Notes: generated by a model not told the origin, from the letters alone. A stretch of DNA of 64,000 bases from an uncultured Acidobacteriota bacterium (GCA_963702425.1 CAVPCQ010000037.1:32001-96000), one strand, 5' to 3'; counted from the first letter of the stretch, positions 1-64,000 are shown. Program-made: numbers and translations.

Positions 1-1653
1 GCCCTCGCGGCGACCGGTGTCGAACGGGAGGTCGCGGTCCTCAAGGGGCGGGAGAACTACCTCTGTCGCAAGCGCCTCGAGGAGCTGGAGACCGAGCCGC
101 GGCTCGACCTCGCGGCCGAATTGCCGCTCTGGCCGAGGCTCGTCGACTGGGCGCGCGCCACCGGGAGCGGCGATCGCGCCGAGATCGGGGACCTGCCCGA
201 CGCCTCGCCGCTCTGGTCGCGCGTCGACGGCCGGGCCGAGATCTGCACCGGCACGAAGTGCCCGCACTTCGACGGCTGCTTCGTCTACCGCGCCCGGCGC
301 GTCGCCGCCCGCGCCCATGCGGTCGTCGTCAACCATCACCTGCTGTTCGCCGACCTCGCGCTGCGCCGCGCCGAGCGCGGCGGGGTGCTGTCTGAAGCGC
401 CGCTGGTGGTGCTCGACGAGGCGCACCTGGTCGAGGAGGCGGCGGCCGCGCACTTCGGCACCCGGCTGACGGCGCGGATGGCGGCCGACCTGGCACGCGA
501 CGCGTGTCGCGAGCTGGAGCGTTCGGACGGACGCGCGGAGACCGCGGCGCTGCTCGAGCGCGCGGCGCGCGAGTTCTTCCGCGCCGCCCGCCCGCCGGGG
601 AGCGGCCGCGGGCGGGTCGGGCTCGATCCCGAGCGGGCGCGCGGCGACCTGCGGCTGCTCGCCGACGCCCTGCTCGACGCGCTGGAGGCGGTGCGCGCGG
701 CGCTCGAAGGGCCGGGGGAACGGGCCGAGGAGCGGACCCTCGTCGCCGGCCGCACGCTGGCCCAGCAGCGCGCGCTCGACGACCTGCTCGACGCGCGCCG
801 GCCGGGCGAGGTCGTGACGGTCGAGCCGCAGGGGAAGGACGGCGCGCTGCTCGCGTCGTGGCCGGTCGAGGTCGCGCCGCTGCTCGAGGAGGTCCTCGGG
901 CACGGCTTCTCCAGCGTCGTCGCGACCTCGGCGACGCTCGCAGTGGCGGGCGCGCTGGACCGCGCCCGCGATCGCCTCGGGCTCCCCGACGCGGACGGGC
1001 TGATCGTCGCCTCTCCCTTCCGCGCCCGCGAGCAGGCCGCGCTCTACGTGCCGCGCGACGACTTTCCCGTCCCCGACGACCCGCGCTTTCCCGAGCGCTC
1101 GCTGCGCGAGATCGAGGAGCTGGTCCGGATCTCCCGCGGCCGCGCGCTGGTGCTGTTCGCCTCGCACCGCGCGCTCCAGCGCGCCGCCGAGCGGCTGTCG
1201 AAGACGCTCGACTACCCGGTCCTGGTCCAGGGCGAGGCGCCGCGCGAGCGGCTGATCGAGCGCTTCCGCGACGAGGTGCACTCGGTGCTGCTCGGGACCG
1301 CCTCCTTCCGGCAGGGGATCGACGTGCCGGGCGAGGCGCTCTCGCTGGTCGTCGTCGACAAGCTCCCGTTCGCGGTCCCCGACGACCCGGTGGTCGCGGC
1401 GCGCGCCGCCGCGATCCGCGAGCGGGGCGGCGATCCGTTCGCGGAGGAGCAGCTCCCGGAAGCGATCCTCTCGCTGCGCCAGGCGCTCGGCCGGCTGATC
1501 CGGTCGCGCCGCGACCGCGGCCTGCTGGCGCTGCTCGACGTCCGGGTTCGCACGCGGCGCTACGGGCGTGCCGTGCTGGCCTCGCTACCGCCCTGGACCC
1601 TGCTCGACGACCTCGACCAGGCCCGCACCTGGTTCCGCGTTGTCGACGGCTGA
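1..1653 (+). CDS. DinG/YoaA-family ATP-dependent DNA helicase (5'-truncated by window edge)
   Basis: Frame open from base 1 (VLKGRENYLC); motifs VVVNHHLL, LDEAH, SATL, GIDVPG, DKLPF, QALGRLIRS. Confidence 0.92.
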   Translation, partial: ALAATGVEREVAVLKGRENYLCRKRLEELETEPRLDLAAELPLWPRLVDWARATGSGDRAEIGDLPDASPLWSRVDGRAEICTGTKCPHFDGCFVYRARRVAARAHAVVVNHHLLFADLALRRAERGGVLSEAPLVVLDEAHLVEEAAAAHFGTRLTARMAADLARDACRELERSDGRAETAALLERAAREFFRAARPPGSGRGRVGLDPERARGDLRLLADALLDALEAVRAALEGPGERAEERTLVAGRTLAQQRALDDLLDARRPGEVVTVEPQGKDGALLASWPVEVAPLLEEVLGHGFSSVVATSATLAVAGALDRARDRLGLPDADGLIVASPFRAREQAALYVPRDDFPVPDDPRFPERSLREIEELVRISRGRALVLFASHRALQRAAERLSKTLDYPVLVQGEAPRERLIERFRDEVHSVLLGTASFRQGIDVPGEALSLVVVDKLPFAVPDDPVVAARAAAIRERGGDPFAEEQLPEAILSLRQALGRLIRSRRDRGLLALLDVRVRTRRYGRAVLASLPPWTLLDDLDQARTWFRVVDG

Positions 1654-3179
1654 TCCAGGTGCGGCCTCGGCGGTGCTGCTGCGGCGGCCGAGCGGGCGCA
1701 GCAGCTTCTTGGTGATCGAGACGAAGCGGTCCGCGGCTTCGCGCAGGTCGGGAGCGGAGCTGCGCGGGAAGCCGTAGACTTCCACCCGGACCCCGTCGAG
1801 CTTGAGCTGCCGGACGAGCGGCACGAAATCACCGTCACCGGTGGCAAGCACGGCAATGTCGAGGTGCGGCGCGGTGGCGACCGCGTCCAGCGCCATCTCG
1901 AGGTCCCAGTTCCCCTTCATCGTGCGGTCGGGCCGGATCCGCAGCGGCTTGCGCTTGACCTCCCAGGCCTTCATCTGCAGCAGGTGGATGAAGGCGCTCT
2001 GGTCGGTTTCCCGGGCCTCGACGAGGTAGGCCACGGCGCGCACCAGGCGGCGCCCCTCCGAGACCGTCGCCAGCAGCGCCTCGAAGTCGAGCCGCGCCCC
2101 CTTCTCGCGCGCACCGTAGAACATGTTCTGGACGTCGACGAAGAGCCCCACGCGCGGCGGCCCGTCGGAGCGCCCGCGCGCGGCCGGGGCCACCGCCGGC
2201 GGGGGCGCGAAGGGCAACGACCCCTGGGCCAGCGCGGCGCGCAGCGCCGCGACCTCGCGCAGGATCGCCTCCTGCGAAGCGGCGCCCGCCCGCGCCTCGG
2301 CCTCGTGAAGCACGATCATCTTGTCGAGCAGGTCGGCCTGTGCGAGGGCCCGCTTGCCGATCTCGCCGATCGTCTCGCGCCGCAGGCGGTCGGCGTCGCG
2401 CAGCTTGGCCATGGCGGCGATCGTGCGGCGCTGCTCGGTCGTCAGGCGGCGCAGCGCGGTCGTCACCTCGCCCGTGCGCTCCTGGGCCCGGCGCTCGTTG
2501 AGCTCCTCCACCCGCTTGCCGAGCCGGGCCACCTCGCGCTCGAGCCGCGCCCGCTCCTCGCGCGTGTCCTTCTCCCCGGCGCGCAGCTCCTTCAACTCGT
2601 TCAGGCGCCGGCCGAGCTGCTGCTCGAGCGATTCCGCCTGCTCCTGCGCGCGGGCGAGCTGCGACTCGAGGTGGCGTACGCGCGTTTCGAGCTCGCGCCG
2701 CTCCTGCTCGAGCTCGCGCAGGCCGGCGCGGTCCGACGCGACCTTGGCGACGTATTTCGGCCGGCTGCCCGGCTCCTCGCCGAAGGCGAGCCCGGCCAGG
2801 AGTTCGGCCGCGGCCCGGATCTCCGGCACCGGCAGCGCGGCCCGCGCGGGGCGCGCCAGCCGGTGCAGCAGGCGCGCGGCGTCGATCGCCGGACCCTCGA
2901 GCGCGGCGGCGAGTTCGTCGCGCAGGCGCTTCTCATCGGCGAGGTCCTGCTCGGGGACGTCCCCCCCGCCTCGTCGAGGAGCGCGAGCAGGGCCGTCCCG
3001 CGCCCGGGATCCTCGACCAGCATCTCCCCGACGACGTCGGCCCGGCCGGCGGGCGGGAGGTCTCCCGCGTCGACACCGGTGAGGCCGCGGAACCGCTCGG
3101 TGTCGAGGAGGCCGCCCACGACGAGGCGCACGCCCGGCAAGCCGAGCCGTTCCGAGTAGGTTTCCCAGGTCACCAGCAC
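1585..3179 (-). CDS. Coiled-coil protein with C-terminal NYN (LabA-like PIN-fold) domain; apparent frameshift near 2960
   Basis: FVDVQNMF, KGNWDLEMALD, TGDGDFVPL, ADRF motifs; N-terminal part (GTG 3179, LVTWETYSERLG) is in another frame and joins at the C7 run near 2961-2967. Confidence 0.75.
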
Positions 3180-3342
3180 GTCGTGCCTCGCGAGGGTTCG
3201 AAACCTGTCGGATGATACCACGCTAGGTCCGCGCCCGGGGCAGCCTGCAAATCTTAAGTACTTGATGTGTAAGACTTTGCAAGGGGTCCCATGCTTCGGT
3301 GTATCCTTCCGGGCCTTGCTCGACGAGGGAAGGGGCCGCTGC

Positions 3343-3717
3343 GTGACGATTGCCGGGGTCGGCGTCGACCTGGTCGAACTCGACCGGATCCGCGGGGCGC
3401 TCGAGCGCCATGGCGAGCGCTTCCTCGACCGGATCCTCACCGCCGGGGAGCGCGAGTACTGCTACCGCCGGCGCGACCCCGTGCCGCACATCGCGGCCCG
3501 CTTCGCGGCCAAGGAAGCGGTCGTCAAGGCGCTCGGCACCGGCTTCGCGCACGGCATCCGCTGGATCGACGTCGAGGTCGAGCGCGACGAGGTCGGGCCG
3601 CCGCGGATCGTGCTCCACGGCGCCGCGCTCCAGATCGCCGGCGCGGGGGCGCGGGTCCACCTCTCGCTGACGCATGACAAGGGCGCCGCGGTCGCGGTCG
3701 CCGTGCTCGAGAGCTGA
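3343..3717 (+). CDS. acpS: Holo-[acyl-carrier-protein] synthase
   Basis: GVGVDLVE, ARFAAKEAVVKALGTG, HLSLTHD; GTG start at 3343. Confidence 0.95.
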   Translation: MTIAGVGVDLVELDRIRGALERHGERFLDRILTAGEREYCYRRRDPVPHIAARFAAKEAVVKALGTGFAHGIRWIDVEVERDEVGPPRIVLHGAALQIAGAGARVHLSLTHDKGAAVAVAVLES

Positions 3718-3718
3718 C

Positions 3719-6364
3719 GTGCCCTCGCTCGGCGATGCCGGGACGGGTCTGCGCGACCTCCTGCGACGCGGCCTCCAGGGGATCGCCTCGTTCTCCGTCT
3801 TCCATCCGAAGAGCGTGCTGCTGGTCGTCGCGATCGTCACCGGGCTCGCGATCTGGCAGGCTTCGATGCTGCGGATCTCGACCGACGTCGAGTCGCTGCT
3901 GCCCCGAAACGTCGAGTCTGCCCAGCGGATCAAGACGCTGCTCAAGAGCTTCGGCGGCAGCGAGCCGGTGCTCGTCGCGATCTCGGGGAACGGCAGCGAG
4001 GACCTCGAGGATCGGATCGACCTCGCGCTCGCGATCCGCGAGCGGCTCACCGACCACCCCGACCTGCACACCGTCACCGGGCTGTTCGGCGAGGACCCGT
4101 GGGCGCTGCTCGAGGGGCCGCAGGCGACCGCGCTGCTGCTCTACCTGACCCCCGCGGAGATCGCCACAGTGGCCGAGCGGTTGACGCCGGACGCGATCGA
4201 CCGCCGGGTCGCGGAGAACCGCGAGGCCCTGCGCTCCCCGCTCGGCCCGCTGACCGCGCGCCTCTATGCCGAGGATCCGCTCGGCTTCGCGGGGCTGGCG
4301 CTGAAGCAGATCGGCGCGCTGAAGGGGGGCCTCCGGATCGCGTCGCGCGAGGGGATCCTCGTCACCGAGGACGACGCCTACGCGCTGCTCCTGCTGCGGC
4401 CGAAGGTCAACACGAACGACATCGAGACCGCCCGGCGCGTGCTCGGGGCGGTCGAGGCCGCGTCGCGCGACGCGCTCGAGCAGGCCGAGATCACCGGGAC
4501 GGTCGGGATCGGGCCACCGGCGGAGGGGACCCCCGCGGGGCAGATCCATGTCGGACTGGCCGGGTCGCCCGCGATCCTGGTCGGCTTCCGGAGCAGCCTG
4601 GCGGGCGACCTGCAGCTGGTGTCGCTCACCTCGTACTTCGCACAGCTCGCGCTCTTCGCGCTCGCGTTCCGCCGCGTCGGCGGGCTGCTGGTCGCCGGGA
4701 GCTCCCTGCTCGTCGGCGCGATCTGGGCGCTCGGGTTCGCGGGGGTGGCGATCGGCGAGATCAACATCTTCACGGTCGGCTCGATCGGCATCCTGTGCGG
4801 GCTGACCGTCGATTTCACGGTTCACCTCTACAATCGCTACCTGGAGGAGGTGCACGCCGGCCAGGACATGGCCAAGGCCTTCTCGATCTCGCACGGCGAG
4901 ACCGGGATCGGGATCCTGGCCTCGGTCGGCGTGATGGTCTGGGCCTTCTTCGCCGCCGGGCTCTCCGAGTTTCGCGGCCTGCGGGACCTCGGGCTGATCT
5001 GCGGCGCGGGCCTCGCCCTCTCGCTGCTCGCGTCGCTCTTCATGGTGCCGGCGCTGACCGCGCTCTGGGTCCGGCACTATCCGCGGCCCGACACGCCGCG
5101 CGGCCTGGCCGGGTTCGGGCTCGAGCCGGTGCTGACCGGCGTGGTGCGGCATCCGTGGCTGACGATTGCGCTGGGGCTGGTCCTGACGCTCGCGCTCGTC
5201 TTCCCGGCAGCCGCGGTTCACCTCGACGAGGACTTCTCGCGCTTCCGGCCGCAGAGCAACCCGGCGATCAAGCTGCAGAACGAGATCGCCGCCCGCACCG
5301 GGACCTCGCTGCAGGCCGTGCTCGCGCTGGTGCCCGGCGCCTCGGACGCCGAGATCCTCGAGCGCTCGGCGCGGGTCGAGGCCGGGCTGGCCCCGCTGGC
5401 GGTCGGCGAGCGCGCCCCGCTCGCCGCGGTGCTGGGGCCGGCGCGCGTGATCCCCCCGCCATCGGTACAGCAGGCGGCGCTCGACCAGCTCGCCGCGCTG
5501 CGGGGACGGGGGGCGCTCGACCCCGACGCGGTCGTGCGCGAGTTGCTCGCCGCCGAGGAGCGGAACGGCTTCCGGATCGACGAACGCGCGCACCGGGCCG
5601 CCGAGCGGGTGCGCGCGATCCTGTCGCGCGACACGCTCCTGACCGTGACGGAGATGAAGGAGGGGCCGCTCGCCAACCTCCTCGACGATCTGATCATCGA
5701 GGACGATCGCGGCCAGCGGCTCGGGATCGTATCGGCCTACCCGCGGCCAGAGGCGCGGAGCGTCGCACTGATCCCCGCGATGCGCGAAGCGATCGCGGCC
5801 AGCGGCGTGCCGGCGGACCTGGCCGGCGCCCGGGTGCTGTCCCAGGAGATCCGACCGATCATGCTCCGCGACGGGATCATCGCGACCATCGTCTCGGCCG
5901 TCGGCGTGACGATCATCCTGCTGCTGGCGTTCCGTCGCCCCGCCCTGGTGCTGCTGACGATGGTCCCGCTCGTCACCGGCCTGATCGCTTCCGTCGGCCT
6001 GATGTCCCTGTTCGGGATCGACTTCAACCTGGTGACGATCTCGATGCTTCCGCTGATCCTGGGGATCGCGATCGACAACGGGATCCACGTCGTCCACCGC
6101 TATCTCGAGGGGACCGAAGGCGTCTCCCGCGAGGACATGGTCGAGGTCTTCCGCCACACCGGGCGCGGCGTCGTGATGGCCACGTTGACGACGGTCGTCG
6201 GGTTCGGCGCGCTGCTCTTCGCCGACAACCCGAGCCTGATCTCCTCCGGGATCCTCGCGATGCTCGGGACGGCCGCGACGCTCGTCGCGGCGGTCACGAT
6301 CCTCCCGGCGCTGCTGTCGCTCCTGCCCGTTCCGGGGCGCGGCGGGCGGGGGCGGCAGCCGTAG
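3719..6364 (+). CDS. MMPL/RND-family lipid exporter
   Basis: Two repeats of TM plus large loop plus 5 TM; GLTVDFTVH and GIAIDNGIH motifs; starts 1 nt after the acpS stop. Confidence 0.85.
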   Translation: MPSLGDAGTGLRDLLRRGLQGIASFSVFHPKSVLLVVAIVTGLAIWQASMLRISTDVESLLPRNVESAQRIKTLLKSFGGSEPVLVAISGNGSEDLEDRIDLALAIRERLTDHPDLHTVTGLFGEDPWALLEGPQATALLLYLTPAEIATVAERLTPDAIDRRVAENREALRSPLGPLTARLYAEDPLGFAGLALKQIGALKGGLRIASREGILVTEDDAYALLLLRPKVNTNDIETARRVLGAVEAASRDALEQAEITGTVGIGPPAEGTPAGQIHVGLAGSPAILVGFRSSLAGDLQLVSLTSYFAQLALFALAFRRVGGLLVAGSSLLVGAIWALGFAGVAIGEINIFTVGSIGILCGLTVDFTVHLYNRYLEEVHAGQDMAKAFSISHGETGIGILASVGVMVWAFFAAGLSEFRGLRDLGLICGAGLALSLLASLFMVPALTALWVRHYPRPDTPRGLAGFGLEPVLTGVVRHPWLTIALGLVLTLALVFPAAAVHLDEDFSRFRPQSNPAIKLQNEIAARTGTSLQAVLALVPGASDAEILERSARVEAGLAPLAVGERAPLAAVLGPARVIPPPSVQQAALDQLAALRGRGALDPDAVVRELLAAEERNGFRIDERAHRAAERVRAILSRDTLLTVTEMKEGPLANLLDDLIIEDDRGQRLGIVSAYPRPEARSVALIPAMREAIAASGVPADLAGARVLSQEIRPIMLRDGIIATIVSAVGVTIILLLAFRRPALVLLTMVPLVTGLIASVGLMSLFGIDFNLVTISMLPLILGIAIDNGIHVVHRYLEGTEGVSREDMVEVFRHTGRGVVMATLTTVVGFGALLFADNPSLISSGILAMLGTAATLVAAVTILPALLSLLPVPGRGGRGRQP

Positions 6365-6368
6365 GCGC

Positions 6369-9179
6369 CTACTTGTACCCGAACAGCATCGTGTAGATGA
6401 TCGCAGCGATCAGCGTCAGGCCGATCGTCAGCGCCGTGTAGCCGAAGAGCCGGAACCAGCGCTCCGTCTGCTTCGGCATCGGGTCCACCAGCCGTCCCTC
6501 GAGCAGCCCGTTCTCGACCAGCTCGCGGTACTCCGCGGGCTTGTCGAACTTCATCTCCTCGACCGGGACGCGGCCGGTGAAAATGACCGGGTCCATCGGG
6601 AACTTGTCCGGTCGGAAGTGTGTGTTGAAGAAGTGGACGGTGAAGATGAACGCCGTCGCCAGCAGCGCCTCGTCGCTGTGGATGATGGTTGCGACGTTGA
6701 TCGCCCAGCCGGGCAGGATCCGGGTGAAGAGCTCCGGGAACCAGAGGAACAGGCCGGAGCCGCCGATCACGATCATCCCCCAGAAGACCGCGAAGTAGTC
6801 GAACTTCTCCCAGTAGGTGAAGCGCCCGTACTCGGGTCGCGGGCCGAGCCCAAAGAACCACTTGAACGATCCGATCACGTCCTTGAGGTCCTGCGCGTTG
6901 AACATCAGCGAGTCCTTGCCGAAGATGAACCGGATCCAGGACAGGCCCGACCGCCGCTTGCGGCGGCCCACGTCGACCAGGTGGTAGGCGAACAGCGCCA
7001 GCATGGCCGTCGCCGCGAGGCGGTGGAACGCCCCCATCGCCTCCGAGCCGCCCAGGAAGTCGGACACCCGCAGCGCCCAGCCCATGTAGGAGAACTTGAG
7101 CGCCATCCCGGTGATCGCGAGGGTGAAGAACGACAGCACCATGATGATGTGCATCGCGCGCGACTTGGCATCGAAGCGCAGGACCTGCTTCTCGGTCGAG
7201 TCCGCGACCAGCGCCTTGTGGTGCTTCCAGAGCTCGCGCGACCGCCAGAGCCGCCACAGCCAGGCCCCGGTGTGCGCGGCGGCGAAGGTCAGGGTGCCGA
7301 CCAGCAGCGAGGTCATGAACAGGAACGCGTAGTACAGCGCGGGATAGCGTGTGCGGTCGTGGTGCGTGGCGTGCGTCAGGTAGCCGGCGAAGCGGCGGTT
7401 CGAGCCCGGGTGGCACTGCGCGCAGGTCGCGATCACGTTCTCTCGCGACAGCCTGGAGTGCACGTCGGTGGCCTTCAGGATGTCATGCGCCCCGTGGCAG
7501 TCCGAGCACTTCGCGGCGCCGGACCGGCCGAGTTGGGTGACCTTGCCGTGGTAGGTCTGGAAGAAGGTCTCCGCCTCGCTCTCGTGGCAGCGGCCGCACT
7601 GGCTCATCATCTGGAAACGGAAGCCCTGCTTGTCGGTACGGCTGATGTCGTGCGAGGTGTGACAGTCCTCGCAGTTCGGGAGTTCCTTCCCTTCCGGCGC
7701 CTTGCCGGTGCCGTGGATGCTGGCCCGGAAGACGTCGACGATCCCCTGGTGACACTTGGCGCAGGTCTGGGCGACGTTGGCCTTGTTGACCGTCGACTTG
7801 GGGTCGCTCGGCGGCAGCTCCCCGTGCGGGGTGTGGCAGTCGGCACAGGTCGCCGTCACGACCAGGCCGCTCTGCAGGAGGCCCACGCCGTGGGTGCTCA
7901 TCTTGTAGCTCTCGACGATGTCCCGGCCGGACTCGAGCTTGATCCGCTGGGCCGCCTTCTCGCCGGTGCGGTGGCACGAGGCGCAGAGCGTCGGAACGTT
8001 GCGCGGGAAAGTATTCGACTCCGGCCAGCGCCGGCTCTGGGTCGCGTGCCGGTCGTGGCAGTCGAGGCACTTCGGCGCGTCGGGGTCGTTCCTGGCCGCG
8101 AGCTGGCCGTGGATGCTCCCCTGGTAGGTCTCGACGACCGCCGCGTGGCAGACCGAGCAGTTGACCTTGTCCGTCACCGCGTCGCAGGGACGCTCGTGGG
8201 AGGTCTGCACCTGGGAGTGGCACTGGGCGCAGGCGACGCGGCCGTGGGCCCCTTTCTGGTGCTCGGTCTCGTCGACGAACATCGAGACCTTCCGGCCGTC
8301 CCGCTCGGCGACCAGGTCGGGCTTGGCGTGGCAACTCAGGCAGTCCCGGTTGGACATCCCCCGGCCGTCGCTCGGGGCCCGGATCTTGTGCGGCGAATGG
8401 CAGTCGGAGCAGGTCGGGATCTGGTGCGGCGCCTCTTCCCATAGCCGCCCCTCGATGATCTTCTGGTGGACCTCCTCGATCCGCACGTGGCACTTCATGC
8501 AGGTCCCGGCGATGTTCTCGCGCGCGACCGACGAGCGCTTGTCGGTGTGGGGGAGCGCCAGGTGCGCGGAGTGGCAGGAGGTACAGACCGCGGTGACGGT
8601 CAGTCCCTTCTTGTAGAGCCCTTCGCCGTGGATCGACTCGGAGTAATTCTCGAGCACCCGCTCCTGCGGGATGTCGGCGTGGGTGCGCTCGACGGGCGAG
8701 CCCTCGTGGTGGCAGCGGCCGCAGGTCTGAGGGATGTTGACGGTGTTGGTCGGCGAGCGCGGGTTGCTGCGCGGCAGGACATCGTGTCGCCCGTGGCACT
8801 CCTTGCAGGTCGGAGCATACGGGTCGCCCTTCGCCGCCGCCTTGCCGTGGAAGCTGACCACGTGATCGGCCTGCTCCTGGCTGTGGCAGGAGCCGCAGTC
8901 GACGATCGCCGCGTCGGGGTCGCCGCCGGCGTGGGCCATGTCGTCGGCCGCGAGGTCGATGTGGCAGGCGACGCAGTCGAGCCCTTTGTGGACCGACTGA
9001 CCCAGCCGCTTCGCGTCCACGGTGACCTGGATCGACCGCCCCTTGCGGGTGCCGGTCATGCCGGGCTCGGAGTGGCAGGAGAGGCAGGTCTCGTTGTCCT
9101 GTGCCGGGGAGGGGATCGGGCCGGCGGCCAGGGCGAAAACGACGACCAAGCCGAGGCGAAGGACGAAGTTCCTACCCAT
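6369..9179 (-). CDS. Multiheme cytochrome c (19 CxxCH) fused to C-terminal cytochrome b domain, CbcL-like quinol oxidoreductase
   Basis: Signal peptide, 19 CxxCH counted; TM domain with HIIMVLSF, FHRLAA, YWEKFDYFAVFWG, IHSDEALLA. Confidence 0.9.
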   Translation of the reverse strand: MGRNFVLRLGLVVVFALAAGPIPSPAQDNETCLSCHSEPGMTGTRKGRSIQVTVDAKRLGQSVHKGLDCVACHIDLAADDMAHAGGDPDAAIVDCGSCHSQEQADHVVSFHGKAAAKGDPYAPTCKECHGRHDVLPRSNPRSPTNTVNIPQTCGRCHHEGSPVERTHADIPQERVLENYSESIHGEGLYKKGLTVTAVCTSCHSAHLALPHTDKRSSVARENIAGTCMKCHVRIEEVHQKIIEGRLWEEAPHQIPTCSDCHSPHKIRAPSDGRGMSNRDCLSCHAKPDLVAERDGRKVSMFVDETEHQKGAHGRVACAQCHSQVQTSHERPCDAVTDKVNCSVCHAAVVETYQGSIHGQLAARNDPDAPKCLDCHDRHATQSRRWPESNTFPRNVPTLCASCHRTGEKAAQRIKLESGRDIVESYKMSTHGVGLLQSGLVVTATCADCHTPHGELPPSDPKSTVNKANVAQTCAKCHQGIVDVFRASIHGTGKAPEGKELPNCEDCHTSHDISRTDKQGFRFQMMSQCGRCHESEAETFFQTYHGKVTQLGRSGAAKCSDCHGAHDILKATDVHSRLSRENVIATCAQCHPGSNRRFAGYLTHATHHDRTRYPALYYAFLFMTSLLVGTLTFAAAHTGAWLWRLWRSRELWKHHKALVADSTEKQVLRFDAKSRAMHIIMVLSFFTLAITGMALKFSYMGWALRVSDFLGGSEAMGAFHRLAATAMLALFAYHLVDVGRRKRRSGLSWIRFIFGKDSLMFNAQDLKDVIGSFKWFFGLGPRPEYGRFTYWEKFDYFAVFWGMIVIGGSGLFLWFPELFTRILPGWAINVATIIHSDEALLATAFIFTVHFFNTHFRPDKFPMDPVIFTGRVPVEEMKFDKPAEYRELVENGLLEGRLVDPMPKQTERWFRLFGYTALTIGLTLIAAIIYTMLFGYK

Positions 9180-9328
9180 GGACGCCCTCGAGGGTGCGGC
9201 CAGACCGGGACGACTTATCTGCCTGGCAGGCCGGGACAGGGAGATCGTACCCCCCGCTCCCCAAGGAAGTCAACTAATAGGTAAGGCACGGTAAATGGGG
9301 TGGGGCTAACGCGCACTCCCCGGAGGCG

Positions 9329-10501
9329 TTAGCGGGAAGATCCCACCGGAACGGGGCGCGTCCAGACGACCGGTAGCCGGATCAGTCCCCGCCGCACCAG
9401 GCGCCGGAGGACGCGGATCGTCTCGACCTCCCGCATCGGCGCGATCTCGACGATGTCGGACACGCTCCAGTGGCCGTCCAGGCGGGAGAGCAGGAAGAAC
9501 TCCTCGGGCCGCAGCGGCTCGGAGATCAACTCCTCGAGCGGGCGCGGCAGGGAGGGGATCGCGTCGGCCGGGAACTCCTCGGCGTAGACCCGGCCGAGGA
9601 AGATCCCTTCGGCCTCGCGCCGGACCTCCGTCGCCTCGGCGTCCTGGGCCACGGAGACATCGCCCAGCAGGGCCAGCGCGGCCTCCGCGTCGCCGCGTCC
9701 GAGCCGCTCCTTCGCGGCAACGATCCGCGCGGCGCCGGAGAGCCCGGCGAGTTCGGCGTCGGGGGCGTCGCCGGTGACGAGCGGGAGCGGCGGTCCCTCG
9801 AGCGAGATGATCGTGACGAGGTTGGCCCGGAAGGCCTCGTAGAGGAATTTCTTCACCGGGAACGGGGAGGCGTGGAGGCCGAACGCCACCTCGTCCAGCG
9901 TGCGCCGCCCATCGAGGCATTCGAGGATCCGGCGCGCCAGCGGGTGATCGACGATCTCGCGCGGAGCCGAGGCCGGCGTCCGGGCCAGGACCACCCGCCC
10001 GTCCGGAAAGATCTCGCGGATCCGCTGCATTTCGTCATGGCGGTGCACGCCGCGCAGCAACACGTGGTCCACCGGCAGCGAGATCAGCACCACCTTCGGG
10101 CCGGGGCGGGCCCCCGGCTGGAAGAGGAAGTCGGCATCCTCCCACTCGAAGAGCGAGTAGACGATCTCCTCCGTGCGCTCGGCGAGCGCACGCAGGAGGT
10201 CGTCCTTGTTGACGAAGCCCAGCCGCACCAGCACCTGGCCCAGGAACTCGTCGCCTTCGCGCCGCGCCAGCAGCGCCGCCCGCAACTGCTCCTCGTTGAG
10301 CTTGCCGCGCGCGACCAGGACGTGGCCGAGCATCTCGGTCGGCTCGTTGGAGGCCGCGCCGACGATCGTTCCGTCCTGGACGTAGAGCTCCTTGGCCGTC
10401 GTCGCGCGGCGGAAGTCGAACCGTCCGGTCTTCTGCGCGCCAGCGGCCCACTGCAGAAGATCGGCCAGTCCCATGGTCACCAAGGTGCCGGACAGGCTCA
10501 T
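9329..10501 (-). CDS. DUF4388 (PatA-N-like) domain protein
   Basis: LSGTLVTMGLADLLQW..QKTG start, LGHVLV/LGQVLV repeats, LFEWEDADFLF. Confidence 0.75.
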   Translation of the reverse strand: MSLSGTLVTMGLADLLQWAAGAQKTGRFDFRRATTAKELYVQDGTIVGAASNEPTEMLGHVLVARGKLNEEQLRAALLARREGDEFLGQVLVRLGFVNKDDLLRALAERTEEIVYSLFEWEDADFLFQPGARPGPKVVLISLPVDHVLLRGVHRHDEMQRIREIFPDGRVVLARTPASAPREIVDHPLARRILECLDGRRTLDEVAFGLHASPFPVKKFLYEAFRANLVTIISLEGPPLPLVTGDAPDAELAGLSGAARIVAAKERLGRGDAEAALALLGDVSVAQDAEATEVRREAEGIFLGRVYAEEFPADAIPSLPRPLEELISEPLRPEEFFLLSRLDGHWSVSDIVEIAPMREVETIRVLRRLVRRGLIRLPVVWTRPVPVGSSR

Positions 10502-10644
10502 TGGGTGTCTCAGGGCCGAGGGAAGGCCCGCAGGGACAGTAGGCTCCGGCTCCCCCCGGCGGCAAGCCGGGCCGACCGCGCGTCGACTCCCGCCGCCCCG
10601 GGGGCCTATGTTCCCGGCGGGCGCTTCAGGAGACGAAACCGGCC

Positions 10645-11145
10645 ATGACGACCGAGACGGCAGGGGTGGGCGAGGCCCAGTTCCGGGTCCCGAAAGTCAC
10701 CGTCGACGCGGAGTTCCTGCTCGAGGGCGGCCCCTGGGTCACCGGGAGGGTCTTCCTCTTCCCGGATGCGGGCACCCACGGCGGCCGGGAGCGGGTGATC
10801 GACCTGCTCCGCGCACGGGAGTCGTTCTTCCCGGCGACCTTCGGCGGGAGGGCGCGCCTCGTCAACAAGGCCCGGCTGCTCGCGGTGCGGGTCGCCGACG
10901 CGGGCGACGCGGGGGTCGACGAAGAGCTGGTCACGGCCTTCATCGCGGTCCCGGTGACGATCGAGCTGGCCGGAGCGGCCGCCGACGCCAGTTCGCTCGG
11001 CGGGGTGCTCCACCTCGAGACCGCGCCGGGACGCCACCGCCTCCTCGACTATCTCAACACGGTCGGCGAGTTCGTTCCGCTCGAGCAGGAGGCGGGAATC
11101 GTGCTCGTCGCGACGCGCGCGATCGCCGGCGTCCGGCCGCTCTAA
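10645..11145 (+). CDS. Hypothetical protein made of two tandem ~75-aa repeats
   Basis: RBS AGGAG upstream; halves RVIDLLRARESFFP and RLLDYLNTVGEFVP are similar. Confidence 0.75.
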   Translation: MTTETAGVGEAQFRVPKVTVDAEFLLEGGPWVTGRVFLFPDAGTHGGRERVIDLLRARESFFPATFGGRARLVNKARLLAVRVADAGDAGVDEELVTAFIAVPVTIELAGAAADASSLGGVLHLETAPGRHRLLDYLNTVGEFVPLEQEAGIVLVATRAIAGVRPL

Positions 11146-11942
11146 CCGATGACGGCGAACTCGATCGCTTCCCCGGCCGTGAGGCCGAGGCGGGCCGCCG
11201 CGCTCCCCTGGTCGAGCGCCAGTTCGAGGTAGCCGGACGAGCCCCAGAGCAGGAAGACGTCGCCGGCCGGCGCGTCGCTGAAGGTGCGGTGCACGCCGAG
11301 CGCGCGCATCGCGCCCGGCAGGCCGAGCGTGCTCTCCTGCACCCCGCAGCGCGCGAGCGCCTCGCGGGTCAGGTTGCACGCGACGTTCCCGAAGCGGTCG
11401 ACGGCGAGCACACCGGCGTGCAGCCGCGCCCCGTCGCGGCGCGGCGCGGTCAACGGCAGGCGGACCGGATCGCTCACTTCCGGCCCGATATCCGCCAGCG
11501 GTGCGCCGCGGGCAAGCCGTCCCGCGACGGGGGCGAACAGGTCGCGGCCGTGAAACGTCGGGTGGGCCTCCGCCAGCCCGAGACGTGGGGCGTCGATCGC
11601 CCGCAGCTCGGCCACCTCCAGCCGGTCGTAGATCGCGGTGAAGAGCCCGTTGTCCGGGCCGACGAAGAGGCTCCCGCCGGCCGAGAAGGCAAGCGCCCGG
11701 CGCGGGCCGCCCACCCCCGGATCGACGACCGCGAGGTGCACCGTGCCGCGCGGGAACCAGGGCGCGGCGGCCCCCAGCAGGTAGGCGCCCGCGAGGCGAT
11801 CGTACGGGGGCAGGTCGTGGCCGATGTCAACCAGCTGCACGCCCGGGCAGGCCGTGAGGAGGGCCCCGCGGAGCGCCCCGAGGTAGGGATCGCGCGTGCC
11901 GAAGTCCGTGGTCAGGGTGATGAGCGGCGGAGTCGAGGCCAT
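11142..11942 (-). CDS. SAM-dependent chlorinase/fluorinase family (DUF62, SAM hydroxide adenosyltransferase)
   Basis: ITLTTDFG, HLAVVDPGVG, GPDNG, TFHGRDLFAP, VDRFGN, GSSGYLELA. Confidence 0.92.
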   Translation of the reverse strand: MASTPPLITLTTDFGTRDPYLGALRGALLTACPGVQLVDIGHDLPPYDRLAGAYLLGAAAPWFPRGTVHLAVVDPGVGGPRRALAFSAGGSLFVGPDNGLFTAIYDRLEVAELRAIDAPRLGLAEAHPTFHGRDLFAPVAGRLARGAPLADIGPEVSDPVRLPLTAPRRDGARLHAGVLAVDRFGNVACNLTREALARCGVQESTLGLPGAMRALGVHRTFSDAPAGDVFLLWGSSGYLELALDQGSAAARLGLTAGEAIEFAVIG

Positions 11943-12022
11943 GCGCGGGTTTGAACCTCCGGCGGTTTCCTTCATCATGCCGGAACTGCCGCCCCTCTTG
12001 CCTGGCGCGCGGAGACCCTTCG

Positions 12023-15000
12023 ATGCGAGGCTGCACCGTCCTGCGCCCCTGGCTCGTCGTGGCCGCCTGCGCCGCCGCGATCGGCGCGGCGTCCGGAGAA
12101 GGGGTGGACCTCGTGCCCGGTCGCCCCGAGTTGACGCGCCCCGTGCACGCGATCGGGCTCGTGCTGCCGGACGGAACCGCCCCCGAGGCCGCGGCGGCCG
12201 CGCTGGCGCCGCCCGAGGTGCGCGGCGAGGTTTCGGCTCCGGGGCGGGCCTGGGGCGCGCTCCGCATCCGCTGGGCCGACGCCGAAGCGGTGCCCGGCAC
12301 GATCGATCTCACGCGCTGGGATCCGCTCGTCCTCGCGCTGGCGCGCGCGGGGCAGCCGCTGCTGGTCGTGATCGAGGGGGGGCACGCGGCCTACGGCTCC
12401 TTCTCGGCGGACGGGCTCCTGCCGGCCGCGGGAACCGACGCCGGCGCCGGGCTCGATGCCTACCGCCGCGGCTGGAACCGCCTGCTGCGCGAGGTCGCCC
12501 GGCGCTGGTCCGGGAAGGTCGCGGCCTTCGCGGTGGACGGTGCGCTTCCCGGCGCGGCCGCGCCGGAAGCGACGCGCCTGGTCGCCTACGAGATCAAGTC
12601 GGCCGCGGTCACGGTCACCGCCGAGGCGCCGGCGAGCGGCTTCTGGCTGCGCGCACGCGACGCCCGCGAGGCGGCGCTCATCGTCGCCGCCTTCGAGGCT
12701 TCGGCCGACCTCGTGCCGTACGTCGACGGCCTGCTCTTCGCGACCGCGGCGGGCGAGGACCTCGCGGCCCGGGCGGCGGAAGAGCGGGCCCGCTGGCTAG
12801 CGGTCGAGGCCGCGGCCTCGCTGGCCTTCGAGGCCTCGGTGCCCGCGGACCTGGCGGCCACGGCCCGCGACGACGCGGCACTCGAGCGGGCCGCGGAACT
12901 GCTCGGCGGCGGCGCCGACCTGGCACTGATCGAGGTCCCGGGGCCCGTCGCTGCCGCCGGCGCTCCGCCCGGGGCGCGGAGCATCGCCGCCTTCGCGGCG
13001 CTGGTCGGGCCGTCGTACGGGCTGGCGCCGCGGGAGGGCCGCGGCCTCGACTGGATCGCACCCGCGGCGGGAGTTCGCTGGGCCTACTACTTCGACGAAG
13101 ACCGCTTCCGCGAGGTCGCCGTCTACTGGGCCGGACCGGGGCTGGCCGCGCCCGGCGAGGCCACGGTCCGGGTCGAGCGCACGCTGCGCCGCGAGATCAC
13201 GCTGTTCGACCCGCTCGGGCGGATCGCCACCCCGCCGCGCCTCGAGCCGCAGGCCGACGGCACCGTGCTGGTGACGGTGCCGCTCGCGCCGCGGCCGCTG
13301 CTGCTGGCGATCCAGCGCGAGAAGACCTCTCCCGGGGGCGTCGGGCTCGATGCGGCCGAGAGCGAGTCACGGAGCACGAGGACGGTCACGGCCGAGGAGA
13401 TCATCGCCGCGCACCAGCGGTTCCGCGCGTTCCAGGACGACCGCCTGAAGACCGTCCAGCGCCCGGGCCAGATCAGCTTCCGAGCGCGCGTCGGCGTCTC
13501 GACCGGGTCGCTCGACCTGTCGGTCAAGGCCGATCAGTTCTGGGAGCCCGCGACCGGGGGGGAGTGGGTGATCCTCGACACCTACTTCAACGGCGTCAAG
13601 CTCAACTGGAACAAGTTCCCCGAACTCCCCTTCCTGAGCCGCGAGAAGATCGTCGCCGCGCCGCTCGACCTGAACCTGGATCGGCGCTACGGCTACGAAT
13701 ACGAGGGGGTCGAGGAGGTCGACGGCCGGCCGGCGTGGCGACTCAGGTTCGAGCCGCTGGCGGACACGGTCTCGCTCTATCGGGGCACCGCGTGGATCGA
13801 CCAGCGCACGGCCGCGCTGCTCAAGGTCCGGCTGCGCTTCACGAAGACCGAGCCGCCGATCATCTCGGACGAGGAGACCCAGGCCTACGCCCCCTACGAG
13901 GGGCCCGACGGCACCTCCTTCTGGCTCCCGAGCCGGCTCGACGGCCAGCAGATCTACACGATTGCCGGCGCCAACGTCGTCGTGCTGCGCGAGATCGACT
14001 TCGGCGCGCCCGCGATCAACGGACCCGGGTTCGCCGCGGCGCGCGCGCAAGTCTACGCCTCCGACCGGCAGATGCTGCGCGACACCGACACCGGCTACAA
14101 ATGGCTCTCGAAGAACGAAGAGGGCGAGCGGACCGTGCTGGAGAATGGCGATCCGACGCAGTGGTTCGCCGTGGCCGGCGCGCTCCGCGACTCCTCGACG
14201 CAGGGGGTCGTCCCGCTCGCCGGGGCCAACTACGTCGACATCGACTTCCGCGGGAAGAAGGAGATCTTCAACGCCTTCCTCGCCGGGGCGTTCAACAACA
14301 TCGCCTGGACCGCCCCCAGCTTCCTCGGCACCCGCCTCGACGCGGGAGTCAACGCCACCCTCGTCGGCATCAAGCTGGTCGACAGCGTCTACGAGAACGC
14401 CGAGGAGATCCCGTCGCAGGCCGTGGCCACGATCCCGCAGGAGCTGCGCCTGACGTTCGGCTACCCGCTCGGAGATTTCGTCAAATTCCGGTCCACGCTG
14501 GGGCTGGGCTACATCAATGTCCGGAACGCCGACACCACGAAGAACTTCGTCCTGCCGCCCGACCACTTCGTCTACGAGGGCAGCTTGTCCGTGGGCTTCG
14601 ACCGCGGCGGCTGGAGCCTCGGCCTGCGTGGCGCGTACTCGGTCCGCTCGCAGTGGGCTCCCTGGGGACCGGACGGGGACCTCGCCACGCCGGCCGAGAT
14701 CGCGACGGCGAAGTCCTTCACCACGTGGGAGGCCGCGGTCCAGAAGTCGTTCTTCCTGCCCTACTTCCAGAAGATCGAGCTGGCCGCGACCTGGTACGAC
14801 GGCCAGGACCTGGACCGCTTCTCGGACTACGACTTCGGCCTGTTCGGAGCGAACCGTCTGCCCGGCTTCGGTGGCGCCGGGATCCGCTTCTCCCGCGGCG
14901 GCGTGTTCGAGCTGACCTACGGCTTCAACATCGCGCAGGTCGTGGGGTTCGACGTGGACCTCGAATACGGGCTGGTCGACGACCCGCAGGTGGCGCCCGG

Positions 15001-15154
15001 GTTCTCGGGCCACACCGGGGTCGGGCTGGCGGCCAACTTCGCCGGGCCCTGGGAAACACTCTGGCGGTTCGATGTCGGGTACGCGCTGGACAGCGACCTG
15101 CCCGCGGCGGAAGGGAAGGTCGACTTCTTCCTGGCGGTGCTGAAGCTGTTCTGA
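12023..15154 (+). CDS. Large exported multi-domain protein with probable C-terminal outer-membrane beta-barrel
   Basis: Signal peptide; central GVEEVDGRPAWRLRFEP..GTAWID (LolA/RseB-like); alternating aromatic strands; terminal Phe. Confidence 0.7.
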   Translation: MRGCTVLRPWLVVAACAAAIGAASGEGVDLVPGRPELTRPVHAIGLVLPDGTAPEAAAAALAPPEVRGEVSAPGRAWGALRIRWADAEAVPGTIDLTRWDPLVLALARAGQPLLVVIEGGHAAYGSFSADGLLPAAGTDAGAGLDAYRRGWNRLLREVARRWSGKVAAFAVDGALPGAAAPEATRLVAYEIKSAAVTVTAEAPASGFWLRARDAREAALIVAAFEASADLVPYVDGLLFATAAGEDLAARAAEERARWLAVEAAASLAFEASVPADLAATARDDAALERAAELLGGGADLALIEVPGPVAAAGAPPGARSIAAFAALVGPSYGLAPREGRGLDWIAPAAGVRWAYYFDEDRFREVAVYWAGPGLAAPGEATVRVERTLRREITLFDPLGRIATPPRLEPQADGTVLVTVPLAPRPLLLAIQREKTSPGGVGLDAAESESRSTRTVTAEEIIAAHQRFRAFQDDRLKTVQRPGQISFRARVGVSTGSLDLSVKADQFWEPATGGEWVILDTYFNGVKLNWNKFPELPFLSREKIVAAPLDLNLDRRYGYEYEGVEEVDGRPAWRLRFEPLADTVSLYRGTAWIDQRTAALLKVRLRFTKTEPPIISDEETQAYAPYEGPDGTSFWLPSRLDGQQIYTIAGANVVVLREIDFGAPAINGPGFAAARAQVYASDRQMLRDTDTGYKWLSKNEEGERTVLENGDPTQWFAVAGALRDSSTQGVVPLAGANYVDIDFRGKKEIFNAFLAGAFNNIAWTAPSFLGTRLDAGVNATLVGIKLVDSVYENAEEIPSQAVATIPQELRLTFGYPLGDFVKFRSTLGLGYINVRNADTTKNFVLPPDHFVYEGSLSVGFDRGGWSLGLRGAYSVRSQWAPWGPDGDLATPAEIATAKSFTTWEAAVQKSFFLPYFQKIELAATWYDGQDLDRFSDYDFGLFGANRLPGFGGAGIRFSRGGVFELTYGFNIAQVVGFDVDLEYGLVDDPQVAPGFSGHTGVGLAANFAGPWETLWRFDVGYALDSDLPAAEGKVDFFLAVLKLF

Positions 15155-15197
15155 AAAAGAACGGGGGCGCCGTTCCCGGCGCCCCCGCGGCGGTTCT
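15154..15197. terminator. Probable bidirectional intrinsic terminator
   Basis: CGGGGGCGCCG-TTCC-CGGCGCCCCCG hairpin between convergent genes, A-tract on the left. Confidence 0.7.
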
Positions 15198-15213
15198 TCG
15201 ATGCCAGGGCGAG

Positions 15214-15570
15214 CTAGGCCTTGACGTGGCAGACCTTGCAGTCCTTCTTCACCGGCCCCGACTTCTGGCCGGCCGCCACGGTCTTCTCGTGGCACTGCCA
15301 GCAGGAGGTGTGCACCGCGTCGGAGAGCTTGGGCGCCTTGTCCTTGGCGGCCGCCTTGTCGTGGCACGTTTCGCACTTCGGCGGGGTCTCACCGGCCTTC
15401 GTCGTGTGATGGCAGGCTTCGCACTTGATTCCCTTGTCGGCGTGCGCCTTGTGCGGGAAGGTCACCGTTCCCATCTTCGTGTCGAACTTGATGTCCGCCG
15501 GGGGATCCGCCGCCAGCGCGAACAGACCGCAGATCGCGAGTCCCAGCACCACCACGAGCGCTTTCTTCAC
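15214..15570 (-). CDS. Tetraheme cytochrome c3 family protein
   Basis: Signal peptide, VTFPHKAH, CEACHH, CETCH, CWQCH, CKVCH; Lys-rich; RBS GAGGAGG. Confidence 0.9.
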   Translation of the reverse strand: MKKALVVVLGLAICGLFALAADPPADIKFDTKMGTVTFPHKAHADKGIKCEACHHTTKAGETPPKCETCHDKAAAKDKAPKLSDAVHTSCWQCHEKTVAAGQKSGPVKKDCKVCHVKA

Positions 15571-15591
15571 CTTGTCATCCTCCTCGGCGGT

Positions 15592-16497
15592 CTATGCCGC
15601 GTCGGTTCCAGCCCCGGGGTCGGCGGTGCGCCCGCGGCGCCGCCGCACGACCGATTCTACGACGAGCGCCGCACCCAGTGCGGCGAAGGTCGCGGCCACC
15701 AAACCCCCGAACCAAAGATACCAAACATCGAAGTAGCTGCGAAACGCCCACGAGGCCTGGCCCGGCACGTAGCAGATCCGGCCGTCCACGGCCGCGGCGC
15801 TCGCACCCTCGTGGCAGGGCCCGCAGGTCTCGGCGATCCGGGCCGGGCTGACCTTCGACCGCGGGTCAGACGCGGGGTACACGCCGTGCTGGCCGTGGCA
15901 CGACTGGCACTGCGTGACGTAGCGGAAATCCCCCGAGACCAGGAAACCGTGCGGGCCGGTCGGCCAGGGCTTGCCGTCCGGGCGCGGCTTGACCGACAGT
16001 TTGAGCAGCGGATCCACGAGTCGCGGCGCGTGGCAGGCGGCGCTCGCGCAGGAGTGATCGAGGCCGGTCGGCAGGTAACGCGCCCGGTGGTCGGTTGCGG
16101 GGTACCACTGGTGCTCGGTGTGGCAGGTGGTCGCGCACCCCTGGAGGTGCTCGCTCCGGCCCTGGGCGGCCGCGTGGACATCCCCTTCGAACGCCTTGGC
16201 TTCCTCGCCGTGGCACGACGAGCAGGCGACCGTCTTCAGGGGCATCGCGTGCGGGGCGGCGGGGTCGCCGATCAGGTGGCAGGCCCCGCAGCCGAGCGCC
16301 TTGTGGACGCCGTCGTGGGACCAGCCGCGCAGGTCGATCGGCTGGGCCTTCCCCTCGGGGTGCAGCCCGTCGTGGCAGCGGCAGCCCACGGCCGGGTCGA
16401 GCGCGGCGGGGGGGGCGAGCGCCGCGGGCTCGTCCGCCGCCAGGGCGGCGCCCACGGCGGCGGCCAGCAGCACGGAGCAGAGCAGGCGGCGGCTCAC
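15592..16497 (-). CDS. Membrane-anchored multiheme cytochrome c (4 canonical plus 3 atypical motifs)
   Basis: GTG 16497 overlaps the upstream TGA; signal peptide; CRCH, CGACH, CSSCH, CATTCH, CASAACH, CQSCH, CGPCH; C-terminal TM. Confidence 0.85.
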   Translation of the reverse strand: MSRRLLCSVLLAAAVGAALAADEPAALAPPAALDPAVGCRCHDGLHPEGKAQPIDLRGWSHDGVHKALGCGACHLIGDPAAPHAMPLKTVACSSCHGEEAKAFEGDVHAAAQGRSEHLQGCATTCHTEHQWYPATDHRARYLPTGLDHSCASAACHAPRLVDPLLKLSVKPRPDGKPWPTGPHGFLVSGDFRYVTQCQSCHGQHGVYPASDPRSKVSPARIAETCGPCHEGASAAAVDGRICYVPGQASWAFRSYFDVWYLWFGGLVAATFAALGAALVVESVVRRRRGRTADPGAGTDAA

Positions 16498-18494
16498 AGT
16501 CCCTCCCCTTCGCGCTCGGGATCGACGCCCTGCCAGGCGACGACCTCGTCGTACTCGTCCCGATGCTCTTCCTTCATCGCGTGGAGCGGCATCCCGCCGT
16601 CGATCCAGGTGCGGTTCATCGGGAAGATCCCCGGCTTGAGGTGCACCCCGAACATGTGCCATAGCAGGATCGCGGCGAAGGCCAGCAGGGCCTCGTACCC
16701 GTGGACGAGCTGCGAGAGCTGGACCACGATCGCCGGCCAGTTGCTGGCGGTCCAGAGCACGACCCCCGAGGCCACCATGACGAGCGTGCCCCAGACGAGC
16801 GCCCAGTACTCGAGCTTCTCGCGGTAGGTGTAGCGGCGCCCGGGGGGCGGCGCGTCGCGGAAGCCGAGGAACCAGGCGAAGTTCCCCAGCATGTCCTTGC
16901 CGTCGTGCAGCGCGTCGGGCAGCAGTTCCACGAACTCGCGCCGGCCGCGCCTGGTGAAGGCCAGCCAGTACAGGTGGTAAAGCGAGCCGCCGATCATCAC
17001 CAGCGCCGCCACGCGGTGGACCTGGCCGCGCAGGTCGAAGAGCGGCGGTCCGACCGCGCCCAGCTTGTCGGACCAGCCGGCGGGCATGTAGAGCGCGAAG
17101 CCGGACAGGACGAGGGTCGAAAACGAGATCACCAGGAACAGGTGCTGCACGATCTGGTTCCGGTCCCAGCGCACGACGACCCACTTGCCGTCGCGGTTCT
17201 CGAAGCGCGAGAGCGGCTCGATCCGGCGCCGGCGGGGGTTCGCCGCAGTCCCTGCGTGAGGATGGGCGTGCGCCGTCCGAAGCAGCGTCTTCTGCTCGAG
17301 GACCTGGTGCACCGCCATGAAGACCAGGGTCGCGCTGATGATCGCGAGGTAGATCCAGCGCGTCCAGCGCGTCCAGTCGATCCCCTTGACGATCGCCCGC
17401 GCGTGCGCCGGCGTGGACGCGAAGCTCGCGGTCGCGCCGGGGTGGCAGTCGGGCTGGCTGCAGGTTCGCTGCAGGTTCTGCGGGTTCACGCTCGAGGCCA
17501 GGTCGTGCTGCGAGCGGATGTCGTGGAAGCGATGGCACGAAGCGCAGTTGGCGACGTTGGAGGCGCCCCAGCCGCTGCCCCGCCCGTGATACGACTGGTC
17601 GTAGGTGGTGACGCTGTCGGGCCGGAGGTCGTAGCGCGAGGTCAGGTCGGGGTCGCCGTGGCAGCGCCCGCAGGTCGCGCTGACCTGGGCCGCGTAGGCG
17701 CTGCCGCCGTACTGCGGCCGCTGAATCGCATGCGCGCCGTGGCAGTCGGTGCAGATCGCCGAGGCGAGATTCCCGGCCTTCCACGCCTTGCCGTGCACGC
17801 CGCGCAGCAGCGCGTTCAGCTCGCTGGTGTGGCAGCGGCCGCAGAGATTCGGTTGGTTGCGTCGGTTGAGTGGTTCGGCCGGATCCTCCAGCGCGCGGAC
17901 CGCATGCGGGTGGTGGCAGACGTTGCAGGTCGGGGCTTCCGCCTCCTCTCCCTCGACCGCGGCGCGGCCGTGGACGGAGGTCTGCCACTCGGCGACCGGG
18001 TCGCGGCCGAAGGTGTCCTTCTTGTGGCACTGGCCGCAGGTCGCCCCGAGATTGTGGGAGTTCGTCCTCGAGGCGGCGTCTGCCGACGGGCGGATCTGGT
18101 GGCTGCCGTGGCAGGCTGCACAACCGGACTTGAACCCGGGGCCCGGCCTGATCTTCTGCGTGTGGATCGACAACTTCACCGTCTCGACGATGTCTCCATG
18201 GCAGGCGTCGCACGACGCCGGGGCGAGATCCGGGGGGTGGGGGATCGGGGGATCGCCGGCCATGTCGACGTGGCAGTCGCTGCAGGAAAGTCCCTCATGG
18301 ATCGAACCCTTGAGGGAATCCTCCACAACGACGAGCTGCGCGGCGCGTTCGCCGGCGTCGGACAGGCTCGCGGCGTCCGCGTGGCACGACGCGCAAATGG
18401 AGTCGTCGGCCCGGGCGACGGGCGGTGTCGCGACCAGGAGAGCGAACACGACGGCGGCCGCACACGCGAGCAGGCGGCCGGGTAAGCACCGCAT
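16494..18494 (-). CDS. Multiheme cytochrome c (10 CxxCH plus CX4CH) fused to cytochrome b domain, CbcL-like
   Basis: Signal peptide; motifs counted; QHLFLVISF, VHRVAA, YREKLEYWALVWG, VHGYEALLA. Confidence 0.9.
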   Translation of the reverse strand: MRCLPGRLLACAAAVVFALLVATPPVARADDSICASCHADAASLSDAGERAAQLVVVEDSLKGSIHEGLSCSDCHVDMAGDPPIPHPPDLAPASCDACHGDIVETVKLSIHTQKIRPGPGFKSGCAACHGSHQIRPSADAASRTNSHNLGATCGQCHKKDTFGRDPVAEWQTSVHGRAAVEGEEAEAPTCNVCHHPHAVRALEDPAEPLNRRNQPNLCGRCHTSELNALLRGVHGKAWKAGNLASAICTDCHGAHAIQRPQYGGSAYAAQVSATCGRCHGDPDLTSRYDLRPDSVTTYDQSYHGRGSGWGASNVANCASCHRFHDIRSQHDLASSVNPQNLQRTCSQPDCHPGATASFASTPAHARAIVKGIDWTRWTRWIYLAIISATLVFMAVHQVLEQKTLLRTAHAHPHAGTAANPRRRRIEPLSRFENRDGKWVVVRWDRNQIVQHLFLVISFSTLVLSGFALYMPAGWSDKLGAVGPPLFDLRGQVHRVAALVMIGGSLYHLYWLAFTRRGRREFVELLPDALHDGKDMLGNFAWFLGFRDAPPPGRRYTYREKLEYWALVWGTLVMVASGVVLWTASNWPAIVVQLSQLVHGYEALLAFAAILLWHMFGVHLKPGIFPMNRTWIDGGMPLHAMKEEHRDEYDEVVAWQGVDPEREGEGL

Positions 18495-18645
18495 CGGGAG
18501 TTCCTTTCGAGAGGGGAGAACAGAGATTAACCGGTCGATAACTAAAAACCAACCGGTAATTTTCGTAATCCAGACGGCCTGTTCCTAACAGGTTGAGCCG
18601 GAGCGGGAAGCCATCCGCCCGTGGGGCCGGCCACCGCTGGGGCGC

Positions 18646-19371
18646 TCAGTCAGTGGCGCGGGGCCGCTGCTCGGCGGGGAGCGCCTCGGCCATCCGGCGC
18701 CAGACCTCGTCCATCAACGCGTCGCGGTCCTCGTGGGCTGGCCCGGCGGGAAAGACCGGGGCGAGGAAGCGGAGTTCGACCGTGCCCCCCCGGACGCGCC
18801 ACGAATGGGGCGGCTGCACCCGACAGGCTCCCACGATCACCAGCGGGATCACCGGCACCCCCTGCGCCACCGCGGTGGCAAAGGCCCCGCGCTTGAAGCG
18901 CTGCAGCCGTCCGTCGGGGCTGCGGGTTCCTTCCGGGAACGCGAAGAGGCGCTGGGCCGCCGGGTCGCGGAGATCCAGCTCTGCCAGCCTTCGGACGTCC
19001 CGCCGGCTTCCCGAGCGTTCGAGCGGGACCATCCCGGTGGCGCGCATCCCGAGGCCGAGGAACGGGATCCGGAAGAGCGAGACCTTGGCCACCATCCGGT
19101 AGGGGATCGGCAGGTACCCGAGCGCGAGGTAGACGTCCTGGGCGGAGGTGTGATTGGCGACGATCACCGCCGGTCCGGCCGCCGCGGCCTCCTCGCGGCC
19201 GTGGACCCGGACCGTGACGCCCGACACGCCGAGCGACAGGCGCCCCCAGGCCCCGATGATGCACAAAGCCCTGCGCCCGCCGGGGGAGACGAGCGACGAC
19301 CCCATCGCGGCGATCGCGAAAAAAGGCATGATGAAGACCTGCGTCGCGATCAGCGCCAGGGTGCGGAGCAT
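18646..19371 (-). CDS. plsC: 1-acyl-sn-glycerol-3-phosphate acyltransferase family
   Basis: NHTSAQD, FPEGTRS, FKRGAF. Confidence 0.88.
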   Translation of the reverse strand: MLRTLALIATQVFIMPFFAIAAMGSSLVSPGGRRALCIIGAWGRLSLGVSGVTVRVHGREEAAAAGPAVIVANHTSAQDVYLALGYLPIPYRMVAKVSLFRIPFLGLGMRATGMVPLERSGSRRDVRRLAELDLRDPAAQRLFAFPEGTRSPDGRLQRFKRGAFATAVAQGVPVIPLVIVGACRVQPPHSWRVRGGTVELRFLAPVFPAGPAHEDRDALMDEVWRRMAEALPAEQRPRATD

Positions 19372-19415
19372 GCGCCGAGGATAGCCCGCCCGCGGGGCGG
19401 GAAGGAGCGGGACGG

Positions 19416-19886
19416 ATGAGCCTCTTCACGCCGGCGACCCCCGAAGCCCGGCGGTTGCCCGACGAGAGCGCTCCCTGGTGGAGGCTGCTCGGCTGGTCGT
19501 TCCTGCTGGGCGGCGTCGTCGACTTGGCCTTCGGGGTGGGGATCCTCGCGGCCCAGGAGCGCCTCGCCCCCGTTTTCGGGATCACCCTCCCCACGCCGCG
19601 GGTCTACGTCGACCTGTGCGGACTGCTGCTGGTCGGGCTCGGGCTGATCTACTTCCTGGTCTTCGCCAACCCGCGCCGCTTCGCCCCCGTGGCGGTCGTC
19701 GCGACGCTGCTCCGCTTCGCCGGCATGGCGCTGTTCACCGTCGGGCTCTACTCCGGGCGGGCCGAGGCGTTCTTCGCGCACATCGCCAGGACCGACGCCG
19801 GTTTCGCCTTCGTACACGCCTTCCTCCTGCACAAGGCGGCGGGGAGCCTGGTCAACGCGCTGGTACGGCCGTACCGGGGCGAGTGA
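19416..19886 (+). CDS. Hypothetical integral membrane protein (about 4 TM)
   Basis: RBS AAGGAG, hydrophobic segments, GC3-rich frame. Confidence 0.7.
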   Translation: MSLFTPATPEARRLPDESAPWWRLLGWSFLLGGVVDLAFGVGILAAQERLAPVFGITLPTPRVYVDLCGLLLVGLGLIYFLVFANPRRFAPVAVVATLLRFAGMALFTVGLYSGRAEAFFAHIARTDAGFAFVHAFLLHKAAGSLVNALVRPYRGE

Positions 19887-19894
19887 GCGGAGCG

Positions 19895-20665
19895 ATGACG
19901 CGGTTCTTTTTCGATGTCGGTCAGGTCACGCGGCTCACGCTGGACGCGGTGGGGGCGCTGTTCCGGCGCCCGTTCCCGGCCGGCGCGGTCGTGCAGCAGA
20001 TGTTCCGGCTGGGGGCGCGCTCGCTGCCGCTGGTCGCGTTGACCACGATCTTCACCGGCGCGGTGATGGCGGTGCAGACCGCCAACAGCCTGGGACGGTA
20101 CGGTGTCCAGGTCTATGTCGGGGCCTTCGTCGGCCTGTCGATGGTGAAGGAACTCGGACCGGTCCTGACCGCGGTGATGCTGTCCGCGCGGGTCGGTGCC
20201 GGGATCACGGCCGAGCTCGGCGCGATGTCGGTCAGCGAGCAGGTGGACGCGATGCGCGCGCTCGGGGCCGACCCGGTCAAGGTGCTCGTCCTGCCGCGGC
20301 TGCTGGCCCTGTTGCTGATGATCCCCGCGCTGACGATGCTCGGCATCACGCTCGGGATCCTCGGCGGGATGTGGGTGGCGGTGGCCGAGCTGGACCAGGT
20401 TCCCGGCTACTACTGGAGCAAGGTGATCGAGGTGATGAGCATCGGCGACGTGCTGTCGGGGCTCGGCAAGAGCTTCTTCTTCGCCTACTTCATCGGGATC
20501 ATCGCCTGCCACCAGGGACTGGCCGCCCACGGCGGCGCCTCCGGCGTCGGCCAGGCGACGACGCGCTCGGTGGTCGGGTCCTCGATCTCGATCTTCATCT
20601 CCAACTTCTTCCTCTCGAAGGCGCTGCTCTTGATGCAGACGCGCTTCGGACGGATCTTCTGGTGA
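19895..20665 (+). CDS. mlaE: ABC transporter permease MlaE family
   Basis: KELGPVLTAVMLSARVGAGITAELGAM.VSEQVDAMRALG, VGQATT.SVV. Confidence 0.93.
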   Translation: MTRFFFDVGQVTRLTLDAVGALFRRPFPAGAVVQQMFRLGARSLPLVALTTIFTGAVMAVQTANSLGRYGVQVYVGAFVGLSMVKELGPVLTAVMLSARVGAGITAELGAMSVSEQVDAMRALGADPVKVLVLPRLLALLLMIPALTMLGITLGILGGMWVAVAELDQVPGYYWSKVIEVMSIGDVLSGLGKSFFFAYFIGIIACHQGLAAHGGASGVGQATTRSVVGSSISIFISNFFLSKALLLMQTRFGRIFW

Positions 20666-21429
20666 ACGCCGGCGACGGGGCCCTGATCCAGCTCGCCCAC
20701 GTGCACAAGCGCTTCGGCCCCCACGCCGTGCTGCGCGGGGTCTCGCTCGACGTGGCGCCGCGCGAGACCGTGGTCGTGCTCGGCGGCTCCGGCTCGGGCA
20801 AGTCGGTCACGCTGCGGCTGATCATCGGGCTGATCGCGCCGGATCGCGGCGACGTGTTCGTCGAGGGGCGGAGCGTGCCGCGGCTGAAGGAGGACGGACT
20901 GCGCGAGGTCCGGCGCCGGGTCGGCTTCCTGTTCCAGAGCGGTGCTCTGTTCGACTCGATGGACGTCTTCGAGAACGTCGCGTTCCCACTGCGTGAGGAA
21001 TCCTGGGACGAGTCGAAAGTGGCCGCGCGGGTGGCCGAAGTGCTCGAGCTGGTCGACCTGCAGCCGGCGGTCGGGGCCCTCGACCCGTCCGAGCTGTCGG
21101 GCGGGATGCGCAAACGGGTCGCCCTGGCCCGGGCGATCGCCATGGCGCCCCAGGCGATGCTGTACGACGAGCCGACGACCGGTCTCGATCCGGTCACCAG
21201 CTCGGCGATCAACGAGCTGATCCGCTCGATGCAGGAGCGACTCGGGATGACCTCGATCGTCGTCACGCACGACATCCGCACCGCGTTCGAGGTCGGAGAC
21301 CGGATCGCCTTCCTGCACAAGGGACACCTGCGCTTCGTCGGGACGGTCGACGAGGCCAAGTCCACCACGGACGAAGTCCTCGCGGCCTTCCTCGCCGGAC
21401 GGCTGACCGGAGGCGAACATGCCCGCTAG
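20662..21429 (+). CDS. mlaF: ABC transporter ATPase MlaF family
   Basis: GGSGSGKS, LFQSGALFDS, LSGGMRKRVALARA, YDEPTTGLDP. Confidence 0.93.
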   Translation: MNAGDGALIQLAHVHKRFGPHAVLRGVSLDVAPRETVVVLGGSGSGKSVTLRLIIGLIAPDRGDVFVEGRSVPRLKEDGLREVRRRVGFLFQSGALFDSMDVFENVAFPLREESWDESKVAARVAEVLELVDLQPAVGALDPSELSGGMRKRVALARAIAMAPQAMLYDEPTTGLDPVTSSAINELIRSMQERLGMTSIVVTHDIRTAFEVGDRIAFLHKGHLRFVGTVDEAKSTTDEVLAAFLAGRLTGGEHAR

Positions 21430-22789
21430 GAAATCCTCCCAGGACCTGCTCGTCGGGTTGACCGTCGCGGCCGGGATGGCGCTGCTCGCCGTCGCGATCC
21501 TCGTGATCGGCGGGCAGTCGAAGCTCTTCTCGAAGAAGTTCGGCTACCGCACGACCTTCACCGAGGCCTCGGGGCTGCGGGTCGGCGCTCCGGTCTCGCT
21601 GTCCGGGGTGCGGGTCGGCAGCGTCAGCGAGATCGTGCTGCCCAAGGACCCGCGGGCGGCCGGGATCGAGGTCGCGCTCGAGGTCGACGCCGGGTACGCC
21701 CCACGCATCCGCGAGGGGAGCGTGGCGCGCCTGGCGATGCTGCAGTTCGTCGCCAACGAGAAATCGGTCGAGATCTCGCCGGGGGACCCGGAAAGGCCGC
21801 AGGTCCCGGACGGAGCCGTGATCCCGGTCGCCCAGGGGCCGGCGCTGCTCGAGCGCGGCGCGACGATCGCCGAGTCGGTCGAGCGGATCACGGCCGACCT
21901 GGAGACGATCCTGGGCGCGATCCGGCGCGGGGAGGGGATGCTCGGCAAGGCGATCGTCGATCCCCGGTTCGGCGAGCAGGGGATGAACGACCTGCAGTCG
22001 GCGATCGCCTCGTTCCGGAGCCTCGCCGAGCGGGTCGTGCGGGGGGAGGGCCTGGCCGGGCGCCTCTTCTCAGACGACGCTGCGGCGCGCGACACGCTGG
22101 CCGACCTGAAGGCCGCGGCCCACGGCCTCGCCGCCTTCACGGCGCGCCTCGAGCGGGGGGAGGGGCTGGCCGGGGAGCTGACCCGGGGCGAGTCGAACCT
22201 CCTGCCGGAGCTGAAGGACACCGTCGCCGCGCTCAAGTCGGTTGCGACCGCGCTGGAGCGGGGGGACGGGCTGATCAGCCGCCTGGTCCGGGACGAGGAT
22301 CTGTCGCGCCGGGTGACCGCGAACCTCGACGAGACGCTGGCGCGCCTGGCGTCGATCACGCGCAAGATCGACGAGGGGCAGGGGACGATCGGGCTGCTGG
22401 TGAACGAGCGGGGGCTCTACGACGACGCCAACACGCTGATCACCGGGGTCAGGAGCAGCAAGCTCGCCAGCGGCCTGATCCGGCACTACTACGGCAAGGG
22501 AGCGAAGGAGCAACCGCCCCCGGGGACGCCCCCGGGAGCCGGGCCGGCAGCGTCCCCCCCGCTGCCCGGCGTCGCCCCCGTGGGAGCGGCTGCCGGGCCG
22601 GACGACCCGCCCCGCGCCGGGGCGCCCGGTAGTTTCGCGGAGGGAGTAATGCCGGCCGGACCCGGGGCGGTTCCCCCGGCAACTGGAAACCGTTCGTCTG
22701 AAAGGTCATATTCGCTCCCGTCGTCGTCGCCGCCTGGTCCGGCTGCTCCCCCGCTGCCCGGCGGCCTCGACCCGGAGGCCCTGTCATGA
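21419..22789 (+). CDS. mlaD: MCE/MlaD family protein (3' end uncertain)
   Basis: N-terminal TM, GLRVGAPVSLSGVRVGSV, repeated GEGLAG/GQGTIG helical units; Pro-rich tail may be artefactual. Confidence 0.88.
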   Translation: MPARKSSQDLLVGLTVAAGMALLAVAILVIGGQSKLFSKKFGYRTTFTEASGLRVGAPVSLSGVRVGSVSEIVLPKDPRAAGIEVALEVDAGYAPRIREGSVARLAMLQFVANEKSVEISPGDPERPQVPDGAVIPVAQGPALLERGATIAESVERITADLETILGAIRRGEGMLGKAIVDPRFGEQGMNDLQSAIASFRSLAERVVRGEGLAGRLFSDDAAARDTLADLKAAAHGLAAFTARLERGEGLAGELTRGESNLLPELKDTVAALKSVATALERGDGLISRLVRDEDLSRRVTANLDETLARLASITRKIDEGQGTIGLLVNERGLYDDANTLITGVRSSKLASGLIRHYYGKGAKEQPPPGTPPGAGPAASPPLPGVAPVGAAAGPDDPPRAGAPGSFAEGVMPAGPGAVPPATGNRSSERSYSLPSSSPPGPAAPPLPGGLDPEALS

Positions 22790-24117
22790 CCGTCACGTCG
22801 CTGCCGGACGCCGCTGAGGCGCTCCGCGAGAAGATCGCCAACAAGACCGCCCTGGTCGGCATCATCGGGCTCGGGTACGTCGGCCTTCCGCTGGCGGAGG
22901 TCTTCGCGCGCGCGGGGTTCCGCGTCCTCGGCTTCGACGTCGATGCCAGCAAGCCGAAAGCGATCAAGGCCGGCCGGAGCTACATCGGCGACGTGACGGA
23001 TGCGCAACTCAAGGCCCAGGTCGATGCCGGGCGGATCGAGGCCACGACCGAGTTCACGCGGCTCGGCGATTGCGACGCGATCCTGATCTGCGTCCCGACC
23101 CCGCTGCGCAAGACGCTCGACCCCGACATCTCCTACATCGAGGACTCGATCGAGCGGATCCGGCCCCACCTGCGGCCGGGCCAGCTCGTGATCCTGGAAT
23201 CGACGACCTATCCCGGAACCACCGACGAGGTGATCGTTCCCGCGCTCGAGAAGGGCGGCCTCGAGGCCGGCCGCGATTTCTTCGTCGCCTTCTCTCCCGA
23301 GCGCGTCGATCCGTCGAACCCGCAGTACAAGACCGACAACACGCCGAAGGTGGTCGGCGGCTACAGCCCGGCCTGCTGCGCCGTCAGCGAGGCGCTCTAC
23401 AAGGGCGCCCTGCCGAAGGTGCACGTCGTCTCCTCCGCCCAGGCGGCGGAGATGGTGAAGCTGCTCGAGAACACCTTCCGGCTGATCAACATCGGGCTGG
23501 TGAACGAGTTCGCGCTGATCTGCGACAAGCTCGGCCTCAACGTCTGGGAGATCATCGACGCCGCGGCCACCAAGCCCTTCGGCTTCATGCCCTTCTACCC
23601 CGGCCCGGGCCTCGGCGGCCACTGCATCCCGATCGACCCGCACTACCTGTCCTGGAAGCTGCGCTCGCTCAACTTCTTCACGCGCTTCATCGACCTTGCG
23701 GCCGAGATCAACCGCGGGATGCCGGCCTACGTCGTCAGCAAGCTCGGGCTCGTGCTGAACGAACAGGGCAAGGCGATCAAGGGGACGAAGGTTCTCGTGC
23801 TCGGCGTGACCTACAAGAAGGACACCGCCGATACGCGCGAATCGCCGGCGATGGACGTGATCGAGGTGCTCGAGGCCCGCGGCGCTCACGTCTCGTTCCA
23901 CGACCCGTACGTCAACGTGTACGAGGTCGGCGGGCAGAAGGTGCCGTACCTCCCGCTGACGCCGGAGACGCTCCGGTCCCAGGACGTCGTGCTGATCGTG
24001 ACCGACCACAGCTCGGTGGACTACGACGCGGTCGTGCGCGACGCGAAGCTGGTCTTCGACGCGCGCAACGCGACGAAGCGGGTCGCCGGGGAGCGCGGGA
24101 AGGTCGTCACCCTGTGA
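22786..24117 (+). CDS. Nucleotide-sugar dehydrogenase (UDP-GlcNAc 6-dehydrogenase, WbpA/WecC-like)
   Basis: GLGYVGLPLA, CVPTP, ESTTYPGTT, PGLGGHCIPIDP. Confidence 0.92.
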   Translation: MTVTSLPDAAEALREKIANKTALVGIIGLGYVGLPLAEVFARAGFRVLGFDVDASKPKAIKAGRSYIGDVTDAQLKAQVDAGRIEATTEFTRLGDCDAILICVPTPLRKTLDPDISYIEDSIERIRPHLRPGQLVILESTTYPGTTDEVIVPALEKGGLEAGRDFFVAFSPERVDPSNPQYKTDNTPKVVGGYSPACCAVSEALYKGALPKVHVVSSAQAAEMVKLLENTFRLINIGLVNEFALICDKLGLNVWEIIDAAATKPFGFMPFYPGPGLGGHCIPIDPHYLSWKLRSLNFFTRFIDLAAEINRGMPAYVVSKLGLVLNEQGKAIKGTKVLVLGVTYKKDTADTRESPAMDVIEVLEARGAHVSFHDPYVNVYEVGGQKVPYLPLTPETLRSQDVVLIVTDHSSVDYDAVVRDAKLVFDARNATKRVAGERGKVVTL

Positions 24118-25082
24118 GCGGCGGGCCCGGCGACGGGGCGGTACTCGTCACCGGGGCTGCCGGCTTCATCGGCTCCCACACGGTCGAACGCCTGCTGGCG
24201 CGCGGCGAGCGCGTCGTCGGGCTCGACAATCTCGATCCCTTCTACGACCCGGCGATCAAGCGCGCCAATCTTGCCGCGGCGTCGCGCGACCCGCGCTTCA
24301 CGCTGATCGAGGGGGACATCCGCGACGCCGCCCTGCTCGAGGCGCTGTTCGCGAGAGCGCCGGTGCGCGCCGTGATCCACCTCGCCGCCCGGGCGGGGGT
24401 GCGGCCGTCGGTCGAGGAGCCGGCGCTCTACGCCGACGTCAACGTCCGCGGGACGACGGTGGTTCTCGAGGCCGCCCGGCGAGCGGGGGTGCCGAAGGTC
24501 GTCTACGCGTCGTCGTCGTCGGTGTACGGCGGCAACACCAAGGTCCCCTTCTCGGAGGACGATCCGGTCGACCACCCGGTCTCGCCCTACGCCGCGACCA
24601 AGAAGGCCACCGAGCTGGTCGCCAGCGCCTTCCACCACCTCTACGGCATGGACACGATCGGCCTGCGCTTCTTCACGGTCTACGGGCCGCGGCAGCGGCC
24701 GGAGATGGCGATCGCCGCCTTTACCCGCTGGATCGACGAGGGCAGGCCGGTTCCGGTCTTCGGTGACGGCTCGGCGCTGCGCGACTACACCTACATCGAC
24801 GACGTGGTCGATGGGGTGATGGGCGCGCTCGACCGCGGCCGGGGGGACCGGGTCTACAACCTCGGCGAGTCCGAGACCACGAGCCTGATCGAACTGGTCC
24901 GGCGGATCGGGGAGGCGCTCGGCCGGGAACCGCGCATCGAGTTCCGTCCGGCGCAGCCCGGGGACGTGCCGACGACCTTCGCCGACATCACCCGCGCACG
25001 GCAGGAACTGGGGTACCATCCCACGGTGAAGGTGGCGGAGGGCATCCCCCGCTTCGTGGCCTGGTACCGTCGATCGGCCTGA
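24114..25082 (+). CDS. NAD-dependent epimerase (UDP-glucuronate 4-epimerase-like)
   Basis: TGAAGFIG, HLAARAGVR, ASSSSVYG, YAATKK, RFFTVYGP. Confidence 0.9.
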   Translation: MSGGPGDGAVLVTGAAGFIGSHTVERLLARGERVVGLDNLDPFYDPAIKRANLAAASRDPRFTLIEGDIRDAALLEALFARAPVRAVIHLAARAGVRPSVEEPALYADVNVRGTTVVLEAARRAGVPKVVYASSSSVYGGNTKVPFSEDDPVDHPVSPYAATKKATELVASAFHHLYGMDTIGLRFFTVYGPRQRPEMAIAAFTRWIDEGRPVPVFGDGSALRDYTYIDDVVDGVMGALDRGRGDRVYNLGESETTSLIELVRRIGEALGREPRIEFRPAQPGDVPTTFADITRARQELGYHPTVKVAEGIPRFVAWYRRSA

Positions 25083-25126
25083 AGAACCCGGCCCGCGCCC
25101 CCGGATCCCTGCCAGGAGGTTTGCCC

Positions 25127-26428
25127 GTGAATATCGCGGTCATCGGTACCGGTTACGTCGGCCTCGTCTCCGGAGCGTGCTTCGCCGAGTTCGGCACGCA
25201 CGTCACGTGCGTGGACAACGACGCGTCCAAGGTGGAGGCGCTCAAGCGCGGCGAGATCCCGATCTACGAGCCGGGCCTCGACCAGCTGGTGACGCGCAAC
25301 GTCGCCGCCGGGCGGCTCAACTTCACGACTGACCTCGGCGCCGCGGTGAAGGAGAACCTGGCGCTGTTCATCTGCGTCGGCACGCCGCAGGATCCGCACG
25401 GCCGTGCCGACCTGTCGTCCGTGATGGCCGTGGCGAAATCGATCGCCGAGCAGATGGACGGGTACAAGGTGATCGTCGTCAAGTCGACCGTGCCGGTCGG
25501 TACGGGCGACCGGGTCGAGGCGCTGGTCCGCGAGCTCACGAAGGGGAAGATCCCGTTCTCGGTCGCCAGCAACCCCGAGTTCCTGCGCGAAGGGGCGGCG
25601 ATCGAGGACTTCATGCGCCCCAACCGGGTCGTCATCGGCACCGAGGACGAGCAGGCGCGCGCGATCCTGGTCGACCTCTACCGCCCGCTCTACCTGATCG
25701 AGACGCCCATCCTCGCCACGCGGCGCCGGGCCTCGGAGCTGATCAAGTACGCCTCGAACGCTTTTCTCGCGGTCAAGGTTTCGTACATCAACGAGATGGC
25801 CGACCTCTGCGAGAAGGCCGGGGTGGACGTGCACGAGGTGGCGCGAGGGATGGGGCTCGACAACCGGATCGGCGGGAAGTTCCTGCACCCCGGGCCGGGC
25901 TACGGCGGCTCCTGCTTCCCCAAGGACACGCGCGCGATCCTCGCCACGGCCGAGGAGTTCGGAGCCCGTTTGGAGATCATCGCGGCCGCGGTCGCGGTCA
26001 ACGATCTCCGGCCCGGCCGGATGGTCGAGAAGGTCCGGGTGGCGCTGGGTGGCGACGTGTCGGGGAAGACGATCGCGCTGCTTGGCCTGGCCTTCAAGCC
26101 CAACACCGACGACGTGCGCGAGTCGCCGGCGATCGAGATCGCGAATGGCCTGATCGCGGCCGGGGCGAAGGTCCGGGCCTACGACCCGGAAGCGATGGAG
26201 ACCGGCCAGTCCGGCGGGTTTGCCGGGGAAACCTGTCCCGACGAGTACGCCGCGTGCCAGGGGGCCGACGCGCTGGTCCTCGCCACCGAGTGGAACCAGT
26301 TCCGCAACCTCGACCTCGGACGGATCAAGGGCCTCTTGAGATCGCCGACGGTCGTGGATCTGCGCAACGTCTACAAGCCGGCCGACATGAAGAAGCTCGG
26401 CTTCGTTTACAGCGCGGTCGGCCGCTGA
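25127..26428 (+). CDS. ugd: UDP-glucose 6-dehydrogenase
   Basis: GTGYVGL, KSTVPVGT, SNPEFLREG, GYGGSCFPKD; RBS AGGAGG. Confidence 0.93.
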   Translation: MNIAVIGTGYVGLVSGACFAEFGTHVTCVDNDASKVEALKRGEIPIYEPGLDQLVTRNVAAGRLNFTTDLGAAVKENLALFICVGTPQDPHGRADLSSVMAVAKSIAEQMDGYKVIVVKSTVPVGTGDRVEALVRELTKGKIPFSVASNPEFLREGAAIEDFMRPNRVVIGTEDEQARAILVDLYRPLYLIETPILATRRRASELIKYASNAFLAVKVSYINEMADLCEKAGVDVHEVARGMGLDNRIGGKFLHPGPGYGGSCFPKDTRAILATAEEFGARLEIIAAAVAVNDLRPGRMVEKVRVALGGDVSGKTIALLGLAFKPNTDDVRESPAIEIANGLIAAGAKVRAYDPEAMETGQSGGFAGETCPDEYAACQGADALVLATEWNQFRNLDLGRIKGLLRSPTVVDLRNVYKPADMKKLGFVYSAVGR

Positions 26429-26440
26429 GCGGAGGATCTC

Positions 26441-27403
26441 TTGCGCGTTCTCGTCACCGGAGGGGGAGGGTTCATCGGGAGCAATCTCGTCGAGGCGCTG
26501 CTGCGCCGCGGCGACGACGTGCTCGTACTCGACAATTTCGCGACCGGCCGGCGGCAGAACCTCGCGCGCGCCGGCGACTGGGCAAACGCCGGCGGGGGAC
26601 GGTTCGAGCTGGTCGAGGGGGACATCCGCGACGAGGCCACCGTCCGGCGCGTGACGGCGGGGCGCGACGTCGTGCTGCACCAGGCCGCGATCCCGTCGGT
26701 CGCGCGCTCGGTCGCGGACCCGATGACCTCGCACACGGTCAACGTCGACGGGACGCTGACGCTGCTCCTGGCCGCCCGCGACGCGGGCGTCAAGCGCTTC
26801 GTCATGGCCTCGTCATCGTCGCTCTACGGCGAGTCACCGAGCCTCCCGAAGATCGAGACGATGCCCTCCGACCCGATCTCTCCCTACGGGCTCGACAAGC
26901 TCGCCGGCGAGTCATACTGCCGGCTGTTCACCCGCCTGTATGGGCTGCCGACCGTCGCGCTGCGCTACTTCAACGTCTTCGGACCGCGGCAGGACCCGGC
27001 GTCGGATTACGCGGCGGTGATTCCGCGTTTCGCGACGGCGATCCTGTCCGGGAAGGCGCCGACGATCTACGGCGACGGCCAGCAGACGCGCGACTTCACG
27101 TACATCGCCAACGTGGTCGAGGCCAACCTCAAGTCGGCCGAGGCCGGGCCGGAGGCGTGCGGCGAGGCCTACAACATTGCGTGCGGCGACCGGATCTCGC
27201 TGCTCGACCTCGTCGCCACGATCAACCGGCTGACCGGCGGGACGGTCCGTGCCCTCCACGCCGAGCGTCGCGCGGGCGACATCCAGCACTCGCTGGCCGA
27301 GATCGGCAAGGCCCGCCGACTGCTCGGCTACGAGCCGCGCGTCGGCCTCGAGGAGGGGCTGACCCGCACGATCGCACACCTCCGCGCTCCGGATGGGGCG
27401 TGA
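26441..27403 (+). CDS. NAD-dependent epimerase (UDP-GlcNAc 4-epimerase, WbpP-like)
   Basis: TGGGGFIGS, HQAAIPSVARS, YGLDK, RYFNVFGPRQDP. Confidence 0.9.
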   Translation: MRVLVTGGGGFIGSNLVEALLRRGDDVLVLDNFATGRRQNLARAGDWANAGGGRFELVEGDIRDEATVRRVTAGRDVVLHQAAIPSVARSVADPMTSHTVNVDGTLTLLLAARDAGVKRFVMASSSSLYGESPSLPKIETMPSDPISPYGLDKLAGESYCRLFTRLYGLPTVALRYFNVFGPRQDPASDYAAVIPRFATAILSGKAPTIYGDGQQTRDFTYIANVVEANLKSAEAGPEACGEAYNIACGDRISLLDLVATINRLTGGTVRALHAERRAGDIQHSLAEIGKARRLLGYEPRVGLEEGLTRTIAHLRAPDGA

Positions 27404-27407
27404 GCGC

Positions 27408-28481
27408 GTGACGCGCGGTCCCGACCGCGCGGTGATCATCGCGGGGGGCGGGGGCACCCGCCTCTGGCCGTGGACCGGGCCCGGGCTTCCCAAGCCGCTG
27501 CTGCCGCTCGGTGGCGCCGGGCGGACGCTGCTCGCGGCGGCGCTCGACCGGCTCGACGGGCTGGTTCCGCCGGCCGCGGTCGCGCTCCAGGCTCCCGCCG
27601 CGCTCGGTGCGCGCCTCGCCGCAGCCGAGCCGCGACTGGCGCCGGCCCAGGTGCTCGACGAACCGAGCGCGCGCGATACCGGGCCGGCGATCGCGCTCGC
27701 GATGCGCCGGCAGCTCCTCGCCGGGCCGGAGGCGGTCGTGGCGGTCCTCCCCGCCGACCAGCGGGTCGCCGACGGTGCGGTCTTCCGCGCCGCGCTCGCG
27801 GCGGCGACGGAGGTCGCGCGCGAGTGCCGGCTCGTCACGCTCGGTGTGGTCCCCGACCACGCGAGCACACGCTTCGGCTACGTCGAAGCCGGCGCCCCGC
27901 TCGGCGACGGCCCCGCGCGCGAGGTGGTGCGCTTCGTCGAGAAGCCGGACCGCGGGACGGCGGAGCGCTTCCTCGCGGCCGGGTGCCACCTCTGGAACGC
28001 CGGGATCTTCGTCTGGCGCGCCGACGCCTTCTGGAGCGCGCTCGAGCGGGCTGCCCCCGGGCTGGCCGGCGCAGTGGCCCGGTTCGTGGAGGGGGACGCC
28101 GCGGCGTGGGACGCCGCGCCGCGCACCTCGATCGACTACGCCCTGATGGAGCGCACCGACGACGTCGCGGTCGTGCCGCTCGACGCCGGCTGGGACGACG
28201 TCGGCGGCTGGGACGCCGTGGTCCGGCTCGCGCGTGCGGGGGATGCCGGCCCGGCGCGCCTCGTGCCGTCCGCCGGCGAGGCTCCGGACGGCTCACTCGT
28301 GCTCGAAATCGGCCCGTCGCGCGTGCCGCGCGCCGTGGTGCTCGGAACCGTTCCCCTGCTCGTGGTGTACGGCCCGGAGGGGCTGCTGGTCGCGCCGCGG
28401 GACGCCGTCGACCGCGTGAAGGCCTTCGCCGACGCCCCCCCGGGGGACGGTGGCGCGTCGCGCCCGGCGGGGGCCCGGTGA
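27408..28481 (+). CDS. manC: Mannose-1-phosphate guanylyltransferase
   Basis: IAGGGGTRLWP, PKPLL, EPSARDTGPA, FVEKP, WNAGIF, SIDYALME, WDDVG. Confidence 0.88.
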   Translation: MTRGPDRAVIIAGGGGTRLWPWTGPGLPKPLLPLGGAGRTLLAAALDRLDGLVPPAAVALQAPAALGARLAAAEPRLAPAQVLDEPSARDTGPAIALAMRRQLLAGPEAVVAVLPADQRVADGAVFRAALAAATEVARECRLVTLGVVPDHASTRFGYVEAGAPLGDGPAREVVRFVEKPDRGTAERFLAAGCHLWNAGIFVWRADAFWSALERAAPGLAGAVARFVEGDAAAWDAAPRTSIDYALMERTDDVAVVPLDAGWDDVGGWDAVVRLARAGDAGPARLVPSAGEAPDGSLVLEIGPSRVPRAVVLGTVPLLVVYGPEGLLVAPRDAVDRVKAFADAPPGDGGASRPAGAR

Positions 28482-29659
28482 CGGCCGGCAGCCTGCTCGC
28501 CGCGTTGGCGTTCGCCCTGCTGGGGCTCGCCGTCTACTCGTATGTCGGCTACCCGCTCGCGGCGCGCTTTCTCGTTCCGCGCCTCCCGCCCCCTCCCGGC
28601 CTGCCCGGCGACCGCCCGGAGGACGACGCGCTACCGACCGTCAGCGTGCTGGTCGCGGCGCGCAACGAGGCCCCGGTGATCGGCGCGCGGCTCAGCAACC
28701 TGCTCGCGCAGGACTACCCGGCGGGCCGGCTCGAGATCCTGGTGGCCTCGGACGCCAGCGACGACGGCACGGACGAGATCGTGCGCGCCACCGGCGACCC
28801 CCGGATTCGGCTGTGGCGGCAGGAACCTCGCGCCGGCAAGACCGCCGCGATCAACCACCTTGGCACGCTGGCGACGGGCGAGATCCTGGTCCAGACCGAC
28901 GCCGACGTGACCTTCGCGCCGGGCGCGCTGCGCGCGCTCGCGGGTGCGTTCGACGACCCGCGCGTCGGCATCGCCGACGGGACGGTGCGCTTCAGCAACG
29001 CCGAGTCGCCGGAAGTCGCCGGGGGCGAGGGCCTCTACTGGCGGTTCGAGAACTGGACCAAGGAGGTCGAGTCCGCGCGCGGCCTGCTGTGCGTCGCGAA
29101 CGGCGGGATCTACGCGCTGCGCCGCGCGCTCTGGCGTCCGCTGCCGGTCAACGTCGCCGGTGATGCCGCCGAGCCGCTGCTCGCCGCGCGCGAGGGACGC
29201 CTCACCGTCGTCGCGCCCGGGGCACGGGCGCAGGTCCGCGCCGCCGGCACGCTTGGCGAGGAGTTCCAGCGCAAGGTCCGGATCATCGCGCAGCAGGTGA
29301 ACTGTGCGCGCTGGATCGAGCTCACGGCGCTGCCGCCGCGCACCCTGTGGGCCTACGTCTCACACAAGCTGCTGCGCTACACGGTGCCGGTGCTGGCGCT
29401 CCTGGCGCTGGTCGCTGGCGCCGGCGCGACGGCCCTCGGGGCGCGGGCCGGCCTGGCCGCCGTCGCGGCAGTCCTCCTGCCGCTCGCCGCCGCGCCGCTC
29501 GGCTTCCTCTCCCGGCCGCGCGCGCTCGCGCGGCTCTTCCGCGTGCCGCTCTATCTCGTGATGATCAACGCCGCCGCGGCCGCCGGCCTGGCCCGCGGGC
29601 TGTCGGGTCGGGCCGCGGCGAGCTGGGAGGTCCCGGCGAGCACTCGGCGGGGCCCGTAA
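28478..29659 (+). CDS. GT2 family glycosyltransferase
   Basis: VAARNE, SDASDDGT, GKTAA, TDAD; N- and C-terminal TMs. Confidence 0.88.
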   Translation: MTAGSLLAALAFALLGLAVYSYVGYPLAARFLVPRLPPPPGLPGDRPEDDALPTVSVLVAARNEAPVIGARLSNLLAQDYPAGRLEILVASDASDDGTDEIVRATGDPRIRLWRQEPRAGKTAAINHLGTLATGEILVQTDADVTFAPGALRALAGAFDDPRVGIADGTVRFSNAESPEVAGGEGLYWRFENWTKEVESARGLLCVANGGIYALRRALWRPLPVNVAGDAAEPLLAAREGRLTVVAPGARAQVRAAGTLGEEFQRKVRIIAQQVNCARWIELTALPPRTLWAYVSHKLLRYTVPVLALLALVAGAGATALGARAGLAAVAAVLLPLAAAPLGFLSRPRALARLFRVPLYLVMINAAAAAGLARGLSGRAAASWEVPASTRRGP

Positions 29660-29739
29660 GCGCGTTTTCGTCTCGACGGGCCGGGCGGCCGAGAGGATCC
29701 GGGGGCGCCGGCCGCCGGACTCCGCGATAATCGCGGCCC

Positions 29740-30828
29740 ATGGCGCTCTCCACCCCTTCGGCGGCGACGCTTCGCCAGCTCGCGGCGCTGATCCATCCCG
29801 CCGGCGCGACCGCGCTCGCGGCCAACGGGCTCCGCGCCAAGGAGCTGGTCCACGCCGCGCGCGAGCACCGCGTCGCAGCCCTGCTCGCGCGCGCCCTCGA
29901 ATCAAGCGGGAATCTGGCGGGACTGGATGAAGCGGCGCGTACCGCGCTGCGCCGCGTGCTGCTCGACCAGCAGCAGGAGCGGGCGCAGCTCGACGCGCTC
30001 GCCGTCGCGGCGGCCGGTGCGCTCGACGCGGCCGGGATCCGGTTCGTGGCACTGAAGGGTGCGGCGCTCGGTGCCGCGCTCTACGCCGCACCGGCGCTGC
30101 GGCCGATGACCGACGTCGACCTGCTCGTCACGCCGGCCGACAAGGAGCGCTCGCTCGCTGCCTTGACGGCTGCCGGCTTCCAGCGGCCCTCCGCCGAACT
30201 CGAGGCCTTCTGGGCCGAGGCGTTCTACAACCTCCCGCTCGATCCGCCGGCCGGGCAGGCGGGAAAGCTCGAGCTGCACTGGTCGATCGCGCAGGAGGGG
30301 CGCCACGCGCCCGACGTCGAGGGGATCGTGGCGCGGGCCCGCGTGGTCGACGCCGCCGGCTGCCGGTTGCCGATCCTGGCCCCCGTCGATCTCCTGCTCC
30401 ACCAGTCGCTCCACCTCGCGTACCACTATTTCGAGCCGAAGCTGGTCTGGCTCCACGACCTGGCGCTGATCCACCGCGACCCGCCCGACGCCGCCGAAAC
30501 GATCGCCCGCGCCGACGCCTGGGGGATGCGGCTGCCGCTCGCGCTCGCGGCGGCACAGGTGGAGCGGGTCTTCCCCGGGACCGTCTCGTCGCCCTTCCGT
30601 GCGTTGCTCGATGCGAGCCCGCGCGCGCGCCTGCTCCTGGCGTGGGCCGGCGCCGGCGACGACGCGCCGCTGGCGCTGCTCGCGCACTGGGACGACCGGC
30701 GGCGGCAACTGCTCTACGCGTTCGCGACGCTCGACCGTCCGTCGCAGATGGCGCGCGCGCTGGCCTCATGGGCGCGTCGCGCCGTGCGGCACGGCGACGC
30801 CGCCGGGCGGCGGAAGCTCCCGTGCTAG
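29740..30828 (+). CDS. Nucleotidyltransferase family protein (uncharacterised type)
   Basis: LKGAAL..LY..PALRPMTDVDLLV, LELHW, WLHDL. Confidence 0.8.
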   Translation: MALSTPSAATLRQLAALIHPAGATALAANGLRAKELVHAAREHRVAALLARALESSGNLAGLDEAARTALRRVLLDQQQERAQLDALAVAAAGALDAAGIRFVALKGAALGAALYAAPALRPMTDVDLLVTPADKERSLAALTAAGFQRPSAELEAFWAEAFYNLPLDPPAGQAGKLELHWSIAQEGRHAPDVEGIVARARVVDAAGCRLPILAPVDLLLHQSLHLAYHYFEPKLVWLHDLALIHRDPPDAAETIARADAWGMRLPLALAAAQVERVFPGTVSSPFRALLDASPRARLLLAWAGAGDDAPLALLAHWDDRRRQLLYAFATLDRPSQMARALASWARRAVRHGDAAGRRKLPC

Positions 30829-30941
30829 GATTCCCAGCCGGCACCGTCCGCGGCGACGCCGGCGCGGGCGGGATGCGGGCAGGGACGGGTTCGGTGGTGG
30901 TCGACGGGGCCTCCGGGGCGGGCGAGCGGGACGCGCACTCG

Positions 30942-31631
30942 ATGCGCGACGCGCTGTACGGGCGCGTCTTCCCCCCGCTCGCCGCGACGCTGATCCGCGG
31001 CCTGCGCTCGACCTGGACCGTGCGCGCCCACGGGCGCGAGGCGCTCGAGCGCTTCGCCGCGGACAACCAGCGCTACGTCCACGTCTTCTGGCACGCCCAC
31101 ATCCTGTTCGGGATCTACAGCTACGTCGGCCCGAAGATCGTGGTGATGATCAGCCGTCACCGCGACGGCGAGCTGATCGCGAAGACGGTCGAGCGCTTCG
31201 GCTACCTCGCCGCACGCGGCTCGACGACCGAGGGCGGCAGCACCGCCTTCCGCGAGCTGGTCCACGCCGTCCGCTCGGGAATGGACATCTGCTTCACTCC
31301 CGACGGGCCGCGCGGCCCGGCGCGCAGGGTCCAGCCCGGGACGATCGCTGCGGCGCGCGCGCTCGGGATCCCGATCGTGCCGGTCGTCGGGGGCGCCGAC
31401 CGCGCCTGGCGCCTGAACTCGTGGGACCGGTTCGTCGTCCCCAAGCCGGGGGCCCGCGTGCTGCTGGCCTGCGGCGAGCCACTCGTCGTTTCCCGCGGCG
31501 ACAGCCTCGAAGAGGGCGCGGCCCGGCTCGAGCGCGCGATGGAGGCGCTCGGCGCCTTCGCCGACGAGCACGCGGCCGACCTTTCGGTGGGGAAGCCCGT
31601 CGGCCGGCTCGCGGGAGGGCACGTCCGGTGA
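30942..31631 (+). CDS. DUF374 / acyltransferase-like protein (start uncertain)
   Basis: FWH, ISRHRDGE, RGST, TPDGPRGP, SWDRFVVPKP. Confidence 0.82.
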   Translation: MRDALYGRVFPPLAATLIRGLRSTWTVRAHGREALERFAADNQRYVHVFWHAHILFGIYSYVGPKIVVMISRHRDGELIAKTVERFGYLAARGSTTEGGSTAFRELVHAVRSGMDICFTPDGPRGPARRVQPGTIAAARALGIPIVPVVGGADRAWRLNSWDRFVVPKPGARVLLACGEPLVVSRGDSLEEGAARLERAMEALGAFADEHAADLSVGKPVGRLAGGHVR

Positions 31632-32788
31632 GCGCCGCCGCCCCGCGCCGCGTCCTGGTCGTGACCGGCGAGGCCTCGGGCGACGCGCACGCCGCCGGGC
31701 TGGTCCGCGAGGCGAAGCGGCTCGACCCAGCGCTCGACTTCGAGGGGATGGGCGGACCGGAACTGCGGGACGAGGGGGTGCGCATCCTCTTCGACGCGGC
31801 CGACGTGTCGGTCGTCGGGATCACCGAGGTCTTCGAGCAGATCGGCCCGATCTGGCGCCGGCTGCGCGATCTCAAGCAGCACCTCGCCGCGGCGCGTCCC
31901 GATGCGCTCCTGCTCGTCGATTTCCCGGACTTCAACCTGCGGCTCGCGACCGAGGCGCGGAAGCTCGGCATTCCCGTGGTCTACTTCATCAGTCCGAGCG
32001 TCTGGGCCTGGCGGACCGGGCGGGTGCACCGCATCAAGCGCGACGTGACGCGGATGCTGACGCTGTTCCCGTTCGAGAAGGAGTTCTACGACCGGCACGG
32101 GGTGCCGGCGACCTTCGTCGGGCACCCGGTAGCGGACGACGCGCCGCAGGAGGCCTCGGTCACGGAGGCCCGGCGGCGCCTCGGGCTCGACCGCGGGGCG
32201 CCGGTCTTCGCGCTGCTGCCCGGCTCGCGCACCGGGGAGATCCGCCGACTGCTCGAACCGCTGCTCGAGACCGCGCGCGAGACGCTGAAAGCCGTCCCGT
32301 CGGCCGCCTTCCTGATCCCGATCGCGCGCACCGTCGATGCCGCACTGCTCGAGGGGGCGGCGGCGCGCTCCGGGTTGCCGGTCGTCGCGCTGTCGAACTC
32401 CTTCGACGCGATCGCCGAGGCCGCGGACGCCGCGGTCGCGGCGTCGGGGACCGCGGTGCTGGAGCTCGCCGTGCGCGGCGTGCCGGCGGTCGTCGTCTAC
32501 CGCACGAACTGGACGACCTACGCGATCGGCCGGGTCGCGCTGAAGGTTCCCTACATCAGCCTGGTCAACCTGCTCTCCGGGCGCGCGGTGCTGCCGGAGC
32601 TGATCCAGAACGACTTCACGCCGCAGGCGGCCGCGCGCGAACTGGTTGCGCTCGGCCTGCCCGGCCCGCGGCGCGACGCGGCGCTGGTCGGGCTGGCGGA
32701 GGTGCGGGCGAAGCTCGGCGAACCGGGAGCGTACGGGCGCGCGGCCCGCGCACTGGTCGAGGTCCTGAACGCGAAGGAGCGGCGATGA
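31628..32788 (+). CDS. lpxB: Lipid-A-disaccharide synthase
   Basis: GEASGD, VDFPDFN, SPSVWAWR, FPFE, VGHP, LLPGSR, SGTAVLE. Confidence 0.95.
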   Translation: MSAAAPRRVLVVTGEASGDAHAAGLVREAKRLDPALDFEGMGGPELRDEGVRILFDAADVSVVGITEVFEQIGPIWRRLRDLKQHLAAARPDALLLVDFPDFNLRLATEARKLGIPVVYFISPSVWAWRTGRVHRIKRDVTRMLTLFPFEKEFYDRHGVPATFVGHPVADDAPQEASVTEARRRLGLDRGAPVFALLPGSRTGEIRRLLEPLLETARETLKAVPSAAFLIPIARTVDAALLEGAAARSGLPVVALSNSFDAIAEAADAAVAASGTAVLELAVRGVPAVVVYRTNWTTYAIGRVALKVPYISLVNLLSGRAVLPELIQNDFTPQAAARELVALGLPGPRRDAALVGLAEVRAKLGEPGAYGRAARALVEVLNAKERR

Positions 32789-33669
32789 TCCGCAGCATGA
32801 CCGGTTACGGGCGCGGGCGCGCCAGCGGCGGCGAGGTGGCGATCCGGGTCGAGATCCGCTCGGTCAACAACCGCGGGCGCGAGGTGCGGGTCCGCTTACC
32901 GAACGAACTGGTCGCGCTCGAGCCCGAGCTGCGGGGCGAGGTCCAGGAGCGGGTCGCGCGCGGGCGGGTCGACGTCTTCGTCGAATGGGAAGGCCCGGCC
33001 CCGGCCGGCCCGCGCTACGCGGTCAACGCCGCGCACGCGGCGGCGATGCTCGGGGCCTGGCGCGAACTCTCGGCCCGGCTCGCGCTGCCGGGCGAGCCGG
33101 GGGTAGGCGACATCCTGCGCCTGCCCGGCGTGGTCGAGCCGGTGCCGGGGACGGAGCTCGACCCGGCGCAGTTCCTGCCGCTGGCGCGCACGGCGCTGTC
33201 GGCCGCGCTGGCCGAGCACACGCGCTCCCGCGAGCGCGAGGGAGACGCGCTCGCCAGCGACCTGCGCGCGCGGGCGGAGTCGATCGTGCGACTCGTCGCC
33301 GAGGTCGAGGAGCGGGTGCCGGGGGCCGCGGCGCGCCAGGCGGAGGACCTTCGCGCCCGCGTCACCGAACTGCTCGGTGCGGTGCCGCTGGACGAGGCGC
33401 GGCTGGCGCAGGAGATCGCGCTGCTCGCTCAGCGGGCCGACGTGACCGAGGAGATCGTGCGCCTCGACGCGCACCTCTCGCGGCTGGCCGCGCTCTTCGG
33501 GCCGGAGGGCGCCGAGATCGGGCGCGCGCTCGAGTTCCTGGTGCAGGAGATCCGGCGCGAGGTCAGCACTCTCTCGGCCAAGTGCGGCGAACCCGAAATC
33601 GACGCCCGGACGCTGGCCATCAAGGCCGAGCTCGAACGGATCAAAGAGCAGTCGGCGAACCTCGAATGA
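32785..33669 (+). CDS. yicC: YicC/YloC family endoribonuclease
   Basis: MIRSMTGYGR, EIRSVN, DVTEEIVRL, ELERIKEQSANLE. Confidence 0.93.
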   Translation: MIRSMTGYGRGRASGGEVAIRVEIRSVNNRGREVRVRLPNELVALEPELRGEVQERVARGRVDVFVEWEGPAPAGPRYAVNAAHAAAMLGAWRELSARLALPGEPGVGDILRLPGVVEPVPGTELDPAQFLPLARTALSAALAEHTRSREREGDALASDLRARAESIVRLVAEVEERVPGAAARQAEDLRARVTELLGAVPLDEARLAQEIALLAQRADVTEEIVRLDAHLSRLAALFGPEGAEIGRALEFLVQEIRREVSTLSAKCGEPEIDARTLAIKAELERIKEQSANLE

Positions 33670-34298
33670 ACGGCGCGCCGGGGACGCTCTTCGTGATCTG
33701 CGCCCCGTCGGGGGCGGGGAAGAGCACGCTCGTCGCGCGGCTGCTCGAGGCGATCCCCGGGCTCGCGTTCTCGGTCTCCTGGACGACCCGGCCGCCACGG
33801 CCCGGCGAGGTCGACGGCCGCGCGTATCGCTTCACCGACGAGGCGGGCTTCCGCGCCCGGATCGCCGCCGGCGAGTTCCTCGAGTGGGCCGAGGTCCACG
33901 GGCGGCTCTACGGCACGGCGCGGGCCGACGCCGACCAGGCGCTGGCCGCCGGGCGCGACCTGCTGCTCGACATCGACGTGCAGGGGGCCGAGCAGGTGCG
34001 GCGCTCCCGCCTGCCGTCGGTGTCGATCTTCATCCTGCCGCCCGACCGCGCGACGCTCGAGGCCCGGCTGCGCGGCCGGGGGACCGAGGACGAGGCCGCG
34101 CTGGCCCGGCGCCTCGGCAACGCGGCGCGCGAGATCGCGCGCTGGCCGGAGTTCGACTACCTCGTGGTGAACGACGAGCTGGAGCGGGCGGCGGCCGAAC
34201 TGACGGCGATCGTCGTCGCCGCGCGACGGGCCCGCAGCTCGATGGCGGAGCGGGCCGCCGCGATCGCGCGGACCTTCGGCGTGGAGGAACAGGGATGA
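33666..34298 (+). CDS. gmk: Guanylate kinase
   Basis: APSGAGKST, TTRPPRPGE.DG, LEWAEVHG.LYGT, DIDVQGA. Confidence 0.95.
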   Translation: MNGAPGTLFVICAPSGAGKSTLVARLLEAIPGLAFSVSWTTRPPRPGEVDGRAYRFTDEAGFRARIAAGEFLEWAEVHGRLYGTARADADQALAAGRDLLLDIDVQGAEQVRRSRLPSVSIFILPPDRATLEARLRGRGTEDEAALARRLGNAAREIARWPEFDYLVVNDELERAAAELTAIVVAARRARSSMAERAAAIARTFGVEEQG

Positions 34299-35497
34299 AC
34301 GGCGCCCCGCGGATCCTGCTCGGCGTGACCGGCGGCATCGCGGCCTACAAGGCGGCGGAGATCGTCCGCGCGCTGGTCAGGGAGGGGGCGGAGGTCCAGG
34401 TCGTCCTGACCCCGCGGGCCGAGGAGTTCGTGACGCCGCTGACGCTGGCGACGCTCTCCGGCCGCGCCGTGGCCCGGACCGAGTTCACGCCCGAGCCGTC
34501 GCCGACGATCGGCCACATCGAGCTGGCCCGCTGGGGGCACGCGCTGGTCGTCGCGCCCGCGACGGCGAACGAAATCGCGCGCTTCGCGCGCGGTCAGGCC
34601 GACGACCTGCTCACGACCGTCTACCTGGCGTTTGCCGGCCCGGTCGTCGTCGCCCCGGCGATGAACCCGAAGATGTGGGACCACCCCGAGACGCGCGAGA
34701 ACGTCGAGCGGCTCCGGGCGCGCGGCGTCGCGATCGTCGACCCCGAGGAGGGGTACATGGCGTGCGGCGACGAGGGGGCGGGGCGCCTCGCGACGCTGCA
34801 GAAGATCGTCGCCGAGGCGCTCTGGGCCGCGCGCCGCTCGTCGAGCCTGCTCGGCGTCAAGGTGCTGGTCAGCGCCGGCCCGACGCGCGAGCCGCTCGAC
34901 CCGGTGCGCTATCTGGGCAACCGCTCCTCCGGAAAGATGGGGTTCGCGATCGCCGCCGCCGCGGCGGCGCGCGGGGCCGAGGTCGTGCTGGTGGCGGGGC
35001 CCTCGCGGCTGGCGCCCCCCTTCGGCGCGCGGACGATCCCGGTGACGACGGCCGCCGAAATGCAGGCCGCGCTGGAACGCGAGGCGGCCGACGCGAAGGT
35101 GGTCGTGATGGCGGCGGCGGTGGCGGACCACCGGCCGGCCGACGAGGCGCCCCGGAAGCTCGAGCACAAGGGGGAGGCCTGGTCGCTGCCGCTGGTCCCG
35201 AACGCGGACATCCTGGCCGGGCTCGCGGCGCGCCGCCCCGCGGGTCAGCTGATCGTCGGCTTCGCCGCCGAGACGCACGACGCGCTCGCGCGCGGCCGGG
35301 CCAAGCGCGAGCGGAAAGGGTGCGACCTGCTGGTCGTCAACGACGTCACCGCGGAAGGGGCCGGCTTCGAGGGCGACACCAACGTCGTGACGCTGATCGG
35401 CCGCGACGGGGCCGCCGACGCGTGGCCCCGGATGAGCAAGCGGCTGGTCGCCGAGCGGCTGCTCGACCGGATCGAGGCGGAAAGGAAGTCGTCGTGA
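34295..35497 (+). CDS. coaBC: Bifunctional phosphopantothenoylcysteine decarboxylase/ligase
   Basis: [44 protein letters not shown]. Confidence 0.95.
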
Positions 35498-36265
35498 CGG
35501 GCGATCCGCGCGAAGACGCCCTGCTGTGGGCGACCCTGTTCCGCGACCTCGGGGTCGAGGTGGTGCCCCCGGCTTCGCGCGCGGCCGCCGGGGCGGCCGT
35601 CGTCGCCGGCGAGACGAGGCGATCGGGCTACGCCGGGCAGGCCCGCGCGCGCCACCGACTTCGCGCTGCGCGACCTCGCGCTGGGCGGCGACGCGGCCGC
35701 GGCACTGGAGACGCTGCGGGTCGAAGTGATCGGCGACTGCCGGCGCTGCACGCTGTGCGAGGAGCGGACGAACGTCGTCTTCGGCGTCGGCAATCCGCGC
35801 GCGCGGCTGATGTTCGTCGGGGAGGGGCCCGGCGCCGACGAGGACGCGCAGGGCGAGCCGTTCGTCGGCCGCGCCGGCCAGCTGCTCGACCGGATCATCG
35901 TCGCGATGGGCCTGTCGCGGCCCGAGGTCTACATCGGCAACGTCGTGAAGTGCCGGCCGCCCGGCAACCGCACCCCGCTCCCCGAGGAAGCCGCGACCTG
36001 CCTGCCGTTCCTGCGCACGCAGATCGCGATCATCAAGCCGGAGGTGATCGTCGCGCTGGGCAAGACCGCGCTGGAAGGGCTGCTCGGCCCGCTCTCCGGC
36101 GGGATCACGGCGCTGCGCGGGCGGTGGTTCGAGACCCAGGGGATCCCGCTCAAGGCGACCTTCCACCCCGCGTACCTGCTCCGCAGTCCGGCGGCCAAGG
36201 CGCCGGTGTGGGAGGACATGAAGGACGTGCTGGGGCGGCTGGGGCTTCCGGTGCCGGCGCGCTGA
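35494..36265 (+). CDS. Uracil-DNA glycosylase family 4; apparent frameshift near 35565
   Basis: [37 protein letters not shown]; N-terminus from GTG 35494 is in another frame. Confidence 0.88.
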
Positions 36266-36365
36266 CATTCGGGCCGGCACGGAGGCCGGCCTCTACGGGC
36301 CAGCGGCGCGTTCCGTGCGGTCCGACGATCCCTGACGACCTCCGCGAGCGGGCCTTCGAGTTCTC

Positions 36366-37967
36366 CTAGGGAACGGGCCCTCCCCCCCGACGGGCGCTGA
36401 AGAGCGTACACAGGGCCAGGCAGGCGCCGATGCCCCAGGGAATCAGCTGCCCGTGACGCGCGTACCAGGTCTCGCGGTTGCCGCCGACGGAAACGCCGGC
36501 GCGCAGCGTGGTGATCGTCGACAGCTCACTCCTCGCTGTCATGCGCCCGGACGAGTCGGTCACCGAGCAGATCCCGCTGTTCGCCGCGCGCACGACCGGA
36601 ATCTCGAGCGAGCGGGCGAACGACGCGACCATTCCGGCGTGCCACGCGGGGAAGATGCTCCGGCCCCACCAGGCATCGTTGGTGATGACGGCGAGGACGT
36701 TCGCTCCCGCATTGGCGTACGCCCTGCCAAGCTCGGGATACATGCCCTCGTAGCAGACCAGGACGCCGATCCGGGCATCGCCCACCCGGAACACGGTAGG
36801 CTCCGGCCCGCGCGAAAAATTACCGAGCAGGGTCAGGGGTGATCGGCGGCCCGGCTTGATCTCGCGCTTGGAAGGGTCCCAGCCCACGATCTCGGCGAAG
36901 GGGACGCCCTCGACGAAGGGCAGGAGCCGCTGCTTGCCGTACCACTTCTCGCTCATCCCCCCCCCGGGGAGGGCAAGTGCGGCGCCATTGTAGAGCGCGA
37001 TGATGCGCTCGCTCCGCACCTTGACGATTTCGCAGCCGTAGAGGATCGGCACGCCCGTCCTCGCCGCGAGCGCCTCGACCTCGGGATCCGACAACGGCTC
37101 GCCGTCCCGCCAGATCAGCGGCCCCGGTCGCGTCGTCTCCGGCCACAGCACGAGGTCGCTGTCCGCGGCCGCCTCGACCGTGAGGCGCTCGAGGCGCTGC
37201 CAGGTCGAAGGCCACTGGCTGCGATCGAGCTTGGCCTGGACCTCGATGAACGGCTGCACCATGCCGACGCGGAATCTCGCCTCCGACTGCGGCTGCTCCT
37301 CGCGGCGCAGGGCGTCCGTGAGCGGGATCGCCAACCAGACCGCGATCGCTGCGGCGAGCAGGGCGGCGGCGACCCGGTGCTCCCGCCGGCGTTCCCAGGC
37401 CTCGTCGAGGACGGCGCCGAGCGACCAGATCAGCAGCGACATGCCGTACGGGCCGGTCCAGGGCATCCACGACAACCAGGCCGGGTTGGTTCCAAAGGTG
37501 TACGCCAGCAGGTCGGCTGGGAAGGAGGCGTCGCTCGCGGTCTTCAGCATCTCCAGGAGCGGCCAGAGCAGCACGAGCCCGAGCCGGCGCGGGAGGCCGA
37601 AGCGGCGCTCGAGGAACAGTGCGCTCGTGAAGAGCGCGATCCAGTAGATGACGTAATACGCCACCGTCATGGGGTAGAGCGCGAAGGCGAGCCACGAGTA
37701 GCGCATCAGCACGAGCAGGAAGTGGGCCGCGATTCCCTGGTACGCGAGCGCGCCGATCGCTCCGAACGCCACGGCCTGCCGCATCGTCTGCATACCCCGC
37801 GCGCCGCGGAGGACGAGAAAGGCCGCGACCGGAAGGAGCGGAGCGAGTCCCGTCGGGATCCAGCAGGTTGCCAGCAGCGCGCCTCCCGCGGCGAGGGTCA
37901 GGGCGGATGCGCGCGGGAAGCTCTCGGCCGTTCCGGTGGGGCGGGTGGAGGCGTTCCCGCTACGCAC
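36366..37967 (-). CDS. lnt: Apolipoprotein N-acyltransferase
   Basis: TM N-terminus, LWPET, KQRLLPFVE, LVCYEG, TNDAWW, RAANSG. Confidence 0.9.
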   Translation of the reverse strand: MRSGNASTRPTGTAESFPRASALTLAAGGALLATCWIPTGLAPLLPVAAFLVLRGARGMQTMRQAVAFGAIGALAYQGIAAHFLLVLMRYSWLAFALYPMTVAYYVIYWIALFTSALFLERRFGLPRRLGLVLLWPLLEMLKTASDASFPADLLAYTFGTNPAWLSWMPWTGPYGMSLLIWSLGAVLDEAWERRREHRVAAALLAAAIAVWLAIPLTDALRREEQPQSEARFRVGMVQPFIEVQAKLDRSQWPSTWQRLERLTVEAAADSDLVLWPETTRPGPLIWRDGEPLSDPEVEALAARTGVPILYGCEIVKVRSERIIALYNGAALALPGGGMSEKWYGKQRLLPFVEGVPFAEIVGWDPSKREIKPGRRSPLTLLGNFSRGPEPTVFRVGDARIGVLVCYEGMYPELGRAYANAGANVLAVITNDAWWGRSIFPAWHAGMVASFARSLEIPVVRAANSGICSVTDSSGRMTARSELSTITTLRAGVSVGGNRETWYARHGQLIPWGIGACLALCTLFSARRGGGPVP

Positions 37968-38622
37968 GGCCGCCTCCCGGGGGAAGCGGCGGCTCGTCCC
38001 GTAGCGCATCGGGGCGCTGGGAGAGCCGGACGATGCTCTCCCGCAGGCGCGCGTTGAATGCCTCGACCTCCTCGCGGGGCGGAACGCCTTCCCGCGGCGA
38101 TCCGTCGAACCGGATTGGTTCCCCGACGTGGACCGAGACCTTCGTGGGCCGCGGGAAGACACCATCGCGCGGAAGGCTCTCCGCGTTGCCGCGCAGGCCG
38201 ACGGGGATCACGGGGACTCCGGATCGTGCCGCGATGCGGGCGATGCCCGGGCGAAACCGATGGATCCGGCCGTCGCGCGAGACCTCGCCCTCGGGAAAGA
38301 CCCCCACGACGGATCCCGCCTCCAGGTGGCGATGGACGGCGTCGAGGGTCGCATCGGGGCGTTTCGCCACCGGGATGGTCCCCCATGCGCGGAAGAACCA
38401 GTTCCAGACGGAGTTCCTGTAGTACCACGAATCCGTGATGAGGTAGCGGATCGGCCGGGGGAAGCACATGCCGATGAACCACGGATCGAGACGCGACGCG
38501 TGGTTCGCACAGACGAGCAGGGGGCCGTCCCGCGGAATCGTGGCCGTCTCGCCGGTCAGCTCGAGCCGCCAGTACGCTCCGAGCAGCGGCCCCAGCTGGC
38601 GGTTGACGACGTAGAGCCACAT
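37960..38622 (-). CDS. Lysophospholipid acyltransferase family protein
   Basis: NHASRLD, FPEG.VS.DG, FRPG. Confidence 0.87.
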   Translation of the reverse strand: MWLYVVNRQLGPLLGAYWRLELTGETATIPRDGPLLVCANHASRLDPWFIGMCFPRPIRYLITDSWYYRNSVWNWFFRAWGTIPVAKRPDATLDAVHRHLEAGSVVGVFPEGEVSRDGRIHRFRPGIARIAARSGVPVIPVGLRGNAESLPRDGVFPRPTKVSVHVGEPIRFDGSPREGVPPREEVEAFNARLRESIVRLSQRPDALRDEPPLPPGGGRA

Positions 38623-38860
38623 GCGCGCTTCGCTTTCCTTCGATGAGTGGAAACGGCTCGGTCACCGAGAGTGATCATCGCCCGGATCTCGCCGGTCGGC
38701 TGCAGCGTCGACGGCATGCAAGTCTACGGTTCTGCTCGAAGCCGATCAAGGAACCAAAGCAGTCGGCTCGACGCCCTGGTTCGTTCCGCGGCCGGCCACG
38801 ACAGGGTGGACGCCGCGCACTAGAATGCACCATCGCGCCCTGCGATCCGGAGCCCGTCCC

Positions 38861-40903
38861 ATGACCACGACCTCGTTCGACCGCGTCCGCTTCCAGGATC
38901 AGGTCCGCCAGGGAATCCCGTCCGCGTTGCCCGACCTGCCGCCGGACGAGCCGGGCGTCGACCACGCGCCCCCGCGGCGGCCCGAGCTGACCGCCTCCGA
39001 GCGCGCCCTGGCGCTCGCCAACGCACTGCGCTACGTCCCGCGCGCCTGGCACGTCGCGCTCGCGCCGGAGCTCGCGGAGGAGCTGCGCACCGACGGCCAC
39101 ATCACGATGCGCCGCTTCCGCCCCTCCTACCCGATGCGCGCCCGGCCGATCGACGACTACCCGGCACGCTCGCGGCAGGCCGCTGCGATCATGCTGATGA
39201 TCCAGAACAACCTCGATCCGCAGGTCGCCCAGTTCCCGCACGAGCTGGTGACCTACGGCGGAAACGGGGCGGTGTTCCAGAACTGGGCCCAGTACCTGCT
39301 GACGATGAGATACCTCTCCGAGATGAGCGACGAGCAGACGCTGGCCGTCTACTCGGGCCACCCGCTCGGGCTCTTTCCGTCGCACCCCGATGCGCCGCGC
39401 GTCGTGGTGACCAACGGGATGATGGTCCCGCACTACTCGACGCTGGCCGACTACGAACGGTTCAACGCGCTCGGCGTCACCTCCTACGGCCAGATGACGG
39501 CCGGCAGCTACATGTACATCGGCCCGCAGGGGATCGTGCACGGCACGGCGATCACGCTGCTCGGTGCGGGCCGGCTCTACCTCCATTCCGGCGAAGAGGG
39601 GCTGGCGGGCCGGGTCTTCGTCACCTCCGGTCTCGGCGGGATGAGCGGTGCACAGGCCAAGGCCGCGGTCATCGCGGGGGCGATCGGCGTGGTCGCCGAG
39701 GTCAACCCGGAGCCGCTCGCCAAGCGCCACCGCCAGGGCTGGCTGATGGAGGTCGAGACCGACCTCGACCAGCTGCTGCTCCGGATCGAGCGCGCCCGGA
39801 AGAACCGCGAGGCGGTCTCGATCGGCTACCTCGGCAACGTCGTCGACCTGTGGGAGCGGCTGGCGTCGGCCGGACTCGCCGTGGAGCTGGGCTCGGACCA
39901 GACTTCGCTCCATAACCCGTACGGCGGCGGCTACTACCCGGCCGGCCTCACCCTCGAGCAGTCGCGCGCGCTGATGAAGGACGACCCCGGCGCCTTCGCC
40001 GAGGCGGTCCACGCCTCGCTGCGCCGGCAGGTCGACGCGATCAACCGGATGGCGGAGCGCGGCACCTTCTTCTGGGACTACGGCAACGCCTTCCTGATCA
40101 CCGCGCGCCGCGCCGGGGCGGCGATCGACCGGCCCGACGGCTCGTTCCGCTACCCGTCGTACGTCGAAGACATCATGGGGCCGTTCTACTTCGACTACGG
40201 TTTCGGGCCATTCCGCTGGGTCTGCGCCTCGGGGCGCCCCGAGGACCTCGCACTGACCGACGCGATCGCGGCCGAGGTGCTGGCGCACCAGGCGCAGCAC
40301 GCCGCGGCCGAGAACCGCCAGCAGGTGGAGGACAACTTCGCCTGGATCCGGCAGGCCGCGCAGAACCGGCTCGTCGTCGGCTCGCAGGCCCGGATCCTCT
40401 ACGCCGACCGCGCCGGGCGCGTGGCGATCGCGCTGGCCTTCAACGCTGCGATCGAGAAGGGGCGCCTGGCCGGGCCGGTCGTGCTCGGGCGCGACCACCA
40501 CGACGTCTCGGGGACCGACTCGCCGTGGCGCGAAACCGCGAACATCCGGGACGGCTCGCGCTTCACGGCCGACATGGCGGTGCAGAACTTCGCCGGCGAT
40601 TCCTTCCGCGGTGCGACCTGGGTCAGCCTGCACAACGGCGGCGGCGTCGGCTGGGGCGAGGTGATCAACGGCGGCTTCGGGCTGCTGCTCGACGGCACCG
40701 CCGACGCCGCGCGGCGCGCCGCGTCGATGCTCTCGTGGGACGTGACGAACGGGGTCGCCCGCCGCGCCTGGGCCCGCAACGACGGCGCGCTTTTCGCGAT
40801 CCGCGAGGCAATGGAGGCCGACCCGCGGCTGGCGGTCACACTGCCCGAGATCGCCGCGCCGGAGTTGGTTGCGGACGCGCTGCGCGGCGCGGGACTGCTC
40901 TAG
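38861..40903 (+). CDS. hutU: Urocanate hydratase (long form)
   Basis: NNLDP.VAQFPHELVTYGG, YGQMTAGSY.YIGPQGIVHGT, GLGGMSGAQ, DQTS.H, GRDHHD. Confidence 0.96.
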   Translation: MTTTSFDRVRFQDQVRQGIPSALPDLPPDEPGVDHAPPRRPELTASERALALANALRYVPRAWHVALAPELAEELRTDGHITMRRFRPSYPMRARPIDDYPARSRQAAAIMLMIQNNLDPQVAQFPHELVTYGGNGAVFQNWAQYLLTMRYLSEMSDEQTLAVYSGHPLGLFPSHPDAPRVVVTNGMMVPHYSTLADYERFNALGVTSYGQMTAGSYMYIGPQGIVHGTAITLLGAGRLYLHSGEEGLAGRVFVTSGLGGMSGAQAKAAVIAGAIGVVAEVNPEPLAKRHRQGWLMEVETDLDQLLLRIERARKNREAVSIGYLGNVVDLWERLASAGLAVELGSDQTSLHNPYGGGYYPAGLTLEQSRALMKDDPGAFAEAVHASLRRQVDAINRMAERGTFFWDYGNAFLITARRAGAAIDRPDGSFRYPSYVEDIMGPFYFDYGFGPFRWVCASGRPEDLALTDAIAAEVLAHQAQHAAAENRQQVEDNFAWIRQAAQNRLVVGSQARILYADRAGRVAIALAFNAAIEKGRLAGPVVLGRDHHDVSGTDSPWRETANIRDGSRFTADMAVQNFAGDSFRGATWVSLHNGGGVGWGEVINGGFGLLLDGTADAARRAASMLSWDVTNGVARRAWARNDGALFAIREAMEADPRLAVTLPEIAAPELVADALRGAGLL

Positions 40904-40931
40904 CCCCGCGGTCGGTGCGGGCGGGGGCGCC

Positions 40932-43385
40932 ATGGGCGAGGGGGAAGAGCAGTTCGTCGCGGTCGCCGTCCCGGCACCGCTCCTGACGCCGCTGACCTAC
41001 CGCGTGCCGCCAGACCTGGCCGGCGCGCTGACGCCCGGAATGCGCGTCCGCGTGCCGCTCGGGCGGCGCTCCGTGGTCGGCGTCGTGCTCGGGGAGTGCG
41101 GGCCGCCCGCGGAGGGGATCGCGATCAAGGAAGTCGCGGCGCTGCTCGACCCGTCCGGGTGCCCGGCGCTCGCTCCCGACGTCCTGGCCACGCTGCGCTG
41201 GACCGCCGACTACTACGTCGCGCCTCCCGGGGAGACGCTGCGCGCCGCGCTCCCGGCAGCGGTCGCGCCGCGCGAACAGGGGATCGCGACGATCACCTCC
41301 GCCGGCCGCGACGCCGCACGCGACCCCGCCGCGCCGGCGTCGCTGCGCTGGCTCGCGTCGCGCCCCGGCGGACGCGCGCGAACGGAGGCGCTGTCCGCGC
41401 GCACTGCGAGCCGGGCCGAGCTGCGGCGCCTGGCCGACGCCGGCTTCGTGGCGCTCGAGCGGGAGAGCGGTCCCGCGCGCGGAGCGGCGCCGGAACGGCG
41501 GCTCGTCGAGCCCGCGCCCGAGACGCGGACCGCGCCGGAGGCGGCGCTGGCCGCGCTCGAGAAGACCCCGGCGCGCCGCCGCGTGCTCGCGGCGGCGCTC
41601 GCCGCGGATGGCCCTCGCCGCCCGTCGGCGCTGGCGCAGGAAGCCGGCAGCGGCCTGGCGGCCGTGCAGGCGCTGGTCGCCGCGGGGCGACTGGTCGAGC
41701 GCTTCGAGGCGGTTCCCGTCCCGCCGGTTCCCGAGGCGGGCTTCCCTGCCTCCCCGCCGCCGGCGCTCACGCCCGAGCAGGCCGCCGCGGTCGCGCACCT
41801 GAAGCAGCGGCTGGATGCCGGCGCGTTCCGGCCGGCCGTGCTCTACGGCGTGACCGCCTCGGGGAAGACCGAGGTCTACCTGCAGGTCGCCGAACACGCG
41901 CTCCGCGCCGGCGGCGCGGTGCTGTTCCTCGTGCCGGAGATCGGCCTGACCCCGCAGCTCGCCGAGGCGGTGGCGCAGCGGCTCGGCGGCGACACGGTGG
42001 TGCTCCACTCCGGTCTGTCCGACCGCCAGCGCTTCGAGGCCTGGCAGCGCGCCCGCTCCGGCGCGGCGCGCGTCGTCGTCGGCGCGCGCTCGGCCCTCTT
42101 CGCACCGCTCGCCGGGCTCTCGCTGATCGTCGTCGACGAGGAGCACGACGCCGGCTACAAGCAGGAGGAGACGCCGCGCTACCACGCCCGCGACCTGGCG
42201 CTGGTGCGCGGCCGCGAGACGGGCGCGGTCGTCGTGCTCGGCTCGGCGACGCCGTCGATGGAGGCCTGGAACCTCGCCCGGGAAGGGCGCGCCGACCTGC
42301 TCCGGCTGCCCGAACGCGCGACCGGCGGCCGCCTGGCCGCGATCGAGCTGGTCGACATGCGGCAGGAGTTCCACGAGACGAAGGCCGACCGCCCGCTCTC
42401 GCGGCGTCTCGTCGCCGGGTTGCAGGAGGCGCTCGCGCGGGGCGAGCAGGCGATGATCCTGCTCAACCGGCGCGGCTACACCCGGGCGGTCCTGTGCCGC
42501 GCCTGCGGCGAGGCGCTCGCCTGTCCGGCCTGCTCGATCGCACTCACGTGGCACCGCGTCGGCGAGAAGCTGCGCTGCCACTACTGCGGGCATGCGCGGG
42601 CCCGGCCCGCGACCTGCCCCCTGTGCAGCTCGCCGCACCTGGCCGACGTCGGCTCCGGCACGCAGCTGGCGGAGGAGGCGCTGGCCGAGGCGCTGCCCGG
42701 GGCGCGGATCGCGCGGCTGGACCGCGACGCGGTGCGCTCCGGAGAGCGGCTCGCCGCGCTGCTCGGCGGCTTCGCGCGCGGCGCCTTCGACGTCATGGTC
42801 GGGACGCAGATGATCGCCAAGGGGCACCACTTCCCGCGGGTCACGCTGGTCGGCGTGCTCTCGGCCGACGCCGCGCTGCGCCTGCCCGACTTCCGCGCCG
42901 CCGAGCGCACCTTCCAGCTGCTGACGCAGGTCGCCGGGCGGGCCGGCCGCGGGGAACGCCCGGGGCGGGTGCTGGTGCAGGCCTTCCGACCCGATCACCC
43001 CGCCCTGTCGTCGCTGGTCCACCAGGACTTCGAGGCCTTCGCCGGCCGCGAGCTGGCCGGCCGCCAGCTGCTGCGTTACCCGCCGGCGGCAGGGCTGGCT
43101 CAGATCATCGTGCGCGACGCCGACCTGCCGCGTGCGGAAGAGCGTGCCGCCGCGATCGCGCGCAGGCTGCGCGAAGCGGGGGAGGGAAAGGTCGCCGTCC
43201 TCGGCCCGACGGCCGCCCCGCTGGCGCGGTTGCGCGGACAATGGCGGATCCAGATCCTGGCCCGGGCCCTCAAACGCGCCCGGCTCGGGGAGGTGCTGCG
43301 GGCCGCGGTGGCCGAGGCCGCCGGGCCCGACGGAGCGCTCCCGGGGTGGCTGGTCGTCGACGTGGACCCCCAGTCGCTGCTGTGA
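40932..43385 (+). CDS. priA: Primosomal protein N'
   Basis: GVTASGKTEVY, VPEIGLTPQ, DEEHD, four CxxC, GTQMIAKG, QVAGRAGR, VDVDP. Confidence 0.96.
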   Translation: MGEGEEQFVAVAVPAPLLTPLTYRVPPDLAGALTPGMRVRVPLGRRSVVGVVLGECGPPAEGIAIKEVAALLDPSGCPALAPDVLATLRWTADYYVAPPGETLRAALPAAVAPREQGIATITSAGRDAARDPAAPASLRWLASRPGGRARTEALSARTASRAELRRLADAGFVALERESGPARGAAPERRLVEPAPETRTAPEAALAALEKTPARRRVLAAALAADGPRRPSALAQEAGSGLAAVQALVAAGRLVERFEAVPVPPVPEAGFPASPPPALTPEQAAAVAHLKQRLDAGAFRPAVLYGVTASGKTEVYLQVAEHALRAGGAVLFLVPEIGLTPQLAEAVAQRLGGDTVVLHSGLSDRQRFEAWQRARSGAARVVVGARSALFAPLAGLSLIVVDEEHDAGYKQEETPRYHARDLALVRGRETGAVVVLGSATPSMEAWNLAREGRADLLRLPERATGGRLAAIELVDMRQEFHETKADRPLSRRLVAGLQEALARGEQAMILLNRRGYTRAVLCRACGEALACPACSIALTWHRVGEKLRCHYCGHARARPATCPLCSSPHLADVGSGTQLAEEALAEALPGARIARLDRDAVRSGERLAALLGGFARGAFDVMVGTQMIAKGHHFPRVTLVGVLSADAALRLPDFRAAERTFQLLTQVAGRAGRGERPGRVLVQAFRPDHPALSSLVHQDFEAFAGRELAGRQLLRYPPAAGLAQIIVRDADLPRAEERAAAIARRLREAGEGKVAVLGPTAAPLARLRGQWRIQILARALKRARLGEVLRAAVAEAAGPDGALPGWLVVDVDPQSLL

Positions 43386-43499
43386 GCTCACCGCCGGGGG
43401 GCGGCGCCCGGCGTGCGCGCCGGGCGGGAGCGGGCTTAACATCGTCTTCTCCTGCGGGCGCGGTGGCGCTTTCCGGGCCGGAAGGCCAGGAGGAACGAG

Positions 43500-44174
43500 A
43501 TGGAAACCGACCGTCGAGCAAGGCTCTTCCCCCGCGTCACGCGCGCCGCACTGGCGGCGGCAGCGGTCGCATTGCTGGCCCTCGCGCTGCTCTCCGCCGC
43601 AGGCTGTGCCTCCGGCTTCAACGACCTGCCGCAGGAGCCGGGGTACAGCCCGCGCCTCACGCGCTTCACCTACCTCGAGGAAGGGAAGCTCGTCGCGCTG
43701 GCCGCCGACACCGAGGCTACGATCCAGCGCGAGAAGCAGAAGTTCATCCCGGTCGGCGTCGGGATCGCCAACCTGGGCCTGTCGACCAGCCTCACGCTCA
43801 ACCGCGAGTCGTTCACGCTGGTCGACGACCAGGGAAAGAAGTACTCGCTGGCCACCGTGCAGGAGGCGCGTTCGCTCGCCGGGCTGCAGACCTACGACCT
43901 CAAGCTCGAAGAGCCCTTCGTCTCCGTCCTCCTCACCCGCTTCACCACGCTCCAGCTCGTGCCGATGGTCTTCTTCCCGGTGCAGAGCACCGAGCCGCAG
44001 TACGCGCGGCGCGGCATCGTGCGCGACCGCGTGGAGCTGCCGCTGCGCAGCTGGGCCTGGGACATCCTCTACTTCCCCCATCCCGAAGGGAAGCTGAAGG
44101 GTCGCAAGTACGAGCTGTGGATGAGCGCGCCCGAACTCAAGGAGCCGGTCTTCGTCCGTTTCGCCGTGAAATGA
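43500..44174 (+). CDS. Hypothetical lipoprotein
   Basis: RBS AGGAGG; hydrophobic leader ending in LSAAG-C lipobox. Confidence 0.75.
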   Translation: METDRRARLFPRVTRAALAAAAVALLALALLSAAGCASGFNDLPQEPGYSPRLTRFTYLEEGKLVALAADTEATIQREKQKFIPVGVGIANLGLSTSLTLNRESFTLVDDQGKKYSLATVQEARSLAGLQTYDLKLEEPFVSVLLTRFTTLQLVPMVFFPVQSTEPQYARRGIVRDRVELPLRSWAWDILYFPHPEGKLKGRKYELWMSAPELKEPVFVRFAVK

Positions 44175-44770
44175 TCCGGCCGGTCCGGTCGCTCCTCCAC
44201 GGCCTGACGGATCCGTCGCAGGCCGTGGAGGCGACCGCGCTCGGTCTCGACGGCGCCGTGATCTCGCTCGCCGGGTCCGGCGAGCCCGACTTGGAGCTCG
44301 ATCTCCCGGCGGCGGCGCGCGTCGCCGCCGCGCTGCCGCCGCTCGCCGCGCGGATCGCACAGCTCGGCCCCGGCGCCGCGCTCCCGGCGCCGTTCGGCGT
44401 CGCCGTCACCCGCGGCGGCGCACCACGGCCCCCCGGCGCCGCGGTCCACCTCGTGCGACTGACCTGGGAGGAGTTCGCGGCGGGCCGGAGGCCGGCCGCG
44501 GACGGACTCTGGCTTCGCCCACGCGCGGGAGCCGGCGCCACGGCAACCGGGTTCGAGTGGTCCAGCGTCTCCGCGGCGGCGGCCCGCGTCCGGCTCGTGC
44601 TCGAGATCCCCGACGGCGCCGACGGCGTGGAAACCGCGGTGCGGCTGGGCCACCCCTACGCGGTGGCCTTCGCCGAAGCCGCCTGGTTCCGGCCCGGCAT
44701 CGTCGATCTCGATCGGCTGGAGTCGGCGCTGGCCGCGGTGGCGCGGCTCAACAAGGCGGCTTTCAGCTAG
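44171..44770 (+). CDS. Degenerate phosphoribosylanthranilate isomerase (TrpF)-like protein
   Basis: ATGA overlap with the upstream gene; LLHGLT, ALPP, GATATGFEWS, PYAVAF, PGIVD echo TrpF motifs. Confidence 0.6.
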   Translation: MIRPVRSLLHGLTDPSQAVEATALGLDGAVISLAGSGEPDLELDLPAAARVAAALPPLAARIAQLGPGAALPAPFGVAVTRGGAPRPPGAAVHLVRLTWEEFAAGRRPAADGLWLRPRAGAGATATGFEWSSVSAAAARVRLVLEIPDGADGVETAVRLGHPYAVAFAEAAWFRPGIVDLDRLESALAAVARLNKAAFS

Positions 44771-46040
44771 GTCCGGCGGTCGCCCGGTCCCCCGCTGCGC
44801 GCCGCTCGCGGACCAGCTTGCGGCCGCACCAGGGACAGCCCCGCCAGCGCGACGAGACGCCCCAGCCGCAGCCGGGGCAGGGGACCTTGAACTCCACGTC
44901 CCAGGAGAGCCGCTCGCGGCAGTGCGGGCAGTGCCGCGCGTAGAGCGGCACGTGGCGCCGGCACGACGGGCAACGACCGCGGCAGTCGGCGCGGTCCTTG
45001 CCTTCCCGCCGGCGCGCGAATTCGGCCCCGCACCAGGCGCAGAAGCTCCAGACCGGGCTCCTTTCCCAGGCGCAGCTCGGACAGCGCCCGGGCAGCTTGT
45101 CCGACCAGATCAGCTTCTTGCGGTCGGCGCACTCGGGGCAGTAGCGCATGTGGGTGATCAGGTCCGAGCCGCAGGTCACGCAGACCCGCCGGATGTCGTA
45201 ATACGCATCGAGCAGCTGGGGCAGGGAACGCCCGCGGCGCGGCGGCCGGACCTCCTGCAGCGCGCGCCGCAGCGCGCCCATCGAGGCGAAGCGATCGCGC
45301 GGCTCGCGCGCGAGCATCTTGAGCAGCGAGGGCCGGAACGGCTCGGGGAGCGCGGCAAGCTGGCGCGCCAGCCGTCGCCGGTCGAGCCGCTGGATCCGGT
45401 AGGCGATGATCGCGGTGCGCGCCGCCCCCCACGGCACGCTGCCGGCGAGCAGCTCGTGCAGCAGCACGCCCAGCGCGAAGACGTCCGTCTGCGGCGTTGC
45501 CCGGCCGCGCATCTGCTCCGGCGCCATGTAGGCCAGCGTTCCGGCCCCGGAGCCCGTCTGCGTCGACAGGCCGAGGTCACGCGCGATCCCGAAGTCGCAC
45601 AGGATCGGCCGGCGCGAGCGGCGCTCGATGATCACGTTCGAGGGGGTCAGGTCGCGGTGCACGATCCCCTCGCCGTGAATCGCCTCGAGCGCCGCGGCGA
45701 GGTCCACCACGATGTCGACCGCGACCGCCGGGGGGAGCTTGCGATGGAACTCGACGAAATCGGCGAGCGTCGGCCCCTCGAGGTAGTCCATCACCAGGTA
45801 GAGCCGCCCGCGCTCGTCCTCGCCGACCTCGTGGACCCGCACGATGCTCGGGTGCGACAGGAAGCGCAGCCCCTTCGCCTCGCGCAGCAGCGACTCGTCG
45901 CCCATCCGGTTCGCGACCTTGACCGCGCGCAGCTCGCGCGTGACGCGGTCGCGGCAGAGCAGCACGCGGGCAAACCCCCCCGCCCCGATGTCGTTGAGGA
46001 TCTTGTAGCGCCTGCCGGAGTCCACGTAGGCGTCGAGCAC
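44763..46040 (-). CDS. Ser/Thr protein kinase with C-terminal zinc ribbons
   Basis: IGAGGFARV, AVK, HRDLTPSN, DFG, GTLAYMAPE; eight CxxC at the C-terminus. Confidence 0.9.
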   Translation of the reverse strand: MLDAYVDSGRRYKILNDIGAGGFARVLLCRDRVTRELRAVKVANRMGDESLLREAKGLRFLSHPSIVRVHEVGEDERGRLYLVMDYLEGPTLADFVEFHRKLPPAVAVDIVVDLAAALEAIHGEGIVHRDLTPSNVIIERRSRRPILCDFGIARDLGLSTQTGSGAGTLAYMAPEQMRGRATPQTDVFALGVLLHELLAGSVPWGAARTAIIAYRIQRLDRRRLARQLAALPEPFRPSLLKMLAREPRDRFASMGALRRALQEVRPPRRGRSLPQLLDAYYDIRRVCVTCGSDLITHMRYCPECADRKKLIWSDKLPGRCPSCAWERSPVWSFCAWCGAEFARRREGKDRADCRGRCPSCRRHVPLYARHCPHCRERLSWDVEFKVPCPGCGWGVSSRWRGCPWCGRKLVRERRAAGDRATAGPS

Positions 46041-46089
46041 GCCGGGTCCTTCCGCGCGGCCTCTCGGCGGCCCGCGCCCGGGAGCGATG

Positions 46090-49000
46090 TTACCGCAGCG
46101 GGGCCCCCGGCCCGGTGGCCAGCGGAAGGAGGATCGTGAAGCGCGCTCCCGCGCCCGGGCGGCTCTCGACCTCGATCCGCCCCGCCTGGGCCTCGACCGC
46201 CTGGCGCGCGATCGGGAGGCCCAGCCCGGATCCCGTGTCGCGCGTCGTGACGTCGGGTTCGAAGAGCTGGGACAGCCGGCCGGGGTCGATTCCGGGCCCG
46301 GTGTCCGCCACGCTGATCGCCAGCGTGCGCGGCGGCCCCTCGCGAACCGCCCACCCGACGGTGACCGTCCCGCCCGCCTCGACCGCGGCCAGGGCGTTGA
46401 GGACGAGATTGGCCAGCGCGCGGCGCAGCAGCCGCGGGTCGGCGAGAGCCGGCGGCAGGGCCGGAGGTCCCGTGGTTTCGAACCGCACTCCGGCCGGCGG
46501 GGCCAGCCGGTACGGGGCGAGCCATTCGGTGAGCAACGGGGCGAGGTCGAGCCGCTCGGGCCGCGCGGCGAACAGGCGTGCGTAGTCCGAGAACTCGCTC
46601 GAGGTCTCGCGCAGCACCCGCACCTGCTCACCGATCGTGGCCAGCGCGCGGTCGAGCACCTCGGGCAGACGCGGGTCGTCCTCGGCCGCGAGCCGGCGCA
46701 CGTGCTCGACGACGAGGCTGATCGGCGTCAGCGGGTTCTTGATCTCGTGCGCGATCCGGCGCGCCATCTCGGCCCAGGCCACGAGCCGCTCGCCGCGCAC
46801 CGTGTCCGACAGGTCCTCGACGACCACCAGCCGGGCCGGCTCGTCGTCGGTCTCGCGCGGCAGGCGGATCGTCGAGACGCGCAGGTGGCGCGTCTCGGCG
46901 TCGCGCGGCAGATCGACCATCAGGGGGGGCGTCGCATCGTCCGGCAGCGGCAGGTCCGGCGCCGCCTCGAGCAGCGCCCGCGCTTCCGGGTTGGCGGCCC
47001 AGATCGAGCCGTCTTCGCGCAGCGCGAGCACCGCCAGCGGCATGCTCGCGATCAGCCGCTCCATCGCCTCGCGCCGGCGCTCGAGACCGTCGCGCTGCGT
47101 GGCCAGGCTCGCCCCCATCGCGCGGAAGGCGCGGGCCAGCGAACGCGTCTCGTCGTAGCCCGTCTCCGGCACCGCCGTGTCGAAGGCGCCGTCGGCGATC
47201 CGTGCGGTGGCGCGCTCGAGGTCGGCCAGTGGCCGGACCAGCTTGCGCGTCGCGGGCGCGACCACCACCGCGGCGAGCAGCACGAGCAGCGCCGAGCTGA
47301 ACAGCAGCGCGCGATCGACGTCGCGCAGCTCGTCGGCCACGCGCTGCCCGGCCCGTCCGAGCGAGACGCTGACGACGCCGGTCGCCGCGCTCGGCGCGAC
47401 GAGCGGGCCGTGCGCGACCGCAGACGAAACGACGCGCCCCCCGGGTGCCCGGCGGGCCGGCTCCTCGACCAGCGACGCTCGCCCTTCGACGATCCGGCGC
47501 CACGTCGCGCCGTCGAGGCGGTCGGGGAGCAGCCCGGCGCGGACGAGGTCGGGGCGGCTCGAGGCGACCAGCGCCCCGTCGCCTTCCCAGGCGCAGACGT
47601 CGTCGTCGAGCGTCCGCGCCAGCCAGGCCGCCAGCGCGTCGTCGAGGCGCATCCCGCGCTCCCCCTCGAGCGCCAGGTAGTCCTGCAGGAAGCCGCGGGC
47701 GTAACCGACCGCGCGCGCCCCCTCGGTCGCGAGCTGCTGCGCCGCCTGGCGCGCCGCGAGCACGCGCAGCGAGACGCCGAGCGCCAGCAGCGGCACGAGG
47801 CCGGCAGCGAGCAGCAGCAGCGCGACCTGCACGCGGAATCGCCCCAGCACCCGCTGCAGTCCCTGCTCCAGCGCGGCGCCGCTCCCGCGCGGATCGGTGA
47901 CGACACGGCGCAGCGCCGCGGCGCCCAGCCCCAGCGCGACGAGCAGCGCGCCCCAGGCGACCGCCATCGCGGCGACCGCGACCGGGCGCGGCGGGAAGAC
48001 GATCACCGAGACGGTGCCGCCTCGATCGGGCAGGTCGAGGATCCGCGCCCGGCGCCCCTGGACCGGCACGGAGCGCCAGGTCGGCTCGTCGGGCGCCGCA
48101 GCGGGAGGGGGCGGGGCCGGCTCGACGTCGGAGTGAACGACGCGACGCGCGGCGTCGTACCACGCCAGCCGCGGCTCGAGGTCGGAGGCAGGCGGGTAGA
48201 GCCCGCCGTGCCGATCCGCGCCGCGGCGCGCGCGCAGCGGGTCGGTGGCCGCGAACCCGGGGAGGTTCCCCGGCGCCTCGAGGACGGCCGCGATCCAGCG
48301 GCCGCCCAGGGGCCGCGCGCGCTGCGCCAGCCGGACCCGGAAGGTCCCGCCGACGAAGGAAAGCGCGACCTGCGCCGGCCGCTCGGCCCCCGCGGCGTCG
48401 CGTCCGAGCGCGTCGAGCTGCGGAGCCGGATCGACCGGCGGGAAGCCGGTCGCGAAGGCGTCGTCGAGGTGTCCGTCCGCGTCGTACTTCCAGACCCCCG
48501 AGGCGAGTCCCTGCCGCCCGAGCGGGCTGTTCCACCAGAGGTCGATCGCGTCGCGTTCCGGCGAGAGCGAGGCCGGCCCCGGGTCGGGGCGCGTCAGGGC
48601 GAGCGTCTCCTCGAGCGCGGTGTCCCAGGCGTGATCGCGCGACGCGATCGCCGGCTCGACGCTGCCGTCGACGGCACGGACCTGGGCGCGCGGGACGGCG
48701 AGCCCGTGCGCGAGCGCCGCCAGCGCGCCCGCGCCGACGGCAGCGAGCGCGACCGTCACCCCGCCGGCGCTTCGCTCCAGCCGCGGCGCTCCCAGGCGGG
48801 CCGCCAGGACGAACGCCGCCCACACCGGGGAGGCCAGCGCCAGCGTGAGGGCGACGCGCACGCCGGTCCCGCCGCGCGGCCCGACGAGTTCCAGCAGCGA
48901 GAGACGCTCGCCGACGGTGACGGCGCCGGCGAGCGCGAGCCCGAGCGCGGCCGCGGCGAGCGCCGCGATCCCCAGCGCGCGCCGCGCGCGCGTCCCCCCC

Positions 49001-50139
49001 GGCAGCGGCGTCAGCGCCGCCACGGCGGCGAGCGCGAGGCCGGTGAGTGCCGCGCCGGCCGGCGTGTCGACCAGCGGGGCGAGCGACGCCGAATGCGCGC
49101 CCCGTCCCTTCCGCGAGCCAGCTCGCGGTCCCGATGCCGCCGACCCGCTCGAGCGCGCCCGGGGCCGCGGCCAGCGCGAGGCGCGCGGCGATCACCGCCA
49201 GCGCCGCGCCGCGCCGCACGGCCAGCGCGAAGAGGGCCAGCACAAGCGCCGCCAGCGCGGCCGCGAGCTGCGCGCGGCGGTCGGCCAGCCGGGCTCGTTC
49301 CAGCGGCGCGGGCAGCACCTCGAGCGAGACGCGCGCGACGACCTGTCCCCCCGAGGCCATCAGCGGCACGAGCGACCAGTAGGGCGCGCTCTCGGCCGCC
49401 GGGCGCGTGGGCGCCACGGGAGCGCGCACCCCCTCGCCCCAGGCCTGCCAGCGCACGCTGGCATCGACACCGGGGCCGAGGTCACCGCCGAGCGCGCCGG
49501 CCGCCGGCTCGGAGGGGAGCGGCACCTCCGCCAGCAGCACGTGCGGTGCGCGCGCGGTGCGGCGCGCGACCACGAGCCGCAACACGAGGCCGCGCCGGAG
49601 CGCGATCACCGCCGGCGGCGTCGCGAGCTGGGCGCGGAGCGCCTCGCGCTCGTCCGGCGCGAGCCGCATGCTCGAACCGGACCAGGCGACGATCGTCGCC
49701 AGGTCCGGGCCGAAGAGGACGAGTCCCGCGTCGGGACCGAGCGCGGAGCGCTCGGCGTCGAGCCAGCCGGCGATCTCGGCGTCGAGGGGGCGGCTCCCTC
49801 CGCAGGGTGGCGTCGACCGCCGAGACCAGCGCCGCCCAGTTGCGCTCGACCCCCTGCACCGCGATGGCGAGGCGCTCGTAGGGAGCGCGACGGGGGGCGA
49901 TCTCCGACTGTCCGGCGAGGCCGGCGACCACGGCGAGCAGCGCGGCGAGGCGCAGCGCTCGGCCGCGTCCCCGGACCGCGGCGAGCGCCGCGGCGGCGAG
50001 CGCGACCGAGGCCAGCCACCAGCGCCCCGACCGCAGCCCCCGGCGCGCGGGAGAGCGCGGCCAGGAGGGCGGTCGACGCCAACGCCAGCGGGAGTCCGTC
50101 GAGGACGGCGAACGGGGCCGCGCGGCGCAGGTCGTTCAT
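46090..50139 (-). CDS. Large multi-TM NtrY-like sensor histidine kinase (HAMP-PAS-like-HisKA-HATPase); about three apparent frameshifts in the 5' part
   Basis: AWAEMARRIAHEIKNPLTP, NLVLNA, DTGPGI, GSGLGL; coding frame switches near 50040, 49790 and 49105. Confidence 0.8.
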
Positions 50140-50206
50140 CGCGAGCGGATGATAGTGCGCGGCGCGTCCAGGGAGCTTCCCGTCCCGCGCCTCCTCCTCC
50201 CAACGC

Positions 50207-50236
50207 GGAACGGCCCGCCGCGAGGCGGGCCGTTCC
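50207..50236. terminator. 13-bp hairpin, probable 3' end of the sRNA
   Basis: GGAACGGCCCGCC-GCGA-GGCGGGCCGTTCC; only a weak U-tract. Confidence 0.55.
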
Positions 50237-50435
50237 GGGAACTCAAGGGGGGGTGGTCAGTCGGTCGGGAAAGGAGTCGTCTCGTCCAGGCGATGGGAAA
50301 TCCCGACAAGGGGCCGAGGGTTGGGTTCCACTTGCTCGGGGCAAAGTGGGCAACGGGCTTGGCACTGCGTCGGGTTCTTAGGGCAACGGGGTCGGTTCCC
50401 CTCGAACCCCCTGTCGGGTCTTTCCGCCTTCGCGC
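50207..50435 (-). ncRNA. Putative sigma-54-dependent structured sRNA (~230 nt)
   Basis: -24/-12 promoter upstream; 19-bp stem with G-U pairs only on the minus strand; no credible ORF; terminal hairpin. Confidence 0.6.
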
Positions 50436-50445
50436 TCTAGACTTA

Positions 50446-50462
50446 TGCAACGGGGATGCCAA
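50446..50462 (-). promoter_or_regulatory. Sigma-54 promoter
   Basis: TTGGCATCCCCGTTGCA, GG-N10-GC. Confidence 0.75.
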
Positions 50463-50568
50463 GACCGTCCGAATGCCGTAAACCACTAGAGAGGCGTGAC
50501 TTGCCGCGAAACGCGGCATCGAGCCCTGCGACCCGGGGGGAGCGACGGGTGATGCATCGAGCCCGGTC

Positions 50569-50585
50569 TGTTGCGTCCTGCAACG
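50569..50585. promoter_or_regulatory. Putative enhancer (UAS) for a sigma-54 activator
   Basis: TGTTGC-GTCCT-GCAACG about 140 nt upstream of the predicted +1; recurs at 55848. Confidence 0.6.
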
Positions 50586-50597
50586 CGCGCGGCCCGG

Positions 50598-55827
<5,230 letters not shown>

Positions 55828-55847
55828 GCGGTCGTTATGCGCCACTC

Positions 55848-55864
55848 TGTTGCAGGGCGCAACA
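55848..55864. promoter_or_regulatory. Second copy of the putative activator site, just upstream of the activator start codon
   Basis: Perfect TGTTGC-AGGGC-GCAACA palindrome. Confidence 0.6.
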
Positions 55865-55939
55865 CTTCCGGGGCGGGTGGGGAGCACGGCCGGAGGCGCT
55901 GGGCCGGGGCCGGAAAGCCCTCGAAACACGGGGCCAGGC

Positions 55940-55966
55940 AAAAAAATAGGCCCTCCGAGGAGGGCC
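55940..55966 (-). terminator. Intrinsic terminator
   Basis: Minus strand GGCCCTC-CTCG-GAGGGCC-TA-TTTTTTT. Confidence 0.85.
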
Positions 55967-55994
55967 GAACTGGTAGAGGAAAAGGAGTCAGTGA
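55940..55994 (-). ncRNA. Putative ~55-nt sigma-54-dependent sRNA with C/U-rich seed
   Basis: Promoter, then TCACTGACTCCTTTTCCTCTACCAGTTC, then terminator; no ORF. Confidence 0.6.
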
Positions 55995-56004
55995 CAGTTA
56001 CATA

Positions 56005-56020
56005 AGCAATCGCCGTGCCA
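56005..56020 (-). promoter_or_regulatory. Sigma-54 promoter
   Basis: TGGCACGGCGATTGCT, full match to TGGCACG-N4-TTGCW. Confidence 0.82.
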
Positions 56021-56157
56021 CGTCGGGCAAAAAGGGAAGTCGAGACGGCCCAAGGGGTTGCCGTTCGGAGTGCTTCGGAATGTGGCGGGGAGGTTCTGCC
56101 AGCGTGACGCGGCGGGTCAGTCTGACGGGGCGGGCCTGACGTTCAACGGCAGCGGGG

Positions 56158-56233
<76 letters not shown>

Positions 56234-56248
56234 GATGGGAAGGGGAGT

Positions 56249-56323
56249 TGGTGGGGCGTGTAGGATTTGAACCTACGACTTCCACCGTGTGAAGATGGCA
56301 CTCTACCGCTGAGTTAACGCCCC
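56249..56323 (-). tRNA. tRNA-Val(CAC)
   Basis: GGGGCGT/ACGCCCC acceptor stem, loop TTCACAC, GTTCAAATC, CCA end. Confidence 0.96.
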
Positions 56324-56466
56324 TGAAACCCGCGGGATTAGAACATGCGGCACCGGGACTGTCCACCAACCGCCGCCGCCGCCGCGCGTCGCGCCGGAGC
56401 GACTCCCGGCGACGCCTCGAGCGGCCGATTCGGGACTGGCGACCATTCCCCGGAAGTTGTAGATTT

Positions 56467-56514
56467 GTCAACATCTAGCGGTGATCGGGGCCGCGGCGCG
56501 CAAGATCTTGTGGT
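56467..56514. promoter_or_regulatory. Tandem NrdR boxes
   Basis: CAACATCTAGCG and CAAGATCTTGTG 32 nt apart upstream of the ribonucleotide reductase. Confidence 0.75.
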
Positions 56515-56521
56515 TCCCCCG

Positions 56522-56550
56522 TTGACATTGCGGAACGTCGCGGCTAATGT
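56522..56550 (+). promoter_or_regulatory. Sigma-70-type promoter for nrdJ
   Basis: TTGACA-17 nt-TAATGT. Confidence 0.55.
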
Positions 56551-56770
56551 CGCGCGCGCCGCAGGAGCCCGCGAGTGTTCCCTTTTGCCCGCGGGCAAGG
56601 GGCACCCGGGTGGGTGCGGCCGAAAGGGAGAGCCCGGGGGTCCGCGCGTCGAGGGGTGAGTTGGGGGCGGCGCCGCCGTGGCGCTGCACGGCGGCACTCC
56701 CCGGGACAACCAACAGCGGCGGAGGGCGTCCCACGCCCCCGCACGGCCATCGCTCCACGGAGGATCCAGC

Positions 56771-59605
56771 ATGTCCGTCCAGGAAACGCCTCGCGGTCCC
56801 GACAGCACGCCGCGCACCTCGACGGGCGCGAGCGCGGGCACCTATTCGAGCGGCCCGGTTCCGCGCCGCAATCGAGGCGGTTTCGCGCCCGGTCCGGGTC
56901 TCGTCGTCGAACGCCGGTTTACGGAACCCGGCGAGCAGCCGTTCGACCGGGTCGAGTGGGATCGGCGCACGGCCGGGATCAGTACCGAGAAGGGCGAGGC
57001 GGTCTTCGAGCAGGAGAACGTCGAGGTCCCGCGCTCGTGGTCGCAGACGGCGACCAACATCGTCGCCCAGAAGTACTTCCGCGGCACGCTCGGGACGCCG
57101 CAGCGCGAGCACTCGGTCCGCCAGCTGATCGGTCGCGTCGTCGGCGCCATCGTGCACTGGGGCGACGAAGGGGGCTACTTCCGCTCCGAGGTCGACTGCG
57201 ACGCGTTCCGCGACGAGCTGACCTACCTGCTGCTGCACCAGATGATGAGCTTCAACTCGCCGGTCTGGTTCAACTGCGGCGTCGAGGAGCACCCGCAGGT
57301 CTCGGCCTGCTTCATCAACAGCGTGCAGGACTCGATGACCTCGATCCTCGAGCTCGCCAAGACCGAGGGCATGCTGTTCAAGTTCGGATCGGGCACGGGA
57401 AGCAACCTGTCCGCGATCCGCTCCTCGCGCGAAGCCCTGTCGGGCGGCGGAACCGCGTCCGGACCGGTCTCGTTCATGAAGGGCTACGACGCGTTCGCCG
57501 GGGTCATCAAGTCGGGCGGCAAGACGCGACGCGCGGCGAAGATGGTGATCCTGAATGCCGATCACCCCGACATCGTCGACTTCATCGACAGCAAGGCGCG
57601 TGAAGAGCGCAAGGCGCACGTGCTGATCGACTCCGGCTACGACCCGGCCTTCAACGCGCCCGGCGGCGCCTACGACTCGGTCTTCTTCCAGAATGCCAAC
57701 CACTCGGTGCGCGTGACGGACGAGTTCATGCGCGCCGTCGCCGAGGACCGGAACTGGTCGACCCGCGCGGTGACCACCGGCGAGCCGGTCGAGACCTACA
57801 AGGCCCGCGACATGATGCGCCGCATCTCGCAGGCGGCGTGGGAGTGCGGCGATCCCGGCCTGCAGTTCGACACCACGATCAACACCTGGCACACCTGCAA
57901 AGCGACCGGCCGGATCAACGCCAGCAATCCGTGCTCGGAGTACATGTTCCTCGACGACACGGCCTGCAACCTGGCCTCGCTCAACCTGATGAAGTTCGTG
58001 CACCCCGACGGCCGGTTCGACGTCGAGGCGTTCCGCCACGCGGTCGGCATCACTCTCCTGGCCCAGGAAATCGTCGTCGACAGCGCGAGCTACCCGACCG
58101 CGCGGATCGGCGAGAACTCGTTCGCCTTCCGGCCGCTCGGGCTGGGCTACGCCAACCTCGGCGCGATGCTGATGTCGCTGGGACTGCCGTACGACTCGGA
58201 GGCGGGGCGGGCCGCGGCGGCGGCCGTGACCGCGCTGATGTGCGGCGAGGCCTACGCCACGTCGGCGCGCTGCGCGCGGGACCACGGCGGGCCGTTCGCG
58301 GCCTTCCCCGAGAACCGCGCCCCGATGCTCGAAGTCATCGCGCGCCACCGCCTGCACGCGGAGGCGCTCCCCGAGGACCTGGCCCCGCGCGCGATCCTGA
58401 CGGCGGCGCGCGACGCCTGGCGGCAGGCCGAGGAACTCGGAGCCCAGCACGGGATCCGCAACTCGCAGGTCACGGTGCTCGCGCCGACCGGCACGATCGC
58501 CTTCATGATGGACTGCGACACGACCGGCATCGAGCCCGACATCGCGCTCGTCAAGTACAAGAAGCTCGTCGGCGGCGGGATGATCAAGATCGTCAACAAC
58601 ACGGTCCCGGTCTCCCTGCGCCGGCTCAACTACTCGATCGACCAGATCCAGGAGATCCTCGACTACATCGAGGCCAACGGGACGATCGAGGGGGCGCCGC
58701 ACCTGCGCGAGGAGCACGTTCCGGTCTTCGACTGCGCTTTCCGCGCGCCGAACGGCTCGCGCTCGATCGCCTGGATGGGCCACCTCAAGATGATGGCCGC
58801 GGCGCAGCCGTTCCTCTCCGGCGCGATCAGCAAGACGGCGAACCTGCCCGAGGACGCGACCGTCGAGGACGTCGAGAAGGCGTACATCGAGGCCTGGCGG
58901 ATGGGCCTGAAGGCCGTCGCGATCTACCGCGACGGCTGCAAGCGGACCCAGCCGCTGTCGACGAGTTCCGGCACGGGGGACGCCAAGGAGAAGATCACGG
59001 CCATCGAGTACCGGCCGATGCGCCGCCGCCTCCCGGACGAGCGGCCGGCGGTGACGCACAAGTTCTCGGTCGCCGGTCACGAGGGGTACATCACGGTCGG
59101 GCTCTACCCCGAGACCCGGCAGCCGGGCGAGATCTTCGTGCTGATGGCCAAGCAGGGCTCGGTCGTCTCCGGTCTGACGGACGCCTTTGCCACCGCGATC
59201 TCGATGTCGTTGCAGTACGGCGTGCCGCTCAAGGTGCTGGTCGACAAGTACAGCCACATGCGCTTCGAGCCGTCGGGATACACGAACAGCAAGGAGATCC
59301 CGATCGCGAAGTCGATCGTGGACTACATGTTCCGCTGGCTCGCGTTGCGCTTCCTGCACGAGATGCCGGACGACAAGGCCGAGGCGAAGGCCGCGGCTGG
59401 AACCTCGGAGCGGGCCTTCGGCCTGACCCTCGAGGACGAGGCCGCGCGGGCCGATGCGCGGGCGATCGCGATGGAACACCAGGAGAAGGAGGTCTTCCGC
59501 GCCTCGTCCGATGCGCCGCCGTGTTTCGAGTGCGGCCAGATCATGGTGCGCAACGGCGCCTGCTACGCGTGTACCAACTGCGGTTCGACCTCGGGCTGCT
59601 CCTGA
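56771..59605 (+). CDS. nrdJ: Class II vitamin B12-dependent ribonucleotide reductase
   Basis: FNSPVWFN, SACFI, GGKTRRAAKM, SNPCSEY, ACNLASLN, APTGT, YRDGCK, TSCPD-like domain and C-terminal Cys cluster. Confidence 0.96.
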   Translation: MSVQETPRGPDSTPRTSTGASAGTYSSGPVPRRNRGGFAPGPGLVVERRFTEPGEQPFDRVEWDRRTAGISTEKGEAVFEQENVEVPRSWSQTATNIVAQKYFRGTLGTPQREHSVRQLIGRVVGAIVHWGDEGGYFRSEVDCDAFRDELTYLLLHQMMSFNSPVWFNCGVEEHPQVSACFINSVQDSMTSILELAKTEGMLFKFGSGTGSNLSAIRSSREALSGGGTASGPVSFMKGYDAFAGVIKSGGKTRRAAKMVILNADHPDIVDFIDSKAREERKAHVLIDSGYDPAFNAPGGAYDSVFFQNANHSVRVTDEFMRAVAEDRNWSTRAVTTGEPVETYKARDMMRRISQAAWECGDPGLQFDTTINTWHTCKATGRINASNPCSEYMFLDDTACNLASLNLMKFVHPDGRFDVEAFRHAVGITLLAQEIVVDSASYPTARIGENSFAFRPLGLGYANLGAMLMSLGLPYDSEAGRAAAAAVTALMCGEAYATSARCARDHGGPFAAFPENRAPMLEVIARHRLHAEALPEDLAPRAILTAARDAWRQAEELGAQHGIRNSQVTVLAPTGTIAFMMDCDTTGIEPDIALVKYKKLVGGGMIKIVNNTVPVSLRRLNYSIDQIQEILDYIEANGTIEGAPHLREEHVPVFDCAFRAPNGSRSIAWMGHLKMMAAAQPFLSGAISKTANLPEDATVEDVEKAYIEAWRMGLKAVAIYRDGCKRTQPLSTSSGTGDAKEKITAIEYRPMRRRLPDERPAVTHKFSVAGHEGYITVGLYPETRQPGEIFVLMAKQGSVVSGLTDAFATAISMSLQYGVPLKVLVDKYSHMRFEPSGYTNSKEIPIAKSIVDYMFRWLALRFLHEMPDDKAEAKAAAGTSERAFGLTLEDEAARADARAIAMEHQEKEVFRASSDAPPCFECGQIMVRNGACYACTNCGSTSGCS

Positions 59606-59654
59606 TCCTCCCCCGCTGACCCTCGCCGGGCTCTCCTCCCGGCGCCCCCCAGGG

Positions 59655-59692
59655 GAGGGAGCCGCCGGTGCGCCGGCGGCTCCCTCTCTCTT
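59655..59692 (+). terminator. Intrinsic terminator of nrdJ
   Basis: GAGGGAGCCGCCGG-TGCG-CCGGCGGCTCCCTC followed by TCTCTT. Confidence 0.75.
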
Positions 59693-59831
59693 CGGCAGCC
59701 CGCTCACCGACCGCATTCAAATCGAGCACGAATCCGTCAGGCGGTGTACCAAAACCGGGCATGGAATTCCCCGTCCTCGCCCGGCGGAACCGTAAGCGAC
59801 TTATTTGCAAGGTCTTATGGGAAGAGTCTCG

Positions 59832-59848
59832 CTGGCACGCGGGATGCT
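59832..59848 (+). promoter_or_regulatory. Sigma-54 promoter
   Basis: CTGGCACGCGGGATGCT, GG-N10-GC. Confidence 0.7.
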
Positions 59849-59858
59849 CTATCCGGGG

Positions 59859-59981
59859 TGCCAGCGGACGGGAGACTGCGGGCACCGGGATGGTCCCGGG
59901 AGCTTGCGGGTCGGGCTCTCCCGTCCGCCCCTTTCACCATGGCAGAAAAAAGCGGCGGCCGAGAGGCCGCCGTTTCACTTT
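59859..59981 (+). ncRNA. Putative ~120-nt sigma-54-dependent hairpin sRNA
   Basis: 12-bp perfect stem 59864-59875/59917-59928, nested stems with plus-strand G-U pairs, terminator. Confidence 0.55.
59946..59981. terminator. Bidirectional intrinsic terminator
   Basis: AAAAAAG-CGGCGGCC-GAGA-GGCCGCCG-TTTCACTTT. Confidence 0.75.
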
Positions 59982-60026
59982 CCGCGCTCCACGCCGGCCG
60001 GGCGGTCGTTCCCGCCCGAGCGACCG

Positions 60027-60674
60027 TCACTCGTGATCGTGGGCCAGCGCGGAGAACATCCCGGGCGCGATCCGCACGACCTGGCCGAGGCTGACCGTGA
60101 TGAGGCGGCCGGCGGTGATCGCCCGGATCTGGTGCGGCGTGTGCTGGGGGACGGTCACGCTCAGGACGTTCCCGTCGGCGGAGATCTGGTGCGGGGTGTC
60201 GCCAACCATGATCTCGAAGCTGCCCTCGACCGCGATGAAGACCTGGGGAACCTTGTGGGCGTGGGTCGAGAAGCGCGCCTCGGCGGCCTTGGCGCGCAGC
60301 AGCGCGACCTGGAAGCTGCCGTCGGGCGAGGTCGAGAGGTGGCGCAGGCTGTAGTCCGGCGACTCGAAAACGTCCTTGCGCGCCTCGATGAACGGCTGGT
60401 TGAACTCCTCGGTCGGCGTCAGGTCGTCGAAGATCGAGTGGAAGAAGTGGCGCGTGTCGTCGGAAGCCCGCGCCCGGTAAGCCGCGAAAAGCAGCTCCCG
60501 CCGGTCGAGGCCGAGCGCGTCGGCCAACCGCAGCACCACGCCGTCGCCGGGGATCTTTCCGTCGTTCTCGATCTGGACGATGTAAGGCTGGGTGACGGCG
60601 ACCTTCTCGGCCAACTGCTTTTTGTTCAGTCCCAGGCGTTCGCGGTGGAAACGGACGATCTCGGCAAAGGTCAT
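60027..60674 (-). CDS. XRE-family HTH regulator with C-terminal cupin domain
   Basis: RERLGLNKKQLAEKVAVTQPYIVQIEN; HAH..Q.F...EG and VPQHTPHQI cupin motifs. Confidence 0.88.
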   Translation of the reverse strand: MTFAEIVRFHRERLGLNKKQLAEKVAVTQPYIVQIENDGKIPGDGVVLRLADALGLDRRELLFAAYRARASDDTRHFFHSIFDDLTPTEEFNQPFIEARKDVFESPDYSLRHLSTSPDGSFQVALLRAKAAEARFSTHAHKVPQVFIAVEGSFEIMVGDTPHQISADGNVLSVTVPQHTPHQIRAITAGRLITVSLGQVVRIAPGMFSALAHDHE

Positions 60675-61240
60675 GGCGGTGACCCCCCTCGCGGAAACTG
60701 TTGGTAAGGCACTAGCAAGTTAGCCGAAGAGCGCGCGATGAGTCAAGCCTGGTCAGACGAGAAAATTAGGCAGCCGGGTAAGCCCCGGAGAGCGCCGGGT
60801 TACGGCGCGATTCCCTCGGCTAAGCCAGTCGGCGCCGGAGGGGGACGCCGACAACGCCCGGCGCGCCCGAGGAGCCCCCGCGAACGCTTCGTGACGCCAG
60901 CGAACAAGCGGCCCCTCGCGCCGCACGGCCTCGACCATCGTCCCCGGCGGACGAGCGCGGCGATTGCTTCGATCGAGCCGCGGGGCGGGAAATCGCGGCG
61001 CGGCAGCGGCACCTGGCGCGTGAATCGTCCGGGCCACGGCTTCCAGGGCCGCCGCGAAGCGTAAGGGGCGGCAAAACCGCAAACCCGAAACTCCGGCAAG
61101 CAACTCGACCGCGACCGGTTTCTCGAGCCGGTCGAGGTCCTCGCGGAACTCGCGCGCGCACCAGGGGGCCCTCGAGGCGTGATCCTCTATACTGCCCCGC
61201 TTTGGGGCCGCCTCCGCGGCCCGTGCGGGAGCCTTGAAGC

Positions 61241-62557
61241 GTGTCGAACGTCGCGGTGATCGGGGCCCAGTGGGGCGACGAAGGGAAGGGGAAGATCGTC
61301 GACTTCCTCGCCCCCCACTTCACCATCGTGGCGCGCTACCAGGGCGGCCCGAACGCCGGCCACACCGTGGTCTTCGGTGGCGTGCGCCATGCGTTGCACC
61401 ACATCCCGTCCGGGATCTTCCACGACGGCGTGCTCTGCCTGATCGGCGGCGGCGCGCTGGTCGATCCGGACAAGATCCTCGAGGAGATCGACGGGCTGCG
61501 CGCCGCGGGGATCACGCCCGAGGGGCGGCTGCGGATCTCTTCGCGCGCGCACGTGATCCTGCCGCTGCACCGCGAGCTGGACGCGGCGAAGGAGCTGCGG
61601 CTCGGCGCGGCGGCGATCGGGACCACGAAGAAGGGGATCGGCCCGGCCTACGGCGCGAAAGTGGAGCGCTGGGGCGTGCGGCTGATCGACCTCGCCGACC
61701 CGCCCGAGGTGGCCGACCGGCTGCAGCACGCGCTCGACGCCGGCCTCGCGGACTGGCTGCGGGTGCTCGACGCGAAGATCCCCGACCTGGACCAGGTCCA
61801 ACGGCAGGCCGCGGCGTGGTGGGAGCGGCTCGCACCGTTCGCAGGGAACGTGCGAAGTGCGCTCTCCGGCGCGCTCGGCAGCGGGGCCCCGATCCTCTTC
61901 GAGGGCGCGCAGGGGGCGCTGCTCGACGTCGATTTCGGCACCTACCCGTTCGTCACCTCGTCGAGCACGATGGCCGGCGGGATCCCGGCCGGCCTCGGTG
62001 TGCCGCCGCGGGCGGTGGAAAAGGTGATCGGCGTCTCCAAGGCCTACGCCACGCGCGTCGGCAGCGGGCCGTTCCCGACCGAGGACACCGGGACGGTGGG
62101 CGCGGCACTCCGCGAGCGCGGCCACGAGTTCGGGACCACCACCGGCCGGCCACGGCGCTGCGGCTGGTTCGACGCGGTCGCGATGCGGCTGGCGGTCGAG
62201 GTCAGCGGACTCGACGCGATTGCGCTGACCAAGTTCGACGTGCTGTCGGGGCTCGACCCGATCCGCCTGGCCGTGGCCTACGAGATCGACGGGGAGCGCC
62301 GGACCGAGATGCCGCTGACCGCCAAGGAGCTGGCGCGGGCGATCCCCGTCTACGAGGACTGGCCGGGCTGGGCGGAGGAGGTGCGCGGCGCCCTGCGCCT
62401 GGCGGACCTGCCGCGCGCGGCCCGCCGGGTGCTCGATCGGATCGCCGAGATCTCGGGGACGCCGGTCGGGATGATCTCGACCGGACCGGACCGCGAGGAG
62501 ACGATCGTGGTCGAGGGGCTGGTGCAGGAGATCGTGGAGGCCGGGGGCCGCCGGTGA
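61241..62557 (+). CDS. purA: Adenylosuccinate synthetase
   Basis: GAQWGDEGKGK, QGGPNAGHT, GTTKKGIGP, FEGAQG, GTTTGRPRRCGW. Confidence 0.97.
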   Translation: MSNVAVIGAQWGDEGKGKIVDFLAPHFTIVARYQGGPNAGHTVVFGGVRHALHHIPSGIFHDGVLCLIGGGALVDPDKILEEIDGLRAAGITPEGRLRISSRAHVILPLHRELDAAKELRLGAAAIGTTKKGIGPAYGAKVERWGVRLIDLADPPEVADRLQHALDAGLADWLRVLDAKIPDLDQVQRQAAAWWERLAPFAGNVRSALSGALGSGAPILFEGAQGALLDVDFGTYPFVTSSSTMAGGIPAGLGVPPRAVEKVIGVSKAYATRVGSGPFPTEDTGTVGAALRERGHEFGTTTGRPRRCGWFDAVAMRLAVEVSGLDAIALTKFDVLSGLDPIRLAVAYEIDGERRTEMPLTAKELARAIPVYEDWPGWAEEVRGALRLADLPRAARRVLDRIAEISGTPVGMISTGPDREETIVVEGLVQEIVEAGGRR

Positions 62558-62757
62558 GCGTCGTGGAGTCGACGCTCCCGTGCGCGCTGGTCGAGGGGCG
62601 CGACGCAGCGGAGTGGGTCGTGTCGCGGCTCGCAGAGGCCGGGATCGAGGCTACGCTGCATGAGCCCGGCGAGCGCTACCACGACGTCGGGCCCGGCCGG
62701 TTCGAGGTCCGGGTTCCGGCGACGCAGGTCGCGCGGGCTCGCGTGCTGCTGGGCTGA
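62554..62757 (+). CDS. Small DUF2007-like protein
   Basis: GTGA overlap; AEWVVSRLAEAGIEA..EVRVP....ARARVLL pattern. Confidence 0.65.
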   Translation: MSVVESTLPCALVEGRDAAEWVVSRLAEAGIEATLHEPGERYHDVGPGRFEVRVPATQVARARVLLG

Positions 62758-62771
62758 CGCCCGCCCGGTCC

Positions 62772-63584
62772 TCAGAAGATCTCGGCGAAGAAATCCCTCA
62801 TCGCGCGCCAGGCCCGCTTGGCGGCCGTCTCGTTGTAGGCCGCGCCGCGCGAGGGATCGACGCCGGCCTTGGGGTTGGTGAACGAGTGGACGGCGCCACC
62901 GTAGGCGACCAGTTGCCAGTCGACCTTGCCGCGGCGCATCTCATCCTCGAAGGCGGTCACCTCGGGCGGCGGCACGAGCGGGTCGTCCGCGCCGTGCAGC
63001 ACCAGCACCTTCCCCCTGATCGCCTTCGCGTCTGCCGGGTCCGGCGTGTCGAGGCCGCCGTGGAAGCTGACGACGCCGGCCACCGGCGCCCCGCTGCGGG
63101 CCAGCTCCAGCACGGTGGTGCCGCCGAAGCAGAAGCCGATCGCGGCCAGCTTCCCCGGCGCGACCTGCGGCTGCTTCGCGAGCGTCTCGAGGCCGGCGCG
63201 GGCGCGCGCGCGCATCTCGGCCCGGTTCCCCTTGAGGGCCCCGGCGAGCCGGCCCGCCTCCTCCTGGTCCGCGGCGATCAGCCCGTCGCCGTACATATCG
63301 ACCGCCAGCGCGACGTAGCCAAGCTCGGCCAGCTCCTGGGCCTTCTTCTTGGCGAAATCGCCGAGTCCCATCCAGTCGGGCACGACCAGCACGCCCGGCC
63401 GCTGGCCCGGCTTGGCGTCGTCGTAGGCGAGGTAGCCGATCAGCGTCGTCTCGCCGGCCTCGTACTCGACCGCGCGGGTCACGACCGCGGCCGACGCGGG
63501 CGGGGCCGCGAGGCCGGCGAGCAGGGCGAGAGCGGCCTGGGAGGCGAGGGTCGTCCGGGTGAGAGCGGGCAGCGCGCGACGCAT
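62772..63584 (-). CDS. Exported dienelactone hydrolase family protein
   Basis: Signal peptide, GFCFGG, SFHG, HGADDP, HSFT; RBS GAGGAGG. Confidence 0.92.
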   Translation of the reverse strand: MRRALPALTRTTLASQAALALLAGLAAPPASAAVVTRAVEYEAGETTLIGYLAYDDAKPGQRPGVLVVPDWMGLGDFAKKKAQELAELGYVALAVDMYGDGLIAADQEEAGRLAGALKGNRAEMRARARAGLETLAKQPQVAPGKLAAIGFCFGGTTVLELARSGAPVAGVVSFHGGLDTPDPADAKAIRGKVLVLHGADDPLVPPPEVTAFEDEMRRGKVDWQLVAYGGAVHSFTNPKAGVDPSRGAAYNETAAKRAWRAMRDFFAEIF

Positions 63585-63695
63585 GGTTCCTCCTCGGCCG
63601 GAGCGGCGCGGTGGCCCCGGGCATCGGAGAATACCCTCGCCGGCGCCGGCCTACCCGCCGGCCGGCGGACAGGTACACTGGTTCCTCGCCCTCGT

Positions 63696-63734
63696 GGGCC
63701 GTTAGCTCAGTCGGTAGAGCAGCGGACTTTTAAT
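63696..63734 (+). pseudogene. 5' half of tRNA-Lys(TTT), interrupted after the anticodon loop
   Basis: GGGCCGTTAGCTCAGTCGGTAGAGCAGCGGACTTTTAAT then non-tRNA sequence; no T-arm or acceptor 3' strand in the window. Confidence 0.8.
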
Positions 63735-64000
63735 GCATTTGACACGTCGGCGGCAACTTGGCTCACCTCAGCAAGTTGCCGCTTTTTCTATCAGATAGCC
63801 CGTCACCGAGTGTCACCGAGTGTCACGAAACGCACCCCGTTTCTGGAAAACGTGACACGATTGGACACGACCGAGAGCAGCGGATTCGATCCGCGGACGC
63901 GACCTAGGCCGTATGCATATGGCCTGAAAAGGACGGCCCGACCGTGGACAGCGGCCGGGCCCTAACAGCGCGATCGGGCGAAAGGACGATTCCACGCGTT
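63735..64000. mobile_element. Probable left end (att junction) of an integrated element
   Basis: Begins at the tRNA break; lower GC; 10-bp-period repeats in two orientations; no integrase visible in the window. Confidence 0.55.
63802..63870. repeat. Short tandem and inverted repeats, arm-type-site-like
   Basis: GTCACCGAGT x2 plus GTCACGA (63802-63828); GTGACACGA and TGGACACGA (63852-63870). Confidence 0.7.

Follow-up and report, generated by a model that had tools for sequence, protein, structure and literature searches.

A conserved, probably sigma-54-dependent small RNA next to a sigma-54 activator gene in uncultured Acidobacteria, with predicted target sites in the mRNAs of cell-surface proteins

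On the minus strand of the 64,000-nucleotide stretch of DNA that was analysed as a whole (hereafter, the window), at a place flanked by the genes of a sensor kinase and of a GAF/sigma-54 activator, the first-pass annotation proposed a structured RNA of ~230 nt with repeated C-rich motifs and read it as a protein sponge or as a 6S-like promoter mimic. The locus raises the question of whether such an RNA exists as a transcription unit in its own right and, if so, what controls it and on what it acts. This RNA, here named sRNA1, was found to be a real and conserved small RNA with a predicted dependence on sigma-54, which represents a new family within an already known kind of RNA. The proposed RNA was borne out, with its own promoter and terminator, strand specificity and a covarying stem; the span 50207-50462 that had been assigned to it also takes in the promoter, the predicted RNA start being near 50435. 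In silico, sRNA1 could be shown to possess a promoter and an enhancer site, a conserved structure, a defined distribution and complementarity to mRNAs, and the corresponding features are listed in Table 1. The same-strand order is kept across loci, with the activator gene upstream, sRNA1 in the middle and the kinase gene downstream. The region is non-coding, with core lengths varying from 118 to 147 nt among homologues through indels that are not multiples of three.

Table 1. Sequence features of sRNA1, its sibling sRNA2 and their neighbours (window positions, unless a contig is named)
Feature	Sequence or composition	Position	Strand	Basis or remark
Predicted sRNA1 transcript	~230 nt	50203..50435	minus	start placed from promoter geometry, end from terminator hairpin (both predicted)
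sRNA1 sigma-54 type promoter	TGGCAT-N5-TTGCAT, TGGCATCCCCGTTGCAT	50445..50461	minus	GG-N10-GC
Upstream activator site, palindrome	GTTGCAGGACGCAAC	50570..50584	minus	~150 nt upstream of RNA 5' end
Extra half-site	GATGCATCAC (TGCAAC in most relatives)	50549..50558	minus	~19 nt past palindrome right half
Invariant 5' seed	GCGAAGGCGGAAAG	50420..50433	minus	alignments; complementary to FG-GAP gene site
Closing stem P1, 5' arm	CCCGACAGGGGGUUCGAGGG	50418-50399	minus	RNAfold, RNAalifold, covariation
Closing stem P1, 3' arm	CCCUCGGCCCCUUGUCGGG	50320-50302	minus	RNAfold, RNAalifold, covariation
C-rich loop motif M1	CCCCGUUGCCC (CCCGUUGC in most relatives)	50381..50391	minus	alignments
C-rich loop motif M2	GCAGUGCCAAGCCCGUUGCCC (GCAGCGCCCAGCCCGAUGCC in most relatives)	50348..50368	minus	alignments
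Variable hairpin P3	CCACUUUGC / GCAAGUGG	50328..50349	minus	alignments
Tail motif (anti-Shine-Dalgarno)	GACUCCUUUCCC	50267..50278	minus	motif common to sRNA2
Terminator-like GC hairpin	GGAACGGCCCGCC-UCGC-GGCGGGCCGUUCC	50207..50236	minus	covarying stem (RNAalifold)
Kinase start region	-10-like TATCAT, 9 nt, kinase ATG	50128..50154	minus	no Shine-Dalgarno sequence
Activator, C-terminal frame	GAF, Sigma54_activat, AAA_lid_14, HTH_8	50598..54386	minus	domain search
Activator, N-terminal frame	Pkinase, AAA_16, TPR_12	52642..55827	minus	overlaps C-terminal frame
Second palindrome copy	GTTGCGCCCTGCAAC	55849..55863	minus	overlaps -35/-10-like promoter (TTGCGC ... CATAAC)
Sibling sRNA2	~60 nt	55940..56020	minus	sigma-54 promoter, seed, intrinsic terminator
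sRNA2 sigma-54 promoter		56020-56005	minus	found by genome scan for sigma-54 promoters
sRNA2 single-stranded seed	CUCCUUUUCCUCUACC	55987-55972	minus	
sRNA2 intrinsic terminator	with U7	55966-55940	minus	
Tandem lipoprotein paralogues		G000:C37:142775, 143633, 144801		adjoin FG-GAP gene

Regarding control, the GG-N10-GC elements of the sigma-54 type promoter were found in all 22 distinct loci, and the distance between the -12 GC and the invariant block GCGAAGGCGGAAAG is 13 nt in 21 of them, a fixed spacing from which the position of the RNA start was deduced. The genome carries rpoN (Sigma54_DBD, 206 bits, at G000:C6), and strict TGGCAY-N5-TTGCW sites occur 14 times genome-wide. Farther upstream, at -134 to -162, the palindrome pattern GTTGCR-N3-YGCAAC is matched exactly by 17 of the 22 loci and with one mismatch by the other five. 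The 5.1-Mb genome holds two such palindromes only, and the second one is located directly upstream of the activator ATG at 55827; by eye, a palindrome was also seen between sRNA2, the sibling RNA described below, and the activator start in 18 of 22 sRNA2 instances. Since this second copy sits at the activator's own promoter, the adjacent activator is the probable ligand of the palindrome, and it would both autoregulate and activate sRNA1. The Sigma54_activat domain of this adjacent gene was recognised with 228.7 bits, and the domain search returned no receiver domain in its C-terminal frame. Over its C-terminal 333 residues the activator shows 74-95% identity to its counterparts in relatives, where the gene lies upstream on the same strand at most loci, and in G008 and G009 the activator is a single ORF of ~1750 aa comprising Pkinase, AAA_16, TPR, GAF, sigma-54 ATPase and HTH domains.

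The distribution of sRNA1 is narrow. A BLAST search recovered the stretch from 20 of the 22 further genomes of the family and from none of the 18 genomes that represented 12 other families of the class. Initially 19 and then 22 distinct copies were aligned. With a covariance model built from the 140-position core, 21 of the 23 genomes of the order, whose members form one single family of uncultured Acidobacteria, each gave a single strong hit of 75-137 bits; the scan covered 119 genomes of the class, and the 96 that belong to 18 other families gave no credible match. The only match outside the family, in G030:C11 (33.3 bits), falls within a coding region, and a second weak match, in G016:C62 (30.6 bits), corresponds to a short GC hairpin after a gene; both were treated as chance. 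The two genomes of the order that carry no copy are G002 and G014. Because the G002 contig breaks off within the neighbouring activator gene, its copy is probably unassembled. G014, which is 99% complete, is devoid of sRNA1, sRNA2, the lipoprotein family described below and the activator orthologue, and this joint absence, a single case, is consistent with one functional module. A pattern scan of public genome contigs retrieved 54 loci, of which 17 were true sRNA1, all of them in MAGs titled Acidobacteria or Acidobacteriota, while most of the others were a multi-copy palindromic repeat of other acidobacterial MAGs or chance occurrences in other phyla; in a metagenome pattern scan, four of seven loci were true copies. 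When Rfam 15 was run on the whole window at the gathering threshold, it reported two tRNAs only and no family at sRNA1, and at E up to 10 the sole hits on sRNA1 were sX13 (16.2 bits) and a CRISPR repeat, both sub-threshold noise. A search of the full text of published articles returned no sigma-54-dependent sRNA for Acidobacteriota.

With respect to structure, the 19-bp stem with one bulge and two G-U pairs that had been noticed in the first place was recovered in the RNAfold minimum-free-energy structure, where P1 consists of 13 bp, a one-nt bulge and 6 bp, with two G-U pairs, and the 281-nt stretch proved more stable than 200 of 200 dinucleotide shuffles (z = -3.55). Covariation across homologues, which had been named as a check of this stem, is evident in the model-based alignment of the 22 distinct homologues: 96.7% of the 330 cells that represent the 15 modelled pairs are standard pairs, changes on both sides occur in 8 of these pairs (41 cells), and the covariation score was reached by none of 500 shuffles. 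As a control, the 3' partner was slid by 1-3 columns, and pairing was then only 41-64%. P1 encloses a C-rich multiloop, in which all the words previously read on the minus strand are present, i.e., GAACCGAC, GAACCCGAC, GAACCCAAC, CCCGUUGCCC twice and the CCACUUUGC/GCAAGUGG hairpin; of these, the GAACC(C)RAC words, three in number, occur in the window's genus only. The C-rich loop is the internal element with the highest conservation. Its motif M2 hardly varies among the 22 sequences, with AG, CC and AGCCC as its invariant letters, and folding predicts that no other part of the RNA is as open (mean unpaired probability of 0.63). The hairpin P3 occurs in most homologues, and the compensatory variants GGGUC/GACCC, GAGUC/GACUC and GGGCC/GGCCC could be read from the alignments; it is missing from L006, L013, L015 and L049. 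A long-range loop pairing between CGUUGC, in M1, and GCAGCG was rejected, with 72.8% of cells pairing and no pair changed on both sides. RNAduplex comparison of the whole loop with the target cluster was also set aside, as it yields strong energies that are meaningless for GC-rich sequence. It is proposed that P1 and the invariant C-rich multiloop constitute a structural or partner-binding domain.

Concerning the partners of sRNA1, the block GCGAAGGCGGAAAG at its 5' end is invariant over the 22 sequences, apart from one A-to-G change in L009. A perfect 15-mer complementary to this 5' end occurs twice in 5.1 Mb, once in the sRNA gene itself and once at G000:C37:148431, in an FG-GAP gene ~2 kb downstream of a lipoprotein cluster. 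This match extends over 17 nt, with a predicted duplex energy of -40.3 kcal/mol, and corresponds to codons 6-11 of the gene, whose secreted product has five FG-GAP repeats and one thrombospondin type 3 repeat in addition to its signal peptide. The site is arranged as the Shine-Dalgarno sequence GGAGG, ATG, 12 nt, GTGAGGNNN and then GG(G/T)CTTTCCGCCTTCGC. By pattern search and inspection of the context, it was located at the same position in the orthologues of 14 of the 21 sRNA1 genomes, and its 14-nt core is perfect in 13 of these 14, G010 carrying two copies. The site also keeps the rare leucine codon CTT, which makes up 2.0% of the leucine codons in 576 confident ORFs, and its retention indicates that the site is conserved at the nucleotide level. 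The search did not find the site in the other seven sRNA1 genomes: in G008, G017 and G005 the orthologous N-termini have diverged, and in G006, G018, G020 and G022 the pattern search returned no site. The seed is invariant also where the FG-GAP site has diverged or was not found, and therefore this gene is not the sole constraint acting on it, so that further targets or functions must exist. Other candidate sites were dismissed, namely a 16/17 match to the seed complement in G017, which lies inside truB, and those in G005, G006, G018 and G010:C161 that show one or two mismatches and fall in unrelated ORFs. It should be mentioned that the earlier reading of this DNA missed its strongest functional signal, the invariant 5' end that is complementary to a conserved mRNA site.

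The FG-GAP site is found at about +19 to +32, and the zone in which pairing classically blocks ribosome binding ends short of these positions. In addition, the 5' block is not predicted to be especially open, with a mean unpaired probability of 0.37 vs 0.39 for the whole RNA, and it may be partly paired with the pyrimidine tail.

At the opposite end of the RNA, the anti-Shine-Dalgarno pyrimidine motif that had been reported for the 3' tail was recovered in 14 of 22 homologues as CUCCUUU, with the full 10-mer CUCCUUUUCC in 8 of 22, and it recurs in the sibling sRNA2; in 8 of 22 sequences the tail motif is absent or altered. The promoter of sRNA2 lies directly past two tRNA genes. This sibling was identified in 20 of 22 relatives, always across the activator gene from sRNA1 where the contig allows, and its promoter, seed and terminator are common to 22 instances in 21 loci, with tandem copies in some genomes. 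The repeats upstream of sRNA2 differ from the sRNA1 palindrome, reading GTGAC-N8-GTCAC by eye, and therefore sRNA2 may answer to another activator. A permissive Rfam search of sRNA2 likewise gave nothing but sub-threshold noise, with mmgR/suhB as its best hit, at 19.1 bits where the gathering score is 41.

The perfect complement GGAAAAGGAG of the core CUCCUUUUCC occurs eight times in the genome outside the sRNA2 gene, and six of these copies are at Shine-Dalgarno positions of gene starts, three of which belong to tandem lipoprotein paralogues. Pfam assigned no family to these paralogues, and matches to the lipoprotein family were obtained in 22 of 23 genomes, with 2-10 in each. In relatives, the perfect 10-mer is present at 21 of 47 distinct paralogue starts, and a match of at least an 8-mer at 26. 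The flanks of the core covary with sRNA2 among genera, GACUCC with GGAGUC and GAAUGGCUCC with GGAGCCAUUC. Within one genome, the longest Watson-Crick match of sRNA2 reaches a median of 13 nt, compared with means of 10.5 for other genera and 5.28 for shuffled sequences. With the tail of sRNA1, the longest match to same-genome lipoprotein starts has a median of 10 nt (n=21), and shuffled tails average 5.55, with 0.2% of 420 shuffles reaching 10; these comparisons were computed on start regions within the retrieved loci only, with one tail shortened by the pattern. The mean tail match is 8.48 in the same genome vs 8.0 in other genera; since the tail hardly favours the targets of its own genome, its signal stems mostly from the shared anti-Shine-Dalgarno core. 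G-U-tolerant seed scans were abandoned, as they matched any purine run. Apart from the sRNA gene itself, the tail motif of the window has a single perfect 12-mer match, at G000:C17:133845, which was also dismissed, being antisense to an ORF.

These data suggest the following course of events. The activator encoded just upstream would bind the GTTGCA-N3-TGCAAC palindrome and turn on the sigma-54 promoter, from which sRNA1 would be transcribed on the minus strand up to the GC-rich hairpin that precedes the kinase gene. Its single-stranded 5' end, GCGAAGGCGGAAAG, would then pair with codons 6-11 of the FG-GAP/thrombospondin-repeat mRNA, and the tail CUCCUUU(UCC), a seed common to sRNA2, would base-pair with the tandem lipoprotein mRNAs at their Shine-Dalgarno regions. 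The outcome, when the activator is on, would be less translation or stability of the mRNAs for cell-surface proteins; repression, and the route leading to it, are what the positions of the sites point to. The role most likely played by sRNA1 is the silencing of cell-surface protein genes through pairing with their mRNAs, and it probably belongs to the trans-acting base-pairing sRNAs, driven by sigma-54 and the neighbouring activator. We infer the expression of sRNA1, the direction of regulation and the identity of the palindrome-binding protein. A weak hint of expression was provided by a single 166-nt metatranscriptome contig (run X17) covering 50266-50426, with nothing else across the 1.1 kb compared; this contig is of low depth and derives from a relative 90-95% alike, and contigs cannot show RNA ends or strand. 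Contigs from runs X16, X18 and X19, although labelled RNA-Seq, were left out of the evidence because these runs are probably DNA.

Other explanations of the locus have to be weighed against this base-pairing role. The kinase gene lies on the same strand, ~65 nt downstream and in a conserved order, so that the region could be taken for a cis-acting leader or attenuator of the histidine kinase mRNA, in which the GC hairpin acts as a conditional terminator; the U-run that should follow this hairpin is missing in the window's genus, making read-through conceivable. However, the hairpin is followed by a U-run in most genera, the tail between stem and terminator is long and variable, RNAalifold recovers no conserved alternative pairing, and the 5' end of sRNA1 matches a distant gene. 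Moreover, the kinase gene (HAMP, HisKA and HATPase_c, starting at 50139) is preceded by a -10-like box of its own, which was seen 5-10 nt ahead of the start codon at 15 of 19 loci; 13 of these boxes were matched by the pattern, and those of L006 and L011 read GATAAT. Since this box stands so close to the start codon and a Shine-Dalgarno sequence is lacking, the kinase mRNA is probably leaderless and separately promoted. The first-pass annotation had stated that its RNA would fall if the region were only the 5' leader of the kinase mRNA, which did not hold, as sRNA1 has its own promoter and terminator; a role as leader is thus highly unlikely. The 6S-like promoter mimic, which would sequester the RNA polymerase holoenzyme, has in its favour the long closing helix round a large loop, a likeness to 6S RNA, and the loop word CCCGTTGC, which resembles the RNA's own -12 region. 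This resemblance stands in the window but is restricted to its genus, because the promoter spacer differs elsewhere, and it is lost in other genera. The check with 6S covariance models was negative, with no match at E up to 10 over 49000-52000, and a canonical 6S RNA is encoded elsewhere in the genome (RF00013, 48.7 bits, above the cut-off, at G000:C6:49121-49252). Furthermore, 6S RNA is not known to have long unpaired 5' and 3' extensions, unlike sRNA1. The mimic, which these findings contradict, retains hardly any probability.

Another rival is a protein sponge or scaffold. In this case, single-stranded C-rich motifs (CCCGUUGC, GCGCCCAGCCCGAUGCC and more CCC runs) would titrate or recruit an RNA-binding protein, with base-pairing being secondary, and such a function could coexist with that of a base-pairing sRNA. 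The near invariance and predicted openness of M2 are in line with this idea, as is the finding that sites complementary to M2 show no enrichment over a reversed-pattern control in 23 genomes; a precedent is also available in CrcZ, a sigma-54-driven sponge RNA adjoining its activator, after cbrB. On the other hand, sRNA1 offers only two or three motif copies, and known sponge RNAs carry far more; besides, both of its ends display specific conserved complementarity to mRNAs, which would be needless for a pure sponge. A sponge is, for these reasons, an unlikely description of sRNA1, and a trans-acting base-pairing sRNA is the reading preferred here.

As such an RNA, sRNA1 can be compared with systems already described. 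The closest known arrangement is that of Pxr, PxrR and PxrK, which likewise combines an activator gene, an sRNA, a sigma-54 promoter, an enhancer region and a histidine kinase: the Pxr gene of Myxococcus xanthus comes right after the NtrC-like pxrR, with a predicted sigma-54 promoter, an enhancer region and the kinase pxrK (PMC5684412). Both are multi-stem RNAs, each confined to one bacterial lineage. However, they have no sequence or Rfam relation and sRNA1 is about twice as long; in addition, the activator here combines GAF with Pkinase/AAA_16/TPR and contains no receiver domain, the kinase gene is downstream of the RNA and a second sRNA flanks the activator gene. The Qrr sRNAs of Vibrio are small base-pairing RNAs driven by sigma-54 and the NtrC-family activator LuxO (PMC11407668). 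Their logic is similar, including sibling sRNAs with a common seed. LuxO recognises a TTGCA-N3-TGCAA palindrome and also binds and represses its own promoter, and the sRNA1 palindrome is of this type. Nevertheless, the Qrr RNAs measure ~100 nt and lack a large closed multiloop, LuxO possesses a receiver domain and is phosphorylated, and the phylum, targets and sequences are unrelated. sRNA1 has no common sequence with Pxr or Qrr, and differs from them in being larger, in presenting two terminal seeds round a closed multiloop and in its unusual activator.

Unpaired C-rich motifs are also known from sX13 of Xanthomonas and from RsaE/RoxS of Firmicutes, whose pyrimidine seeds pair with G-rich ribosome-binding regions. 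The similarity of sRNA1 to sX13 (RF02232) is weak and involves the tail and terminator only, with E = 6.3 and a score that, compared with the gathering score of 50, is far below the threshold, so that sRNA1 is not a member of that family. Unlike in these RNAs, the C-rich motifs of sRNA1 are placed in a multiloop rather than in hairpin loops, and its best-supported seed is purine-rich and located at the 5' end. CrcZ of Pseudomonas, a sigma-54-dependent sponge with many A-rich motifs, is encoded directly after the activator gene cbrB, and sRNA1 resembles it in being a sigma-54-dependent RNA gene right behind an activator gene; it differs in its specific mRNA complementarity and in its few C-rich motifs.

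A more speculative proposal, of rather low probability, is that a protein or small ligand binds the C-rich multiloop and thereby gates both terminal seeds, i.e., that sRNA1 is a sensor sRNA in a lineage-specific surface-gene circuit. If this were true, a sensor sRNA1, together with sRNA2 and a 1750-residue kinase-STAND-TPR-GAF-sigma54 activator, would switch surface lipoproteins and an integrin-like FG-GAP/thrombospondin adhesin, and such a circuit would govern how these uncultured Acidobacteria behave at surfaces or socially.

The regulatory RNAs of Acidobacteriota are almost undescribed, and the covariance model obtained here can be used for the annotation of MAGs. Seed and target mutations and promoter fusions at this locus would provide the reagents for a first sRNA genetics in the group. 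The locus represents a complete, testable circuit deduced from sequence, composed of a sensor-rich activator with its DNA site, two flanking sigma-54 sRNAs and conserved predicted target sites in surface genes.

The sibling sRNA2, which lies across the activator gene from sRNA1 and shares its seed core with the sRNA1 tail, is flanked by two tRNA genes on one side and by the activator gene on the other. It is kept in 20 of 22 relatives, with tandem copies in some genomes. No above-threshold match to sRNA2 was found in Rfam, where the best hit, mmgR/suhB, reached 19.1 bits (gathering score, 41). Upstream of the sRNA2 promoters, inverted repeats of the GTGAC-N8-GTCAC type followed by TGGCA are conserved (e.g., window ~56060-56130, minus strand). 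These repeats are unlike the palindrome that precedes sRNA1, and a different activator may bind there.

Features of the sRNA locus and of its predicted target region (G000, the window's own genome)
Feature	Coordinates	Strand	Description
Sensor kinase gene	window 46090-50139	-	start 50139; three frame segments in this assembly
Activator gene	window 50598-55827	-	two overlapping frames
sRNA2	window 55940-56020	-	~60 nt; predicted sigma-54-dependent; seed CUCCUUUUCCUCUACC; U7 terminator
Lipoprotein cluster	G000:C37:142775-146433 (window's contig, beyond the window)		four tandem paralogues, ~270 aa each
Secreted FG-GAP/TSP_3 repeat protein gene	G000:C37:148411-150825 (beyond the window)		comes after the lipoprotein cluster

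Both protein-coding genes flanking sRNA1 are read in more than one frame in the window. The activator occupies one ORF of ~1750 aa in two relatives (G008 and G009), and two overlapping frames recur in a second MAG of the window's genus (L217, from G004). The split may be genuine in this genus, with a kinase-STAND-TPR protein encoded separately from a GAF-AAA-HTH protein. In the sensor kinase gene, one frame shift falls between ~49900 and 50035 and a second near 49023-49030, and the homologues at L028 and in G004 are read in a single frame; the broken frame reflects either assembly indels or a pseudogene. Elsewhere in the window's own genome, a homopolymer of over 60 G residues (G000:C21, ~160070-160105) is probably an assembly artefact.

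A REP-like, multi-copy palindromic repeat was also observed in public genome contigs of other acidobacterial and Vicinamibacterales MAGs (loci L022, L029, L030, L034, L038, L039, L043, L044, L057-L059, L061, L064, L067, L069-L072 and L075). Its right arm, GCGAAGGCGGAAGGACCCGGCCTAC, agrees with the sRNA1 5' end at 19 of 21 letters, for which chance and kinship are both possible, and the arm word GGACCCGGCCTAC has only two copies in the window's own genome. Directly past the sRNA1 terminator in one relative (L013 ~1760-1850, G012), GGGGACAGGCGACTTAGG occurs as three direct copies, followed by inverted ones.

The lipoprotein cluster and the FG-GAP/TSP_3 gene are the predicted targets of sRNA1 and sRNA2. 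The tandem paralogues carry a lipobox and gave no Pfam family, and their family is multi-copy in 22 of the 23 genomes of the order.
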